From IMG/VR virus record IMGVR_UViG_2660238005_000005: 64,000 nt of DNA; one strand, 5' to 3'. Position numbers and translations under genes: made by a program. A model generated the notes under the pieces. It searched no databases, was not told where the DNA came from, and was given only the letters and a program-made list of their open reading frames with translations. Within the stretch, counting starts at the first letter, position 1. Each line of letters starts with the position of its first letter. Positions 1 to 64,000 of the stretch are shown piece by piece. This DNA comes from an uncultured virus (IMG/VR IMGVR_UViG_2660238005_000005) (taxonomy: Duplodnaviria; Heunggongvirae; Uroviricota; Caudoviricetes).

Positions 1-513
1 ATGTCCTATTCCGATCCCAGGCATTGCCACCATCAGCGCGTCACGCAATGGCTTGCAGCGATGCGGCAGCATGCTGCCTGGCTGTACGCCGCGGATGAGC
101 AGTACGTGTACCTGGTGGGCGAGGCCAACGAGCTCTACCAGTGCGGAATCGTGGGGTTGCAAGACAGGCACGACATGGTCACCGACGCCCTCGGCATGTA
201 CTCATGGGCGATCGAGCACAGCATCACGCGCGAGACGCACTACTGCGCCGACTGTTGCTACAACGTGATCGACGGCGAGCGTGTTGTCGGGAGCGTGGAC
301 AACGAGGGCATATACCACTCCGCGCCAGGCCGCCAGCGCCTGGGCTACCTCGGCCGTGATCCGCTTGACGGGATAACCTACTTGCGCCTGGGACAGGCGC
401 TTGAGCGGGCGGGCGTTGTGCGCGGTCTGGAGATCGAGCTCGACGCTGGCGGCACGCTGTTGCTCGTCGAGCAGATCCCGGATGACTTCCGGCCGTGGCG
501 TTGGCCACCATAG
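1..513 (+). CDS. Hypothetical prophage-end protein (170 aa)
   Basis: ATG-initiated ORF with protein-like composition next to the SRAP gene. Confidence 0.6.
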   Translation: MSYSDPRHCHHQRVTQWLAAMRQHAAWLYAADEQYVYLVGEANELYQCGIVGLQDRHDMVTDALGMYSWAIEHSITRETHYCADCCYNVIDGERVVGSVDNEGIYHSAPGRQRLGYLGRDPLDGITYLRLGQALERAGVVRGLEIELDAGGTLLLVEQIPDDFRPWRWPP

Positions 514-701
514 TTCCTCTCCAGCGATGGTCCACTCCGCGCCGCTGCGCTTGCCCAAACGCGAAACATGGCTAGCCTTACCTAGGTGACTTCCTCCTAT
601 GGTCACGGAGGTTCCAGGCCTTCCTGGAGCCTCCCCCTCTTCGTCCTGCTGTGTCCCCTCGATGAATTCAGCAGCTCAGGTGCAGCTTTCACGAGGTAAC
701 C

Positions 702-794
702 ATGAAGCTCAGTATTCTGGCGGTCGGCCTGCTTCTAACAGCAGCGATAGCGATGTGCGTCTATCTAGTATTGAAAGCTTCGATCAGCCTATGA
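702..794 (+). CDS. Small single-pass membrane peptide (30 aa, MKLSILAVGLLLTAAIAMCVYLVLKASISL)
   Basis: GAGG SD before ATG at 702; stop overlaps the SD of the SRAP gene; too short for the ORF track. Confidence 0.5.
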   Translation: MKLSILAVGLLLTAAIAMCVYLVLKASISL

Positions 795-803
795 GGATGC
801 GAA

Positions 804-1496
804 ATGTGCGGAAGGCTCAGCCAGTACACCGGCCTGCACGAGTTCGTCGACGCGCTGTCGATGCCCAATGTCCTGGTCAACCTGGTCGGCGAACAGCCCG
901 AGCGCTACAACGTTGCGCCATCGACGGCCGTGACGACGCTACGGCTCGAAGGCGATGCGCTCGTAGCTCAGCCGATTCGATGGGGCTGGCGGCCCTTCTG
1001 GGCTAGGGACCGCGCGGCGCCGATCAACGCTCGGGTCGAGAAAGTGGCGCATGGACGCTTCTTCAGCGCAGCTTGGCGCCATCGCGCGCTTTGCCCCGTT
1101 TCAGGATGGTTCGAGTGGGTGGTCGATGAAGACGGCGGCACGCGGAAACAGCCGTATCACATCCAGCACGCCGACGGCTCACCGATCCTCTGCGCCGCGA
1201 TTGGCCAGTTCCCCGGGCTCGAGGATGAGCAGGCCGAGCAGCATGGGTTCGTCATCATCACCGCCGATAGCGCCGGCGGCATGGTCGATATTCACGACCG
1301 GAGACCGGTTGTGCTGCCGCCCGAGTTGGCCCGGGAGTGGATTGACCCGGCGACAACACCGGAGCGCGCGGAGCAGATCGTGCTCCACCAGGGCGAGCCG
1401 AGCGAGTCGTTTACCTGGTACGCGGTCGATCCAGCAGTTGGGAATGTCCGAAACCAGGGCCCGCAGTTGATAGCGCATCAGCGCTCCGCTTCGTAA
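804..1496 (+). CDS. SOS response-associated peptidase (SRAP/YedK/HMCES family, abasic-site protection)
   Basis: N-terminal MCGR catalytic Cys, RYNVAPS, INARVE, GWFEW, IHDRRPVVL. Confidence 0.92.
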   Translation: MCGRLSQYTGLHEFVDALSMPNVLVNLVGEQPERYNVAPSTAVTTLRLEGDALVAQPIRWGWRPFWARDRAAPINARVEKVAHGRFFSAAWRHRALCPVSGWFEWVVDEDGGTRKQPYHIQHADGSPILCAAIGQFPGLEDEQAEQHGFVIITADSAGGMVDIHDRRPVVLPPELAREWIDPATTPERAEQIVLHQGEPSESFTWYAVDPAVGNVRNQGPQLIAHQRSAS

Positions 1497-1744
1497 GCGG
1501 CCACGCCTGAACCGACGGCGATCCAACCGTCCTGACTCTGCACGGTGTCGCAGATTGACACCTCAACAGATTGGCCATCTTTAGGCTCGGCCGGCAGGAT
1601 GGCCGCAGTCCGACGGAGGTCGTTCGAGGCGGGTGCAAACGTGCTTTCTGAACAGTGGAACGCCCATATTCCGTGCTTTCCAGAACTACCGATCTGGCGG
1701 TCCAACTTCAGGGTCCACTTGCTTTTCAGCCGAATCACCAGCAT
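1478..1744 (-). CDS. Hypothetical protein (88 aa, MLVIRLKSKW...), moron-like
   Basis: ORF downstream of the lysis terminator, convergent with SRAP; start inferred. Confidence 0.55.
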   Translation of the reverse strand: MLVIRLKSKWTLKLDRQIGSSGKHGIWAFHCSESTFAPASNDLRRTAAILPAEPKDGQSVEVSICDTVQSQDGWIAVGSGVAAYEAER

Positions 1745-1780
1745 TTCATGGTCTCGATGGAAAACGACTAGTGTACGCCC

Positions 1781-1805
1781 AAAAAAAACCGGCCAGTTGG
1801 CCGGC
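1781..1805 (-). terminator. Intrinsic terminator ending the late/lysis operon
   Basis: GCCGGCCA-ACT-GGCCGG hairpin followed by T8 on - strand. Confidence 0.8.
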
Positions 1806-1813
1806 ATGACAGG

Positions 1814-1906
1814 TTACATCCCGACGAACAAACCACCGAGGGCGGCGCCCGCGCCGACCAGCACCAGGCAGGCCAGCGCGATCGAGATCACACGGGCCGA
1901 GATCAC
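1814..1906 (-). pseudogene. Truncated Rz-like inner-membrane spanin (only the 30-aa N-terminal TM segment)
   Basis: GTG overlaps endolysin stop (GTGA); VISARVISIALACLVLVGAGAALGGLFVGM* then terminator. Confidence 0.6.
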
Positions 1907-2532
1907 GACAGCACCCTCTTCGCCCGCTCCCACAGCGCCAGCCGCTCCGCCTGGCCGTTGAGCCCGCCGTTGATACGGCGGGTGATGGCGACGAACTCGC
2001 CCCGGTCGGCCAGGTCGTTGAGACCGCGCGCCGCCCACCACCAGGCCGCTGACAGCGCAGCGAACTCCGGCTGCTCGAGCAGTTCGGGTTCTTGCTCCAG
2101 CGGCTGGCCTAAGCCGACGCCCGCGGCGCGATAGTTCGACCGGCCAGTGATCTGCAGCAGGCCGCGCCCGCGGAATCGCCAGCCATCACCGGACACCTCG
2201 TCGCCATTGCCGTTGCGCGCGGCGTAGGCATTGTTGGCGATAGCCTGGGGGTTCCGCGCCAGGCGTTGCGCCAGGGCGTTGGGCTGCCCGTCGGCGCCGA
2301 GATAGCGGCTCGGCCAGGTCACCGCCAAGCCGCGCGCGCTGTAATTGAGGTTCTCCACCAGCCGGGTCAACTGGCTGCTCTCGTGGCCGGCCTGGGCGAG
2401 GAACGCAGCAGCTCGCACAGGCGAAGTGATACCGAAGCGCGTCATCCCGCGATGCAGCGCACTAACAAAAACGCCGGCTTGCGGGCCGGCGTTCGGAAAT
2501 ATCTGCAGCAGCTGCTGCTCGGTAATCAGCAT
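1903..2532 (-). CDS. Glycoside hydrolase family 19 endolysin (pyocin lysin-like)
   Basis: AFLAQAGHES, ENLNYS, FRGRGLLQITGRSNY, RRINGGLNG motifs. Confidence 0.93.
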   Translation of the reverse strand: MLITEQQLLQIFPNAGPQAGVFVSALHRGMTRFGITSPVRAAAFLAQAGHESSQLTRLVENLNYSARGLAVTWPSRYLGADGQPNALAQRLARNPQAIANNAYAARNGNGDEVSGDGWRFRGRGLLQITGRSNYRAAGVGLGQPLEQEPELLEQPEFAALSAAWWWAARGLNDLADRGEFVAITRRINGGLNGQAERLALWERAKRVLS

Positions 2533-2627
2533 CGGTACTCTCCAGTAACGTTAATGCTCTGCTATCGGTAGGCGTGAAGGGGCTCCGGTTTGCTATCGTT
2601 CGTTTGCCAGGTAGGAGGCGAACCACG

Positions 2628-2780
2628 ATGAATAAACGGATGTTGCCCGGCTGCGCGCCCATGTTGATCAGCTCTTGCGTGATGGCTGGTGGATCTCCGC
2701 ACGCGATCCGCTCACCTTGAAACGCGGGTCCGACCGCCTGCAGTGCCTGGACGGCATGCTGGTCGGCTCGGCTCAGTCAA
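2628..2780 (+). pseudogene. Frameshifted small moron gene
   Basis: AGGAGG SD before ATG 2628; MNKRMLP continues in another frame as LRAHVDQLLRDGWWISARDPLTLKRG. Confidence 0.4.
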
Positions 2781-3013
2781 ACCTCGATATCGAACTGGGG
2801 GAGCTGCGGCGCCGGGCCGGTCACCAGGCCATCGCTGATGAACGCCATCTGCCCGGCCGGCACCGCCGTGCCCCGAGCCGCGATCACGACGTTGTTTCGC
2901 AGACGGACGCGGCAGGTGCCGGCGCCCTCGTCGACGTCGATCACCTCACCCACAGTGCGCGCGCCGCCCGGTAAGAGCCCGATGAACCGACGCCAGGGGT
3001 TGACCGTCGCCAT
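2777..3013 (-). CDS. Small tail-tip/spike-associated protein (78 aa)
   Basis: MATVNPWRRF..., coupled to upstream tail gene (TGATG overlap). Confidence 0.7.
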   Translation of the reverse strand: MATVNPWRRFIGLLPGGARTVGEVIDVDEGAGTCRVRLRNNVVIAARGTAVPAGQMAFISDGLVTGPAPQLPQFDIEV

Positions 3014-4773
3014 CAGGAACCTCCCGGATAGTGGCGCTCGATGCGCAGGGTCTGCCACACGCGGCTAGCCCCTACCCCCTCGGCCGAGATATCGGTAGCC
3101 AGGCAGAGACCGCGCCACGTCGCCTGTTCGTCCCTCACCTCGACCAGCATTCCCGGCTGCACCAGGCCCGGTACCCCGTCGTCCTTCTGGAATAGCGGGA
3201 TGCGCCGCGTCTCGATCGCCTGGTTACCGCCCTTCGACAGCTCGCAGATCCCGCGCGAGCGCGCCACCTCGGTGCCGGTCATCCAGTCCTCCATAACATC
3301 AGGCGCCGACTCCTCGCCGGCGGTACCGGCGCGCCGCACATGCACGCTGACGCCGTAGCTGGTACCGCTGACGTAGACGAAATTCCATGCCGGCTGGGGA
3401 CTCCACTCGCTGCCCCACTCGGCGACGATGTCGGCCGGGATGATCCGGTCGGGAATTGCGGTGTCCCAGTACCAGGTCGCCTCACGATACCGCGGCAGGA
3501 TCGTCATCGAGTCATCCATCAGGCCCGGACGGACGATGCCGCCGGCGACCTCGGCCAGCTTGACGATGACCTGCATCGGCGTCTGATCCTGATAGCTGAA
3601 GGCGCCGGCCGGCAGCGTCCAGTCCGGCGGCCCCATGTTCTCGACGTCCCAGGACACTGAAAAGCCGGTGTACTGCAACTGGTCGTCGACAACCTGCCGT
3701 GCGTTCAGCGGCGCCGTGTTCACCGCGCTGCGTTTCGGCGCATAGGGCGCGTCCAGCAGTTGGGTGCGGCTCGCGCCGCTGATTGTGTAGCGCTCGCTCG
3801 GATGCTTGCCGCTGCCGCTGTAACGCTCGACCAGAAACCGCCAGGTCCAGCCGTTGATCTCCAGTTCTACCGTCTTCGGCCCGTTGGCATCCGGCGCCGC
3901 CAGGTCCAGCGAGGTGCGACCGAACAGGTCAGCCGAGAACGACCAGGCGAACGAGTCGATATCCAGGCCGATGCGAATACTGGTCGCATCCAGCGGCGTG
4001 CGACTCGGCAGCACCACCAGGGTGACCGTGTTTCCTATCATGTATGTCTCCAGTATCTCGGGCTCGGTGGGTGGATCTATCGGTACCACCGGCCCCGGAT
4101 AGTCGGGGTAGACAATGCCCGTCGGCACCGGATCGGTCGGCCGCCCCCATGCCCAGGGAATCCGCCGCAACGCATCGAAGCGGGTCGGACTGCCGTAGCT
4201 GCTGCGCGCCCCGGCGTCCACCGGCCGGATACCACGGACCGGCGCCACGTAGCGGAAATCGAAGAACACGTCGGGCGTGTTCGCCGGGGTGTAGCGGGCC
4301 GGGCCGAATTTGAAGTCGAGCAGGCCGGTCGGGATGTAGAGACTGGCACGCCTCTCCGACAGCGCATCGCGGAAGCGGTCGAACTCGGCCGAACGCCGCC
4401 AGCCGGGCGGACGGCCGGCGTCCTTGGGCGACGGGCGCGGGTTGTAGATCAGCGACAGGCGCCGATCACGCGGGCGCAACGTCCGGTCCCAACCTAGCTC
4501 TCGCTCGACGTCCAGCACCCGGGTGCTGTCCCAAACGCTGCGGGCTGCCGCATTGCGCTGCTCGGCGTGCTCCCAGCCACTCCCCCAGCCCGCATCACGC
4601 ACCGGTACACCGGACCACCCACTGGCGCAACGCCGTGCCAGGGGTCGGCCGGAGCCCCACAGCCCGGCGCTACGCGCATCAGCAAGCACCAGGCGCTGCC
4701 AGCGCAGCGGGACGGCGCGCACGGAAAGCGGCACCGCCCTCTGCCAGGGGGCGCCGAAACTCGCATTGATCAT
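3013..4773 (-). CDS. Tail tip/hub-like protein (586 aa)
   Basis: Start MINASFG overlaps upstream stop; position in tail module. Confidence 0.7.
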   Translation of the reverse strand: MINASFGAPWQRAVPLSVRAVPLRWQRLVLADARSAGLWGSGRPLARRCASGWSGVPVRDAGWGSGWEHAEQRNAAARSVWDSTRVLDVERELGWDRTLRPRDRRLSLIYNPRPSPKDAGRPPGWRRSAEFDRFRDALSERRASLYIPTGLLDFKFGPARYTPANTPDVFFDFRYVAPVRGIRPVDAGARSSYGSPTRFDALRRIPWAWGRPTDPVPTGIVYPDYPGPVVPIDPPTEPEILETYMIGNTVTLVVLPSRTPLDATSIRIGLDIDSFAWSFSADLFGRTSLDLAAPDANGPKTVELEINGWTWRFLVERYSGSGKHPSERYTISGASRTQLLDAPYAPKRSAVNTAPLNARQVVDDQLQYTGFSVSWDVENMGPPDWTLPAGAFSYQDQTPMQVIVKLAEVAGGIVRPGLMDDSMTILPRYREATWYWDTAIPDRIIPADIVAEWGSEWSPQPAWNFVYVSGTSYGVSVHVRRAGTAGEESAPDVMEDWMTGTEVARSRGICELSKGGNQAIETRRIPLFQKDDGVPGLVQPGMLVEVRDEQATWRGLCLATDISAEGVGASRVWQTLRIERHYPGGS

Positions 4774-5630
4774 AGAGCCTCGACAGGAAAGGGCCCGTGG
4801 CTGAGCGGGCGGTAGTAACGCGTCGCCTGCAGACGGGCCGTGCCGACCTGGAGGCTGGGGTTGTCGCCCTCGATCGGCCACCACTCCGGCTCAGCCGCCG
4901 GCAGTACCCCGGCCTCGGTCACCTCGTAGAGCCAGCCAGAAAAGATCGTCGGACGCACGCGTTGGCCCAGGCTGACGGCGAGACGCGGCTCGAACACCGC
5001 GCCCCAGTCATCCAGCCCCATCGCGTAAGTAGTCCCGCCGGCCGTCACCTCCAGGGCGATCTCGGCGCGCCCGGACTCGGCCGTCTGCCCTACGCCGGCT
5101 ACCCGCCATTCGCCATCGAGCTTGCGCTCGATGACCACAACCTGGCGCGAGGCCGCACCGCCATCGACCGTGACGACCGCCCGCACCTTCGCCGGATCGG
5201 TCGGATCTCGACCGCCCGAGCCTTCGGTCAGGTCATAGGACAGCAGGCGCGTATCGGCATCGAGGACCGGCCAGCGAATGATCCCCAGGCGCGGGTCGCC
5301 TTCGTCGGTGACCTGTATCACGAACTGTCCACGCAGGCCCGATGCCTCGAAGCGCTGCACCGTCTCGCCCTCGTAGACCTGGAAGGTCGCCGTCATCGCG
5401 GTCGCGGTGACCACCGTCCCGCGATACAGCGTGGCGATCTTGCGCGCCGGAGTCTCCTCCCCTTCGCGGGTGACCTTCACGGCGAGGGTCTGGTAGATCG
5501 CCTGCCCGGCCCCCGACCAGGCGATCGCCACAGGCGGGCGAAGAGTCTTCGGCCCAATGCCGAACCGCTGCAGCCAGGTATCGGGCCGGACCTGGACCGG
5601 CGGCACCACCTGCAGCATCAGCGCGCTCAT
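4770..5630 (-). CDS. Tail-associated protein (286 aa)
   Basis: Start MSALML with ATGA overlap; tail module. Confidence 0.65.
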   Translation of the reverse strand: MSALMLQVVPPVQVRPDTWLQRFGIGPKTLRPPVAIAWSGAGQAIYQTLAVKVTREGEETPARKIATLYRGTVVTATAMTATFQVYEGETVQRFEASGLRGQFVIQVTDEGDPRLGIIRWPVLDADTRLLSYDLTEGSGGRDPTDPAKVRAVVTVDGGAASRQVVVIERKLDGEWRVAGVGQTAESGRAEIALEVTAGGTTYAMGLDDWGAVFEPRLAVSLGQRVRPTIFSGWLYEVTEAGVLPAAEPEWWPIEGDNPSLQVGTARLQATRYYRPLSHGPFPVEAL

Positions 5631-6628
5631 GCTGGCCACCACGCCGGATCCACAGACAGGAACCAGAGCCCCCAGCGGTCCATATGCACATGGTAGGTCT
5701 TGCCATCCATCTGGACTGCCTCCGCCACCGCCGTTGCGCCCAGGGACAACCCCAGCCGCTCCAGCAGATGTCCGTGGCGGTAATGGCCCAGGATCGGGTC
5801 GAAACACACGCCCTTCAGGCGGCCGACGTAGTTCGCGCCATTCGTCACATAGGGCTGCTGCATCCGCCAATAGGGTGGATTCTCTCCCTCCGTCCGGTCG
5901 TAGTAGGTGCTCTGATACTGCATCTGGTCCATCAGCGCTCCCACGCTGGGACCGCCGCCCTGGATGATCTCTCCCGAGCGCTGGTCACGCAGCGAACTGA
6001 AGCCACTCCCGAAGGACCAGTTTCGGCTGTACCCCGTTGTGTTCTGGAACCCCTGGGCACCGCCGACGGCGATAAACCCCTGAACGCCGGAGGCGCCGCT
6101 GAAGCTCTCGTACTGCCCGACGTAGAGGCCGAGCTGGTACGCCTCGCTCGTGTTTTCGTAACCGGTGGATTGGAGGACGCAGAAAATGAACGTCTCGGCG
6201 TCCGCACAGATCTGCCAGTACGTCGCATGGTTCCAGTACATGTACCCCAGGTAGATGACATGAGCGTCATTGCTGGTGGGATTGGTGTCCGCCGACCAGG
6301 TACGTGACCGCGTATTGACGCCCTTTGGGAGCGGAGTGCTGATATCCAGCATGCCCTCATGCACATAGACTGCGATGTAGTCGTTGACGCTGCCGCTACC
6401 GGTTAAGTGCCTGTAGAACGTCACCTGCGCGCAGTTGGACGCCGGGGCCAGGGTGATGGCGGTGTCGAACTCGCTTACCACGGTCCAACCTGCCGGTGGC
6501 TTGTTGCCGTAGCCATCGACCAGCGCCGCGCGCAGGTAGCTCTTGAACTTCTGGAACGGCGTCACCGCCGACGGGAAGAGCGCCGGCGGTGCGCCGGCGT
6601 CCCGATAGCTGTACTGTCGAGCGGTCAT
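5627..6628 (-). CDS. Virion/tail protein (333 aa)
   Basis: Coupled ORF; LVDGYG..PAGWT motif typical of phage tail proteins. Confidence 0.7.
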   Translation of the reverse strand: MTARQYSYRDAGAPPALFPSAVTPFQKFKSYLRAALVDGYGNKPPAGWTVVSEFDTAITLAPASNCAQVTFYRHLTGSGSVNDYIAVYVHEGMLDISTPLPKGVNTRSRTWSADTNPTSNDAHVIYLGYMYWNHATYWQICADAETFIFCVLQSTGYENTSEAYQLGLYVGQYESFSGASGVQGFIAVGGAQGFQNTTGYSRNWSFGSGFSSLRDQRSGEIIQGGGPSVGALMDQMQYQSTYYDRTEGENPPYWRMQQPYVTNGANYVGRLKGVCFDPILGHYRHGHLLERLGLSLGATAVAEAVQMDGKTYHVHMDRWGLWFLSVDPAWWPA

Positions 6629-9600
6629 CAGTCCGCGTCTCCTCTGATCTGCAGGTGGAACTCATCGTCCTCGACGGTGCCCTTGCCACTCAGCACCGTC
6701 CGCACGATCCACATCGGCCCCAGGCACGAGTCGGTGTTGAAGCGCACCGCGTTGCCGGCCGCCCAGCCACTGCCCCAGCCTTCCTTGCGGATGGTGAAGT
6801 ACGGCGTGTTCGTCTCCGGGTTGATCGGCGCCGTGTCGGTGGTGGTAGTGCCGTTGGCGATCACCCCCAGCTTCTCCTCCACCACGCTGAAACTGGTCGA
6901 GGAGTTGAACACCAGCGCCCACTTCGCATCGATCGCACCGCGGTTGGCGATCAGCGGCGGATAGGCGAGGCTGTTGTAGTTGGCGGTGGTCCCGTCGCCC
7001 TTGGGCTCGTCGGTCCAGTTCGGCGAGCCGATATCCCAGGTCCGCTGGGTGAACCAGTGGTGCAGCCGCGCCTGCAGGTCGCCCCAGCTCAGCGCACTGG
7101 ACGCCAGCGTTTCGCCCGCCGGCAGATCCCAGGGCAGCGGCGAGGAGATTCCCAGCTCGCCGTTCACTTGGACCTCGGTGCAGAGGGTCATGTGCTCAAC
7201 CCGGTCACGCACCACCAGCGGCAGGGTCAGCGGGTTGCCCTCGGCATCCTGCAGGACCAGCGGGTTGGCCCATGTCACCCGGCCGCGCTCCAGATCGACG
7301 CTGTAGCCTGCCGAAGCCAGTTCCACCGCGTTGGCGTCCACCACCTTGATCTCGGCCTGCTGGTCGCGGCCGAGCTGCAGCACGCCGCCAGCTTGAGGAC
7401 TCGGCACCGTGGTCTCGGCGGTATGGGCAACCACCATCACGTCCCCCTCGCGGAACACTGGCACCCGCCCGTCCGCTGGCAGTCGCACCGGGTCCAGGCC
7501 CAGCAGGGTGGCGTCCAGCGGCAGCGAGGTGAAGACGACCGAGTTGTAGCGCAGCAGCAGCGGAATCACCGGGATATCGCTGGCCCCAGTGGTGTCCTCC
7601 AGGTTACTGGTGAAGCGCAGCCGGACGATGCCGGTCACGATATCGACGCTGCCCTTGATCACCGCGCCGTTGAGCTTGCCGTTCGCGTCCGCCGTGGTGG
7701 TCACGATCTGCGCGGTATCAAGGCGAACCGCCGTCACCTGCAGGCTCGCAGAACGCAGCGGCGCCCCCGGCGTGCGGAAGGTCATGCTGGTGACGCTGAA
7801 ACCGGCGTTGGTGGTCAGGCAGGCCAGCAGCGTGACCGTCGGCGCCGCCCCCGAGTTGTAGGTGTTCAGCGTCGCGGTGCGGCCGGCGTAGTCCACCGAG
7901 CCGACGGCGATGCCGGCGTTGGTGCTGCTGTTGATGTTCTTGTACAGCACACCGGAGCGGTCGACGTAGACCTCGCCGGCCCAGGTGAACACCAGCGAGC
8001 CCGGCAGGATCGGCTCGGCAACGCCGGGCAACAGGTCAAGGGTCACCGGCGCGACGGTCTGCGAATCGGTCTGCTCACCGTACTCGACGCCGCGGCTCTG
8101 CGCGCGCACGCTCAGCGTGCCGCCGAACCCCTCCAGCAACGTGGTATCGGTGGCCACCAGACGCAGCTTCTTCATACCGAAGTTGTCGACCGTGTCGGTG
8201 TAGTAGGTGTACTCCTTGAACACGTAGTTGCCGGCCACCTTCAGGCTGAATTCGCCGGTCTCGTAGTTGATCGTCCCGGCGCGCCCGGCCCAGCCGCCGG
8301 CGGCGTCGTCGGTCACCGAGTTGTCCATGGTGATCTCCGATTCGAAGATCGGCAGCGCCCCGGTGCCCATGTCAGCACCGAGGGTCGGTGCCGCCTGGCG
8401 ACGCTTGGTGATCCACGATAGGCGCACGCTGCCCGCCTTGAGCGGCGCCCCGGGGAGAGTGCCGATGCACATGCCGGTGCTGTCGGAGGTCACCGCCAGC
8501 GGGCTGTCGGTCACGCTGCCCTGCTGGTAGGTATGCACGATCCCACTCCCGGCATCCGGGGTGGCGCTCAATTCCATGCTGACCTTGCCGTCGGCATAGT
8601 TGATCTGGCCGCTGCCACCGGTACCGCTGAGCGAGCCGTTGCCGCTATCGAGCACGGTGCGCTCTACCCCGCCGACCTTGAACGTCGCCTTGTAGGAGCC
8701 GGGCAACAGCCCCTGGTGCGGCAACGTCCGGTTGATCCGCGCGCGCGCCTGCACGCTGGTGCCGGTGCGCTGGGTCAGCGCCGCATCGTTCTGCCCGACG
8801 TAGGCGTAGATCAGCGAACTCCCCACGTCCGGCAGCGCGCTCAGGGTGATGGATACCGAGCCGGTCGCGAAGTCCACCGTGCCGGTGCCTTCCCCGGCCA
8901 ATTCGCCGTTACCCTGGTCGCGGATCTCCTGCCATTTGCCCAGGGCGAGGAACGAGACCACCAGGGTGCCCGGCTGGGGCGGCGCTTCGGACAGCGACAG
9001 GGTGTAGACGAAGCCGCGGTTGCCCAGTTCGATAGGGATCTCCCCGGTCACCGCTTCGCCCGTCGCCGCCGCGGCAGGCTGGTAGGTGGCGCTCGCTGTC
9101 CCGCTCCAGCCGCTGCCGGAGGCCGCCATCTCGATTGCGCCGCTCTCGTAGTCGACGGTACCGCTGGCAATCCAGTTCGAACCGCTGATGTAGCGCAGGC
9201 CTCCCTTGCGGTCGTCGGCGAACACACCGCCGCCGGCGCTCAGCGACAGCGAACCCGGCGCGCAGCCGGTGCCGAGGAACGTCCGCGACCTGCCGCTGCC
9301 TATGTTCGCGACATTCAGGTTGACCGTCCGCGCCGGCCCGGCCGCAGCGAACAGGCGCCGCTGGTAGCCGGCCAGTTGGTCGACCAGCGCGTTCTCTCGG
9401 GTGGTGCTGGGCACCAGCTGGGAATAGACCGACTTGACCCGCAGGCTCAGCGCGCCGCGGCTGACAGCCTCGGCCAGGGGGCTGATGCCGTAGTACCGCG
9501 CGGCATCGGCGACCTGGGTGCTGAGCACCTGGCTTTTCGGGCTGGTGGTGCCGCCTGGCGTCACCTGGCCGCCGGGGAAGGTCGCGCCCAGCGGCGCGCT

Positions 9601-10179
9601 GATCGACAGGTCCAGCCGGCGCCGGGTGAAGTTCACGAAGTTGCCGTTGCCGTAGTCGTGGGCGAACTGTTCCAGCCGCGCCTCGACGTCGGTGATGCGG
9701 ACATACTGCGAGCGCGACTCGAACACCAGCTGATAGACCTCGCCGATCTCGGGCAGCCGCTGTTCTTCGCGCTGCACGCAAGCGATGGCGCGCTGGCCCT
9801 GCAACTGGTTGCCCAGCAGTTCGAACGAGGCAGACACGGCCGGCACCACGAAGGACTCGATGGCGTTGCGCGCGTCGCGGCGCTCATCGGTCTGGCTGCC
9901 GGTGTTGAACAGCAGCACCGAGACACGCGGATCGGCCGGCGCCCGCGTGACGATGGCATGAGCGCCCAGGTACGGCTCGGCGCTGTTCGAGCTGATGCCG
10001 GCGAAGGCCTTGCGCAGGTTGATCCGGCCGATGGTCCGGTCCAGGCGCGAGATATCGGGAAACAGGTTGTTGATCTCGCGATCCACCACGGCCTGCCCGG
10101 TGGCACGGCCGCCGCCGTCGTCCTCATCGGTGAGGCGCTGGGATTTCAGCAGCTTTACATCATCGACGGTGATCGTCAT
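6628..10179 (-). CDS. Large tail/baseplate-like structural protein (1183 aa)
   Basis: Follows tape measure and distal-tail gene; repeated G-x-V/I-D/N-Y-x-x-G beta motifs. Confidence 0.75.
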   Translation of the reverse strand: MTITVDDVKLLKSQRLTDEDDGGGRATGQAVVDREINNLFPDISRLDRTIGRINLRKAFAGISSNSAEPYLGAHAIVTRAPADPRVSVLLFNTGSQTDERRDARNAIESFVVPAVSASFELLGNQLQGQRAIACVQREEQRLPEIGEVYQLVFESRSQYVRITDVEARLEQFAHDYGNGNFVNFTRRRLDLSISAPLGATFPGGQVTPGGTTSPKSQVLSTQVADAARYYGISPLAEAVSRGALSLRVKSVYSQLVPSTTRENALVDQLAGYQRRLFAAAGPARTVNLNVANIGSGRSRTFLGTGCAPGSLSLSAGGGVFADDRKGGLRYISGSNWIASGTVDYESGAIEMAASGSGWSGTASATYQPAAAATGEAVTGEIPIELGNRGFVYTLSLSEAPPQPGTLVVSFLALGKWQEIRDQGNGELAGEGTGTVDFATGSVSITLSALPDVGSSLIYAYVGQNDAALTQRTGTSVQARARINRTLPHQGLLPGSYKATFKVGGVERTVLDSGNGSLSGTGGSGQINYADGKVSMELSATPDAGSGIVHTYQQGSVTDSPLAVTSDSTGMCIGTLPGAPLKAGSVRLSWITKRRQAAPTLGADMGTGALPIFESEITMDNSVTDDAAGGWAGRAGTINYETGEFSLKVAGNYVFKEYTYYTDTVDNFGMKKLRLVATDTTLLEGFGGTLSVRAQSRGVEYGEQTDSQTVAPVTLDLLPGVAEPILPGSLVFTWAGEVYVDRSGVLYKNINSSTNAGIAVGSVDYAGRTATLNTYNSGAAPTVTLLACLTTNAGFSVTSMTFRTPGAPLRSASLQVTAVRLDTAQIVTTTADANGKLNGAVIKGSVDIVTGIVRLRFTSNLEDTTGASDIPVIPLLLRYNSVVFTSLPLDATLLGLDPVRLPADGRVPVFREGDVMVVAHTAETTVPSPQAGGVLQLGRDQQAEIKVVDANAVELASAGYSVDLERGRVTWANPLVLQDAEGNPLTLPLVVRDRVEHMTLCTEVQVNGELGISSPLPWDLPAGETLASSALSWGDLQARLHHWFTQRTWDIGSPNWTDEPKGDGTTANYNSLAYPPLIANRGAIDAKWALVFNSSTSFSVVEEKLGVIANGTTTTDTAPINPETNTPYFTIRKEGWGSGWAAGNAVRFNTDSCLGPMWIVRTVLSGKGTVEDDEFHLQIRGDAD

Positions 10180-10195
10180 GGAACACTCCAGCCAG

Positions 10196-10221
10196 AAAAG
10201 AAAACCCCGCCGAGGCGGGGT
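10196..10221 (-). terminator. Intrinsic terminator within tail operon
   Basis: CCCCGCC-TC-GGCGGGG then TTTTCTTTT on - strand. Confidence 0.65.
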
Positions 10222-10227
10222 GTGGGA

Positions 10228-10638
10228 TCAAGGGTCGGGGGTGGGCGGTGCCGAGGGCGGCGCTACGGTGAGCAGTCGCAACGTCACCAGGTAGTCGGCG
10301 TCCGGACCGGGGTTGACCTCGCGGAACAGCGGTTCGGCTTCCAGCGGCGCCCCGTCGGCGCGGTTGAAGATCACCGAGAATTCGCGGCCGTCTGGCAGCA
10401 CTAGCGGCATGACCCGCAGGCGCTGGTCGCGCAGCACCTCCAACTGCCGCACGACCCACAGCGGCGTCCATACCCCTCCCCCGGAACGCAGTGTGATCGG
10501 GCGTCCATGCAGCTTGGTGCCTTCCTGCACCAACAGCGCGCCGGTCAGGGAGCGTTCCTGCTCTTGTGCCACCGCATCCCAGGTGAACTCGTCCACCCAC
10601 TCGAACTGGTCGCCCAGTTCCACCGCATCGAGCCTCAT
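10228..10638 (-). CDS. Distal tail-like protein (136 aa)
   Basis: Directly after tape measure; WVDEFTW...SLTGALLVQ...GRPITL. Confidence 0.7.
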   Translation of the reverse strand: MRLDAVELGDQFEWVDEFTWDAVAQEQERSLTGALLVQEGTKLHGRPITLRSGGGVWTPLWVVRQLEVLRDQRLRVMPLVLPDGREFSVIFNRADGAPLEAEPLFREVNPGPDADYLVTLRLLTVAPPSAPPTPDP

Positions 10639-13600
10639 CGGCCGGTCCTCATGCTGGCCTGCTCGAGCACGCCGAGCAGGTTGGTTTCGTCCTGTTCGCT
10701 GGCCACCGCCACGTCAACGGCTCCCCGCGGCGTCTCGAAACGAACGACCCGGGGCGGAGGACTCGACACCGGCGACGAGGCAGGCGGCGCCGCCGCGGCC
10801 TTGGCGGCGCTCTGCTCGTCCACCCGCTTCTGCTGCTCCTCTCGCTGCCGCTTGGCATCCGTCTCGGCCTGGATCTGCTGCAGGGTGGCCAGCGCCGTCA
10901 TCAGGTTCTGCACCGCGTTCATGTCGCCGCTGCCCTGGGCCTCGGCCAACTGCTGCTGCAACTCGGCCTTGCGGCTGTTGAACCGGCTGCGATCCACGGC
11001 TTCCTGCTCGCCGCGCAGCCCCGCCAGTTCCTCGCGCAGGCTGACCAGCGTCGACTTCGAGCCTTCCTTGAGCTGCTGAATCTTCTGATTGGCCGCCTCG
11101 ATTGCGCTCTCCAGTTGCCGCATGTCCGAATCGTTCAGCAGGCTGAGGCCATTTCGAGCGCCCTTGGCCGCCGACACGAAGTCGCCCAGCTTCATGGTCC
11201 CGCGTTCGTAGTCGTCCATCAGGCTCTGCAGGCTGCGCTTCTGCTCCAGGTACGCCGCCTGGATCTCCAGGCTGGCCCGCTGGGTATCCATCGCCCAGCG
11301 CCCGAAACCGCTCATGCCCACGCCCGACTCGGCCTTGATCCGGGCCAGTTGCTCACTGACCTTGGCCAGGGAGCGCGAAGTGGCGTCCAGGCTGCTGGTG
11401 TCGATGCTGAGATCGACGGTGGAGATCCCACGCATCGCATCGAAGGCGTTCAGCGCTTCCTGGCTCAACTGCGCAACGCCCTGCCGCGCGGTGCTCAACA
11501 CCCCACCGAAGAACCCTTCGAAGGCGCCCATGTCGTCCTTCGTCGACGCTACTCCCTTGCGGGTCGCCTCCATCGATTCGCCGATGGCCTTGCGCTGGTC
11601 CGAAAGCGATTTGGCCGCCTTGTCCGAGGACTCCGCGACCGCCTGCATACCCTTGGCGCCCTCCTCGCCGGACGCCTTCAGTTCCTTGACCTTGGCGGAC
11701 AGCTTGGTCTGTTCCTGGTTGAACTCCCGCGCGCTGATCGTGCCGTCGTTGTACAGCCGGCCCAGCGCCGTCCGGATGTTCTGGATATCGACCGTGGTCT
11801 TCGCGCTGCTGATTGCGTCCTGGACCTGCTTCAAGTTCTCCAGGCCGGTACTGAGGTCAGACACCCCCAGGGCGGCGCCGCTGGCGGTCGACTTCAGTTC
11901 GGTCAGCTTCGCGTTGAGGACACCGGCGCCGTTCGCATACTCCTGCTGGCTCAGCGTGCCGGCCTGGTAGGCCTTGAGCATTTCCCCCTGCAGGGCGGTC
12001 AGTTGCTCGGTGGTCTTGGCCGCGCTGATCTGGTCCAGGGCATTCTGCAGGCTGGTCACCGCCTGCACCGACTCGGCGGCCGCGCTCTTCGCACCCGCCT
12101 TCAGGTCGGTGAAGGTGTCGGTGATCGCCTGGCTCTGCTGCTGCGCGGCGGAGGCGGTAGCCGTGGTGCTGGTGTCCCAGGCATCCGCGATATCCTGCGC
12201 GTCCTGCTGGATCTGCTGGCGGAAACCCTCGCTCATGCTGCTGAGCACGTCGTGGACGCCGGCGACGGAACTGCGGATCCGCTCCCCGCCCAGCGCCGCC
12301 GGGATCTTCTCCGCCACCTTCTCGATGCCGGCGACCATCAGCGACAGGGTGCCGGTCCAGGCCAGGGCGATAGCGCTGATGCCCGAGGTGACACCGTTGA
12401 ACAACGTCCGGAACGGCGCGATGAACAGTTGCACCCGCGAGGCCATGTCGTCCAGCTGGGTGCTGAAGCTGCTAAGCCAGGCCGAGGTCTTGTCGATCAG
12501 GGTGCCGAAATCGACGTCGGCCAGGCGCTTGATGAAGCGCTCGACCCATTCCGAGCCCTGGACGAAGGCATCCGACAGCCCCTTGGCCAGCGCGTCGAGG
12601 CGCCCGTCCTGGTCCATCTGCGCGATGGTGTCACCCAGTTCCTTCAGCTTGTTCTTGACGTGGTCCAGCGCGCCGGCGTTGGCAATGCGGTTGAGAAAGT
12701 CGGCCGCAGTGTCGCCGAGGTTGCTGACCAGACCGGTCAGGGTGCTCATGGCCTTGGCCGCGGCCCCTTCGGAGCTGCGCCCCATTTCGTCGACCAGCGC
12801 CTTGATGACGTCCCGGCCAAGCTTGCCCTTGCTCGCCAGATCCTGCAGCTGCGCGGCATTCTTGCCGGTGACCTTGGCCAGCATGTCCCACACCGGCACG
12901 CCACGCTCGACCAGTTGCAGGATCTCCTCGGTCTGTAGCTTCTGCTTCGCCCAGGCCTGGCCGACTGCCGTCGTGATGCCCTCCAGGCGCTCCATGCCAC
13001 CGCCCAGCTTCTCCGACTGGTCCTCGATCGCTTTCAGCGACCCATCCATCGGGTCCAGGCCGTAGGCCTTCAGCAGCGCGAAGGCGTCGGTGACGTCGCC
13101 CAACTGAAGCGGCGTATCCTTGGCAAAGGTCTTGATCCAGGCGGTTGCCCGCTCACCCTCGGCAACCGAGCCCATCAGCGACGTAAGCCGGTTCTGCAGG
13201 TTCTCGAACTGGTCGCCGGTGGTCAGCATCGAGACGATGCCATCACGCACCAGGCCGATTCCTCTGCGCACCAGGTTCAGCGCCGCCTGGATGCCGACGA
13301 AGGCCGCGGCGTAAGCGGCTGCCTGGCGAACGCCGGTCGACATGGCCTCGCGCAGCGCCGTCACGCGCGAGGTGTGGCCAGCAGCCTCCCGCGCCGCTCG
13401 CATCTGCGCACGTTCCAGCTCGCGGATCTCGCGGCTGTTCTGCGCGATGCTCTCGCGGGTGTTGTCGACCACCGACGCCAGCCGCCGCTCCTCGTTGGCA
13501 AGCTGCCCGGTATCCACGCCCGCCGCCCGCGCCGCACGTTGCTGCTCAGCGTGCCGAGCGGTCAGTTGGTCAAGGGTCCGACGCAGACCCGCTGCGTCCC

Positions 13601-13907
13601 GCTCCGCGATCTGCAGGGACACGGCCAGGCCCCGGCTCCCGGGGTTGCGGTCCAACGCCTCGCGCAGGTCCGCAATGGTACGGTCCACCCGCTGCACCGA
13701 CGTCTGCGTCTGCGCAATGGCGCGCTCGGTAGTTCCGAGCGCGGTCACCAAGCCGCGAGCCCCCTTCGCATCGTCCAACTGCCGGTTCAGGTTCGCCGCC
13801 GTGGTGCGCAGCCCTTCCAGCGCCTCGGTCGACTGCTGGGCGGCGGGCGACAGTTCGTCCCGGCCGCGAAGAACGAACTGGATCAGGCGCTGCATTGGGT
13901 TCGCCAT
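10635..13907 (-). CDS. Tail tape measure protein
   Basis: 1090 aa, Ala/Gln-rich helical, tape-measure domain motif (FAKDTPLQL...[16 protein letters not shown]). Confidence 0.92.
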
Positions 13908-13920
13908 GGCAATCCTCTGG

Positions 13921-13948
13921 CAAAAAAAAGCCCGCCAAACGGCGGGCT
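13921..13948 (-). terminator. Intrinsic terminator between tail tube and tape measure genes
   Basis: AGCCCGCC-GTTT-GGCGGGCT followed by a T-tract on - strand. Confidence 0.75.
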
Positions 13949-13978
13949 GTGGTCATGGGGCCATCCCTGGCACGGCGG

Positions 13979-14731
13979 TCAGGCCGCCTGCGCGAGATCC
14001 ATCTGGCAGAACTTGGAAATGTCGGTCGCGGTCACGCGCGAATCGGCGAGCAGTTCCGCTGGGCCGGTGAGCTTGGCGTACTCCTGGCCCAGCACCGCCA
14101 GTTCCTGCAGGAGGCCGAACTTGACGCGGCGAGGACGCAGCGCGAACGGCTCGCCCGACTGCGCGTCGTTCAGGCCAGCGATGAACAGCTCCAGTTCCTT
14201 CTGCGAGCCGTTGAGCATATGCACCGCCCGGCTCGGGCGCGGTGTGTAGCTGACCTTGATGCCGGTTGCATCGATCTTGCCGCCGCTCAGCACCTGGATG
14301 CCGTGGGGTACCAGCAGGTAGTCCGTGCCCGGGGCCACCTCGACGTCCCCTGCGGTCTTGACCGTCACGGGCTTGGTCAGGTCCGGCAGGTACTTGAACG
14401 GGATCAACTCCAGCGCAACCCCCTGAGAGGTATGCGCCTCGTCGGTGATTGCGGCGGTGGGCGCCACCTGGATGGTGGAGCGCGTCACCAGGGCGACATT
14501 CTCGGCGGTCAGGTCGAACATTCCGATGGAGGACGTCACGTCGGTGACGCGCTCGCGGACGTTGCTGTTGCCGCCGCCTCCCATGTAGTTGGGCAGCGTC
14601 TTGCGGTCGGTGGCGAAGCTGATGTTGAAGGTGTCGCAGTTGCCGAGCGGCAGGAACGGTTCCTGCGACCCGTACAGGCGGGCATGGATGATGCCCTCGC
14701 CGATGAACGAGCGGTCGATGGTCTGGAGCAT
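13979..14731 (-). CDS. Major tail tube protein
   Basis: 250 aa, position, LGN...GTDY...GLN motifs. Confidence 0.8.
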
Positions 14732-14758
14732 GGGGCTCTCCTGATGGGTTCGGGTGGG

Positions 14759-14959
14759 TTACTTCTGGTCGCCACCGGCCGGCTCGGCGTTGGCTGCCGG
14801 AATCGGCGCCTTGGCCTTGGCCTCGGTGGCGTAGCCCTTGCCCAGGGCATGGGCAGCTACGGCGGCGGTAACGCTGATGGCGCCCTTCGACGCCGGGTAA
14901 TGGGTCGCGTCGAGCCCCTCGCGGTAGTTGAACGGCCTGGTAACGATGATCTCGGGCAT
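14759..14959 (-). CDS. Small hypothetical protein (66 aa, MPEIIVTRPF...)
   Basis: GGAGG SD; between tail terminator and tube genes. Confidence 0.6.
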   Translation of the reverse strand: MPEIIVTRPFNYREGLDATHYPASKGAISVTAAVAAHALGKGYATEAKAKAPIPAANAEPAGGDQK

Positions 14960-15009
14960 GGAGCCCTCCGGAAATGAAGAGGCCGCCCGGAGGCGGCCTG
15001 GTGGATGGG

Positions 15010-15447
15010 TTACAACTGCTGCGAGTAGCTGACCTGCAGAGGGATGGCTCGATAGGCCCAGCGCCGGCCGGGCTCGGGCAGGCGCACAGCGGATGCCGGA
15101 AAATCGACACGCACCAGGCCGGGCACCGTCAGCCCGGCCTTGTGGCCCTTGAGCACCCGCTTGATCGCCAGGCGCGCCTCGCGCAACGCCTGGGCGGCGT
15201 CCCTGCCGCGCGCCATCGGGACGATGTTCACGGTCCACTCCTCCACGACACTGCCCGGCGACCGGTCTCGTTCCACGGTGTCCCCTTCCTGCAGGATGAT
15301 CAGCCGTTCGGGCTCGTCGCTGTCCTCGGCGTCGAGCACCCCGGCCACCCAGTCCTCGCGGACGGCATCGCCGAACGCCGGCACCGCGGCCAGCAGGTCC
15401 AGCAGTTGGCCGATGACCGCGGTCTGTACATCGATCACGTCGCTCAT
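15010..15447 (-). CDS. Tail terminator/completion protein
   Basis: 145 aa, synteny after head-tail joining gene. Confidence 0.65.
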   Translation of the reverse strand: MSDVIDVQTAVIGQLLDLLAAVPAFGDAVREDWVAGVLDAEDSDEPERLIILQEGDTVERDRSPGSVVEEWTVNIVPMARGRDAAQALREARLAIKRVLKGHKAGLTVPGLVRVDFPASAVRLPEPGRRWAYRAIPLQVSYSQQL

Positions 15448-15755
15448 TCGGGCACCACGTAGAAAGTGATCCAGTCGCCGTCGTCGGCATGGATGCCGTC
15501 GATGCGCCAGACCTGGCCATCGGAATCGAGGAACGCCCCCTTTCGATCAAGGGGCTGCAACACGGCCTTGCGGCACGCAATGGTCCGGTACCGATCCAAG
15601 GCGCCGGCTTCCATGCGTTCCACGCCTTCCTCGACGATCACCGCAGCATTGCCGATCTGCCGGCCAGAGCGGTCCAGGTAGCCAAACTCACCATCGCCGA
15701 GGACGTCGGCGATGATCTCGTCCATGTCGGCGACCAGTTCAGAGAAACCCACCAC
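15444..15755 (-). CDS. Head-tail joining protein (gpFII-like)
   Basis: Follows capsid gene; GTG start inferred. Confidence 0.65.
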   Translation of the reverse strand: MVGFSELVADMDEIIADVLGDGEFGYLDRSGRQIGNAAVIVEEGVERMEAGALDRYRTIACRKAVLQPLDRKGAFLDSDGQVWRIDGIHADDGDWITFYVVPE

Positions 15756-15757
15756 GG

Positions 15758-16756
15758 TCAGAGGGTCAGTTCGCGCACCGCCAACGGGCGGGTGCACAGG
15801 TGCAGCGGGTTCGATTGCGCTTCCCCAGCCACGCCTTTGTCGAAGGGCAGACGCTCAAGCTTGGCGTAGTACGGCAGGCCTTCGGTGTTGACGACCTCCA
15901 TGTAGTCCGCCGGCGCAAAGGCGCTGATGAACAGGTCCGGAACCCCCTCCGGGACCAGTTGGGCACTGCCATCGTCCACGAACGGCTCCCCGTCATGCTT
16001 GCCGCGATAGCGCTCCCAGATCACGCCGCCGAACTCGAACGACTGGCGACGGTCACCCCGCAGTTGCGCCGCCTGCAGGGTGTTCAGGTAAGTGCCGCGC
16101 ACTTTGGGGTGATCGATGAACTTGGCCCAGAAGTTCTTGCCACAGAACGCTCGCGATCCGGTGCTGGTGACGTTGCCCAGCGCGTCGTCCTGCTCGTCGA
16201 GCAGGTCGGCCAGAATGCCGCTCAGGTCACCCTCGGGGTTACCCAGTTCGAGCGATCGCGGCTTGGGCTTCCTCAGTCCGAAGGCCTGGTAGATATCCAG
16301 CAGCACCGTCGAACCGTCGGCATCGAGAATCTTGCCCTTGATGGCGCCGATGCGCTGATACTCGTGGGTCAGGTCCAACTGGCGGCGCGCTTTTTCCAGG
16401 CGCTTGGCCACGACCGCCTCGGCGGACTGCAGCTCGGTCCGGCTACCCACCGCACGGATGCCCTGGATTTCATCGGCGAGGATCTGGAACGTCTGCGGCA
16501 GGTGAACGGTGTTGAAGGGGACCAGTTGACGCTTGTCACCGGTCACGGCCTGGCCTACGCCGCCGCGGGCTTTCGCCTCCACCAGTTGCAGCGTGGTGCC
16601 GTCCTTTTCGATCTGCACCACCAGCGAGGACACGCCCTGTTCCTCGAACAGGCCCAGCGCGGCAAGTTGCCCCGGCACCGGGTGATCGGTGTTGATCACC
16701 GCCAGCAGCGCCTCAACCGAGAACGCCTCATCTTCGAAAATGCTGATTTCAGCCAT
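15758..16756 (-). CDS. Major capsid protein (lambda gpE family)
   Basis: 332 aa; EAQSNPLHLCTRP C-terminal motif; synteny. Confidence 0.9.
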   Translation of the reverse strand: MAEISIFEDEAFSVEALLAVINTDHPVPGQLAALGLFEEQGVSSLVVQIEKDGTTLQLVEAKARGGVGQAVTGDKRQLVPFNTVHLPQTFQILADEIQGIRAVGSRTELQSAEAVVAKRLEKARRQLDLTHEYQRIGAIKGKILDADGSTVLLDIYQAFGLRKPKPRSLELGNPEGDLSGILADLLDEQDDALGNVTSTGSRAFCGKNFWAKFIDHPKVRGTYLNTLQAAQLRGDRRQSFEFGGVIWERYRGKHDGEPFVDDGSAQLVPEGVPDLFISAFAPADYMEVVNTEGLPYYAKLERLPFDKGVAGEAQSNPLHLCTRPLAVRELTL

Positions 16757-16813
16757 GTGGATACTCCAGAAATGAAAAACCCCGCGCAGGCGGGGCTTGA
16801 GGTGATTGAGGGA

Positions 16814-17449
16814 TCAGGTGCGAAGGATCAGGCCCAGCGCCTTGAGGTCGGCCTCACCCGCGGCATCCAGGCCGGTCAGCAGGCTGACGATCACTTCGGC
16901 ATCACGGACCACGGCCACCGCCTTGACGTCGGTATCCGTGGCATCCACTGGTCCGAACAGAATGCCGCCAGCCGCGCGACGGCCGTCATCGGCACCGTCG
17001 TCGTCGTAGGGCGTCCACTCGCCGAGCCCTGCCAGTACCTGCAGGTTGAAGCGATCACCCACCACGAAGTCGGCGGCCCCATCGGAAAGGGTGAAGCCGA
17101 TTCCGCCGCCGGTGAACGCCTGGCCGACTTGACCAGTGCCCACCTGGCGTCCCTGCGGGTCGACCACCTCGAACTTGCCGCCATTGGCTCCGGCCTCGGT
17201 GATTTCCAGCACGTAGGTGCCGCTGATGGCGGCGCTGGTCACCACGGTGGCACCGACAGTGCCGTCGCCGGTGTTCCCTGCCGCCGCGGTTGCGGTCAGC
17301 GCATTGGCGGCGGTGATGGGGGCGATCAAGGTACCCGCCACCAGCCGGCCGGAGCCGGCGGTGATGACGATGTTTTCGCGGCTGCGCGAGCCGTTGGCCT
17401 CCGACAGGAGGAACTCTCCGGCGTGAACGCCTTCGGTCTTGATGGTCAT
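16814..17449 (-). CDS. Head decoration protein (gpD-like, with inserted domain)
   Basis: GEFLLSEANGSRSRE N-terminus, VRDAEV C-terminus; synteny. Confidence 0.8.
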   Translation of the reverse strand: MTIKTEGVHAGEFLLSEANGSRSRENIVITAGSGRLVAGTLIAPITAANALTATAAAGNTGDGTVGATVVTSAAISGTYVLEITEAGANGGKFEVVDPQGRQVGTGQVGQAFTGGGIGFTLSDGAADFVVGDRFNLQVLAGLGEWTPYDDDGADDGRRAAGGILFGPVDATDTDVKAVAVVRDAEVIVSLLTGLDAAGEADLKALGLILRT

Positions 17450-18618
17450 GCTTGCTTTCCTCCTTTCGAGGCATTGAGCCGGCGCTTCGCGTACACGTCG
17501 CTCGGCGCCGGGGGTTGGTAAGCCTTGTTCTGCGGCAGATCGCCCGTCGGCACGCGGTTGTCGATCTCCACCTGGGTGCTGCGCGCTACGATCTTGTCGT
17601 ACAGCCGCAGACGGGCGCCGTCGGCATCCAGGCCCTCCTCGATGAGCGCCTTGGCCTCATCGGGCATTTTCGCGACGAGGCATACCGACCGGACGGCCTT
17701 CGCCCGGTCCAAGGCCGCGCGCACAGTCTCGCGATCCTTCAGGCCCGAGGCCTTGATCAGATACGCCGCGCAGTCGGCCAGACCGGCCTGGGCGCAGTCC
17801 GCCGTCAGCTCCGCAGCCAGTTCGGCCGACGTCGGGGCGAGGTCACCCGCTGGCTCCTGGCTGGCCAGCAGCCGGCGCGCCGCGTCAGGCGTGTTGCGAT
17901 AGCGATTCAGCACCTTGCCCAGGCGTGCATTCACGCCGACCGGCTCGGCCGCGCCGAGCACCTCGTCCACGAACCCCTTGTCCTTCGCCTCGGGCGCGGT
18001 GAGCCAGGTTTCGTCGTCGATCATCCGGCGCAGCTCGGCGTCATCGACATTCAGCGGCCGATGCTGGTAGCTCGCCACGATGCCCTCGAACGCCTGGTCC
18101 ATCATGTCGGCGACCTTGCGCAGGTCTTCGCTGTCGCCTGCCGCGAGGGTCCAGGGGTTGTGGATCATGAACAGCGCGTTGTCGGCCATTTCGACCCGGT
18201 GTGCGCCGCAGGCCGCGACACTGCCCGCGCTGAAGCAGGCCCCGTCGATCCGGGCGGTGCAACGTTCGCCCAGGGCCCGGAGCGCGTTGTGGATGGCGAT
18301 GCCGTCGAAGAGGTCACCGCCGATGGTGTCGAAGTGGACCAGTACCGGAGAGGTGCCGTCGTCGACTGCTTTCAGGTCGCGGATGAAATCCGCGGAGGTG
18401 ATGCCCCAAAAGCCGATTTCGCCGTAGATGTAGATCTCGATGGAGGCGGCCGAGCCGGTACCCTCAGCGCTCAGCGCCTTGACGCTGTACCAGTGCTCGG
18501 CCTGTAGCTCCGGCGCGCCCTGCGCCTTGTTCCGGATGCGCGGATCGGCGAGCGTGCCAACGCCCAGCAGAGCCCACAGGGCGGCCAGCGCCAGGGGCTG
18601 TTCATTGCGTTTCTTCAT
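17446..18618 (-). CDS. ClpP-type prohead protease with C-terminal scaffold region
   Basis: YIYGEIG, GGDLFDG, SAGS, MIHNP, ETWLTA motifs. Confidence 0.9.
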   Translation of the reverse strand: MKKRNEQPLALAALWALLGVGTLADPRIRNKAQGAPELQAEHWYSVKALSAEGTGSAASIEIYIYGEIGFWGITSADFIRDLKAVDDGTSPVLVHFDTIGGDLFDGIAIHNALRALGERCTARIDGACFSAGSVAACGAHRVEMADNALFMIHNPWTLAAGDSEDLRKVADMMDQAFEGIVASYQHRPLNVDDAELRRMIDDETWLTAPEAKDKGFVDEVLGAAEPVGVNARLGKVLNRYRNTPDAARRLLASQEPAGDLAPTSAELAAELTADCAQAGLADCAAYLIKASGLKDRETVRAALDRAKAVRSVCLVAKMPDEAKALIEEGLDADGARLRLYDKIVARSTQVEIDNRVPTGDLPQNKAYQPPAPSDVYAKRRLNASKGGKQA

Positions 18619-20068
18619 GGGTGTCCCCTTGGTCTCTCACCGGTTGCCCGGTGTCGGTGGTGTAGTGCAGGTTCAGGCTGTCGGCCCGGGCGTTGTCCTG
18701 GGCGTTCTCCCGGTCGATCACTTCGGCGTCGTATCCGGTGCGTAGCGCATGCTCGCTCCGGCTGGCGAGGCCTCCGCCGATCTCCAGCAGCTTGCCCTGG
18801 ACGTCCTGCACCGGATGGATGTAGGCCCAGCCCTGCGGGATCCAACGCGTGCGCAGGAATTCACGTCGCCGCGTCGGATAGTCCGGCAGGTCGACTGCTC
18901 CGCTGAGGTACGCGGTATCCAGCCACCACGCGCGCACCGGGCGGCAGAGCTGGTAGACGTACACGCTGAACTGAACCTGTTCGATCCGGCGCCGAAACTC
19001 GTTGAGCAGCACCCGCAAGGTGCGGTCGCTGATATCGCCCATGTCGCCGGTGAGCAGCTCATACGGCAGGTCGACACCGACCGCCGCTGCCATCAGTTGC
19101 TGTCGCATGAAGTCGACGTAGGTGTTACCGGCGTCCGGCGGGTCGGAGAAAACCACCTCCTCCCCTTCCAGCAGTTCCTGCATGGTCCCCGGCTCCAGGC
19201 CGACCATTGGTGTCCCGTCGCGATCCTGCGCAGGTGCCAGTCCGGTCGACGGATCGAAGATCGGCGCCCCGTCCTGTCGAGGCCTGGTGATGAACCCGGC
19301 GAACAGGTTGGAAACTTCCTGCCTGAACAGCACCGCGTCGTCGTAGTTGTCCAGCGACTTCAGCCGCAGGAGAACCGGCGACAAGCGCGGCACACCGCGC
19401 AGCTGGCCCCCCTCCAGCGGTTCGAAGATGTGCAGCACCTGGTCCGCCGGGATGCGGTTGAGCTGGTTGTAGCCGCGCCGGGGCGCCGCCGGATCGCCGG
19501 GATGGCTCTGCCACATCCAGTAGGCAACCCGGCGGCCGATGGCGTCGAACTCGATTCCCGCGCGCACCACGTTGCCGCTGCGGGTCTTGAAATTGCGATC
19601 CACCGGGACGAAGTCAGGCGGGAGCACCTGCAGTTGCAGAGGTACCGCCAGGCCGTCCTCCGGCCGCCGGTTGCGGCGCCTCACGAAGCACTCGCCCGCT
19701 TCCTCGACCATCCGCGCGATGATCATCTGCAGGCCGTAGAAATCGGTACGGTCATCCGCGTCCGATTCATCTACCCAGTCCTCCCACAGCAGGTTCAACG
19801 CCTCGCGCAACGCCGCGTCGTCCAGGCGTGCGCGCGGCGTAATGCCGGTGCCGATCAGGTTGCTGACGCGCTTGCTGATCGCGCTCGCGGCGTAGGGGTC
19901 ATTCCTCACCGCCGCTCGCGAGCGCTTGCGCAGGGTCGGCAATGCCGGAATGGCTACCGCATTCAGCGCCGCCTCGGGCGCGTCCCATCCAGCGGCGCGG
20001 CGTCCGGTGCCAGCGCCCTCGTAGCTGTTGCGAATGCGCTTCGACGTGATTCGGTATCGGGTAGCCAT
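18602..20068 (-). CDS. Portal protein, lambda family
   Basis: YEGA, RSRAAVRNDPYA, GQLRGVP, LLTGD motifs. Confidence 0.92.
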   Translation of the reverse strand: MATRYRITSKRIRNSYEGAGTGRRAAGWDAPEAALNAVAIPALPTLRKRSRAAVRNDPYAASAISKRVSNLIGTGITPRARLDDAALREALNLLWEDWVDESDADDRTDFYGLQMIIARMVEEAGECFVRRRNRRPEDGLAVPLQLQVLPPDFVPVDRNFKTRSGNVVRAGIEFDAIGRRVAYWMWQSHPGDPAAPRRGYNQLNRIPADQVLHIFEPLEGGQLRGVPRLSPVLLRLKSLDNYDDAVLFRQEVSNLFAGFITRPRQDGAPIFDPSTGLAPAQDRDGTPMVGLEPGTMQELLEGEEVVFSDPPDAGNTYVDFMRQQLMAAAVGVDLPYELLTGDMGDISDRTLRVLLNEFRRRIEQVQFSVYVYQLCRPVRAWWLDTAYLSGAVDLPDYPTRRREFLRTRWIPQGWAYIHPVQDVQGKLLEIGGGLASRSEHALRTGYDAEVIDRENAQDNARADSLNLHYTTDTGQPVRDQGDTHEETQ

Positions 20069-20292
20069 CAGATCCCCTTGCCTCCGCTGTAGAGGCGAAC
20101 CTGGCGCGAGCGGCGGTTGTTCGTAGCCGCCTCCAGGGCTGCGGCTTCGGCGTACTGCTGCTCCAGAACGCGCAGACTCGCCAGTTGCGCGCGGTCGACT
20201 TGGCGGTCTCCCTTGCGCACCGACTGCCCTTTTTTCAGGATGTCCTGAATCGCCACCCGGACCTCGTCCAGGCGCTGCTGCGCTGTGCTCAT
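20068..20292 (-). CDS. Head completion protein (gpW-like)
   Basis: 74 aa between terL and portal. Confidence 0.7.
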   Translation of the reverse strand: MSTAQQRLDEVRVAIQDILKKGQSVRKGDRQVDRAQLASLRVLEQQYAEAAALEAATNNRRSRQVRLYSGGKGI

Positions 20293-20303
20293 GCTGACCT
20301 CGT

Positions 20304-22319
20304 CTATCGGCGGCTCAGATACCCGCTGCGCGAGGTACGCCGGCCAGTTGGTTGGGATGGTGGGTTCGCGCTCCGCGCGGGAGGTGCCGGCCGCACTGGG
20401 GCGCTTGGCGCCTCGCCCTGCGGCTCATGCTCGTCCGCTTCGTCGGCCGCGCTGGGCACCGTGGCGACTGGGTCGGCGAACAGGCTGCCTTGACCTACCG
20501 CTGCGCGCAGGCTGCTCCACTGCGGAGCGTGATAGCGATGCAAGCCGAGGAAGTGGGCCGCGGCCAGGTTGTACACGATGAGGTCGAGGGCCTCGTTTCG
20601 CTCCGACTTGGCCTTGACCCAGTCGGTGCGCTTGAACCCCTTCACGTAGCGGACCACCTTGCGCTCGGCCACGCACTGGTCGAAGAAGTCAGGGGGCAGA
20701 TCTGCGGAGAAATGCAACGCCCCGGGGCCATCCTTGAGGTGGTAGCGGTTGTAGACCCAGTCCTTCGCCGTGTCGGTGCCGACCATCCATAGTTCGGCGC
20801 CACTCTTCTCGGTGTTGCCTTGCCAGGTGACGTCGACCTTGGACGGCCGCTGGGCCAGCACTGGGCGGCCGCGCTTGCTCGCCCCCTTCACCGCCAGCAC
20901 GTTTCGCCAGCGGCGCAGGCGGGTGAACTGGTAGACCTCATGGGTATGGTGACCGCCCGAGTCGATGCAGACCGCGCAGATGGCCAGGTCCACACCGCTG
21001 ACGTGCCGATATCGAGCCTTCAGGCGCTCGTCGAGCAGCGCCCAGGTACGCTCGTCGGTCGGGTCGCCGGGGATCACCTGGAAATCGACCGTCCAGCGCT
21101 CCAGGCCCTCGCCCCAGCCCATCACCAGCATTTCCAAGCGGTTGTGCTGGGTATCGACCGCCGCGGTCAGCAGCAGCGCTCCGGCGGGTACCAGACCCAG
21201 CCGATGCCCCTCGGCCTCGGCTCGCTTGCGCAGCTCGTCCGCCTTGGTCATTTCCTCGGCGCTGTCCCATAGCCGGGCCAAGCGGGTGTTGTAGAACACC
21301 TGCATGGACCCAGGATCGCCCTTCTCCTGCAGACGCTTGGCCTCGTCGTACTCCTTCGCCAGGTCCGTCCAGGTCAACCAGCCGGGAGGCGCATACAGCG
21401 CGCTCAGCGTGAAACTGACGGTCTCGCCGTCACCGACGGCATGGGCTCGCCACTCGCCAGCGGACAGCATGGCCGCCTTGTGGTGCTCCTCAATCAGGGC
21501 GCCGCACTCCTGGTTGCAGCACATGTACTGCACAAGGCGGTACTCGGGGTCGTACTTCAGGCCCTCCCATTCCAACACCTGCATCGTTCCGCAATGCGGA
21601 CACGGGACGTAGTAGTGCCGCTGGTCACCCTGGGTGAAGAGGTCGGCGATCCGCGAAACGCCTTTCAGCGTGGGCGAGCTGGAGTAGTAGAACTTCGCGC
21701 GGCGGCCGAACGTCGAGCCGCGCGCCTCGGCCTGCTTGACCGGGTCGCCGTCGTCGTCGACGTCCATTTCCCAGCGGTCGATTTCATCGCCGTACACGTA
21801 CCGAGCGGACAACTCGGCCAGGTTGGAGGCCGAGCCGGCTGACGCGCAGTACAGCGCGCCCCCCTCGAACTCCTTGGTGTCGAGCGTGTTTCGCGAGTCG
21901 CGCGAGCGGGCCTTGGCAACGCGCGCGGTCAGCACCGGCACGGCCTTGATCGTCTTGTCGATCCGTCCTGATACCCGCTTGCTCAGTTTCTCGGTGGGCA
22001 GCAGCACCAGGATGTTGGCCGGTGCCATGTGGATACAGCCGCCGATCCAGTTCAAGGCGACCTGGGTCTTCATCAGCTGCGAGGCGATCATGGTCACCAC
22101 GCGCTTGGCTGGGAACAGCGGCGACAGGCAACGCATCGGCTCGCGCGCATAGGGGGTCCGGTCGGTGTGGTACTTGCCCGGCTCGGCCGCCCCCGTATCT
22201 GCCGGGATCATCTGGAACTCGTCCGCCCACTCATCGACCCATAGTTCGGGGTCGGGCTTCAGTCCTCGACGGTATGCCGCCAGGTACACGGCGGCACCGT
22301 CGGCATACGGTTGTTCCAT
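20304..22319 (-). CDS. terL: Terminase large subunit (lambda GpA family)
   Basis: SQLMKT Walker A variant, GDEIDR, SSPT, YYVPCPHCG, AVDTQ, RNEALD. Confidence 0.95.
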   Translation of the reverse strand: MEQPYADGAAVYLAAYRRGLKPDPELWVDEWADEFQMIPADTGAAEPGKYHTDRTPYAREPMRCLSPLFPAKRVVTMIASQLMKTQVALNWIGGCIHMAPANILVLLPTEKLSKRVSGRIDKTIKAVPVLTARVAKARSRDSRNTLDTKEFEGGALYCASAGSASNLAELSARYVYGDEIDRWEMDVDDDGDPVKQAEARGSTFGRRAKFYYSSSPTLKGVSRIADLFTQGDQRHYYVPCPHCGTMQVLEWEGLKYDPEYRLVQYMCCNQECGALIEEHHKAAMLSAGEWRAHAVGDGETVSFTLSALYAPPGWLTWTDLAKEYDEAKRLQEKGDPGSMQVFYNTRLARLWDSAEEMTKADELRKRAEAEGHRLGLVPAGALLLTAAVDTQHNRLEMLVMGWGEGLERWTVDFQVIPGDPTDERTWALLDERLKARYRHVSGVDLAICAVCIDSGGHHTHEVYQFTRLRRWRNVLAVKGASKRGRPVLAQRPSKVDVTWQGNTEKSGAELWMVGTDTAKDWVYNRYHLKDGPGALHFSADLPPDFFDQCVAERKVVRYVKGFKRTDWVKAKSERNEALDLIVYNLAAAHFLGLHRYHAPQWSSLRAAVGQGSLFADPVATVPSAADEADEHEPQGEAPSAPVRPAPPARSANPPSQPTGRRTSRSGYLSRR

Positions 22320-22322
22320 GGT

Positions 22323-22913
22323 TCAGTTCGGCTCCTTGCCCCCTTGTTCGATCTCGGCATCGAGCTGCAGGAGGCGGTCGGCATCTTCCAAGGCACGGCG
22401 CAGCGCCTGGGTCAGGCGGCGTTCGATCTCCCAGGGGTCGGTCAGTGTCACCAGGTCGCCGGCGATCTTCGGCGGCACGCCCATCAACAGATCGCGCAGA
22501 GCGCGCGCAGCGGTGAAGGCCGCGGAGTCGACACGCGCACGCTCGACCGTCTCGCCACGGCTCTTGCGGTGTTCGTCTTCTGCCAGCAGAGCCAGGGCGT
22601 ACTCCCGCCGCGCGCGGGCCTTCTGGTAGTCGGGCAGCGGTGCGGTCTGCCCTGGTGCCGGTAAGGCCGGGCTCGGGGCTGCACCTGCGCCTATGTGGGC
22701 GTACACGCCCTTCTCCACCCGCTCCTGCCGATGCCGCTCGGCCACGGCAGCCTTGCTCGGGTCTGCGCTGGCGGCCAGCAGTTCGTCGCTCGCCTGGACG
22801 TCGACCTTTCCGTCGGCGGTGAGGACGAGGCGTCCTTGCCGGACCAGCTTCGACACGTAGGCGCGCGACCAGCCTTGGCGGTCCGCGAACGCTGCCTTGG
22901 TCATGAACTCCAT
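22323..22913 (-). CDS. terS: Terminase small subunit (Nu1-like)
   Basis: N-terminal wHTH (TKAAFADRQGWSRAYVSKL), coiled coil, upstream of terL. Confidence 0.85.
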   Translation of the reverse strand: MEFMTKAAFADRQGWSRAYVSKLVRQGRLVLTADGKVDVQASDELLAASADPSKAAVAERHRQERVEKGVYAHIGAGAAPSPALPAPGQTAPLPDYQKARARREYALALLAEDEHRKSRGETVERARVDSAAFTAARALRDLLMGVPPKIAGDLVTLTDPWEIERRLTQALRRALEDADRLLQLDAEIEQGGKEPN

Positions 22914-22924
22914 GTGCGGTACCT

Positions 22925-23047
22925 GTTAACCACGATGAACCGAGGGGGTTAACCCGGTTAACCCTGTTAACTAACTTCCCGACCCAGCCACTAGCGCGAG
23001 AACGGGGTTCGAATCACCCTTGTCGGGGGCGGCGCTTCAGGGGCCCC
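22925..23047 (-). other. Putative cos packaging site (cosQ/cosN/cosB-like)
   Basis: On - strand GGGGCCCCT...CCGACAAGGGTGATTCGAACCCCGTTCTCGCGCTAG, then GTTAAC repeats, just upstream of terS as in lambda. Confidence 0.55.
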
Positions 23048-23167
23048 CGGTGCTTTTTGAGTAGCACGTCACTGCCCCGCTTTTCGCGACACCCCGTCTG
23101 CAGGCGGCCACCGCCGGCTCGGGTTGAACTAACCCCGCTCCGCCCGGCCAGGCCACCTGCCAACGGT

Positions 23168-23905
23168 TCAGCGCAACGCTTTCGCCAGGGCCCGCTCGAT
23201 GTTCGCCTCGATGCGCGCGTCGTCCTCGGCAATACGCCGAACGACTTCGTGAAACTGGAAGCGCACACGGTACTGAGGCTGGCGGACGAAGGCGAGGACC
23301 ATGGTCAACGTCCGTCCACGGCGTTCGGCGATGCCAATCGGCCGGCGGCCACGGCGCATCACGAAGTACGCCAGTTGGTGTCCCTTCGCCAGGGAGCGCG
23401 CCGACTGAGTGGCGTTTCCTTTGAACCCCGCTCGGTATTCCAGGGCGCCCAGGCCGGAGAGGATCTGGATCATCTGGCCGCGGCTCATGTTGCCGTACTG
23501 GTCCAGCCGGGCGCCCTCCGCTGGAACGACGAACATGCCCGCCGGCAGAATGCCTCGGGCTCGGAGGTTCCGCTCCGACGCCTTGTCCACCCTCGGCCCC
23601 CCGAAGACTTGGGGAGCCACCCAGTCCTCCGGCGCCTGCCCCTTCGAGGCATGGTCCTTTTCGTCCTTCACCCACAAGGCCGCCTCAAGGCGGCGCGAAG
23701 TGGCATGCAGGATGCGGACAGCGTTGCGGGTGAACGGTGTCGGCCGGTCGAAGACCTGGTCGATCTCCCCGACCAGCGCCTGATTCGCCTGGTTCGCCGT
23801 GTGGTTCAAGGCGTCGGCCAACACAGCAGCAGGCAAGTCGCCACCGAGATGCTGCAAGGACCGAACGGCGTCGTCCAAGTCCCTGGCCGAGATACTGCCG
23901 CGCAT
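23168..23905 (-). CDS. Conserved phage protein (245 aa; tail-completion-like)
   Basis: ALNHTA...FDRPTPFT...LDQYGN motifs; between holin and cos. Confidence 0.7.
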   Translation of the reverse strand: MRGSISARDLDDAVRSLQHLGGDLPAAVLADALNHTANQANQALVGEIDQVFDRPTPFTRNAVRILHATSRRLEAALWVKDEKDHASKGQAPEDWVAPQVFGGPRVDKASERNLRARGILPAGMFVVPAEGARLDQYGNMSRGQMIQILSGLGALEYRAGFKGNATQSARSLAKGHQLAYFVMRRGRRPIGIAERRGRTLTMVLAFVRQPQYRVRFQFHEVVRRIAEDDARIEANIERALAKALR

Positions 23906-23907
23906 CG

Positions 23908-24198
23908 CTACTGAATCCGCCAGACCCGGGCAAGGTTGCCCCGAGTCCGAAACAACGCCCACGCGAACACGCCGAGCAAGACGACCAGAGGCCAGGCATG
24001 CGGCGGTACAACCAGCCAGCCTTTCAGAATGTAGAGCGCTGCAGAACCAGCGCTCCCCATAACCAGCCAGGCGAGGCACGAGATACCGAACCGATAGCGT
24101 GCTTCCCCCCGCTGGTAGGTGAAGAGCCGGAGGAACATACCGACGCACAGCCAGAACGTCGCTTGCGTCAGCAGCAATTGCACCAGATGGTTACCCAT
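23908..24198 (-). CDS. Holin-family membrane protein (3 TM)
   Basis: Hydrophobic; RLFTYQRGEARYR...RGNLARVW. Confidence 0.75.
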   Translation of the reverse strand: MGNHLVQLLLTQATFWLCVGMFLRLFTYQRGEARYRFGISCLAWLVMGSAGSAALYILKGWLVVPPHAWPLVVLLGVFAWALFRTRGNLARVWRIQ

Positions 24199-24556
24199 CT
24201 TGGCCTCCTATTGCGCCAGGTCCTGCCTTACCTCGCCGGAGCAACCACAGAGAAACAGTCACCACCAGCAGCGCCGCGACAAAGGCAGCCAGACCCGAAT
24301 AGTGGAACGGCCGGTATCCGTATACATCAACGTCCTTGATTGCCGGCGCGGTCATATAGCCCATGACGAACGAGATCAGCAGAAACAGCACCCGCTGCCA
24401 GGTCGGATATTCCTTGTTCGTCGTCGAATACAGCAGAGCGCCGAACAGCGCGCCCACAGCAGCGGCCCCATCGATGCCGGCCAGATACCCGGCCAGACCG
24501 ATACCAGCGGCACCGGCCACAACAGCGGAAGCAGTCGTGCTCGCTGGTTCTCCCAT
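24191..24556 (-). CDS. Putative holin (first late gene)
   Basis: MGEPAST..., GALFGALLY, several TM segments; GAGGAG SD. Confidence 0.75.
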   Translation of the reverse strand: MGEPASTTASAVVAGAAGIGLAGYLAGIDGAAAVGALFGALLYSTTNKEYPTWQRVLFLLISFVMGYMTAPAIKDVDVYGYRPFHYSGLAAFVAALLVVTVSLWLLRRGKAGPGAIGGQDG

Positions 24557-24580
24557 CGCTAGAACTCCTCAGCCGGCGGC

Positions 24581-24614
24581 AGAAAAGAGAAAGCCCCTCG
24601 AGCGAGGGGCTTTC
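24581..24614 (-). terminator. Late-leader terminator (tR'-like)
   Basis: 12-bp perfect stem GAAAGCCCCTCG/CGAGGGGCTTTC followed by TCTTTTCT. Confidence 0.75.
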
Positions 24615-24754
24615 AGGGTGACCCGGGCGGGGTAGCTCCGGGGCGGTTTGCACAGCACGTGCATCAATCGATGCCGGCCCGCCTTGGCGGATCTCGAACA
24701 CCATGGCGGCTTTGTACTCCCCGAACGGAAAAACCGAAAGGGGGGAATTATCGG

Positions 24755-25312
24755 TTATCCCGACACGGGCTGACGGGGGCTCGCGGGGGCTGACGGGGGA
24801 GCAATTGCCGACGAACGGTATTCACCATTTACCCCGCGTACGGCCTTGCCACGCCGCGCAGCAGTGCGCCGCCGCTCCACCTTCCGGAGCGCCTTGATCG
24901 CCTCCAGCGTGCCGGCATGCCGTCGGGTCAGTTCGCATAGCACCAGCTCATGGAGGCGCTGTACCCAATTGCGATAAGTACGGTCGGTGATTTCCCCGAC
25001 CTCAAGTGCCGCGATCTGCTGTTTGACGGTGCGCGGAGGACAACTCAGATAGCGCAAGCGCGCCAAGCGCGCGAGACATGCGCCTTCCTCCCCGCGCCGT
25101 TCGATCGCATCTATGCATGCCTGAACCTCGCGTGCACGATGATCAACGGAGGTACCGCCGAGCAACAACCGAGATCCTGGCTCGCCACGCGGCGGCGCTC
25201 CCTTCCAATCGATCAGTCCGGCTAGAGGACTGGCACCAGCGCCTTCCCCACCGAGCATCTGGCCGCACTGGACTGCCCAATGCCGCAGCAACACCTCCAC
25301 TACCTCAATCAT
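24755..25312 (-). CDS. Late-gene activator/antiterminator (Q-like, PA0613-like)
   Basis: LLRHWA N-terminus, C-terminal HTH (DRTYRNWVQRLH); Q position upstream of late leader. Confidence 0.65.
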   Translation of the reverse strand: MIEVVEVLLRHWAVQCGQMLGGEGAGASPLAGLIDWKGAPPRGEPGSRLLLGGTSVDHRAREVQACIDAIERRGEEGACLARLARLRYLSCPPRTVKQQIAALEVGEITDRTYRNWVQRLHELVLCELTRRHAGTLEAIKALRKVERRRTAARRGKAVRGVNGEYRSSAIAPPSAPASPRQPVSG

Positions 25313-25339
25313 CTGACCCGCCCCCCGCTGAAACCATGA

Positions 25340-25640
25340 CCCAACACAAATCTATGCAACCCAACACATACCCAACACAGACAAAAACCAATGAAATCAA
25401 AGGTTTTCGTGAGACTGTGTTGGGTGTGTTGGGTGTGTTGGTTTTTTGGAGGGATCGCGTGGAGAATTTTTCTTGAGTAGCCAGAGAGCAATGTGAAGAA
25501 TATTTTTTGCGCGCACGCGCGCCCGGGCGCGTAAACCCAACACACCCAACACACATGTCTAAACCCCGCGTGAGACGTGGCCTGGAGGTGTGTTGGGTTT
25601 GAAAAATCGCCCAACACACGGTCAACACACTCGACACACT
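25340..25640. repeat. Iteron array (CCCAACACA, direct and inverted), putative replication origin
   Basis: About 10 copies plus degenerate ones, AT-rich core, IHF-like AATCAAAGGTTTT near 25395, directly downstream of primase. Confidence 0.75.
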
Positions 25641-25648
25641 GAGCGGAT

Positions 25649-28378
25649 TCATGCGGCCGCCCCCTTCACGTGGTCCCAATTTTCCACGTTCCAGCCAGCC
25701 CGCATTGCTCGCTGCCGCCATACGACGACATGCGCACCCAGTTCGGCCGAGGTCGGCCTGGCCGGCATGAAACACTGCTCATCCTTCGGGAAGAAGAACG
25801 CAGCGAAACGTCGCGTATTGCGATCCGTCCAAGGAATCGCTCGCGTCTTGTCGATGCCGGCGGTGCTGATAAACAGACTGAACTTCGTCTGGCTCATCGA
25901 GTGCTCTTTGTTCCGGTGGCACCACTCCAGGAACAAGGCATACAGGTCAGAGGAAAGGCAAGCTCCCCATAGACCCTCCCCCAGCTCGCCTATCCGCCAG
26001 AGGTGCAGGAAAGTCTGCCATGTTGCCCTGCTTAACGCCACCAGACGGTCCCTCGCCGGTGTACTGGGCGGCTTGGTATGTTGGTCGAAGTCTCCTAGAT
26101 CTTGCGCGAGCAGCCATCCATATAGCGCTTCCACCCCACCATTCGCCAGTTCGTGAGCGATCGCCTTCTGCCGGTCGGGCGAAAGCTTTTCCTCTGGCCA
26201 CATCACCAGAAAGCGACGGTCGTCGGGGCTGATCGGCCAGGGCATGATTTCGTTGGAAAGGAACACGGCGTTCATGTGGCTGGCTTCCTCCCAGCCGTTC
26301 ACGAACTTGCTCTCGATACGCACCGTCTGCCCGGTGATCAGTTGCTTGATCTTCCCGACCTGGTTGTAGCGCTGATCTCGGCTGACAACCTCCTCAAAAA
26401 CAGCCCACAACTTTCCGCTCTGCCAGGCATTGAAGTTCCCCTCTAGTTGGGTCTGCCCCACCGTGGCCGAATACTGGCCATAAAGGCGCCCCATCACAAC
26501 GGAGAACAACAGGCTCTTGCCTGACCCTTCCATGGTGGAGTGCATGAGCACCGCGGTGTCCATCTTGGCCCCCGTATGCTGCAGCGGATATGCCAACCAA
26601 CGAACCAGCCACTCCATCGCATCCGTGTCTGCGTTGCACAAGAATTCAATGAGCCACCGCAGGTTCTCGCATGCTGCGTCATCGCGCTTGGGCTCCAGAG
26701 GCAACCCCTCGAAGGTGTTGATGGTCTCCTTCGGGTCAGATGACATCGTTGGGTCGAAAACGATGTTGTTCACGTCCACTACCCGCCGCTCCGGGCTGTT
26801 GAGCCATAGGCTGTAGGCGTCTCCTAGGGCCATTTTTACCGCGCCTTCCGGCACACGCCGTTTCTTCGCGTAGTCCCATACATCCTTAGTACCGTCGATG
26901 TACACGTATCGGGTCAGAGGCGGCATGCTCACTGGCCCTATTGCTTTGCCGGCCATCGCCCTGGCGCGCTCCCAGTCGCGCACTTGTTCCTCGCTGATCC
27001 GTTTCTTCTTCTTCGGATCAACGACTGCAGTCCACTCCTTGAAGAGATCCTTGCCGATCAGCGCTTCGAATGCGGCCCGTTTCATCTTGCGCGACTTGTC
27101 GATGTCCCACACGTTGGTGGTCCCTTCGATCAATGCATATCGCCGCAGCGCCTTCGCCAGAGTGAGGCCCTCCCCCGTCCCCCCGTCATCCGCGGAGTCG
27201 CCGTCAAGACCGTCGCCTGTATCAGATGGGGCGTGGGGAAGCTCTCCGCCGGCCGCACTAGGGGGGAGATCGGATGCACCTGGCTCGGGCGGCGGAGAGG
27301 GCGGCCTGACCTGGTGCTCGATGCCCAGCAGACGCGCAGCTGCTCGCACAGCGTTGGACTGGTTGCCGTTGTGCTCAAGCAGGCAGTACACGTCGAACGC
27401 ATCGTTCTGATGGCCGTTGGCTAGAGGATCTGAGCCATGGTGTGAATACACCCTTCCCTCGCTGACCGTCACGCCCGGCAACCCGGTACTACTTTGAGGG
27501 CACAGCCACTTCTTCCCCCGCTTGAGGTAGCCGTGCGCCTCAAGCAGCGCCTCGATATCGTGTGCGCGGTTGAAGGCATCGATAACCGAACCGGCACTAC
27601 CAGTCGCCGCCGGGCGCTTCGGTTTGGCGACCTTCATCGGTTTCTGCGGAGCCGGCGCCCAGGGGCAGGCCGCCTCGGCGTCACGCTTGAACGCATCCCA
27701 GTTGTTCCAGACACTGAGCAGAATGTCCGGCAGGAGCGGCAAACCCTCGCTTGATGGCGGGTTTCGCCAGGTGTAGGGCTCGCCGGTACCAGGGTGAATG
27801 GAGGGAGGCAACACGTCTTGGACCAACCCACCGCGAAGTTCAAACACGGTGAAGCGCCGGAGGCTATCCGCCTTGGCTTTCATCGCAGCAATCTGCGCCT
27901 GGTCACCCTTTTCTTTCGCCGCTCGAAGCGCTGCCTGGGCCAACTTGAACTTCGAGCCGTCCGGGTCGGCTTCGTTCGGCCAGTTGAGAGAATGTCGACT
28001 CAAGTCGATGCCGTCTGGCATCTTGAACAGGATCCGGAAACGTTCGGGGTTACCAACTGCGGTGGGGTACACCAGAGGCAAGGCGTCCAGGTCCAGACCG
28101 AGCAGGTCAAAGAGCACCTGGCGCGTCGCCGGTACATCGTCCACGTCCAGCGAACATACCCGACTGGGCCCGAGCACTACGCCCATGTTGTGCTTCGGGT
28201 GCTTCGTCCAGAACGCCTCAGCCTGGGCTGGGTCGGTAAAGTACCCGCCGGGCTGATTCCAGCGTTCTCCCTTTGGCGCTTTCTCGCCCGGGTCAATGGG
28301 GACCAGTGCCAACCCAAATTGCTCAATGTAGCGGCGCGCCCAGGCGGAGATAGGGCGTGGGGAAGTCTGCTTGTTCAC
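25649..28378 (-). CDS. Bifunctional primase/polymerase fused to superfamily-3 (D5-like) helicase
   Basis: N-terminal Prim-Pol (LDVD, VLPPSIHP), Walker A EGSGKS, FEE, FLSN, DRRF. Confidence 0.88.
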   Translation of the reverse strand: MNKQTSPRPISAWARRYIEQFGLALVPIDPGEKAPKGERWNQPGGYFTDPAQAEAFWTKHPKHNMGVVLGPSRVCSLDVDDVPATRQVLFDLLGLDLDALPLVYPTAVGNPERFRILFKMPDGIDLSRHSLNWPNEADPDGSKFKLAQAALRAAKEKGDQAQIAAMKAKADSLRRFTVFELRGGLVQDVLPPSIHPGTGEPYTWRNPPSSEGLPLLPDILLSVWNNWDAFKRDAEAACPWAPAPQKPMKVAKPKRPAATGSAGSVIDAFNRAHDIEALLEAHGYLKRGKKWLCPQSSTGLPGVTVSEGRVYSHHGSDPLANGHQNDAFDVYCLLEHNGNQSNAVRAAARLLGIEHQVRPPSPPPEPGASDLPPSAAGGELPHAPSDTGDGLDGDSADDGGTGEGLTLAKALRRYALIEGTTNVWDIDKSRKMKRAAFEALIGKDLFKEWTAVVDPKKKKRISEEQVRDWERARAMAGKAIGPVSMPPLTRYVYIDGTKDVWDYAKKRRVPEGAVKMALGDAYSLWLNSPERRVVDVNNIVFDPTMSSDPKETINTFEGLPLEPKRDDAACENLRWLIEFLCNADTDAMEWLVRWLAYPLQHTGAKMDTAVLMHSTMEGSGKSLLFSVVMGRLYGQYSATVGQTQLEGNFNAWQSGKLWAVFEEVVSRDQRYNQVGKIKQLITGQTVRIESKFVNGWEEASHMNAVFLSNEIMPWPISPDDRRFLVMWPEEKLSPDRQKAIAHELANGGVEALYGWLLAQDLGDFDQHTKPPSTPARDRLVALSRATWQTFLHLWRIGELGEGLWGACLSSDLYALFLEWCHRNKEHSMSQTKFSLFISTAGIDKTRAIPWTDRNTRRFAAFFFPKDEQCFMPARPTSAELGAHVVVWRQRAMRAGWNVENWDHVKGAAA

Positions 28379-28412
28379 AGGCTACCTCCTTTACCTACAG
28401 CCGCACGCCCGG

Positions 28413-28631
28413 TCAGGCCAGCGCATGCATCGCTTGTGCCCAACTGACCAAGCGCGCACCGCGTGGAATCTTGGGATGCTCGACGTTCGTGAGGACCAGG
28501 GCCCCGCTTGGGATTGCCGAATAGCCGTCCCAGTCGTCGACGATCTGCTGGCAACCGAATGCCTTGGCCAGGGCTGTGGCATTGCGAGTTTTTCCGGCAC
28601 GCGCAGGTGCCGCAATGATGATTGTTTGCAT
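28413..28631 (-). CDS. Small hypothetical protein with P-loop-like motif (72 aa)
   Basis: MQTIIIAAPARAGKT; AGGG SD. Confidence 0.55.
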   Translation of the reverse strand: MQTIIIAAPARAGKTRNATALAKAFGCQQIVDDWDGYSAIPSGALVLTNVEHPKIPRGARLVSWAQAMHALA

Positions 28632-28711
28632 GGGGCTTTCCCTTGATAAGAAGTGGGTACTGACTGAATGGATGTGCACAGAGGAATGCACTGGCGATGT
28701 GTTGCGGCACC

Positions 28712-28924
28712 TCACGCATTGCAACGCTCTCGGCGCGTCTGACACTCGACACAACAATCACATCCGGGTACCGCCAGCCGGCGAGCAGCTGGGATCTCCT
28801 CGCCGCAATCCTCACAGACGGTTTCGCTGATGCTGTAGGCCGGCGCTGGCCGGCGGCGGGCGGAGAGTGCTGCCTGCAGGTGTAACTCCTCTAGCAGGGA
28901 AGCGCGGTCGACGTCGTCAGCCAT
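28712..28924 (-). CDS. TraR/DksA C4 zinc-finger protein (PtrB-like)
   Basis: MADDVDRAS...CEDCGEEIPAARRLAVPGCDCCVECQ. Confidence 0.9.
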   Translation of the reverse strand: MADDVDRASLLEELHLQAALSARRRPAPAYSISETVCEDCGEEIPAARRLAVPGCDCCVECQTRRERCNA

Positions 28925-29417
28925 GAACGCCTTCCTCCTGATCTTTCTCCATTGCTTGGCGAGCGCCCGCCATGATGCCCAGGACAGCGCGAATCACGTT
29001 CGCACCGTGATACTCCAAGTCGGCAACCTCATCAGGCTCCCAACGATTGTCGTCCGCACCTTTATGCAAGCTGGCAACGAACTCGCCCTCGCGTTGGAGC
29101 AGGTCCCCTACTGCCTTAAGAGCGGAGGCCGTGGCGTTGACCGCTTCGGGCCGATACCAGACCGCTCCGGCAGGACGCACAAGGGCGGCGAGCAGGCGAG
29201 GATCAGAGGTCAGGCGAATAATGTCCTCAAGCTCATCCGGGTTCAGCCAACGCCGCTCCTCATCCAGCTTGAGTTTCTTCTGCAGGTCCTCGTAGGGGAC
29301 CATCATTTCGAGGGCCAGCTTGGTGAGCCCGCCCTGATAATCGCGCCCTGCGCGATAGAGTGCCTCGCGGAGGCTGAACACCGGACCGGCGTTCGGCAAA
29401 AGGTCTTTCCGGCTCAT
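28917..29417 (-). CDS. Phage regulatory CII-family protein (166 aa)
   Basis: AGGAG SD; MSRKDLLP...LQKKLK; position after cro. Confidence 0.65.
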   Translation of the reverse strand: MSRKDLLPNAGPVFSLREALYRAGRDYQGGLTKLALEMMVPYEDLQKKLKLDEERRWLNPDELEDIIRLTSDPRLLAALVRPAGAVWYRPEAVNATASALKAVGDLLQREGEFVASLHKGADDNRWEPDEVADLEYHGANVIRAVLGIMAGARQAMEKDQEEGVHG

Positions 29418-29419
29418 AA

Positions 29420-29471
29420 CCGTAAATGCTCCTTTTACGGTGTAGCCATCGAGCAAGGTAGGCCCTACTCT
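29420..29471 (+). promoter_or_regulatory. PRE-like promoter antisense to cro, with upstream palindrome
   Basis: TAGCCA-17-TACTCT (29443-29471); CCGTAAA-N7-TTTACGG (29420-29440) just upstream of -35. Confidence 0.5.
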
Positions 29472-29477
29472 ATGACC

Positions 29478-29580
29478 ACGACCGATGCATGTGCTGTGTC
29501 GTCGTAAGCCGTCCAAGGGGGTGAGAGCCCTTGAATGGCACCCGCCGGCGCGGGAGGTGAGAGTCCCGCGCCGGCATCCT
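29478..29580 (+). ncRNA. Putative structured antisense RNA / cis-element with two identical-loop hairpins
   Basis: Hairpins 29514-29533 and 29544-29575 both with loop GGTGAGAG; GCATGTGCTGTGTC complementary to early-gene start regions. Confidence 0.4.
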
Positions 29581-29817
29581 TCAAGCCGCTTGGGCAGTAA
29601 TGGATTCTTCGGTAATCCGATAATGCTCAAGCACTGCGGCAAGACTTACCTTGCCCTCGCTTTCCCGGAAGAGGGCCTTGATCAATGAAACACTTGGATC
29701 TTTGCTCGCGTACTTGACGTGCAAACGCAGGTAGTTGACAGAAATCGAGCAGCGCTTCGCATAGGACCGCAGTTGGTCATCGCCCATCTGGTCGATGTAT
29801 TCGCGTAGTTTCATCAT
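29581..29817 (-). CDS. cro: Cro-like HTH repressor
   Basis: 78 aa HTH, AGGAGG SD, divergent from cI. Confidence 0.75.
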   Translation of the reverse strand: MMKLREYIDQMGDDQLRSYAKRCSISVNYLRLHVKYASKDPSVSLIKALFRESEGKVSLAAVLEHYRITEESITAQAA

Positions 29818-29838
29818 CGTATGCCCTCCTACCGACAT

Positions 29839-29895
29839 TTAACCACAAAGGTTAAATTTGGCAATACCCACAAGGGCATTCACCCGAGAGGTTAA
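29839..29895. promoter_or_regulatory. OR operators
   Basis: TTAACC-ACAAA-GGTTAA (29839-29855) and TTCACC-CGAGA-GGTTAA (29879-29895); the first lies in a TTGCCA/-10 spacer on - strand. Confidence 0.75.
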
Positions 29896-30561
29896 ATGCA
29901 CAACACTTCACGGATGAATATTTCAGATACCAGACTCACCAACCTCCGGCGGATCATGGCCGAGCGCAAGCTTCGCTCAACCGACCTCGCGGACCTGCTC
30001 GGCAAGAGTCAGGCTCAGGTCAGCTCGTTCGCGGGAAAGAACCCCAGTAAAGGGATAGGAAACCAGATCGCTAGGGAGATAGAACTAGCACTGTCGCTTC
30101 CGAAAGGGATGCTTGATCTGTCTTTCGGTCCCAGCGAGCAGGGCAATGCAGTAGTACTTAGCTCCACAGGTAGGAAGCTGCCAGTGATCGGATCGGTAGC
30201 TGCAGGGAAATGGTGCGAAGCGGTCGACACCTTCTTACCAGGCGATGCGGAGGAATGGATCGAAGCACCAGGGCCAGTAGGCCCTAATGCATTCATTCTG
30301 AAAATTGAAGGTCTAAGCATGCTGCCCAAGTTCTCCGATGGCGAAAAGGTAGTCATAGACCCCTCGCTGGAGGCCTTGCCTGGCCACTACGTTGTCGCCA
30401 AGAAAACGAAGTCGCAGGAGGTCACCTTCAAGCAGTTGCGCAGAGAAGGTACCGAGTACTTCCTCTACGCCCTCAATCCTGACTGGCCAGACCGAATCAT
30501 CAAGCTCACCGAGGAGTGGCAGATTTGCGGCCGCGCCCGCTGGAAGATCACAGACCTTTGA
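29896..30561 (+). CDS. cI: CI-type repressor (HTH + S24 autopeptidase)
   Basis: VAAG cleavage site, EGLSM Ser, TFKQL Lys. Confidence 0.93.
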   Translation: MHNTSRMNISDTRLTNLRRIMAERKLRSTDLADLLGKSQAQVSSFAGKNPSKGIGNQIAREIELALSLPKGMLDLSFGPSEQGNAVVLSSTGRKLPVIGSVAAGKWCEAVDTFLPGDAEEWIEAPGPVGPNAFILKIEGLSMLPKFSDGEKVVIDPSLEALPGHYVVAKKTKSQEVTFKQLRREGTEYFLYALNPDWPDRIIKLTEEWQICGRARWKITDL

Positions 30562-30578
30562 ACCTCTTTAGTTGAATC

Positions 30579-30604
30579 GAGCCCGCGTGATGCGGGCTTT
30601 TTTC
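30579..30604 (+). terminator. cI terminator
   Basis: AGCCCGC-GTGAT-GCGGGCT followed by T-tract. Confidence 0.8.
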
Positions 30605-30634
30605 TGTCCCCTCAGCCAGCCATCCGCAAAAAAA

Positions 30635-30686
30635 CAACCCCGGCAGGTTAACAATCTCTTGACTACTTAACCTTTGCGGTTAATAT
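30635..30686 (+). promoter_or_regulatory. PL-like promoter with OL operators
   Basis: TTGACT-16-TAATAT; operators CAACCC-N5-GGTTAA (30635-30651) and TTAACC-TTTGC-GGTTAA (30667-30683). Confidence 0.75.
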
Positions 30687-30724
30687 CAGGTGCGTACCCC
30701 CTCTCTCACTTCCGGAGTACGCAA

Positions 30725-30934
30725 ATGCAATCGGCACAGCACACGCCCAAAGTCCGCTGCCAGGTGCTACTTCACCCGGCTGCGGCCACCAGCCCCAGAG
30801 TCGTTCAGGAGATCCAAGCCCGAACCGGCCTGCTGGTGATCATTAGCACCTCCCACCGCGCCTGCCTCACCCAGCCGCGGCCTGCTGCCCACAGCACGGA
30901 TGACGAGTTCGGTCCGTGGGGAGGTGCGGCATGA
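30725..30934 (+). CDS. Hypothetical early protein (69 aa)
   Basis: GGAG SD; first gene after PL. Confidence 0.65.
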   Translation: MQSAQHTPKVRCQVLLHPAAATSPRVVQEIQARTGLLVIISTSHRACLTQPRPAAHSTDDEFGPWGGAA

Positions 30935-31236
30935 AGCCCACCATCGAAGAACTGCTCCTGCAGATCCTTTCTACCTGCCTGCTGATCGACAGCCAGGGCA
31001 AGTGGAAGGCCACCTTCTACCTGTCCTGCATCGACGCGGACGTCTCCGTTTCAATCTACCGGTCCGACGACACCACCCCGTTGGGCGACCGCGTTGCCCA
31101 TGCCTACGAGTACGCCTTCATCGGCGCCGACACTCGTGGCCGTCGCAGGAACCTCACGGAGGACGAGTCCCGGCAGAACCTGTCGATGCTCCTGACCTTC
31201 ACCCAGCGTTACCTCAGTATGGAGGCCGCAGCATGA
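30931..31236 (+). CDS. Hypothetical early protein (101 aa)
   Basis: ATGA coupling, GGAGG SD. Confidence 0.65.
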   Translation: MKPTIEELLLQILSTCLLIDSQGKWKATFYLSCIDADVSVSIYRSDDTTPLGDRVAHAYEYAFIGADTRGRRRNLTEDESRQNLSMLLTFTQRYLSMEAAA

Positions 31237-31802
31237 AGCCCTTCCTGATCGGCCTCACTGGCCGCGCTCGCTCCGGCAAGGACACTGCGGCGAACTACCT
31301 CTCCGCCCAGTTCGGCCTGCTGGTCTATGCCCTAGCCTCGCCGCTGAAGCTGGCCCTGCTCGACATGCTGAACTTGCCCGGGTCCGCCCTGGAGGGCCCG
31401 GCCAAGGAACAGCCGCTGCCGTGGCTGGGCAAGTCGCCGCGTGAACTGATGCAACTGCTGGGCACCGAGTGGGGCCGCAACTTAGTTCATCCGCAGCTCT
31501 GGCTGATGCTGGCCGACATGAACCTATCCAACCACCTGGAGGCGATGCCACAGGCCCAGGGGTTCGTCATCAGCGACGTGCGCTTCGACAACGAGGCGGA
31601 CTGGATCCGCGCCAAGGGCGGCGTAGTCGTCCACCTGCGCCGACAGGGTGCCGCTGACGTCGCCGCACACAGTAGCGAGTCGGGCATCACACCGGGGGCA
31701 CGCGACCTGTTCATCAGCAACGACGGCAGTCTGAACGACCTCTACCAGACGCTGGACGAAGTGATGGCATTGCTCCAACTCCGAGCAAAGAACGCAGCCT
31801 GA
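31233..31802 (+). CDS. Deoxynucleoside monophosphate kinase
   Basis: GLTGRARSGKDT P-loop, PRELMQLLGTEWGR, ISDVRFDNE, HSSE. Confidence 0.88.
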   Translation: MKPFLIGLTGRARSGKDTAANYLSAQFGLLVYALASPLKLALLDMLNLPGSALEGPAKEQPLPWLGKSPRELMQLLGTEWGRNLVHPQLWLMLADMNLSNHLEAMPQAQGFVISDVRFDNEADWIRAKGGVVVHLRRQGAADVAAHSSESGITPGARDLFISNDGSLNDLYQTLDEVMALLQLRAKNAA

Positions 31803-31813
31803 GTGGGCCAGCC

Positions 31814-32098
31814 ATGAACCGGGATATCCGCCATGCAGCTGCCGCACTCGGCATCAGCGAACGGGACCTGCGCAACCACCTGCGGCAGCACAAGGATCTG
31901 AATCAGGACGGCACCCTGGCGGCCAAGCACATCGGCCAGGGCCACCTGTTCATGGATCCGCGCTCGCGCTGGAACCCGCGACTGGGCCAGTACACCCACT
32001 ACAGCGTGGTGATGGTCACCGAGGCTGGAATCGCCTACCTGGCCAAGCGCCTCGGCGTGTCCATCACCGTCACCCAGCACAAGGACGACGTGGCATGA
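31814..32098 (+). CDS. Antirepressor KilAC-like DNA-binding protein
   Basis: AAAALGISERDLRNHL...VTEAGIAYL. Confidence 0.6.
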   Translation: MNRDIRHAAAALGISERDLRNHLRQHKDLNQDGTLAAKHIGQGHLFMDPRSRWNPRLGQYTHYSVVMVTEAGIAYLAKRLGVSITVTQHKDDVA

Positions 32099-32463
32099 CT
32101 ACAACACCGAACCCCATCGCCGACGCCGTCGGCACGCTCAAGCTGATCGGCATGCACTTCGCGGCACCGACCGCCTACCCGGCCGACGCTCTGCAGGCCG
32201 CCGCGGCAGAGTGCATCAACCGCCTAGCCGGCCAGCCCCAGGAAGTAACTCAACTGGCACTGCTCTATGCCGCCTTGGTAGCCATCACCCCGCGCGGCTG
32301 GCTGCCCCACGTCACGCTCACCAACGACGAGGCGCGTCCCTACGGCGCCATAGTCACCGACGCAGCGGGCAACGTCGCCGCCAGCGGCCTCGGCAAGACA
32401 GTCAACGGCCTCGTGGCCTTGGTGTCGGCCCGCCTACCGGCGGGGTGCGGGGAGGCTCTATGA
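32095..32463 (+). CDS. Hypothetical protein (122 aa)
   Basis: Coupled ORF in early operon. Confidence 0.6.
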   Translation: MTTTPNPIADAVGTLKLIGMHFAAPTAYPADALQAAAAECINRLAGQPQEVTQLALLYAALVAITPRGWLPHVTLTNDEARPYGAIVTDAAGNVAASGLGKTVNGLVALVSARLPAGCGEAL

Positions 32464-32696
32464 CGACACTCGAGCAGCTCTACCAGCAGTGGGGTACAGC
32501 GACGCTCACCCTCGCGCAGGTCCGGGCAGCGTACTTCCCGCACCTGAAGACCGATAAACGCCTGCGGGCTCTGATCAAGAGCGGAGAGGTGGCACTGGTC
32601 ACCCGCAAGCTCACGACGTCCCGGCTGGAGGAGCCGCTGGTGTACCTGACGGACCTGGCCGAGTTCCTCGACGCTAAGGGCGTCAAGGCAGCCTGA
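32460..32696 (+). CDS. Pyocin activator PrtN-family protein
   Basis: TTLEQL...VRAAYFPHL...VYLTDLAEFLD. Confidence 0.8.
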   Translation: MTTLEQLYQQWGTATLTLAQVRAAYFPHLKTDKRLRALIKSGEVALVTRKLTTSRLEEPLVYLTDLAEFLDAKGVKAA

Positions 32697-32914
32697 TCGA
32701 CGCGCCCCGGCGCAACCGGGTTAAACGACAGGGAGGAATGGCAGCCATGTAGACATCCCAACCGGGGCAGGTCAGCCCAACTGGCCGAGCTGGATCAGCA
32801 GTCACATATGGCGGCGTATGTGAAACCGGAAGGCCTGGCGACGGGCCTTCCCCATAGGGCTCTCCACGAGAGCCCTATGGGGAACTCACCCAAACAAACT
32901 ATGAGGCACAGCAC

Positions 32915-33253
32915 ATGAAAAGACCCTTTCTCGACACCCTGCGCGACGTTGAGTCCGGTGGATTGCTGGACGAACTCACCGACGCCCAACACAGCCTGAT
33001 CGACGCCATCCGCCTGACCAACAAAGCCGGAGAACTGACCATCAAGCTGACCTACAAGCCCGAAGGCGCTGGACAGATGACGATCAAGGCCGACGTGAAG
33101 ACCAAGGAACCTGTTCTGGCACGCGGCACCTCGCTGTTCTTCCTCACCCCTGAGGGGAACCTCTCCAGGCGCGACCCGCGTCAGCAGGAACTGAGCCTGC
33201 GGACCGTTGATACCGACCCGGCGCCCGAGCTTCGGCAAGCGGCTAGCGAGTAA
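32915..33253 (+). CDS. YfdP-like prophage protein
   Basis: FLDTL...FFLTPEGNL; precedes YfdQ-like gene. Confidence 0.65.
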   Translation: MKRPFLDTLRDVESGGLLDELTDAQHSLIDAIRLTNKAGELTIKLTYKPEGAGQMTIKADVKTKEPVLARGTSLFFLTPEGNLSRRDPRQQELSLRTVDTDPAPELRQAASE

Positions 33254-33285
33254 CCACCACCCTCACGCTCAAAGGAGCACCACGC

Positions 33286-34107
33286 ATGCAACAAGCCATT
33301 CAACAGTTGGTCAACCTCTCACAAGCCCTGGGCAAACCAATCGACCATCCTGGGCTATCCGCGCCTCTCGCCCTCGTACCGAACGGGGTGGAAATCGAAA
33401 GCCTGGAACACCTGCTGCCTGCCCCCACCCGAACCCGGAAGCAAGTCACCCTCCTCGATGCTGAAACCTTCATCGCGTACGTGTCGCGATTCTCCACGGC
33501 TGCAACCGCCGTGTTCTGCAACGGACCGGAAGGCCGGACCTTCTCGGCGATCATCGACTACCACCAACCCGAGCAGCCCGCCTGGTGCGACCACGTTGCA
33601 ACCTATCGCTGCCCGACAACCGTCGAATGGGGCAACTGGAAGGGGCACGATCGCAAGCGGCTGGATCAGGCCGGGTTCGCAGAGTTCATCGAGGACAACG
33701 TGAAGGACATTGTCCAGCCGGCTGACCAACCTTCGGCACCGTCTGCGGCGGACATGCTCGAGATCAGCCGCACCTTGGAGGCAAAGAAGAACATCACTTT
33801 CCGCCAGGGCACCCGGCTCGATAACGGCCAGATCCAACTCACCTACAACGAAGAAATCGATGGCCGCGCCGGGGCTACTGGCCAGTTGAGTATCCCCGAG
33901 CAGTTCTTCATCGGAGTGAAGCCCTTCCTCGGTGGTGACGCGTTCCTCATCACCGCTCGCTTCCGTTACCGCATCCAGGAATCCCGACTGGTGATGTGGT
34001 ACGAACTCGTCCGCCCCGACAAGGTGCTGGAGGAGGCCTATGGAGCCGTCCGCGCGAAGATCCAGAGCGGAATCGGCGAAGTGCCGCTGTACGAGGCGAC
34101 CATCTAA
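33286..34107 (+). CDS. YfdQ/DUF2303 family protein
   Basis: IIDYH...QAGFAEFIEDN motifs. Confidence 0.75.
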   Translation: MQQAIQQLVNLSQALGKPIDHPGLSAPLALVPNGVEIESLEHLLPAPTRTRKQVTLLDAETFIAYVSRFSTAATAVFCNGPEGRTFSAIIDYHQPEQPAWCDHVATYRCPTTVEWGNWKGHDRKRLDQAGFAEFIEDNVKDIVQPADQPSAPSAADMLEISRTLEAKKNITFRQGTRLDNGQIQLTYNEEIDGRAGATGQLSIPEQFFIGVKPFLGGDAFLITARFRYRIQESRLVMWYELVRPDKVLEEAYGAVRAKIQSGIGEVPLYEATI

Positions 34108-34182
34108 CCCATCCATCAACACGCCTCGCCGCCAGACTCTCACACAATCCCTGGCGGCGCGGCGTCCAACAGGACACAGCAC

Positions 34183-34917
34183 ATGCCTATCACCTATCAG
34201 TTCATTATCGGCGGACTGGCTCTCGCCTGCGCCGCGGTTCTGTTCTTCGCACTGCGCGCCTCTCGCGCCGCATATGCCAATGGCTACAACTCCGGCCACG
34301 ACGATGCATCCCGAGCCTGTGAACTCCGCATCGAAGACCAGCAGGTCCACATTCGAGCGCTCCAGGCCGACCTGGGCGCGATGCAAGCGAAACACATCAA
34401 CGATCGTGCCGCACTGCTTCTGCAGGCCGACCAGGTCCTGGACAGGAACAACGCCCGTAACCAGAACGCTCAGTTTCAGCCAGGCGACGTAGACACCCTC
34501 ACCACCTCCGCGAAGCTGCTTCGATTGGCCGGAGACGTGTTCGCCCGCCTGCACGCTAACGACAAGGCTGAAGAGGCCCACGCCGCGCAGGACGCAATCC
34601 GCGCGTTGCTCCAGCGCATCCCGGCCGCACTCGCCGCTGAAGTGCCCCCGCCGCTTGATACCAAGCTGTTTGACTTCCTTGAGCAGCATGCAACCGGCTC
34701 CGCGGACGTCGGCACCTTCACCTTGAGCTTCGAGGTCGGCGACACCTTCCGGGGCACCAGGACGATCCGCGAGGCCGTCACCTACGCCTTGGTCAAGGCC
34801 GAGGAGTCCGAAGCACCTGGGGCCAATCTGCCGCACGCCAAGTCGACAGACGGACTCTCCGCCTGGGAGGCGGTGGACCTCGACTACACCGGCGACACCG
34901 CGCCGATGTGCATGTGA
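34183..34917 (+). CDS. Hypothetical protein with N-terminal TM anchor and coiled coil (244 aa)
   Basis: AGGA SD; hydrophobic N-terminus. Confidence 0.65.
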   Translation: MPITYQFIIGGLALACAAVLFFALRASRAAYANGYNSGHDDASRACELRIEDQQVHIRALQADLGAMQAKHINDRAALLLQADQVLDRNNARNQNAQFQPGDVDTLTTSAKLLRLAGDVFARLHANDKAEEAHAAQDAIRALLQRIPAALAAEVPPPLDTKLFDFLEQHATGSADVGTFTLSFEVGDTFRGTRTIREAVTYALVKAEESEAPGANLPHAKSTDGLSAWEAVDLDYTGDTAPMCM

Positions 34918-34925
34918 GGTGACCC

Positions 34926-35471
34926 ATGACGTGGATCATCACCTACACCGGCAGCCGCTTTGACCTGATCCAGCCTGATCCGGCAAGCATTCACCCAACC
35001 GACATTGCCCACGCTCTCGCCCAGCAATGCCGTTTCAACGGGCACTGCGCGCCGCACTACAGCGTGGCGCAACACAGCTACTTCGTTGCCGACTTGGTTC
35101 CCGAAGAGCACCAGTTGGCTGCGCTTCTACACGACGCCACAGAGGCCTACATCGGCGACATGGTTCGACCGCTCAAGGAACTGCTACCCGACTTCCGGCA
35201 GATCGAGGCCGTCATCTGGTCAGCCATCTGTGAGCGCTTCGACCTCGACGAGCAACTGCCGGCAGAGGTTAAGCGCGCGGACCTGATTGCGCTCGCCACT
35301 GAACGGCGCGATCTGATGCCCTTCCATCAGGATGAGTGGGGTTGCCTCGAAGGCATCGAGCCCCATCAAGCGCCCATCAGCCCCTGGTCCGCAGCTGACG
35401 CGCGATACCACTTCCACCGGCGCCTGCTAGAGCTTCTCGCGGTTACCCATCGCAAGGGGGTGACGGCATGA
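34926..35471 (+). CDS. HD-domain phosphohydrolase (YfdR/YfbR-like)
   Basis: DIAHALA..CRFNGH..YSVAQHS..LLHDATEAY.GD..RPLK. Confidence 0.88.
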   Translation: MTWIITYTGSRFDLIQPDPASIHPTDIAHALAQQCRFNGHCAPHYSVAQHSYFVADLVPEEHQLAALLHDATEAYIGDMVRPLKELLPDFRQIEAVIWSAICERFDLDEQLPAEVKRADLIALATERRDLMPFHQDEWGCLEGIEPHQAPISPWSAADARYHFHRRLLELLAVTHRKGVTA

Positions 35472-37531
35472 GCGCAGCCTTGAAAAAGCAAGTTTTCGAT
35501 TTCAAGACGCAGTACGGGCTGGCCTTGGACGACACCGATGACGCGATCGTCGCAGACTACTTTTGCGGCGGAGGTGGCGCCGGTACGGGCTTGGAAATGG
35601 GCTTGGGCCGCCCGGTAAACGCGGCGAAAAACCACAGTTCTGCTGCAATTGCCATGCACACCGCCAATCACCCCCATGCTCGGCACTTCATGACAGACGT
35701 CTTCGACGGTGACCCTGACGACGAGTGCCAAGGACGCCCGGTCGGCTGGTTCCATATGAGCCCCGACTGTACCCATCACAGCCAAGCAGCCGGCGGCCAA
35801 CCTCGCAAACGCGAGATTCGAAACCTCTCGTGGGTTGGGCTGAAGTGGGCTGGAAAGAAAAAACCTTGGGTCATCAGCCTGGAGAACGTGAAGCAGATCC
35901 TCCAGTGGGGGCCCCTTATCGCGAAAAGGGACAGGTCCACCGGTCGAGTGGTTAAGCTCGATGGCAGTGTGGCGGCACCAGGCGAACACGTTCCAGTCCA
36001 GCAACAGTTCCTGATTCCCGACCCCAAACGCCGCGGCCAAACCTGGCGCCGGTTCGTTCACCTGCTGGAGGGGATGGGCTACCAGGTGGAATGGCGCGTC
36101 ATCAAGGCATGCGACTTCGGGGCACCAACCAGCCGCGAGCGCTTATTCATGATAGCTCGGTCCGATGGCCATCCTATCGTCTGGCCTGAGCCGACCCACG
36201 CCAAGCATCCGAAAAAAGGGCAGCAGAAGTGGAAGACCGCAGCCGACTGCATCGACTGGTCGTACCCCAGCAAGAGTATCTTCGGCCGCAAGAAGGCCCT
36301 GGCCGACGCCACGCTGCGCCGGGTGGCTAAGGGCGTGAAGAAGTTTGTACTCGACAACCCACGGCCGTTCATAGTGCCAATCGCGAACTGGTCGGGCGAA
36401 CTGGCCCAGTCGGCCCACGAACCGCTCCGTACCATCACATCCTGGCCTCGCGGGGGCAGTTTCGCCGTGGCCAGCCCAACACTGGTGCAGACCTGCTACG
36501 GTGAGCGCGAAGGGCAGCAACCGCGAGTGCCAGGCCTCGATCAGCCGCTTGGCACAGTCGTCGCAGGCGGCGTGAAGCACGCACTGTCGAGCGCTGTGCT
36601 TCTCCCGGCAACGCATCAAGGCGCAGACCGAGTCAACGATCCCGCTAAGCCGCTGCCCACTGTGACCGCGGCAAACCGCGGCGAACTGATGATAGCGAGC
36701 CCGTTGATGGTGGGCGTCGGTGGCCGCGCCGGGCAGACTGAACCGCGACCGGGCGACGAGCCGATGTACACCATCACAGCGAAGGCAGACACCGCCATTG
36801 CATCGGCACACCTGGTCAAGTTCCGGTTCAACAGTGACGGGGCGGACATCACCGAGCCAATGCCTACGATCACCAGCGGAGGCAACTTCAAACGTCCAGC
36901 AGGCGCCGCACATGCCCTGGGGGTCTGCACTGCCTTCATCGAACAGGCCAACTCCGGTTTCAACACCACCTTCGGCCGGAGCATGGACGATCCGATGAGC
37001 ACGGTAACCAACTCGGGCAGCCAGCAGCGCCTTGTAACGGCCAGCCTTGCCACGTTGCGGCGGAACTGTGTAGGTCGCCCCCTCGACGAGCCGATTCCGG
37101 CTCTTACCGCCGGCGCCGAGCATCACGCCCTCATCGAGTACAAGCTGTCGCCCGAACACGAGGCTGGCGCTCTGCGCGTCGCTGCGTTCCTGATGCGCTA
37201 TCACAGCACCGGCGGTCAATGGGCAGAGCTGGATCATCCCGTAACGGCCGTTACCACCAAGGACCGCCTGGCTCTCGTGACCGTATTCGTAAAAGGCACC
37301 CCCTACGTGATAGTCGACATCTGCTTGCGGATGTTGCAACCGCCCGAACTGTACCGAGCCCAGGGATTTCCGGCCGACTACATCATCGACCGCGGCGCTG
37401 ACGGCAAGCCGTTCAGCAAAACCGAACAGGTGCATATGTGCGGTAACAGCGTCAGCCCGCCGCCGATGGCAGCGATCGCGCGAGCCAACGACCCATGGAA
37501 GGCGCGGCAGCGCCAGGCGGTGGCGGCATGA
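35468..37531 (+). CDS. DNA (cytosine-5) methyltransferase, orphan, with repeat-expanded variable region
   Basis: FCGGGG, SPDC, LENV, RERL, CGNSV motifs. Confidence 0.92.
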   Translation: MSAALKKQVFDFKTQYGLALDDTDDAIVADYFCGGGGAGTGLEMGLGRPVNAAKNHSSAAIAMHTANHPHARHFMTDVFDGDPDDECQGRPVGWFHMSPDCTHHSQAAGGQPRKREIRNLSWVGLKWAGKKKPWVISLENVKQILQWGPLIAKRDRSTGRVVKLDGSVAAPGEHVPVQQQFLIPDPKRRGQTWRRFVHLLEGMGYQVEWRVIKACDFGAPTSRERLFMIARSDGHPIVWPEPTHAKHPKKGQQKWKTAADCIDWSYPSKSIFGRKKALADATLRRVAKGVKKFVLDNPRPFIVPIANWSGELAQSAHEPLRTITSWPRGGSFAVASPTLVQTCYGEREGQQPRVPGLDQPLGTVVAGGVKHALSSAVLLPATHQGADRVNDPAKPLPTVTAANRGELMIASPLMVGVGGRAGQTEPRPGDEPMYTITAKADTAIASAHLVKFRFNSDGADITEPMPTITSGGNFKRPAGAAHALGVCTAFIEQANSGFNTTFGRSMDDPMSTVTNSGSQQRLVTASLATLRRNCVGRPLDEPIPALTAGAEHHALIEYKLSPEHEAGALRVAAFLMRYHSTGGQWAELDHPVTAVTTKDRLALVTVFVKGTPYVIVDICLRMLQPPELYRAQGFPADYIIDRGADGKPFSKTEQVHMCGNSVSPPPMAAIARANDPWKARQRQAVAA

Positions 37532-37668
37532 GCGCATCGTCAAAGCCTGGATCGAACTCTGGAAGGCATACATCGAATTCAGCGCGAAGATCGCTGCTCA
37601 ACGCGATGAGGCCCTGGCCGAGATTGAGTGCCTTGACCGGGCAGCGGCGAGCCAGGGAGGGCCACACA

Positions 37669-37785
37669 ATGCGTAGAGCACTGACCGCCCTCGCACTCGT
37701 CACACTGGTCGGCCTGGCCACTGTTGCCGCCGGCGCCGCACTCCAACCGTTTAAAACGCTGTTCATCTGGGAGGTATGCCGGTGA
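37669..37785 (+). CDS. Small membrane peptide (38 aa, MRRALTALAL...)
   Basis: GGAGG SD; stop overlaps xis start. Confidence 0.55.
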   Translation: MRRALTALALVTLVGLATVAAGAALQPFKTLFIWEVCR

Positions 37786-38084
37786 TGATCGAAGAGAAAC
37801 AGGCTCCAGAGCAGGACCTGGCCGGCGCCAGCCGTGACCTGCTGGCACACCTGCGCGGCCCGAAGGTGGCTCCGGAGGACGAACTCTGGACCACGAGAGA
37901 AATCGGCGAGTACCTCAAGCTCTCGCCAGCAACGGTTGAAGGTCGCGTGGTCACTCGACCGGACTTCCCTGCCCCGCTGCAGCCATGCGGCACGGTTAAG
38001 GCGTCCAAGCGGTGGTTTGCAATAGACGTGAAGAAATGGGCGAGGCACAACAGCAGTAGGCTGCCGAAAGGACGAGGGCGTTAG
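37785..38084 (+). CDS. xis: Excisionase/AlpA-like wHTH protein
   Basis: LWTTREIGEYLK...PDFPAP...RWFAIDV..W; last early gene. Confidence 0.75.
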   Translation: MIEEKQAPEQDLAGASRDLLAHLRGPKVAPEDELWTTREIGEYLKLSPATVEGRVVTRPDFPAPLQPCGTVKASKRWFAIDVKKWARHNSSRLPKGRGR

Positions 38085-38102
38085 GCTTAAGCAAGAAGAA
38101 AC

Positions 38103-38131
38103 GAAAAGCCCCGCCGAAGCGGGGCTTTCGT
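38103..38131. terminator. Bidirectional terminator between xis and PIN gene
   Basis: AAAGCCCCGC-CGAA-GCGGGGCTTT. Confidence 0.8.
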
Positions 38132-38653
38132 TCAAACTCTGTCGTGAAAATGTAGCTGTACAGGTCGAGGTAAGATGTCAGAAAGCGATTTCGGCGTAAT
38201 GCCCACTGCCCTTGCTCTTTTGAATAGCTGCTTGTCGTGAGTCCATATTTCCTTGGCACCACTCGCGACGGCGATGGCTAGGATTTGACGATCATATTTG
38301 AGCTTGGCCATCTTGGCGTCAGGGTCTATGTTCTTCAGTTCCTGGTTGGTAACCAGAAGAGCACATTCAACAGCCGCCAACTGGTCAAACGGAACCACCT
38401 CAATCGATTTCGCGCTATTGATGATATCGAGATGGGTTTGATAACTGCTGCGCTCAATTCCCAGGAGATACTCAGAAACCACGGGGGCCGGCAGGATCAC
38501 CGTCCCCTTCATTGTCTCAATCTGCTCAACCAAGGCAACGGCGCGCCTGAAGGCATCGTCGACAACCTCGCCGGTTTCGGGATTCATCAAATCCGTTGCG
38601 CCATCATCCTGCATGATCTGCACCAGAACGTTGGTGTCGATGACTATCTTCAA
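38132..38653 (-). CDS. PIN/VapC-domain ribonuclease
   Basis: IVIDTNVL, VVSEYL, YDRQILAIA, WTHD acidic tetrad; TTG start 2 nt after upstream stop. Confidence 0.88.
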   Translation of the reverse strand: MKIVIDTNVLVQIMQDDGATDLMNPETGEVVDDAFRRAVALVEQIETMKGTVILPAPVVSEYLLGIERSSYQTHLDIINSAKSIEVVPFDQLAAVECALLVTNQELKNIDPDAKMAKLKYDRQILAIAVASGAKEIWTHDKQLFKRARAVGITPKSLSDILPRPVQLHFHDRV

Positions 38654-38655
38654 AC

Positions 38656-39369
38656 CTAGCCCCTACTCCCAAGAATCTCAGAATGCGCGTCAGGTGAAGC
38701 GCTCCATTTCACCCCTCCAGCAGCTTTAAGCCTTGCAACCGCTTCTTTGAAACTGATGTCCTCAAGCAGTGTGAACGTCTTCACTTTCAGCTTGACTAGT
38801 CGCCACTGCCCGCTGTCGAGTCTGACCCACTCGCCGGTACCCTCCAGGCGTACAGTCTTGAAGATCACTTTGGCGAGGTTTTCGGCGACCTCTATGTCGG
38901 CTTCGCAGTAGAGTGTCTCGCCATTGGCGCCTTCCAATCGCACTGGTACCGTTTCATCTTTGCCTCCAACGCTGTAGAGGCGGCCTTGGACAGATGATGG
39001 TTTAACCACGCGAAGAGCATCTTCAGCTTCCTGGGGTTTAGGAAACTGAAATATCTGAGCCCCGCCTAACGTACGCAGCGAAGCTCCCGTCCTGTCCTCG
39101 GACATCAGTTCTGAGAGCTTTTGGAATGCCGCCTGAGCCTTTTTGGGGCCCAGCCCGCCGGACACTTCTCTAACCTGATTGAGTACAACAGGGTATTGAT
39201 CGTCTTCTACATAGGCGACTAACTGAGCAGATCCCTCTTTCACCCGCTCAAAGTGGACCGCGCTTTCCGCCCCGTACATCGTGGCCAGCGCGCGCAAATA
39301 GTCCGTCAGCCGCTTCATCGAGAGGCGGTTTGGCGTGAGGTCATCGAGGTAAAGCGTCAGCTCTTTCAT
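38656..39369 (-). CDS. Uncharacterised 237-aa protein, partner of PIN gene (beta-rich, possibly OB-fold, C-terminal half)
   Basis: Operonic with PIN; lower GC than flanks; TATAAT 6 nt before ATG. Confidence 0.8.
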   Translation of the reverse strand: MKELTLYLDDLTPNRLSMKRLTDYLRALATMYGAESAVHFERVKEGSAQLVAYVEDDQYPVVLNQVREVSGGLGPKKAQAAFQKLSELMSEDRTGASLRTLGGAQIFQFPKPQEAEDALRVVKPSSVQGRLYSVGGKDETVPVRLEGANGETLYCEADIEVAENLAKVIFKTVRLEGTGEWVRLDSGQWRLVKLKVKTFTLLEDISFKEAVARLKAAGGVKWSASPDAHSEILGSRG

Positions 39370-39504
39370 AGGAGGATTATAGCCAAGCGTCCTTGTTGAC
39401 TACTACGACCGCGCCGCGCGAAGCGCGATCCGTTGAAACACACTTTTACACCAGATGTGCGCTCTAAACCAGCAGGTGCGCGGGCGTGAGTGTAGGTCCC
39501 TCAG

Positions 39505-39642
39505 CTAACCCATGATCGGTCTATGGTTACAGATCTCCGCCCCGCCAGACGACTTCCTCAGCGCTTGCCGGGCCGGCCGTTGGCCGTTGCTGGCGCAGCC
39601 GGCCAGTGTGATCAACAGCACCGCGAAAACGAGTGTACGCAT
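39505..39642 (-). CDS. Small lipoprotein (45 aa), possibly truncated
   Basis: AAGGA SD; signal peptide with lipobox LAGC. Confidence 0.5.
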   Translation of the reverse strand: MRTLVFAVLLITLAGCASNGQRPARQALRKSSGGAEICNHRPIMG

Positions 39643-39710
39643 ACCGACTTCCTTGCCCCGAAACACCATCATATTGCCACGAAAAGAAGTGACCCGCACC
39701 GGCTGAAGGC

Positions 39711-40139
39711 TCAGCCTAAGCGGCTCGCCACCTCTGTTGCAGTCGCATTGTAGTAGACCATGAGCGACCGGGGGTCACGGTGTCCCGTCATCCTGGCCAG
39801 GTCGAGCACATCGAGTTTCCTGGCAAGCCGGGTCGTCGCTTCGTGGCGGGTATCGTGGAAGTTCAGCCCGTTGATTTTCTGTCTGTCCCGCACCTTCCGA
39901 AAGAGGGTATCGGCCGAGCCAGACGACAGCGTGAACAGTTCCTGGCGCTTCCCGGCAGCCTCTATCAGAACTTGGAGCAAGGTCACCGCGCGAGAACTAA
40001 GCGGCACCTTCCGAGCATCGCCATTCTTCGTCTCGGCCAGTTCGACGTAGCGGGCACTCAAGTGGACCCGGGCAGCAACCAGGCCAAGGATTTCGCCCTG
40101 CCGCATCGCCGTCTCCAGAGCGATCAGGAAGGCGTAGGC
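39711..40139 (-). pseudogene. int: Tyrosine integrase, C-terminal catalytic part; interrupted by Mu-like phage
   Basis: ETAMRQGE (R), TKNG (K), HDTRHE (HxxR), TGH, VYY; similarity ends at the TG terminus at 40140. Confidence 0.88.
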
Positions 40140-40187
40140 TGTAGCGCGGCGCGAAATTTGGCGCGGATTTGCGCAATAAATGACGCG
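40140..40187. repeat. Phage terminus with two putative transposase-binding sites
   Basis: TG at 40140; GCGCGAAATTTGGCGCG (40149-40165) and GCGCAATAAATGACGCG (40171-40187), 22-bp period. Confidence 0.6.
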
Positions 40188-40226
40188 CCCTAGCCGTTTC
40201 GTGTGCGGCAAAAGAATTTCAAAAGA

Positions 40227-40451
40227 TCAGCACAGGACGACTATGTCGCCATCGGCCACCCGCTCAGACAGAGCGGTCAGCTTGCCGATGCCCTCCCGCA
40301 AGAATCGGCCGAGCTGCTCGATGCATTCGCGCTGGTCCTCGGTGAGACTGAACTCGGAATCCATAGCTTCCATCAGATCAAGGCAGCACTGGTTGAGGAA
40401 CCCCACCTCAAGCAACTCCGCCCGCAGCCTCTGTCTAAGCACCTCGTCCAT
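40227..40451 (-). CDS. Terminal hypothetical protein (74 aa, acidic helical)
   Basis: MDEVLRQRL...; last gene before the right end. Confidence 0.65.
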   Translation of the reverse strand: MDEVLRQRLRAELLEVGFLNQCCLDLMEAMDSEFSLTEDQRECIEQLGRFLREGIGKLTALSERVADGDIVVLC

Positions 40452-40529
40452 ACCAACATCCCTATCTACTCCGCACATCAGCTGAGGACCGTAGCAAAAA
40501 GGAGACGTTGGTCACAATTATCAAAACGC

Positions 40530-41330
40530 TTAGGCCAGGCGCGCAATCCCGAAGCGGTTGGCATGCGGAAAGGCTCGGGATGTCTTCTCAGCCCCCGAAC
40601 TCTGGTAAATCTGCATCTTGAGCTGGGTGCCGGCGGTGAGGTACGCCGTGCCCGATCCTGCCATCTGATTTGCAGCACCAGCCACGTTCGGAGCAGCCAC
40701 CAGCAATACCACCGTGCCAGACGGCATCGCCAGCCGCAGATTGCAGATGCCAGGGTTCGGTGAGGCCGACGACAGATCAGCTGCGCAGAACAGCGAGTAG
40801 ACGCCGGTCGCCGGCACTGTGATGAGCGTGTTCGATGCAGCGACGTCGATACATCCACCCGAGTCGACGACCTCGGTATCGAACACTAGGTCGGTCAACG
40901 TGTCGTGCGGCACCACTAGGTTTGTCGAGCGATACGCGATAGCTGCGACAGGCTCAAACCGTGGCCCCACAGTCCACTCAGCCCAACCGCCGGCGCCGAA
41001 CTCATATGTCTTGAGTTGGCCTGCCGGGGTTGTCTCGTTTGCGACTTGGACACGCCAGCCCAGCCGTGGCGGCATGTACTCCCAAATTGGCGTACTGGCA
41101 CCCGTTGCCCACCAGCGAGCTAGGCGGTTCTGATTTGAGCCGCTGCCGGTGACAATGTAAGTATCACCCTCGGCCTGGCCGCTAGTCGGCAGCGTGGCGA
41201 CGCGCCCCTTGACGACCGGCTGCCTCAGAAAGTCATCCCATCGCCACATCCGAATCAGATCGCTGTAATGCCCTTCTCCCGGCAGGCCGTTGATCAATAG
41301 GCCGGTGTTAGGCCCCATATAGAGAGTCAT
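40530..41330 (-). CDS. Tail fibre/receptor-binding protein (DUF2793-like N-terminus, C1q-like C-terminus)
   Basis: AEGDTYIV...WEYMPPRLGWRV; LVFDTEVVD...TVPATGVY. Confidence 0.75.
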   Translation of the reverse strand: MTLYMGPNTGLLINGLPGEGHYSDLIRMWRWDDFLRQPVVKGRVATLPTSGQAEGDTYIVTGSGSNQNRLARWWATGASTPIWEYMPPRLGWRVQVANETTPAGQLKTYEFGAGGWAEWTVGPRFEPVAAIAYRSTNLVVPHDTLTDLVFDTEVVDSGGCIDVAASNTLITVPATGVYSLFCAADLSSASPNPGICNLRLAMPSGTVVLLVAAPNVAGAANQMAGSGTAYLTAGTQLKMQIYQSSGAEKTSRAFPHANRFGIARLA

Positions 41331-43537
41331 GCGGAAACGCCTCCAAGTTCTTCGCCCAGGTGGAAGCCCAGGCCGTGTCGTTCGATTGTGTTGTCGTGCT
41401 GCTGCCAACTCTGCAGACCGTCGCGAACGCTGAACAGCACGATGCGCAGCACCGGCAGCAGCCCATGCGCTATGTCGTCCTCCAGCGGGTAGGTCCAGGT
41501 CGTGCCGGTCAAGCCGGTGTACGACTTCTTCAGGCTGGTACCGCTGTAGATGCTCAGCGTGTATGTCGTGCCAGCTTCCAGCGATATGCTGCTCGCAGAC
41601 GAGTCAACCAGTTGATCGGCCTGCAGCAGCCGGTTGCGGTGCGCCCACGACACGGTCAGCACACCGTAGGTCTTCGTCGGATACGCCACACCACACACCA
41701 GCACCCGGCCAGGCGCATAAGGCCGCGCCTGGCGCTGGTTCATTCGCAGCGAGTCGACCGGCGCGAGGCTCTCTGCGAGCGTCGCCGAGCTGGTGCGGCT
41801 CAGCAGCTTCACGTTCACTGTCTCGCCGGTCACGTACTCACGCGTGTCCTCTGTTGCCCAATCCTCGTAGAACCAGATCAGCGCGCCGGCCTCATGCGGC
41901 GCTGGCACCGTATCGACGCATCCCCGCGCGAGCACCGCGGTGCCGGCCGCGGCGTTGATCGCGTCGACGCGGAAGATCTCGTCATCGATCATCGCGGCCG
42001 AGCCCACCTCGACGAGGTCAAGGTCAACCCCCTGGACAAGCGTGACGCTGACGCTGGTCAGGCCCCGGCCGATATCTGCTGAGATCGTCGCGACCGGGCA
42101 GAAGTCGCCGGACGTCCGCTCGTCGAATGGTGCAGACCCCACGCGGCTGAGCAGCGCGTAGTTCATCTGCAGGCCGGACGGCCGCATGCCCACCACGGCG
42201 AGGACACCCGTCTCGGGCTGCAGTTGGGCGAGATCCGCATCGCTCAGTGCCGCCGCGAGGTCGCGGTACGGCGCCTCGATGAGCCGGCGGGTCGCAATGA
42301 CCCGCGGGGTGCGGTCGGGCGGGGTCCAGTTCGGCGGCTGGACTGCGGACGTCCCGGCTGCCGGCAGTCCGAACACGTCTTCCAGCGCGGTGATGGCGAT
42401 GGTGCCCTTCGTGAGGGTGCCATAGTCGATCTTGCCGGCCCGCAGGACGATCAGTTCGATCCCGCGCTTCCGGCTGCGAACGCAGAACACGTCGCCAGGG
42501 TTCAGCGCATAGGCGCGCCGATCGAGCCGCAACTGGAGCTTGCGGATAGCCGACGTCGACACGTTGCAGTCGCGCGCCGCCACCCTGCCGGCCAACTCGC
42601 CGGTCGGTAGGCCCGGATACTCCTTCGTCGTCGTGATCACGCCGCCGGCCGCGCGGATCGCGCCGGCATTCTTCGCACGGGCACGCCGGTCGGTGTTGGT
42701 GATCGGGTCGTGCCACACGACGACGAACTGGTTCGCCGTGCCGTCGAGCGCAGTGATGCTGTCTTCGTCGATCCCGAGCAGCCCGCTGTCCTCGTCGAAT
42801 ACCGGCAACGTCGCGACGTCGTAGTCGTCACGGATCAGCCGCAGCGTCCAAAGTCCGGTCGAGCGGGAAAGGAACTGGGTGGCGCCAATGTGATCCAGGA
42901 CGGTCTGTTCGAAGTTGTCCAACTCGTCTGCCACGCGAAACTTGAGGCACAGACCAAAGCCCTCGGCGAACAACGTATCTGCGGCCGTGCGATACGAGGC
43001 CTGGTCCAGCAGGACGCGATCTTTGCCGCGGCCCCAGTCGCGGTTGGTCTGGCACTCGAACAAGATGTGGGCGGGGTTCATCGCCTTGACCTCGCCGCCG
43101 GCAAGGCTGATCACGGCCTTCTCGGGATACCAAACTCCACCGTCCCATCCGTTCAGCGCGCGCCGCCACCGGCTCATCCAGGCTTTCGGGTACTTGTTCA
43201 TCGCGCAGAGTTGCCCGTCGAAGAAAGCAGTGGTGACGCCGCGGAACGCGGGCACCAGGCCACCTACCATCGCCGCCAAGCGAGGATTCACCGGTTGTTC
43301 CGGGGCGCCGAACATGACGTCTAGCGGCCCGGCGATGCCACCCTCTGCCTTGTCCCCACCGAACAACTCACCGGCCTGGATCTGGATGGTCTGGTTGCTC
43401 TTGACCGACCCCTTCCAAGCGGTACGGTCGCCGGCCTTGATCTCGACCATCTCGTCAAGCGGGCCCCTCGCAAACCCCATGAGAATACCCATGTAGTAGC
43501 GCCAGCCCATCGTTTGCGCTTTGCTACGGCCGCCCAT
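41327..43537 (-). CDS. Tail tip/central fibre protein (736 aa)
   Basis: VPAFRGV, MNPAHIL motifs; synteny. Confidence 0.8.
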   Translation of the reverse strand: MGGRSKAQTMGWRYYMGILMGFARGPLDEMVEIKAGDRTAWKGSVKSNQTIQIQAGELFGGDKAEGGIAGPLDVMFGAPEQPVNPRLAAMVGGLVPAFRGVTTAFFDGQLCAMNKYPKAWMSRWRRALNGWDGGVWYPEKAVISLAGGEVKAMNPAHILFECQTNRDWGRGKDRVLLDQASYRTAADTLFAEGFGLCLKFRVADELDNFEQTVLDHIGATQFLSRSTGLWTLRLIRDDYDVATLPVFDEDSGLLGIDEDSITALDGTANQFVVVWHDPITNTDRRARAKNAGAIRAAGGVITTTKEYPGLPTGELAGRVAARDCNVSTSAIRKLQLRLDRRAYALNPGDVFCVRSRKRGIELIVLRAGKIDYGTLTKGTIAITALEDVFGLPAAGTSAVQPPNWTPPDRTPRVIATRRLIEAPYRDLAAALSDADLAQLQPETGVLAVVGMRPSGLQMNYALLSRVGSAPFDERTSGDFCPVATISADIGRGLTSVSVTLVQGVDLDLVEVGSAAMIDDEIFRVDAINAAAGTAVLARGCVDTVPAPHEAGALIWFYEDWATEDTREYVTGETVNVKLLSRTSSATLAESLAPVDSLRMNQRQARPYAPGRVLVCGVAYPTKTYGVLTVSWAHRNRLLQADQLVDSSASSISLEAGTTYTLSIYSGTSLKKSYTGLTGTTWTYPLEDDIAHGLLPVLRIVLFSVRDGLQSWQQHDNTIERHGLGFHLGEELGGVSA

Positions 43538-43754
43538 TTTCCGCCTCCGCACGAGCGTGGTTGACAAGGCGCACGGCCAGCTCGTCGCCGGTAGCTTCCA
43601 GCACCGATGCTGGCACTCCCTCGGCAACGAACCGGTGCCAATCCAGGCCGTGGGCGTTGAACCAGGCCCTCGCACCGGATACGCAGTAGCCCGGTCGGCT
43701 GGTCAGCCCTGGCACACTGCGCAGATGCGCTGTTGTGATGATCAGATCCGTCAC
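43524..43754 (-). CDS. Small tail assembly protein
   Basis: GYCVSGARAWF...GLDW motif. Confidence 0.7.
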   Translation of the reverse strand: MTDLIITTAHLRSVPGLTSRPGYCVSGARAWFNAHGLDWHRFVAEGVPASVLEATGDELAVRLVNHARAEAENGRP

Positions 43755-43981
43755 TTCTTCGACCCTTTCGATTTGACTGCCTTCATCCGCTCGTTACCGG
43801 TACCGAGGACGATCCAGTCCTCGATCCACACATCGCCGAAGATCACGTAATGGCCAGTGCCGTCCTCGGTCTGAGGCAGATCTTCGGAAGTCAGCGCCTC
43901 CGGTTTCGGCTTCGGCGCTTTCGCAGAAGTAGCGCTGCTAATCAGATACGACGCGACCAGAATCGCGATTTGCACCCACAT
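43751..43981 (-). CDS. Small tail assembly protein
   Basis: PQTEDG...VIFGDVWI motif. Confidence 0.7.
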   Translation of the reverse strand: MWVQIAILVASYLISSATSAKAPKPKPEALTSEDLPQTEDGTGHYVIFGDVWIEDWIVLGTGNERMKAVKSKGSKK

Positions 43982-43997
43982 GGATGACTCCTACCAG

Positions 43998-44816
43998 TTA
44001 CCACCAGGGATCGCCGTCGAACGGCGACTTGCCCGGAAGGAATGGCACTGCACCGCAGTTCGCTGTGTTGTTGAACTTGTCGTTGCAGGTTTGGATGAGC
44101 TGATCACATCCGGGGAACGCGACAGCCCGAGTACCAGGAGCCAACAGCGAGGTGCCACCGACCAGGACCAGGCGGTTGCCGGTGTGTTGTTGGATGCCAC
44201 GCTGCTCGATCACTCCCTGGCCGCTGTCCCACTCGACGTAGCCTCCGCGGAACCAAGCATCGGGGTAGCCGCCGATCGCGTTGCCGGCCCCCGTCACGCT
44301 GTTGCCATCACGCAACTCGACGGTGAACGGCACGCGGTATTGCTCGCGGTCTGCCCGGCAGTTGTGATCGAACACCGTGTAAGGGCACTCACGTCCCCAT
44401 GCGAGGCTGATCGATGTACGCGATTCTGTTCCGAGCAGCCGGCACTTGATCTGCACCCGGCTGTCGGCCGGCCAGTTCACCTCGTCGATCCTGCCCATCC
44501 ACACCACAAGCCCCTGGGGCTCGTTCCAGTGGATGTCCCAGACGGTCAGTGTTGGAGCCTTCGACGGCCGAGCGCCACGGTACAGCTGCGCAACCTCCAG
44601 GTCGCTCGGGCCAGTAACAGTCATGATGTCGGCACTAGCCTGGCCGGTCATGCGCCGTCCATCGTCGCTCACCGGCCGCGCCCGAAAGGTCATGTTGTTG
44701 AACTCGATGTCTCGATTCGCGGTGGTGTAAGTCCATCGGATCGGGCCGAGGCGGAAGTCGTACAAGCTGATCGCCTGGCCATCGGCGAGGGACCGCTCGC
44801 GATCACTGAAGCTCAT
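43998..44816 (-). CDS. BR0599-family tail hub protein
   Basis: C...C and PGCD...C..KFNN..N.G..P..P Cys motifs. Confidence 0.85.
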   Translation of the reverse strand: MSFSDRERSLADGQAISLYDFRLGPIRWTYTTANRDIEFNNMTFRARPVSDDGRRMTGQASADIMTVTGPSDLEVAQLYRGARPSKAPTLTVWDIHWNEPQGLVVWMGRIDEVNWPADSRVQIKCRLLGTESRTSISLAWGRECPYTVFDHNCRADREQYRVPFTVELRDGNSVTGAGNAIGGYPDAWFRGGYVEWDSGQGVIEQRGIQQHTGNRLVLVGGTSLLAPGTRAVAFPGCDQLIQTCNDKFNNTANCGAVPFLPGKSPFDGDPWW

Positions 44817-46509
44817 CGCGTACTCCTCGGAACACCGTGCTGGCTGTGCTGATGCCGTCGGTGTCGGTTTCGTGTGTGATCTGCACGCTGTCGCTGTCCT
44901 GCCGGCACAGGGTCATGAACGAGATGCGTGCGACGTCGCTCGGCCGGACAACGGTGCCCAGCGCGCTGTCGATCGCCAAGCGCTCGACGTCGACGTTCAG
45001 CTCGCTGACGTCGAGGATGCGCCGGTAGACGACCTGCCCGCCGAACAGCTCAATGCGGATATCGCGCCGGCCGGGAGCATCAGCCCTGAAGAACCGCGCC
45101 AAGCCAACCAGCTCGACATCGAGGACGGAGCTGGTCGCAGCCACTGTGTCGACCAGCACCAGGTCGGCGGCATGGGTCGGAATCCAGATCGCTTTCTGTC
45201 GGCCGCGCAGGGCGTACAGCAGGCTGCGCAGCGCCGCATGCTCCTCGCGACCCTCGGTCTGCCAGCGGAATCCATGCACCGGGAAACCGACCCCCGCTTG
45301 GTCGGCGAATTGCGGCAGTCCGGTTTCGTTGTCCAGGACATCGAGCAGGCGCTGGTACGACAGGGACAAGTCTTCGGACTCCTCGGGTCGCTGCTCGAGG
45401 ACAGGCCAGCCCCGGTACGTTGCCGTCGGCATGACCTCCGGCCAGTCGCTGCTGTCCATCACCAGGAACCGCGCTTGTGCGCTGTAGAGGGTGTCTGTCA
45501 GCCGGGTCAGCGCCGGTTGCTCCGTCAGCTGTGCGGTGCGGATTGGGTACAAGCGAGAGCCAGCCGGCCAGCGACGCTGAACCGGGCGGGCCAGTTGAAT
45601 CGCCGACGCGGTCAGATCCTGGATCTCCACCACCTCGTACTCGAACGCTGACTCACCGCGCAGCAGCGCAAGGCCCCCAGCACGAAAATCCCGCCAGCGG
45701 GTGTCGCACTCGACCGTTTGTGCGCCGGCCACGGTGACGCTTGCCAGCAGCTGTATGTCCGGCCACACCGGCAGCGCCCAGATTCGCCCACCCCAGCCTG
45801 CAAGGCTGAGGTCGAGGAGCACTCGCTCGCGCCCCTCCGCGTAGAACTCGGCTTCGAATGAACGCCGGGGTGACAGGCGCAGCGATCGCCGTTGCTCGAC
45901 TCCCGACGTGCTAGTCAGCAACTCGGTCAACCACTCCAGTGACTCTTGGACACCGTCAGCCCAGTCCGGCGCGAACGGCCACGCCGTGATTCGGTTTCCG
46001 GTAATGACCAGGATCAACGGCTGTTCGTCCTGCAGTTGCCAGACGATGCGCGCATCAACTACCGGCGGTCCATCGGTCGACACGGCCACAGTCCAGATGC
46101 GCTCTTGCAGCGCCGCGAACGGCAACGGCGGGGACGGCTGGCCAGCCAGGCTGATGCCATCGGCGTCCTCGCGATCGATCTGCGACATTGTCCGCGGCGT
46201 GAAGTGGGCGTTCCAGACCGAGACAGCGCGCTCCTGGACGCTCACGACGTTGCCAAGATCCAGCCGGCCGGGGATCAGCCAGACGCGGTTGTAGAAGTTC
46301 TCGACCAGGTCGGACTGGTGAACTGCCGAGTACGCAGAGTGAATGACGGCCACGGGTTGGTGTGTCGCATAGCTGCCAGCCAAGGTCGAGGCGCTGGCCG
46401 AGCCCAGGGTGATGTCCTGGTTCAAGCCCAGAGCGGAGATGTTCGGGGTGATGCCGGCAACGACCGCTTCGACCGGCCGAGGTACTTGAAATCCGGGGAA
46501 GGTCGCCAT
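44803..46509 (-). CDS. Tail structural protein (568 aa)
   Basis: Tail module; start MATFPGF. Confidence 0.75.
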   Translation of the reverse strand: MATFPGFQVPRPVEAVVAGITPNISALGLNQDITLGSASASTLAGSYATHQPVAVIHSAYSAVHQSDLVENFYNRVWLIPGRLDLGNVVSVQERAVSVWNAHFTPRTMSQIDREDADGISLAGQPSPPLPFAALQERIWTVAVSTDGPPVVDARIVWQLQDEQPLILVITGNRITAWPFAPDWADGVQESLEWLTELLTSTSGVEQRRSLRLSPRRSFEAEFYAEGRERVLLDLSLAGWGGRIWALPVWPDIQLLASVTVAGAQTVECDTRWRDFRAGGLALLRGESAFEYEVVEIQDLTASAIQLARPVQRRWPAGSRLYPIRTAQLTEQPALTRLTDTLYSAQARFLVMDSSDWPEVMPTATYRGWPVLEQRPEESEDLSLSYQRLLDVLDNETGLPQFADQAGVGFPVHGFRWQTEGREEHAALRSLLYALRGRQKAIWIPTHAADLVLVDTVAATSSVLDVELVGLARFFRADAPGRRDIRIELFGGQVVYRRILDVSELNVDVERLAIDSALGTVVRPSDVARISFMTLCRQDSDSVQITHETDTDGISTASTVFRGVRDELQ

Positions 46510-46511
46510 TT

Positions 46512-47435
46512 CTACTCGACAACCCGGAATGCATAGCCGACCAGCGCGCTGGTGTTGCCGAAATCGTTGGCTGTTCCGCGCTGCAGCAAAGGGAAGACAC
46601 GCCAGGTGTCGGTTCCGATGGTGATCGAGTCCCCAGGCGCGAGGAAGTCCATCCGGCACAGACCGAAATCAGGCGCTTCGCCGATGTACCTCGAACGCTG
46701 CTGAGCGCCGAACGCATAAATTGCACACGGCACAACGTTGGTCGAGCTGTTCAGCTCGTTGGCGGACGCATCTACCAGCGCAACGTCGGGGTGATACTGA
46801 CTGCTGTAGTTTCCACGGCCTGGACCGACCACGCGACGAGGGATGTTCGTTGTGTAGTCGAACGGCAGCCACTCGGGGGCGGGGCCGCCGTCGAGGCCGT
46901 CGAGCCGCAGCATGCAGCTACTGGTGCTGTATTGGATGTGATAGCCATCAAATGGATGCGACGACCAGTTGTTTGTCAGTGCCTGACCGGGGGTATAGAT
47001 GAACGAGCCGCAGACATACTGACCGCCCGTATAGCCGACGCCACGTTTGTTGAGCGAGCCAATCATCACCGGCCGGAACTGGCCTGCCGCGATTTCGACG
47101 TGCAGGTGCAGATATGCAGCGGTGGCGAACAGGTGGTAACGGGTGAACGGTCCGCCGCTGAGCTGCGCGATGGTCGGCCCTTTCGACGAATAGGGGTTGT
47201 ACTGTACGGAATTGCCTGGCTGCGCGTTCCACGCCAGGCCGTTATCGAACCCCGTATTGCCGGCGAGCTGCCATTGATTGGAACCGGCGTTGAATGACCA
47301 GTAGCCGTCGGCGTTGTGACAAAGCCATTCCGATGCCGAGGCGCGGTCGGTGACCCAGCCGAGGGTTTCAGCGTGGGTGCGGAGCTTGCCCAGCAGATCC
47401 GACGGGTTGTTCGCTGTTCCTGTGAAATAGGCCAT
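46512..47435 (-). CDS. Virion structural protein (307 aa)
   Basis: MAYFTGTAN; tail module. Confidence 0.75.
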   Translation of the reverse strand: MAYFTGTANNPSDLLGKLRTHAETLGWVTDRASASEWLCHNADGYWSFNAGSNQWQLAGNTGFDNGLAWNAQPGNSVQYNPYSSKGPTIAQLSGGPFTRYHLFATAAYLHLHVEIAAGQFRPVMIGSLNKRGVGYTGGQYVCGSFIYTPGQALTNNWSSHPFDGYHIQYSTSSCMLRLDGLDGGPAPEWLPFDYTTNIPRRVVGPGRGNYSSQYHPDVALVDASANELNSSTNVVPCAIYAFGAQQRSRYIGEAPDFGLCRMDFLAPGDSITIGTDTWRVFPLLQRGTANDFGNTSALVGYAFRVVE

Positions 47436-47436
47436 G

Positions 47437-48396
47437 TCAGTCCTTCCTGATCGCGTAGAGCCAAGGGTTACCGCTACGCCAAGCGGTTTGGAAAACAACG
47501 TGGTCCACTCCGTCCTCGACAATCACGTCCTCAGCGCCGGAGTTGAGCGTTGGCACGTAGAAAGCGCCGTCGAAGTCACCGAGGTACCGGCGTCCCTCGG
47601 TTTCTCGGGTGACGAACGACAGCGCCTTGAGGGGGAACTTGCTGAAAGAGTCTCGGAGCTGGTTGACCACGCTTTCGCCACCGCTGCCGGTGTAGCGACC
47701 GCAACCGAGCGGCAGAAGGGTCCGATTGTTGTAGTCGGACTCGTTGTTGCTGTTCGATGCGACGGTGAAGCCCAGCCAGCGGCCTGCAGGGTCGCGGACA
47801 TAGCAACTGCGCTCCAGCGGGCTGCTGATGCCCCGATGACGGTCGCTCACGTCTGACCAGCGGGTGGCGACGTCTCCGCGATACGACCCCACGACAGCCA
47901 GCGGATACGGGAACTGCGACGGCGGGCACGGTGGCAGGATGAAGCCTGCGCCGGCAGACTCGTAGATCGTCGAGACTTTCACGACGAACCAGAAGCGTCG
48001 GCCGTTGGCGAAGAACCAGTAGGGCATCGGCTGGTTCCAGGCAAGCAGCTGTACTCGCGGGCTGTAGTTGACGAACGCCGTCCAGAAGTCGCCACCCGGC
48101 GGGAGCGCGCCAGGATTGAACGCGGTACCGCCCATCAGCCGGACGTTGTAGTAGTCGAGCGCGGTGTCGCCGTAGGACTGGACGCCCATGAAGATGCTGT
48201 CTTCGCCGCCCAGGCCGGGAGCACGCAGTGTCACCTGGCGAATCGCGATCGCCGTCCCGGATGCGGGAATGGTGTTGTCGAACGTTTTCTCGTAGGCCTG
48301 GCCGGCCGCGACGAGCGTCGGGTTGGCGGTGAGGAACTGGACGAGTCGTTCGACCAGGTCGGCGTGGTTCGTGGCTGTGCCGAATTCGGTGGCCAT
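47437..48396 (-). CDS. Virion structural protein (319 aa)
   Basis: MATEFGTATN; directly after tape measure. Confidence 0.75.
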   Translation of the reverse strand: MATEFGTATNHADLVERLVQFLTANPTLVAAGQAYEKTFDNTIPASGTAIAIRQVTLRAPGLGGEDSIFMGVQSYGDTALDYYNVRLMGGTAFNPGALPPGGDFWTAFVNYSPRVQLLAWNQPMPYWFFANGRRFWFVVKVSTIYESAGAGFILPPCPPSQFPYPLAVVGSYRGDVATRWSDVSDRHRGISSPLERSCYVRDPAGRWLGFTVASNSNNESDYNNRTLLPLGCGRYTGSGGESVVNQLRDSFSKFPLKALSFVTRETEGRRYLGDFDGAFYVPTLNSGAEDVIVEDGVDHVVFQTAWRSGNPWLYAIRKD

Positions 48397-51300
48397 CAGT
48401 TGATTCCCAGTAGTTGTCGTGCTCGTTGAGGATCGCGGCTTAGTGTCAGCCAGAAGTTTTCCTGCCCAGCCTTACTCCAGGCGCCATCGACGATCCGTTG
48501 CGGATCGTCATAGACGTGGAGATTCACGCTGTTTTTCAGGGTGGTTCCGAGGTTCTTTGCGGGCTCCTGCAGGCGCGAAGCAGAAAGGCCCGGAGCAGGC
48601 ATGGCCGGAGCAGGAGTCCCCATCAAGCCGCCCGTAGCGTGGCGGACCGGGTTCGCCCAGGCGCTCAGGGCAGCCATGCCATACCGGTTGAACTGCTCCA
48701 GAAACGCGAGTGCGCCGGGCTGCCGTACCACGGCGGCACGGGTCATGAACTCGTCGTTGGAGGCCAGGATCGGGATGCTGTCGCTGGTGCCGGTGCCTGG
48801 TCCTTGGATACGCCCGCCATCGGCGAAGCCACCTCCGAAATACGCACTGGCGGCACTCATGCCCAGTTGCAACCAGCCACCACCGCCAGTGCCGCCAGCA
48901 GCACCGCCACCGAGTAGGCTGCTGAACAGGTTGCCGAACAAACTGGCACCTTGACCAAACACTCCAGCCAGCGCGCTCGCCAGAGTGCCACCGCCCGACG
49001 TGGTTGCTTCGCTGATCGCGCTGCCCATTGCGGCTGCGCCTTCGGTCGACGCGGCAGCAATAGCAGCCGCTGGACCGGCTTGTCCGGCTGCAGAGGCTGC
49101 GCCGCCCAGCACCTGGCCACCGTTCGCTGCCGCTAGCGATGCGGCTGCAGCCTGAATCGCCGCGGCGCCGGTCACGAGAGTGCCTCCCGCGGTTGCCAGG
49201 GCGCCGGCCGATGCCGAGACCGCCGAGGCACCTACGGCCAGGTCTTTGCTGCCAGCGTCTTTGGTCTCGCCGAGTCCGAAGCTACTGAGCAAAGATGCCC
49301 CGAGCTGCCTGGTCGCCATACGAGCGGAGTCGGCCGCGAGCGTACGGAGAAAGTCATCCAGGCTGGCCTTACCCGTTGTTACGGCGGAAACGACGCTGTT
49401 CTCCAGGCCAGACATCGCGTTGCTGAACAGGTCGTAGGTCTGGCCCGCGACGTTCCTGGCCGAGTCGAGATAGTCGGCGAACGCCGAGCGGGCACCGTTG
49501 GTCCAGTCTGCCTGCGCGACCTGCAAGGCCGCGTAGTTGCGTTGGAGCTGCTCGGTCATCGCCGCGTGGTTCGCCTGCAGCTTCTGCAGCTTGTCGTTGT
49601 ACTCGTCGAGGCTCATGCCACGCGAGCCGTCGCCATACTGGCTGGCAAGATCCAATCTCTGCTGGGTGAAGCGATCGTCGAGGTTGCCGCGCTGCTCGAA
49701 CAGCCTGCGCTGTTGCGCCCCCATCCCAACGGCGGCCGCAGCCCGCTCCCCCTGCAGCGCGAGAGCATCTTGCTGCTGCTGCAACGCGTCGGCGTAAGCC
49801 TTCACCGCCTGGGCCTGCTTCTTGAGGCGGCCTTGCTCGTTGATCTGAAGTATCTCCAGGTCCGCGTCGGACTTCTTCTGTGCCTTCACCATGTTGTTGC
49901 GGGCGTCGGCGATCTTCTGGTCGAGGCCGATGCGCTGTGCGGCAGTGGTAGTGCTCTTGCTGCGCAGCGCCTCCAGCGACTGGATCTCCGCTTGGTAAGC
50001 TGCGGTGACCTGGTCCTTGTTCTGGCGGATCAGTTCGCTGCGGCGGGCAACATAGTCGGCGTAGGAGAGCAGCCCAGCCCGCTGCTGCGCCTGCAAGTTC
50101 TGCTCAGCGTTCCTGTAGTCGGCCTGCAACTGGTCCAGCTGGTTCTTCGCTTCGGTGACGGTGGACTGATCGAGTGGAGTACTCGGCCCCTTCGGTGTCT
50201 TCGGGTCTTTGTACTTCTCGTCGATGGCTCGCCGAGCAGCAGCGATGTTCTCCGGGCGCAGCCGCTCGTCTTTCGGGTTCGTGGCTTGAATCGCGGCGAT
50301 GCTGCGATCCAACTCCCGGTTCAGCTTGTCCCGCTTCTCTTTATTGGTGCGAACGGTCTCCAGCAGCCTGTCCATGCTCTGCTGGCCGCGTATTGCCTCG
50401 TCTTCAAGGTAGCGATCCAGGCGCGCCTTCTGCGCCTTCTCGCCCTCGTCCTGGATTTCCTGGAGGGCATCGGTGAATTGCTTCCCGCGCTCGTCGTCCG
50501 ACATCGAGCTGCGCTGATACGCCTTGCGCAGCTCGTTGAACCAGCCCAACGGGCCGAAGACAGCCCCGCTGGCCACAGCGCGGCCAGGCTGAAAGGCTTG
50601 CCCCTTGGTCAGCTGCTCCAGCCGTTCCTCGGGCGTCTCCGCCCGGCCCACGCCGAGCATCTCATCCCAGGCGCCTTTGGCAACGCCAGCGACGGTCTTC
50701 CAGGCGCGCTCCATCGTGCCCAGGTTCTCAACGATCTGGCTGGCCCGCTCATCCATCGCCTGGCCGTACGCATCCATGGCGAGCTGGGCGGCGCCCAACG
50801 TGTCCCCTTGCTGGTTCAGGGCGGTGATCTGCTCGTACACCGAGGCAGTCAGGTAGTGGTACTTCTCGTTGAGCTGTTGCGATGCCCTGACCGGGTCTTC
50901 GGCCAGCTTGGAGAACTCGGCCACCGTTTCGGAAACGGCCTTGCCGGTGGCGTCTTGCATGGCGATGGCGGTGCTGGCTACCAGCTCGATCTGATCAACC
51001 GTGAACTTGCCGGTGGCGGTGATCTCCGACAATACGGCCACGGCCTCATACTGGGTGCCGTTCGCCTTCGCGATCGCAGCGGCCATCGCGGATAGCTGGC
51101 CAGCGCTGGTTCCGGCGTAGTTGCCGGTCAGGATGATGGCCTTGTTTAACTCGGTCGCTTCCGAGCGGCCTTTCTCGTAGGCAGCGGCCAGTGCCACGCC
51201 GGCAGCAGCGGCTGCGACTCCAACGATCGCAAAGGCGCTGCCGGCCCCGCTAAGGCCGGTCATCGCGGTCCTGGCGTTGTTGGCCGATACTGCTGCTGCG

Positions 51301-52160
51301 TCTGCCCCGCGGGCGATCTCACCCAGTCCTTCGCTGGCCGTGCTCGCGACCCCGAAGAAGGACTTGATCTTGTCACCCAGCGCCTGGAAGGTCGCGCCCA
51401 CACCGCCGAAGCTGTCCTTGATCTGCCCACCTTGCTGAATGGCGACAAGCCAGATCGGCATGCCGCTGGCCAGGCTGGTGACGACATCGGTGATTTGCGC
51501 GGGCAACTGCCGCATGGCCTGGCGGTACTGGCCAGCAGAGATCCCGGCCACAGCCATGGCATCGGACGTGCCAAGCAGGCGTTCACGCTGCTCATGGAGC
51601 TTGGCGTTGTAGGTGGTGAAGCCCTCGGGATCGATCAATCGGGAGCTTCTGGCCTGGCCCAGGCGTCTTTCCAGGTTGTCGAGCTTCTCCAGCTCACGTG
51701 TGACCGGATCGATTGCGCCCAGCAGCTTGGCCAGCTCCGCCTGCTGCTTGTCGAACTCGGCCGAGGCCTTGGCGGCGGCTTCGGCGGCTCGCTGCTCGGT
51801 TGCGATCTGCTGCTGCCTGGCACGCTCGGCGTTGTGGTAGGCGTTCATCGACGCCGATTGGGCGCGGGCGCTCTCCTGCCAACCGGCAGTTGCAGCGCGG
51901 GTTGAGGTGTTGAGCTTGTCGGAACTGCTAGCCAGGGCGTCGAACGCGGCCTGCTGCTGAAGGCTCGCCGCCACCATGGCCTTGAGCCGTGCCGCCTGTT
52001 GATCGGCACTCTCGCCGATCGCACTCAGTTGACTGCTGGCGGCGGTGGCACTGGTACCGATCTGCTCGACCTGGCTGTTGATGTTATCCAGGGCCTGGGC
52101 GCCCTGATTCCCGTCAGCGCGGATGCGTAGTGCCAGATCAAGTTCTTTGCCCGTTGCCAT
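48396..52160 (-). CDS. Tail tape measure protein (1254 aa)
   Basis: QLPAQITDVVTSL..G...QQGGQIKDSFGG; FADGG..GPGTGTSDSI. Confidence 0.93.
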   Translation of the reverse strand: MATGKELDLALRIRADGNQGAQALDNINSQVEQIGTSATAASSQLSAIGESADQQAARLKAMVAASLQQQAAFDALASSSDKLNTSTRAATAGWQESARAQSASMNAYHNAERARQQQIATEQRAAEAAAKASAEFDKQQAELAKLLGAIDPVTRELEKLDNLERRLGQARSSRLIDPEGFTTYNAKLHEQRERLLGTSDAMAVAGISAGQYRQAMRQLPAQITDVVTSLASGMPIWLVAIQQGGQIKDSFGGVGATFQALGDKIKSFFGVASTASEGLGEIARGADAAAVSANNARTAMTGLSGAGSAFAIVGVAAAAAGVALAAAYEKGRSEATELNKAIILTGNYAGTSAGQLSAMAAAIAKANGTQYEAVAVLSEITATGKFTVDQIELVASTAIAMQDATGKAVSETVAEFSKLAEDPVRASQQLNEKYHYLTASVYEQITALNQQGDTLGAAQLAMDAYGQAMDERASQIVENLGTMERAWKTVAGVAKGAWDEMLGVGRAETPEERLEQLTKGQAFQPGRAVASGAVFGPLGWFNELRKAYQRSSMSDDERGKQFTDALQEIQDEGEKAQKARLDRYLEDEAIRGQQSMDRLLETVRTNKEKRDKLNRELDRSIAAIQATNPKDERLRPENIAAARRAIDEKYKDPKTPKGPSTPLDQSTVTEAKNQLDQLQADYRNAEQNLQAQQRAGLLSYADYVARRSELIRQNKDQVTAAYQAEIQSLEALRSKSTTTAAQRIGLDQKIADARNNMVKAQKKSDADLEILQINEQGRLKKQAQAVKAYADALQQQQDALALQGERAAAAVGMGAQQRRLFEQRGNLDDRFTQQRLDLASQYGDGSRGMSLDEYNDKLQKLQANHAAMTEQLQRNYAALQVAQADWTNGARSAFADYLDSARNVAGQTYDLFSNAMSGLENSVVSAVTTGKASLDDFLRTLAADSARMATRQLGASLLSSFGLGETKDAGSKDLAVGASAVSASAGALATAGGTLVTGAAAIQAAAASLAAANGGQVLGGAASAAGQAGPAAAIAAASTEGAAAMGSAISEATTSGGGTLASALAGVFGQGASLFGNLFSSLLGGGAAGGTGGGGWLQLGMSAASAYFGGGFADGGRIQGPGTGTSDSIPILASNDEFMTRAAVVRQPGALAFLEQFNRYGMAALSAWANPVRHATGGLMGTPAPAMPAPGLSASRLQEPAKNLGTTLKNSVNLHVYDDPQRIVDGAWSKAGQENFWLTLSRDPQRARQLLGIN

Positions 52161-52246
52161 GTCGAGTCACGTCAGAAAGGAGTGGCTCGCATGGTTACGC
52201 GCGCGCGCGAACGGGTCTTTGTGGCAAGCAAAAAAAACGCCCCGAA

Positions 52247-52525
52247 CTAAGTCCGAAGCGTCTTGAGGTGTTCTTTAGCGTCGTTGCCGCCGGCAAACGC
52301 CAGGTTGGTGTCGATGAACTGGTTAGCCCGGTGGTGGGACAGTCGCCGCTGCTCGGCATCGTAGAGCAGCAGGATCTGCCGCTCGGTCATTCGACCGATG
52401 GTGCCTGGGGTTCCGTATCCTCCGGCGATGAGGCAGGCATAGATGTCTGCCCAGCGGCCTTCCTGGCCTCTTCGCCGGCCCGTTCGGTTTGAATTCGGTC
52501 CACCACCGCCCCGATAAAGAAAGGG
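52247..52525 (-). CDS. Tail assembly chaperone frameshift extension (gpT-like)
   Basis: Open -1 frame overlapping the chaperone 3' end; slippery C CCT TTC at 52519-52525. Confidence 0.55.
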   Translation of the reverse strand, partial: PFLYRGGGGPNSNRTGRRRGQEGRWADIYACLIAGGYGTPGTIGRMTERQILLLYDAEQRRLSHHRANQFIDTNLAFAGGNDAKEHLKTLRT

Positions 52526-52893
52526 CCGTTCACCAGCCACCAGACGTACAGCAGGAAGTTTCCATCCCGGTGCGGCAAACCTTTCACCCATTCTTCGTCG
52601 ACGTCGGCCGCCACTGCCATCAGGTGCGGGATGAGATCCGAGTGCTGGCCGAGCACCACCAGGATCTGCTCCAGGTCGGGAAGCACAGCCCCTTGACTGA
52701 TGGCATACAGGTCATCGAGCAACGGCTGGATCATGGGGCGTAGCCGCAGCCCTTCGACGAATCCGTACTCGCGCACGGTCAGCTTGCGGCCGGCGACCTC
52801 GATCTCGCGTTCGGGGTGCAGTATCTGCAGATCATCCGCTCCTTGCGCGGCAGCGGGGCCGGGCTTGGCCTTACGTTCTACCTTGCGCCCCAT
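52387..52893 (-). CDS. Tail assembly chaperone (gpG-like)
   Basis: Between tube and TMP; LTVREYGF, VNGPFF. Confidence 0.75.
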   Translation of the reverse strand: MGRKVERKAKPGPAAAQGADDLQILHPEREIEVAGRKLTVREYGFVEGLRLRPMIQPLLDDLYAISQGAVLPDLEQILVVLGQHSDLIPHLMAVAADVDEEWVKGLPHRDGNFLLYVWWLVNGPFFIGAVVDRIQTERAGEEARKAAGQTSMPASSPEDTEPQAPSVE

Positions 52894-52894
52894 G

Positions 52895-53647
52895 TCAGGC
52901 GCCCTTCTGCACGATGCGACCGAAACCGCCCAGGTTGGCGTCGGCGGCGTTCAGGGTGTCGTATAGCACGCTACCCGTGAGCTGGAAGTTGCCGTACTCG
53001 TCGTTGATGAGTGCCAGGTCACCGACCGGGTCGAACTTGCAGCGGTACAGGGTCACGATCACCGGTTCCTGATTCTCGGTGTTGATGCCGTCCAGCAGGA
53101 TGTAGCGTTCCGGCGGTGGTGAGGTGAACATGGTGTAACCGGTGGCGACCTCGGAGGCATACGCGGCCTTGAACGGCTGGGTCTTGCCGGTGACATTCAG
53201 CAGCTCGATCAAGCCAGCCGTTGGAGATTCGATACGGTAGTCCGTACCCAAGGCCAGCTCCGCAGGCGTGGTGGCACTGTCGGTGAGGACCACCGAGGAG
53301 ACGAACTGACGGTCCAGCTTCACGAAGTCGCCGGCCTTCAGGTCGCCCTCGAGGACTTCACCGGTCACCGTGTCGGCGGGCAGTTCGATCTGCGAGGCCC
53401 AGATCGCCGCAGCGATGTTCTTCGGCAGCCACTCGTCGTAGGTGATGTTGACGGTGGCGGTCTTTCCGCGCTGCAGGCGACCGTACTGCAGACGGTTGCC
53501 CGAGAACGACTCCGTTGTATTGGTGCTTTCGGTGGCCATCTGCAGGGTCAAGACCGGTACGTTTCCGGCCCACACAGGGCGGCTCAGCTTGCCGTTGGCC
53601 AGGCGCTCGCCGGCCCAGACCCGACCCTGGAAGGAAAACAGCGACAT
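52895..53647 (-). CDS. Major tail tube protein
   Basis: 250 aa; AGN...GTDY...DGIN...KFDP motifs. Confidence 0.8.
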   Translation of the reverse strand: MSLFSFQGRVWAGERLANGKLSRPVWAGNVPVLTLQMATESTNTTESFSGNRLQYGRLQRGKTATVNITYDEWLPKNIAAAIWASQIELPADTVTGEVLEGDLKAGDFVKLDRQFVSSVVLTDSATTPAELALGTDYRIESPTAGLIELLNVTGKTQPFKAAYASEVATGYTMFTSPPPERYILLDGINTENQEPVIVTLYRCKFDPVGDLALINDEYGNFQLTGSVLYDTLNAADANLGGFGRIVQKGA

Positions 53648-53650
53648 GAT

Positions 53651-53860
53651 TTACTCCTTGGCGGCGGGAGCCGCATCCTGGGTTTCGATCGTGATCTTCT
53701 GGTGCTGCACCAAGAAGGCCTTGTCGAGGGTGTTGACGTAGATTTCGGCGCCGGCCGGGTATTTCGTGCCGGCGTGCGTGTGATGAGCAGTGAGTGTCAC
53801 CTTCTCCTCCTTCGGCACTGGGACGGCGGGGATGTCTTGTTTCTTGGCGGGGGTGCTCAT
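53651..53860 (-). CDS. Small hypothetical protein (69 aa)
   Basis: Coupled ORF in the neck/tail region. Confidence 0.65.
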   Translation of the reverse strand: MSTPAKKQDIPAVPVPKEEKVTLTAHHTHAGTKYPAGAEIYVNTLDKAFLVQHQKITIETQDAAPAAKE

Positions 53861-54312
53861 GAGGTTCTCCCGATAGCGTGTTGGGTGTGATAGAGGTCGG
53901 CCCAGATCAAAACGGACGTGTCATAGTCCACGGCTTGTCCCTGGATGAGTTGACAGTCACGGGCTCCCACCAGACCAGGCGGCACCCAGCCGATCAGGGC
54001 ATCCCGCACCTGTCCCAGTACCGGACGTAGATCGTCCATCGCGTTCTTGCCCTTGTTGTCCCGGTAGTTGCGGGTTGCGACCACAACACCGAATCGCACC
54101 TGGACCATCTGCCGGGTCGCTGCGCCGGGTGCTCCGGACGAGCGCGGCATCGGCGTTTCTTCGGCGAGGATCACGTAGGCGGTCGGTGTCCGGAAGTCGC
54201 GGACCGCCTTGATGGCAGCAAAGTCCGCCGCACCGCCGACACTCTCCAAGACAGCTACCTGATCCTTCAGGCGCTCGATGATCAGGTTGTGATCGAATGG
54301 AGCGCTGGACAT
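53857..54312 (-). CDS. Tail terminator (Mu gp37-like)
   Basis: Synteny; ALIGWVP motif. Confidence 0.7.
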   Translation of the reverse strand: MSSAPFDHNLIIERLKDQVAVLESVGGAADFAAIKAVRDFRTPTAYVILAEETPMPRSSGAPGAATRQMVQVRFGVVVATRNYRDNKGKNAMDDLRPVLGQVRDALIGWVPPGLVGARDCQLIQGQAVDYDTSVLIWADLYHTQHAIGRTS

Positions 54313-54313
54313 G

Positions 54314-54829
54314 TCAGAAGTCCTTCAACTGATCGAGGCTGAAAGTTCGGCCCGGAGTCACCACCTGGGGAGCCCCGCTGGTGGAGTTGGCCACCGGGTC
54401 GTCCTGCCCCAGGGAGAACTTGCCCTCGGCGGTGAGCTGCAGAAATTTCAGGGCGTCCCGGTAGTCACGGACGATCGGGTCTTTCTCCGCGCCTTCACCC
54501 AACCGGTCCTTATGCAACAGGTAGCGCGTGATCGCCCGGTGCCAGCCGACCACGATGCCAAAACGCTGTTGCAGCGGCAGGTAACCACGCTGCTGCAGGA
54601 ATCCGTCGATGAAGGACTGGGCATCGCTCACCGCACTGTCGATGACCTCTACAGCGGCGTTGCCGACCTCGATCTCCTCCGGCGTCCACTGGTCCACCGG
54701 CAAGCCACGCAGCAAGGCATCGAGCAGCTCGGTCTGGACCGCACGGTACTGCTGAGGCGTCGCGGCCTGGGACAATTCTTCCGCCCCAGGCCGTTCGGCC
54801 AGCTCGGGCAGCGTGATGTACACGGCCAC
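54314..54829 (-). CDS. Head-tail adaptor (Mu gp36/DUF1320-like)
   Basis: YITLPEL...IDGFL..RGYLPL...ITRYLL. Confidence 0.8.
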   Translation of the reverse strand: MAVYITLPELAERPGAEELSQAATPQQYRAVQTELLDALLRGLPVDQWTPEEIEVGNAAVEVIDSAVSDAQSFIDGFLQQRGYLPLQQRFGIVVGWHRAITRYLLHKDRLGEGAEKDPIVRDYRDALKFLQLTAEGKFSLGQDDPVANSTSGAPQVVTPGRTFSLDQLKDF

Positions 54830-55458
54830 TACGGCTGCTCCCGCTCGATAGCGCCCAATGGCAGCAACTGAGCAGCCTGGGGGCTATCCAGGTAGATCGG
54901 GTCACCAAGGGTGTACGTCTCCCCGTCATGGTCCAGACGCTCGCGCTGCACGATGAAGCGGTCCTTGAGGCCGGCGGCCCAGTCCACCCCGATAGTCCGG
55001 CCCAACTCGCCGCCGCGCGACTGAATCGCCAGTTCGTAGCAGGCTGCAGCCAGCGCTTCGAGATCCTCCTGGACCAGATCTTCCAGATAGGCCAGCGAAC
55101 CGTCGCTGAGCAGCACCTGGTAGCGCGCGTCATCGTCGGCGATCCGCAAAGGCGATTTCTCCGCTTCGGGACTGGCCACTTCATCGCCGGCCGGCAGGAG
55201 CACCTTCTGCGTCTGAATGGCAGCGACGAGATGCTCGACCGGCAGCGTGGCGGCGTCCTGGATCTCCAGGTCGGCACCGATCTGCCGCAGTTCCTCTTCC
55301 GGCAGTTCGGCGAGCGGAACAACAGTGCCGTCCTGGTGTTGAACGCCGGCCAGTTGGCCGTCGATCAGGCTCTCCTCCGCCGGCGGCTGTGCGCCGGTAG
55401 TGGCTGGTGCGGCAGGTGGAGCCGCTTTGTCCTTGTCGTTACTGGATTTGCGGGCCAT
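54829..55458 (-). CDS. Acidic hypothetical protein (209 aa), possible packaging accessory
   Basis: GGAG SD; after capsid; helical hairpin-like middle region. Confidence 0.6.
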   Translation of the reverse strand: MARKSSNDKDKAAPPAAPATTGAQPPAEESLIDGQLAGVQHQDGTVVPLAELPEEELRQIGADLEIQDAATLPVEHLVAAIQTQKVLLPAGDEVASPEAEKSPLRIADDDARYQVLLSDGSLAYLEDLVQEDLEALAAACYELAIQSRGGELGRTIGVDWAAGLKDRFIVQRERLDHDGETYTLGDPIYLDSPQAAQLLPLGAIEREQP

Positions 55459-55504
55459 GAACACAGACTCCGAGGGGCGGCCAGAGCGGCCGCCCAGTTG
55501 TGGG

Positions 55505-56434
55505 TTAAGCCGCGACGGCGTTTTCGAAGAAGAAGCCGAGGTCCGGTGCGGTGACCAGTTCCTTGACCGACTCACCGACACGGACGCGCTGGCCACCGCG
55601 CAGGCCGATGTTCGGGTCGGGGATCGAGCCGGACACGCGATCGCCCCACTGGCCGGTCAGGCCGAAGGTGGTGCCGTTGCGGGTGTCGGCCAGGCGATCG
55701 CGGTAGATGAAGGACGCATGCGGCCCCCAGGCGCGAATCAGGCTCGGGTTCTGTCCCGGCCGGGCGATGTTCAGCCGTGCTTCGCCGACGTAGATCGCCT
55801 CCAACTCCAGCAGCTCCTGCAGAAAGGCCATCGGCACCATGCCCTCGTCGCCGAGCGTGCCGTTGTATGCCTTCACGATCTTCGGGTGACGGCGCAGGAT
55901 GGTGGCGGTGCGGCGGCCCAGGACGCCGATGTTCGGGCGTAGGATGACGCTATCCAGCGCATCGGTGATCTCCGGCAGCGGGTTGCTGGCCGGGTCGCTC
56001 CATTGATCGGTGCCGGACAGTGTCCTTTTGTTGCCCGCGGCATAGCTGTTGGGGTTGAAAACCAGCTTGGATGTCCGGGCCTCGCGATCGAGCAGGATCA
56101 GGTTGGTGGTCTGCTCGGTGGCGTGGCCCAGGGGGTTGTAGTTCGTCGGTGCGTTGTCGATATCCGCCTGCGGCACCGGGGCGTCCAGGCCGTGGTCCTC
56201 GGTGCTGCTGGTTTCGTCGGTAGCGCTGAACTCCACCTCGTTCGGCTTGGACTTACGGCCGACCAGGGTTTCCGGCACGGTGAAGCCCTGGGCGAGGTCG
56301 TACTTCCAGTACTTGAACTCCTGCTTGCCGACCGGTACGCGCGGCAGAACCTCGTCGGCGATCATCCGGCCGTTGCGGTATGCGATTGCGATCGCCGTCA
56401 GTTCGGGATCGATGGGAAATGGTGCATTGCTCAT
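55505..56434 (-). CDS. Major capsid protein
   Basis: 309 aa; IDPELTAIAIAYRN...IADEVLPRVPV; synteny. Confidence 0.85.
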   Translation of the reverse strand: MSNAPFPIDPELTAIAIAYRNGRMIADEVLPRVPVGKQEFKYWKYDLAQGFTVPETLVGRKSKPNEVEFSATDETSSTEDHGLDAPVPQADIDNAPTNYNPLGHATEQTTNLILLDREARTSKLVFNPNSYAAGNKRTLSGTDQWSDPASNPLPEITDALDSVILRPNIGVLGRRTATILRRHPKIVKAYNGTLGDEGMVPMAFLQELLELEAIYVGEARLNIARPGQNPSLIRAWGPHASFIYRDRLADTRNGTTFGLTGQWGDRVSGSIPDPNIGLRGGQRVRVGESVKELVTAPDLGFFFENAVAA

Positions 56435-56445
56435 GGAGCGCTCCT

Positions 56446-56823
56446 TCAGGCTACCGGCAGAACGGCCGGGGCGATGTAGACGGACCCGATATCACCCGCG
56501 ACGCCGCTGAGTTCAGCGAAGCCGATGATGTAAGTGGTGGCGGCCGGCGGCAGCGTCGCGGCAACCGCTCGCCCCTGGGCGTCGGCCGTCAGCGCATCAC
56601 CGCGAGTGACGTTGCCGCCGTACTCGACCGGCGCCAGGCCGGAACGGATGACGTCGAAGACCGCACCGTCGGCGGCGGGAATTTCGGTGCTGATGCCGAT
56701 CAGCAGCGCAGTGCTACCGGCAGCCTGGGCGGCCAGGCCGTCCGAGCTACCATGGATCACGATACGGCGGGCGGCGATGGCGCCGCTGGCACGTTTGGCG
56801 GTGATGAGTCTGGGAATGTTCAT
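56446..56823 (-). CDS. Capsid cement/decoration protein
   Basis: 125 aa Gly/Ala-rich, between protease and capsid. Confidence 0.7.
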   Translation of the reverse strand: MNIPRLITAKRASGAIAARRIVIHGSSDGLAAQAAGSTALLIGISTEIPAADGAVFDVIRSGLAPVEYGGNVTRGDALTADAQGRAVAATLPPAATTYIIGFAELSGVAGDIGSVYIAPAVLPVA

Positions 56824-58065
56824 CTACTTGGCTCCCTTGGTGATGTGGGTAACGGCCTCGGTCGTGCTGATATGGCGTCCAGCCTGCCGCTGTTCTTCCT
56901 GATAGCTCTGCGCTCGCGCTGCAATGGCGTGAGCACTGCCGAAGCTCAGGTCGCCGCCGTCGCCGGATTTCTCGGAAAAGTCCACCTGCTTGGGCAGTTC
57001 GGCCAGCAAGCTGCGCAGCACCTCGGCCGCCGGCTTGGTGACCTGGCCGTCGCCCTCGGCGAACTCCAGGGGAGTGTCGGCAGGCAGACTCACCAGCAAC
57101 TCGATCACCGGAGCCTTCTGGCGCGGCAGCAGTCGGCCGGCCTTGACCAGGCCTTCGGCGAACTCGGTGACCTCGTTGCGATGTTCCTGGGCTTTTTGCT
57201 GGGCCACCTGTGCTTCGCGGGTGGCCAGCAGTTGCTCGCGCTCGTCGAGCTGGCGTTGGCGCTCCTGGAGCGCAGCTTCGTCAGGCATGGTCGTGTCCTG
57301 CTGTGATGGGTGAGAGGTCCGGTCAGCCTCTGCCGCTGACGCGGAAGCACCGTCGGATGGGGTGACGGTGCCCTGCGGCTCTTCCGCAGCGGCGGCAGAG
57401 GCTGCTGCGGCGTCGACGCCTTCTATTGCGGGTTCGGAGAACGACGCCTGGGCACTGGCGCCGTGGGTGGCTGCACGCCGCGCGTCCTCCTCGATCGAAG
57501 ACAACTGCCATTGTGGGATGAGCTGGTCGGCCCGTTCGGCGCCTTCGCGCTCGACGAAGAAGTCACGCAGGCGGCGCAGGATCTCGGTCAGAGCCGTCAC
57601 CGCGTAGGGCGCTTCCGCGAACTCGATGGCCAGGGCGCCGTCATCCTCGGCGAAGTTCAAGGGAGCATCGGGAATGCCTTTGATGGCCGGCGGCACGGCA
57701 CCGAGGAAGCCGATATGGCGCAAGTAGTGCTTGCCCGGAACCGGGTTGCCTGGTGAGTCCGGTAGGTACACCGAAGCGCTGCGCTTCTTGTACATCTTGC
57801 GGTTCGCGGCTTCTGCGAACTCGGGGACTACCTGGTGCGGCTCGGCATAGAGCATGCCCTCGCGCACCTCCAGGCCCTTGGCCCAGCCGTAGGCCGGTGC
57901 ATTGAGCTTGGGGTGACCGATGACGAGAGGGGCCTCGCTGAGCGCCGGATCGTAGGTCGCGGCGATCTCCTGCAGGATGGCCTCGGTGAACTCCACCGGG
58001 CGACCATCGAGAGCGACGTGCCGGCCGGCGGGGAGGATTGGCAGAGTGGCGGTTGGCTTTTTCAT
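56824..58065 (-). CDS. Prohead protease (Mu gpI-like) with nested scaffold (gpZ-like, internal start 57288)
   Basis: PLVIGHP, AYGW, YKKRSAS, LRHIGFLGA.PPAIKG; internal AGGA SD before MPDEAALQ. Confidence 0.85.
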   Translation of the reverse strand: MKKPTATLPILPAGRHVALDGRPVEFTEAILQEIAATYDPALSEAPLVIGHPKLNAPAYGWAKGLEVREGMLYAEPHQVVPEFAEAANRKMYKKRSASVYLPDSPGNPVPGKHYLRHIGFLGAVPPAIKGIPDAPLNFAEDDGALAIEFAEAPYAVTALTEILRRLRDFFVEREGAERADQLIPQWQLSSIEEDARRAATHGASAQASFSEPAIEGVDAAAASAAAAEEPQGTVTPSDGASASAAEADRTSHPSQQDTTMPDEAALQERQRQLDEREQLLATREAQVAQQKAQEHRNEVTEFAEGLVKAGRLLPRQKAPVIELLVSLPADTPLEFAEGDGQVTKPAAEVLRSLLAELPKQVDFSEKSGDGGDLSFGSAHAIAARAQSYQEEQRQAGRHISTTEAVTHITKGAK

Positions 58066-58283
58066 GCCGCCCAGAGTGAGGCGGCAGAACCGGACGATCT
58101 TTGTCGCAACCGAAAATTGGGACAAAGGCCGCGTTGGGGAGGCTTTTCTACGAAACCACGCCAACGGGCACCGTGGCAACCCCAGCAGGGCGATTTATAA
58201 AGCGTCAGCAAGGCCCGTAGAGGGGCGTAGGCCGACGAAGATAGACCTACGCCCTCGTTTGGGCCGCCAGGGGCCTAGAAACG

Positions 58284-58853
58284 CTAATTCTGCAAGGTTG
58301 AGTTTATGAGGCTCATGACTCGCTGCAGCAGTTTGGCATCGTCAGTGTCCGACGTGCCCAGCCAGGGCCTGGCCGGCATGGTGATCGTGTAGGGGCCGAT
58401 GCGCACGTCCTGGGCGAAGTTGCTACGGCGTTTCGGGACGAACTGTCGACCGACCTCGCCAGTACGTTCATTCATCCTGAAGTAAACCGTGCTCTGCCTC
58501 TCCTGACGTTGGATCGTGCCGCCGAACTGATGGATAGCGCCATAAGGAAGGTTTGTACCGAACAGCAAGGTATCGCCTTCAACCTGCCCCGCCAGTTTGC
58601 GCAAGTCGCCGCTGGCGGTGAGGATCTTGTCCCTGTTTCTTCGCTTGCGAGCCTGGTAGCGAGGCGACAGTGCCGTCCAGGGCGTGCCGTCAGGAGCCTG
58701 CTGGGCACGAAAGCGCGCCTGGTGAATGCGCAGCAACGGTTCGATCAGGTCTTCGAGGATCTTGGTGGGACTGCGCAGAGTCGCAGCCGCCGTGCTCAGT
58801 GCCTGTGTCACCTGCTGGCTGTCGAACTCCAGCTCGATACGTGCGCCGCTCAT
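58284..58853 (-). CDS. Virion morphogenesis protein (Mu gpG-like)
   Basis: APDGTPW.ALS, GTNLPYGAIHQFGG, MPARPWLG. Confidence 0.88.
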   Translation of the reverse strand: MSGARIELEFDSQQVTQALSTAAATLRSPTKILEDLIEPLLRIHQARFRAQQAPDGTPWTALSPRYQARKRRNRDKILTASGDLRKLAGQVEGDTLLFGTNLPYGAIHQFGGTIQRQERQSTVYFRMNERTGEVGRQFVPKRRSNFAQDVRIGPYTITMPARPWLGTSDTDDAKLLQRVMSLINSTLQN

Positions 58854-60100
58854 AGTCCACCCTCCACCAGAACCAAACGTCCATTGGCCAACTGCTGCCC
58901 GAGCTGCTCAACGTCGACCACGCTGCCGGACTGGACGACATTGCTGCGCGAGCTGCCCTGCAGGAGATAGTTGACGATCAATGAGAGCCAGCCTCCGCGT
59001 CGTCCAGAGTCGGACACGTAGACCAGAGCATTGGATGATGCATCCAGGAGAACCGCCTGCGGCTGGGCGAGCGCCTGCGGCAGTTGCCGCAGATCGGCCA
59101 GCGTCAGTCCAGCGAGCGCGTCATCTACCTCTGGCTCGGCCGGCGCCGCCTTGATCAGCGGCACCAACTGCTCGTCGCGCATGCTGATCAGCGCGGTCTG
59201 TGGCGTGACGCCCGCCCGCTGCATGCCCGCGACCGTCTCGGGGCTCAGCGTGCCCACGTTGCGAGCGCTGCCACGCACCACCGGCTCGGCCACGACCTCA
59301 TCCAGCCAGCTTGTCCAGGAGCGCTGCAGCGCCTCCTCGACACGCTGCTCGTCCAGCAGTTGCCTGTTCATGCGTGCCGCCGGTTCGGCCGGCAGCGGCG
59401 CGGTCTTCTCCAGGGTCAGTTGCACCTGGTTCTCGAAGGCGGCTCGACCGGGTGCGTAGTTCCAGCCCGGATCGATGCCCTCCGGCACCTGGACCATCTC
59501 GCCGTGGAAAACGATGTTGCGCATGCGGCCAGGCGGTGGTTCGTCTGGTCCCGACTTCCCCATCGCCTGCAGCTCATCCAGGCTGTAGGCCGTGACGTAG
59601 CACTCGCAGCCGAATCCACTGGGCGGATAGTGCGTCTGCCACCAGGGGTTGTCGGCGTGGATCACCAGGCCGTCCCAGGCCAGGTGCAGCTCGCGCGGGT
59701 GCTCGACAGCGTCACTGTGGTGATAGCCCCAGTACGGCCGCGTTGCCTTCACTGCCTGCAACTGGGCGTAGCGGCCGGCTGCGTAGCTGGTACGCAGGTT
59801 GGTGCGGTAGATCACCTGCGCGCGCCAGGCGCGACCGCCGGCCGGCTCCCAGCCGTAGTTGTCCAGGACGGCGTAGTAGTCCTTCTGGAACTCCTCCAGG
59901 GTTAAGCCATCGCGGATCGCCTGACGCACCACTGCGTAGAGATCTGCGACCAGGTCCGCACGATGGGCGCCTGCGCTCACAAACGACTGGTCATGGGCGG
60001 CACCGCGCACCGTGGCGTAGTTGACCGAGGGGTTCTTCGCCTCAAAGAAAGCGATCTGCTCGCGAAACGAGAGGCTGCCGTACGTCGCCGCGGTAGCCAT
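58850..60100 (-). CDS. Minor head morphogenesis protein (Mu gpF-like)
   Basis: IYRTNLRTSYAAGRY, WWQTHYPPSGFGCEC, IDPGWNYAPG. Confidence 0.88.
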   Translation of the reverse strand: MATAATYGSLSFREQIAFFEAKNPSVNYATVRGAAHDQSFVSAGAHRADLVADLYAVVRQAIRDGLTLEEFQKDYYAVLDNYGWEPAGGRAWRAQVIYRTNLRTSYAAGRYAQLQAVKATRPYWGYHHSDAVEHPRELHLAWDGLVIHADNPWWQTHYPPSGFGCECYVTAYSLDELQAMGKSGPDEPPPGRMRNIVFHGEMVQVPEGIDPGWNYAPGRAAFENQVQLTLEKTAPLPAEPAARMNRQLLDEQRVEEALQRSWTSWLDEVVAEPVVRGSARNVGTLSPETVAGMQRAGVTPQTALISMRDEQLVPLIKAAPAEPEVDDALAGLTLADLRQLPQALAQPQAVLLDASSNALVYVSDSGRRGGWLSLIVNYLLQGSSRSNVVQSGSVVDVEQLGQQLANGRLVLVEGGL

Positions 60101-61578
60101 CAGGCACTACCTCGCGCGGCCAGATCGTCCTGGACGTCAGTACGCCCAGCCAGGTTCGCTGCCTGCAGGCCGACCGCCATGGCGGCCGCGTATTGATCCA
60201 GGCTCAGCTCGGGAGCAAGTTGCAGCAGTTGCTCCTGCAACTCGTCGAGGCTGGTGGCATTGTCGACCAGAGCGCGGAGTTGCTCGCTCCAGTCCTTTAC
60301 CGCCGGCTGCATGGCCTTGGCCAACTGGTCCGTCATCGCCGCGGCCGGATCGCTTCCCCCGGCACGTTCGGCAAACTCGGCGGCAGGTGAGGGGCCAGTT
60401 GGCTGACCTTGCTCCTGTTTCTGATCCTGCTCCTGGACCTCAATTCCATAGGTCTCCTGGACGTAACCCAAGGTGGGCTTGAAGCCGGAGAACCGCACTA
60501 CCTTCTCGTCTCGACTGGCCTTGGCGTCCATGTCCTCGGGTTCTTCGACGACCCGGTAAACGCATGGCGGCTCAGCGCCGGGGAAGTTCCACTCGGTCAG
60601 CCAACGCGCGGGGCCCTGGTTGAAGCTCTCACAGATCAGGTCGGCGTCGGCTTTCACAAGGTCGAGGCGCACGTCGGCCTGCAGATCGTCGTTGCCCAGG
60701 CGGCCGGGAGTGCCCTGGCTCGACGCCACCTGGCCCAGCGTTACCTTGGCGATGGTCTCATCCATGGTGTCGTGCAGGATCTTGTAGTCGGCCGTGCCAG
60801 AGCGCGAGGCCTCCAGCAGTTCCACCAACATGTCCTCCGGCATGATGACACCGGTATCGGTCTGAATCGCCTGGGTGGCGGCCAGCAGCTTGGCCTTCTC
60901 CTCTGGCGTGGCGTTCTTCCCGAATTTGCCGACGGCCGTGGGCATACCGAACTTGTCCAGGAACGTGAGCCAGAACTTCAGTCCGTTGCGCTTGAAATAC
61001 ACCGGCCAGTACAGCCAATGGGCCAGTCCGAGGCCATAGGGCTCGTCGTCGTTGTCGGCGCCGGTCGAGAAGTGCCAAAAGTACGGCGAAGGGCACGGCT
61101 CACCCTCGAACATGTTGTTCGGCGTCAGCAAGCGCAGGCCACCCTGCAGGTCGTAACGGAAGCGGCGGCGGTTGCGCACCTTGACCGCCTGCAGGGTGAT
61201 GTAGCGGTCGTCGCGGCCGTAGATCAGTTCGGACACGGCGTGGCCGTAGTACACCCCATAGAGCATGCCGTTGGTGATCCGGTCCCAGCCAACGTTCTGC
61301 AGCTGCTGCTTCAGGTGCTCAGCTGCGGCCTTGTCGATCCGGCGGTCGCCGCCGGCATCGACCTGCCATTCCTTGCTGACGACGGCCAGCTGCCGCTGGC
61401 CCCAGGTCGCCTTGACCTGGGCGTCGCGCAGCACTTCCTCGTAGATGCGCAGGTCGTTGCCGCCCCGGCGCTGCAGGATGTAGTCGCTCGGTTGCTGCAG
61501 GCCGGAGAGGAATGGACGGGTAATATCGCGGCCGTCGCCCGTGGTGGCGATCTCCTGGCCGAGCTTGGGCGGGTGCAT
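60100..61578 (-). CDS. Portal protein (Mu gp29/DUF935)
   Basis: YGLGL, FLDKFGMP, synteny. Confidence 0.9.
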   Translation of the reverse strand: MHPPKLGQEIATTGDGRDITRPFLSGLQQPSDYILQRRGGNDLRIYEEVLRDAQVKATWGQRQLAVVSKEWQVDAGGDRRIDKAAAEHLKQQLQNVGWDRITNGMLYGVYYGHAVSELIYGRDDRYITLQAVKVRNRRRFRYDLQGGLRLLTPNNMFEGEPCPSPYFWHFSTGADNDDEPYGLGLAHWLYWPVYFKRNGLKFWLTFLDKFGMPTAVGKFGKNATPEEKAKLLAATQAIQTDTGVIMPEDMLVELLEASRSGTADYKILHDTMDETIAKVTLGQVASSQGTPGRLGNDDLQADVRLDLVKADADLICESFNQGPARWLTEWNFPGAEPPCVYRVVEEPEDMDAKASRDEKVVRFSGFKPTLGYVQETYGIEVQEQDQKQEQGQPTGPSPAAEFAERAGGSDPAAAMTDQLAKAMQPAVKDWSEQLRALVDNATSLDELQEQLLQLAPELSLDQYAAAMAVGLQAANLAGRTDVQDDLAARGSA

Positions 61579-63281
61579 CAGTAGCCTCCGAGGTCGGTGC
61601 GGCCGGCGACGGTGCCCCAGCCGCGGTTGGTGGTGTTACGGGTACCGGCAAGGTCTTGTTGTGCGGAGGCCCGGCGCCCAGCCGACTGGCACTCGATAGG
61701 CTGCTTGCGGCCAGCCATGTAGCTTGCTCGCACGGCCATGACCAGGCTCACGGCGCTGTCGCCATGACGCTTTGCCTTACCGCCCGCCGATTCCAGATCA
61801 GCCTTGCGGCCTTTATCGATCACTGGAATGCCGTTCTCGACCTTGATCGAGAGAAGATCGTCCAGCGTGCTTTGGTGCCTGGACAGCTCGATGTTGAAGG
61901 CCTCGAACTCCCCTTTGAGCTTGGGCATCCACTCGGCGTACCAGGCAAGGTTGAGGCTGACCTGCTCGACCACCGCTGGGCCATACCGCAGCGCCGCCTG
62001 TTCCGCGAGGTATCCGCCGTTGCCGGTGGCATCGAAGGCCATGCCCACGACACGCGGCAGGCGATCGCAGATGAAGAACATGATGTCGCGCTGCGCTTCG
62101 TAGGTCAGGTTGCGCAGCTCGACCCGGAACGCCTCCCGCTTGCGTAGGGTCGGCGAGATCTGCAGCGGGGTGAACACGGTCAGGTCGCCACGGCGCGCGA
62201 AGTCTTCGCCGAAGCTGTGGGTGTTCTCCGGGTCCAGCCTGGCCAGCTCTGGCAGAAGGTTTTCTTCGCACCAGGTGCGGATCTCGTCTTCCCGCATCTG
62301 TGGTGTCCAGCCTTCGAAACCTTCCGGCGCCTCGTACCGGTAGATACGGATCGAATGGTCCTGGACCATCGCCTGCTCGATGAGCACGCGAGAGAGGTAG
62401 GCGCCGCCGGACTTCTTCGGGATGCAGCCGTATTCCTCGTCGGCGGACTCGGTATTGGGGGCGTTCTTGTACAACCCATCGCGCCACGCCTTCTCGGCCT
62501 CGGGCGACCACTCCTGGCCGGTGACGAAGCAGATTCGCTTGTACAGTCCTTCGACGATCGCATCATCCAGGGTGATGCGGTGAACGCTGTAATCCTTGCG
62601 GCCCTCGCGGGCATCCTGGATGTACTGGTTGAACGGGTTGTCGACGCCGTTGTGGGTGCTGATCAGGCGGACCTTGTTACCCCACATCGTCAGCGCCAGG
62701 GCGGCCTTCAGCAGCTCCTCCAGGGACTCATGGAACGCCGCCTCGTCGATCACCACATCGCCCTGCAGGCCGCGCAGGTTGCTCGGCCGGCTACTCAAGG
62801 CCTGGATCTTCCGCCCCGACTTCGGGAAGCGGATCATGTAGGTCAGGATCTCTTCCTTCTTCCCTTCGTCCCAGAAGGTCTGCTCGTAGACGTCAGCCTC
62901 GGCCAGCTCGTTGAAGGCGCGGGCGAACAACGCGCAGGCGGCGATGTACTCCAGCGCCATCTCCTGCTTGCTGCCGACGTAGAAGGTGTTGCAGCCACCT
63001 CGGCGCCGCGGCTTGGCGGCATTGATCACGTTGCGCCCGGCTTCGGCCCAGGTCAGGCCGGTGCGGCGAGACTTCTCCGCGATCATGATCGGACTCTCGT
63101 CCTCGAACCAGCGCTGCTGGTAGCCCAGGAAGACGGCGTCGTTGGATGGAATCGCCTCGGAGATCTCCTGCGGCACATCGACGCCATGCAACGCCATCTC
63201 CTCGGCCAGGTCGATCTTGCGCGGCGCGCTGGTGGCCTTGAGCTTGGAGCCCAGGTTATCGGACGTTGCGTGCATGGCCAT
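61578..63281 (-). CDS. terL: Terminase large subunit (Mu gp28-like)
   Basis: EKSRRTGLTW, VIDEAAF, ISTHNG, DATGNG, HGD. Confidence 0.93.
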   Translation of the reverse strand: MAMHATSDNLGSKLKATSAPRKIDLAEEMALHGVDVPQEISEAIPSNDAVFLGYQQRWFEDESPIMIAEKSRRTGLTWAEAGRNVINAAKPRRRGGCNTFYVGSKQEMALEYIAACALFARAFNELAEADVYEQTFWDEGKKEEILTYMIRFPKSGRKIQALSSRPSNLRGLQGDVVIDEAAFHESLEELLKAALALTMWGNKVRLISTHNGVDNPFNQYIQDAREGRKDYSVHRITLDDAIVEGLYKRICFVTGQEWSPEAEKAWRDGLYKNAPNTESADEEYGCIPKKSGGAYLSRVLIEQAMVQDHSIRIYRYEAPEGFEGWTPQMREDEIRTWCEENLLPELARLDPENTHSFGEDFARRGDLTVFTPLQISPTLRKREAFRVELRNLTYEAQRDIMFFICDRLPRVVGMAFDATGNGGYLAEQAALRYGPAVVEQVSLNLAWYAEWMPKLKGEFEAFNIELSRHQSTLDDLLSIKVENGIPVIDKGRKADLESAGGKAKRHGDSAVSLVMAVRASYMAGRKQPIECQSAGRRASAQQDLAGTRNTTNRGWGTVAGRTDLGGY

Positions 63282-63282
63282 G

Positions 63283-63858
63283 TCAGGCTTTCCCCAGCAG
63301 GATGTCCCGGATACGTTGTTCGAGCTGCTCGCTCATGCCGTCGCTGCCACGCATCTCTTCCAGGCGCTGCTCCTGTTCCTGGAGCTGTTTCTCGCGGCCC
63401 CGCTGCTCAGCCTCTGCCTGGAACTTCTTCAGCGTGACGCTGGAGCGCGTCAGCGTCGCGATGTTCTTTGCCGCTGACGCCAGCAGTCCGACACGATCAG
63501 CCGGGTCCATCTCTTCATCACCAGCCTCCTGCAAAGAGATGATCGACTCGAACAGCTCGGACTGGATCATCGCCGTCAGCGCCTCGCTGCGTGCGTCCAG
63601 GTCGTCGCCGGCCTGGGCACGGATCAGCTTGGCCGCCTCGGTGCTGGCACGAATTGCCGCCAGCCGCCGCTCCAGCTTCTGGCCGTAGCGATGCACGGCT
63701 GCCCGGCTGGGCAGCTCGCCGGCCTCGGCCTGGCTCGGGAACTGCGCCTGCAGGTCCGCGATCAGCTCGTCCAGGGTCATCCGGCCATCGGCCAGGCGCC
63801 CCTCGATGTAGGCCCGGACTTGGTCCGGTAGCCGGGAGATCGATGATTTCCGCCCCAT
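63283..63858 (-). CDS. Terminase small subunit (Mu gp27/DUF3486-like)
   Basis: MGRKSSISRLP...SRAAVHRYG. Confidence 0.85.
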   Translation of the reverse strand: MGRKSSISRLPDQVRAYIEGRLADGRMTLDELIADLQAQFPSQAEAGELPSRAAVHRYGQKLERRLAAIRASTEAAKLIRAQAGDDLDARSEALTAMIQSELFESIISLQEAGDEEMDPADRVGLLASAAKNIATLTRSSVTLKKFQAEAEQRGREKQLQEQEQRLEEMRGSDGMSEQLEQRIRDILLGKA

Positions 63859-63864
63859 TGTTCG

Positions 63865-64000
63865 TCACCAGTACTTCTTGGGGCGGGCGATGCCGGGTTC
63901 GCAGTCGATGGTGTACTCGGCGACGTCGGTGCCGTACCGGGTCAAATCGGCGAACCACTTGCCAGACGGTTCCTTGACCAGGGTCACCAGGTCACGGTCG
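63865..64000 (-). CDS. Mu gp26-like protein, partial (C-terminus)
   Basis: ...LTRYGTDVAEYTIDCEPGIARPKKYW*. Confidence 0.65.
   Translation of the reverse strand, partial: DRDLVTLVKEPSGKWFADLTRYGTDVAEYTIDCEPGIARPKKYW

Follow-up and report, generated by a model that had tools for sequence, protein, structure and literature searches.

RNAs of the C4/CI type mature from a longer precursor in a process that involves RNase P, and short RNAs are also made from lambdoid late promoters, lambda 6S and StxS being examples. In P1 and P7, the phage RNA C4 pairs through loop-exposed sequences around the ribosome-binding site of an operon that holds a small first ORF and an antirepressor gene, and heteroimmunity is sequence-specific (excerpts of PMC12197685 and PMC8198154); c4 itself shares an operon with icd and ant (excerpts of PMC8198154). 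The small CI RNA of P4 (seqA/seqC) silences lytic genes in the lysogen by two-site pairing, is processed from the transcript that it terminates, and has targets that flank it (excerpts of PMC4825925). The CII protein of phage 186 recognizes an inverted repeat at -38 and -58 of pE, a promoter with negligible basal activity (excerpts of PMC6593788), and aQ is an RNA made from a CII-dependent promoter (excerpts of PMC12197685). The c4-a1b1 motif has been listed without an Rfam number (excerpts of PMC2864571).

An original prediction, made from a 64,000-nucleotide stretch of DNA of an uncultured virus (IMG/VR IMGVR_UViG_2660238005_000005; hereafter the window), placed a candidate antisense RNA between cII and cro and read it as an RNA-based layer of the lysis-lysogeny switch. 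Here, we compared this locus with its relatives and with the systems above. Given the pattern of complementarity and conservation, we consider it likely that the element encodes an antisense RNA of about 100 nt that acts in trans to repress the translation of the early-left (pL operon) genes.

Results

The locus and its relatives

Judged by its sequence, the window is a Lodos/Turba-like lambdoid temperate phage of the P. aeruginosa type. Positions 29200-29800 are 99% identical to phages Presto, Lodos, and Turba, and the gene order is the same as in Lodos, where the cro-position gene is annotated as an antirepressor. The early-left operon contains a 69-aa ORF, a dNMP kinase, an ANT/KilA-C gene, an excisionase-like gene, yfdP- and yfdQ-like genes (the yfdP name is taken from the PG1 record), a 244-aa ORF, an HD phosphatase, and a methylase. 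The ANT domain gene, whose PF03374 match is barely above the cut-off, lies three genes downstream of the 69-aa first ORF. Coordinates are collected in Table 1.

Table 1. Positions of the candidate RNA, its control signals, its putative targets, and the neighboring genes in the window
Feature	Position	Strand	Remarks
Late-promoter leader before holin	24583..24705	-	ends in intrinsic terminator; seed at 24665-24650
Operator-like palindrome ACCGA-N13-TCGGT	24733..24755	.	over -35 region of late promoter
cII-like gene	28917..29417	-	phrog_101; Pfam PF06892 Phage_CP76 (186/P2-type CII)
Inverted repeat, probable CII operator	29417..29443	.	5-bp cores ACCGT/ACGGT, 13-bp spacer
Promoter TAGCCA-17-TACTCT	29443..29471	+	pE/pRE position; TAGCCA 29443-29448, TACTCT 29466-29471
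Candidate small RNA, three hairpins	29478..29578	+	between cro and 186-type cII
Seed GCATGTGCTGTGTC	29487..29500	+	in hairpin 1 (29478-29505): 5-nt loop plus G-U-rich arm
Hairpin 2	29508..29539	+	loop GGUGAGAG (29520-29527)
Hairpin 3	29544..29575	+	loop GGUGAGAG (29556-29563)
cro-position gene	29581..29820	-	no family match; presumed cro from its position opposite cI
cI-like repressor	29896..30561	+	HTH plus S24 peptidase
Terminator after cI	30579-30599		
pL-like promoter TTGACT-16-TAATAT	30659..30686	+	3' of cI terminator
Target 1	30691..30746	+	CUCUCAC in the loop of a leader hairpin whose 3' arm holds the SD; CACAGCAC follows at codons 3-6
ANT/KilA-C domain gene	31814..32098	+	in targeted operon; PF03374 26.1 bits vs cut-off 25.3
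Target 2, seed-only	32905..32917	+	over yfdP-like start codon
Target 3	34122..34186	+	CUCUCAC loop hairpin (34137), SD, CACAGCAC-AUG of 244-aa gene

Relatives were gathered via CII, with CII identity down to about 43%, and the named ones are Pseudomonas or Stutzerimonas phages. The set of 165 loci comprised the window, Lodos, 117 database loci (a Streptomyces match having been dropped), 42 of 65 further loci (short loci and near-duplicates were removed by eye), and 4 phage records. Conservation across these 165 loci extends to promoter, fold, seed, and loop. A pattern scan of viral contigs returned 177 stretches, 80 of them with flanks, and 116 matches (39 RNA genes, 70 target-like, and 7 apparent chance matches); it showed no wider host range.

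Other parts of these genomes gave separate observations. Lodos (L001, 15715-15922) keeps the yfdP start and target 3, with about 1.06 kb of yfdP-yfdQ between them missing. The window carries a two-gene insert (phrog_21691 and phrog_19868; 38132-39369 and 39711-40211) beside an integrase-like ORF of only 166 aa, directly after which come tail-region genes; this may reflect circular permutation of the record or a cut integrase. A non-coding stretch 3' of the primase (25335-25640) holds many CCCAACACA and TGTGTTGGG repeats in both orientations, as for a replication origin. A close relative (L005) has an Rfam RT-15 RNA match of 172 bits at 646-836, in its early-left accessory region.

Fold of the RNA element and search of Rfam

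The promoter-like boxes, the seed, and the two stems displaying the same loop were all found where the original prediction had put them. The + strand of the element region folds with a z score of -5.3, and GGTGAGAG appears at 29520 and 29556, each time as an 8-nt loop on a separate stem. Many relatives have a single loop hairpin only, and the minimal RNA among them consists of one seed hairpin and one loop hairpin in 70-80 nt, others having extra units. Among 39 single-unit sequences, both-side changes occurred in 10 of 21 pairs, above all 500 shuffles, which ignore kinship. Opening both partner loops costs 0.0 kcal/mol and opening the seed hairpin 7.8 kcal/mol, with seed duplexes of -20 to -25 kcal/mol. 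A conserved ACC follows the loop hairpin. The terminator scan found no intrinsic terminator at the RNA 3' end, and we infer that this end is made by trimming or partial termination. In the cro-cII gap of L120, L121, and L144-L154, the arrays are longer: a terminator-like hairpin sits at the center, and further loop and seed units come after it in reverse order.

The element withstood the search for a known Rfam family, which would have removed its novelty: the window had no match at the gathering score, and for C4 (RF01695) in particular, 29300-29700 had none at E values up to 10 and 8 related loci had none. Weak E-value matches to the HDV ribozyme (20.7 bits vs 50) and to a group II fragment were rejected.

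A CII-operator-like palindrome upstream of a conserved promoter

A relaxed pattern of the promoter matched in 165/165 loci. The sigma-70 consensus scan misses the promoter because it lies too far from consensus, and the call therefore rests on conservation. Relative to the presumed RNA start (+1) at 29478, the 7-mer halves of the upstream palindrome, centered at 29420 and 29440, lie at -58 and -38. This is the geometry of 186 pE: an inverted repeat at -38/-58, a position at the start of a PF06892 cII, and an orientation facing cI. As with 186 pE and lambda pRE, the promoter points from the cII start back through cro/apl to cI. The RNA is thus probably the 5' end of the establishment transcript.

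Of the 165 loci, 132 have ACCGT/ACGGT as operator cores and 14 have near variants of these; GGTAG/CTACC takes their place in 18, PG1 has a third type, and the 13-bp core spacing was invariant. The CII helix region varies in step with the cores, in three classes. In the GGTAG group, the spacer lacks self-complementarity, which fits a DNA operator better than a hairpin. The palindrome probably serves as a CII operator, which would tie the RNA to the establishment of lysogeny. A second perfect ACCGT-N13-ACGGT (45713), in a tail-region ORF, was taken as chance because it has no counterpart in 153 loci, most of which do not reach that far.

Expression and strand

In a Nanopore RNA run seen as contigs (X9), which is strandless and a poor measure of level, mean depth was 2893 over 29382-29612, compared with 14.6 over cro, 1.4-13.6 over cII, and 69-84 over cI. 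Depth was only 120 at 29470, so the bulk of the signal probably falls within 29471-29612. Of the other three runs, X1 gave one flat contig, and X20 and X23 gave 0 reads. A deep RNA beside a shallow cII fits poorly with strict CII dependence and differs from the negligible basal activity of 186 pE; it suggests basal activity or high stability. One X9 contig, at 29333-29369, has a loose end before 29369 that we take to resemble sequencing adapter, similar ends being scattered elsewhere. A weak promoter-like CTGATA-16-TAGAGT just upstream of 29369, inside cII, is a possible second + strand start. A further X9 peak, also strandless (137-290 vs about 10), covers the primase 3' end at 25633-26147 and could reflect a promoter or an antisense RNA ahead of the phrog_4300 gene.

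Because the - strand of the element equals the target motif at a place like that of lambda nutR, a cis-acting element needed testing; we take the position of the element to match nutR and that of the motif in the pL leader to match nutL. The - strand also folds well (z -4.4), with CUCUCACC in its loops. Fold energy was lower on the + strand in 53 of 54 distinct sequences, and G-U pairs numbered 277/1512 on the + strand vs 45/1245 on the other strand. A strand-neutral count, with registers set by Watson-Crick pairs only, gave 105 G-T vs 26 A-C oppositions in 105 stems. Wobble polarity and the strand bias of the motif favor an RNA read from the + strand, whereas a nut-type element would have its structure on the pR sense strand, opposite to the one that the wobble pairs point to.

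Putative two-part target sites in the early-left genes

Seed complementarity in the window is 14/14 at 34173-34186, 13 nt with one G-U at 32905-32917, and 12 nt with one G-U at 30732-30743, which reaches 30746 with one mismatch; these lengths bear out the predicted pairings. Loop complements had been predicted upstream of each site. This holds for targets 1 and 3, where CTCTCAC lies in hairpin loops (30703 and 34137) and two elements of the RNA are predicted to pair with two target elements, but not for yfdP. There, CTCACC at 32885 lies outside any loop and is one of 28 copies of this 6-mer on the + strand, and we rejected a loop match, which was absent from 19/19 distinct yfdP starts, all 19 of them with the seed site. 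The gene of target 1 is the first early-left ORF (30725-30934), of no known family; atlas and PDB searches gave no name for either target protein and no CII structure.

The pattern CTCTCAC-N15-40-CACAGCAC occurs three times in the window (the RNA's own complement and two targets) vs 0.01 expected, and CACAGCACATG three times vs 0.05 expected; for both patterns, 0 of 100 shuffles reached 3 occurrences. A chance origin of the two-part matches in the window is excluded. Copies of GGTGAGAG at 57309 and 18634 and of CACAGCAC at 30890 and 37202 were rejected as targets because they lack start-codon context and the sole match of the RNA model on the window is at 29475-29543.

Among the related loci, sites with seed and loop were present at the first ORF in 99/113, at yfdQ in 6/21, at the 244-aa ORF in 4/4, and at the kinase in 3/54, while two-part sites were absent from KilA-C (0/104), excisionase (0/117), and HD (0/34) starts. 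The motif CACAGC(A/T)C(A/G)TG was found 149 times on the pL sense strand vs 2 times on the other strand of 93 loci, with at least one copy in 79 of them, and the extra copies sit exactly at internal start codons. The canonical two-part target is missing in 11 of 135 loci of at least 5 kb, several of which keep the loop site. At the yfdQ start, the window has a degenerate seed site (33270-33288), and L005, L007, L009, and L011 have a full two-part site. In the Stutzerimonas-type loci L148-L154, the cII coding start has ACAGCA at codons 3-6, and cII may be a target there.

RNA and targets change together

A first-gene leader was found in 128 of the 165 loci (82 distinct). Co-variation, which the prediction had named as a test, was borne out for the loops and for several seed variants. 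The RNA loop word equals the leader loop word in 75 of the 82 distinct leaders, in five variants (GUGAGAG 59, GUAGAG 3, GUCAGAG 1, GUGAGUG 6, and GUAAGUG 6), and most of the 7 leaders with differing words keep a shifted match of 7-10 nt. The longest complement in a leader averages 11.5 nt for its own RNA vs 6.4 nt for RNAs of other loop classes, the own RNA being strictly the best partner in 63/82. Stretches shared by RNA and target reach 13-15 nt, and in the largest group the loop match extends into an SD-like AAAGA. The distal target 3 changes along with the RNA as well (for example in L005, L011, L012, and L013), and paired changes persist across distances of 1.2 and 4-5 kb, with the stems and flanks diverging.

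A quick CII tree of 94 rows places the loop variants in different clades. Because kin share labels, the number of independent loop changes behind the co-variation is about four or five on this tree, not 75. Seed variants come with matching target changes in L114, L179, L116, and L173 and without them in L042, L044, L090, L093, and L122.

A late-promoter leader carries a second seed

Of the 165 loci, 28 gave no anchor for the late leader and 33 were duplicates; GUGCUGUG was present in 86 of the 104 distinct leaders and absent from 18. X9 contig depth over the leader was 55.6 vs 0-3.6 in flanking bins. Among 83 distinct late promoters, the palindrome ACCGA-N13-TCGGT is perfect in 58, most of the rest have close variants, and the 3 Stutzerimonas-type ones lack it. 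A palindrome of this kind, a CACGA stretch, and the seed are common to the pE and late promoters. The late leader has no loop element and would pair over only 8-9 nt. We also considered the phrog_4300 protein encoded before the late promoter as a CII paralogue, but no such relationship was detectable.

Discussion

The results support the reading of an RNA-based layer in the lysis-lysogeny switch and refine it: the yfdP site is seed-only, the palindrome upstream of the promoter resembles a CII operator, and a late leader carries a second seed. There is a good probability, in our view, that the RNA is real, conserved, and a probably undescribed multi-target antisense repressor that resembles C4/CI in its two-site pairing without being a member of the C4 family.

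With C4 (immI; RF01695), the element shares two-site pairing near the ribosome-binding site and a specificity set by co-variation; as in C4/CI systems, RNA and target change together between phages. Unlike C4, it has its own promoter beyond cI and runs antisense to cro-cII, and its targets are several start codons as much as 4.7 kb distant. C4 and CI RNAs lie inside the transcript that they control, with targets flanking them; here, cI, its terminator, and the pL-like promoter separate the RNA from its targets, which, unlike those of P4 CI RNA, are in a separate transcript. With no Rfam match and a place outside the transcript controlled, the RNA does not belong with C4. Lambda OOP, aQ, and P22 sar are also small RNAs in the switch region, but each acts on one overlapping target, whereas the RNA described here has short two-part matches to several separate genes. 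The late leader resembles lambdoid late-promoter RNAs in running from promoter to terminator before the lysis genes; unlike lambda 6S and StxS, it has the seed of the cro-cII RNA, which is complementary to early start codons of the same phage. We know of no trans-acting RNA cut from a pE or pRE leader, and found none in the literature searched. Nor did we find a description of this RNA there, supplements and most subscription papers lying outside that scope; motif catalogues in supplements could contain the element. The comparison also drew on excerpts of bioRxiv 10.64898/2026.09.22.753630, and the available part of the main text of the Lodos/Turba paper (PMC11846083) yielded no sRNA mention.

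In the mechanism that we propose, an open GGUGAGAG loop would pair first, loop to loop, with the CUCUCAC loop of the target leader by or over the Shine-Dalgarno sequence. The weak, G-U-rich hairpin 1 would open next, and the seed would cover the start codon or codons 3-6, so that ribosomes are blocked. By polarity from the blocked first small ORF, as in P1 immI and P4, the ANT/KilA-C gene and the excisionase downstream would probably be silenced as well. CII probably boosts the RNA promoter during establishment, since this promoter has the geometry of 186 pE, and read-through would also supply cI. The RNA would then be a second lock on early-left functions, and the loop variants possibly define specificity groups. 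We infer this repression and any role in immunity.

A cis-acting, nut-like element was weighed as the chief alternative to antisense repression. In that case, a phage protein would bind the - strand motif in the cro-cII transcript and in the pL leader for antitermination, and the complementarity would be a by-product. The - strand motif, a loop followed by CACAGCAC, has the same sense as in the pL leader, its position and orientation fit, that strand folds with CUCUCACC in the loops, and co-variation of the copies would be expected too. Yet the wobble pairs favor the + strand, a conserved + strand promoter and operator lie just upstream, extra copies fall exactly at internal start codons with shared stretches of 13-15 nt, X9 depth peaks far above that of cro and cII, and the first pL ORF has no family match as an antiterminator; we regard this explanation as improbable. 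Pairing in trans might instead activate, with the loop interaction opening the leader hairpin that hides the Shine-Dalgarno sequence of the first pL gene. In target 1, the SD does lie within a hairpin arm, and Gifsy-1 IsrK offers a precedent with orf45 (excerpts of PMC4825925), but the seed would lie over the AUG at targets 2 and 3 and over codons 3-6 at target 1, and the loop match of the largest group reaches the SD-like AAAGA, which makes activation unlikely.

We rate as very unlikely a third reading, in which CACAGCAC serves as a DNA site or is left over from duplication of promoter and ribosome-binding modules, with the hairpins acting only as a cro terminator and a stabilizer of the pE leader. 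The palindrome, CACGA stretch, and seed found at both the pE and late promoters do suggest duplication, and the RNA model matches the complements of target sites. Against this stand the strict strand bias, the start-codon register, and the paired changes maintained over 1.2 and 4-5 kb despite diverging stems and flanks.

Antisense repression might also form part of a wider scheme, which we put forward tentatively as a possibility. CII would shut off the early-left genes through two RNAs by binding palindromes of nearly the same sequence, one at pE and one at the late promoter. The pE leader would serve both as the beginning of the cI establishment message and as an antisense RNA with several targets, a second copy of the seed would come from the late leader, and the loop variants would constitute an RNA-coded immunity independent of CI operators.

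The RNA-target match and the co-change point to RNA control over phage dormancy. If this is true, a common group of temperate phages of Pseudomonas and Stutzerimonas adds a trans-acting, multi-target RNA to the textbook protein switch, and this RNA layer sits at the establishment promoter itself. The targets would then flag the first pL ORF, yfdP, and the 244-aa ORF as genes that the lysogen must keep off. The GUGAGAG, GUAGAG, and GUCAGAG loops are natural allele pairs in close P. aeruginosa-type phages, which would allow direct specificity swap tests.
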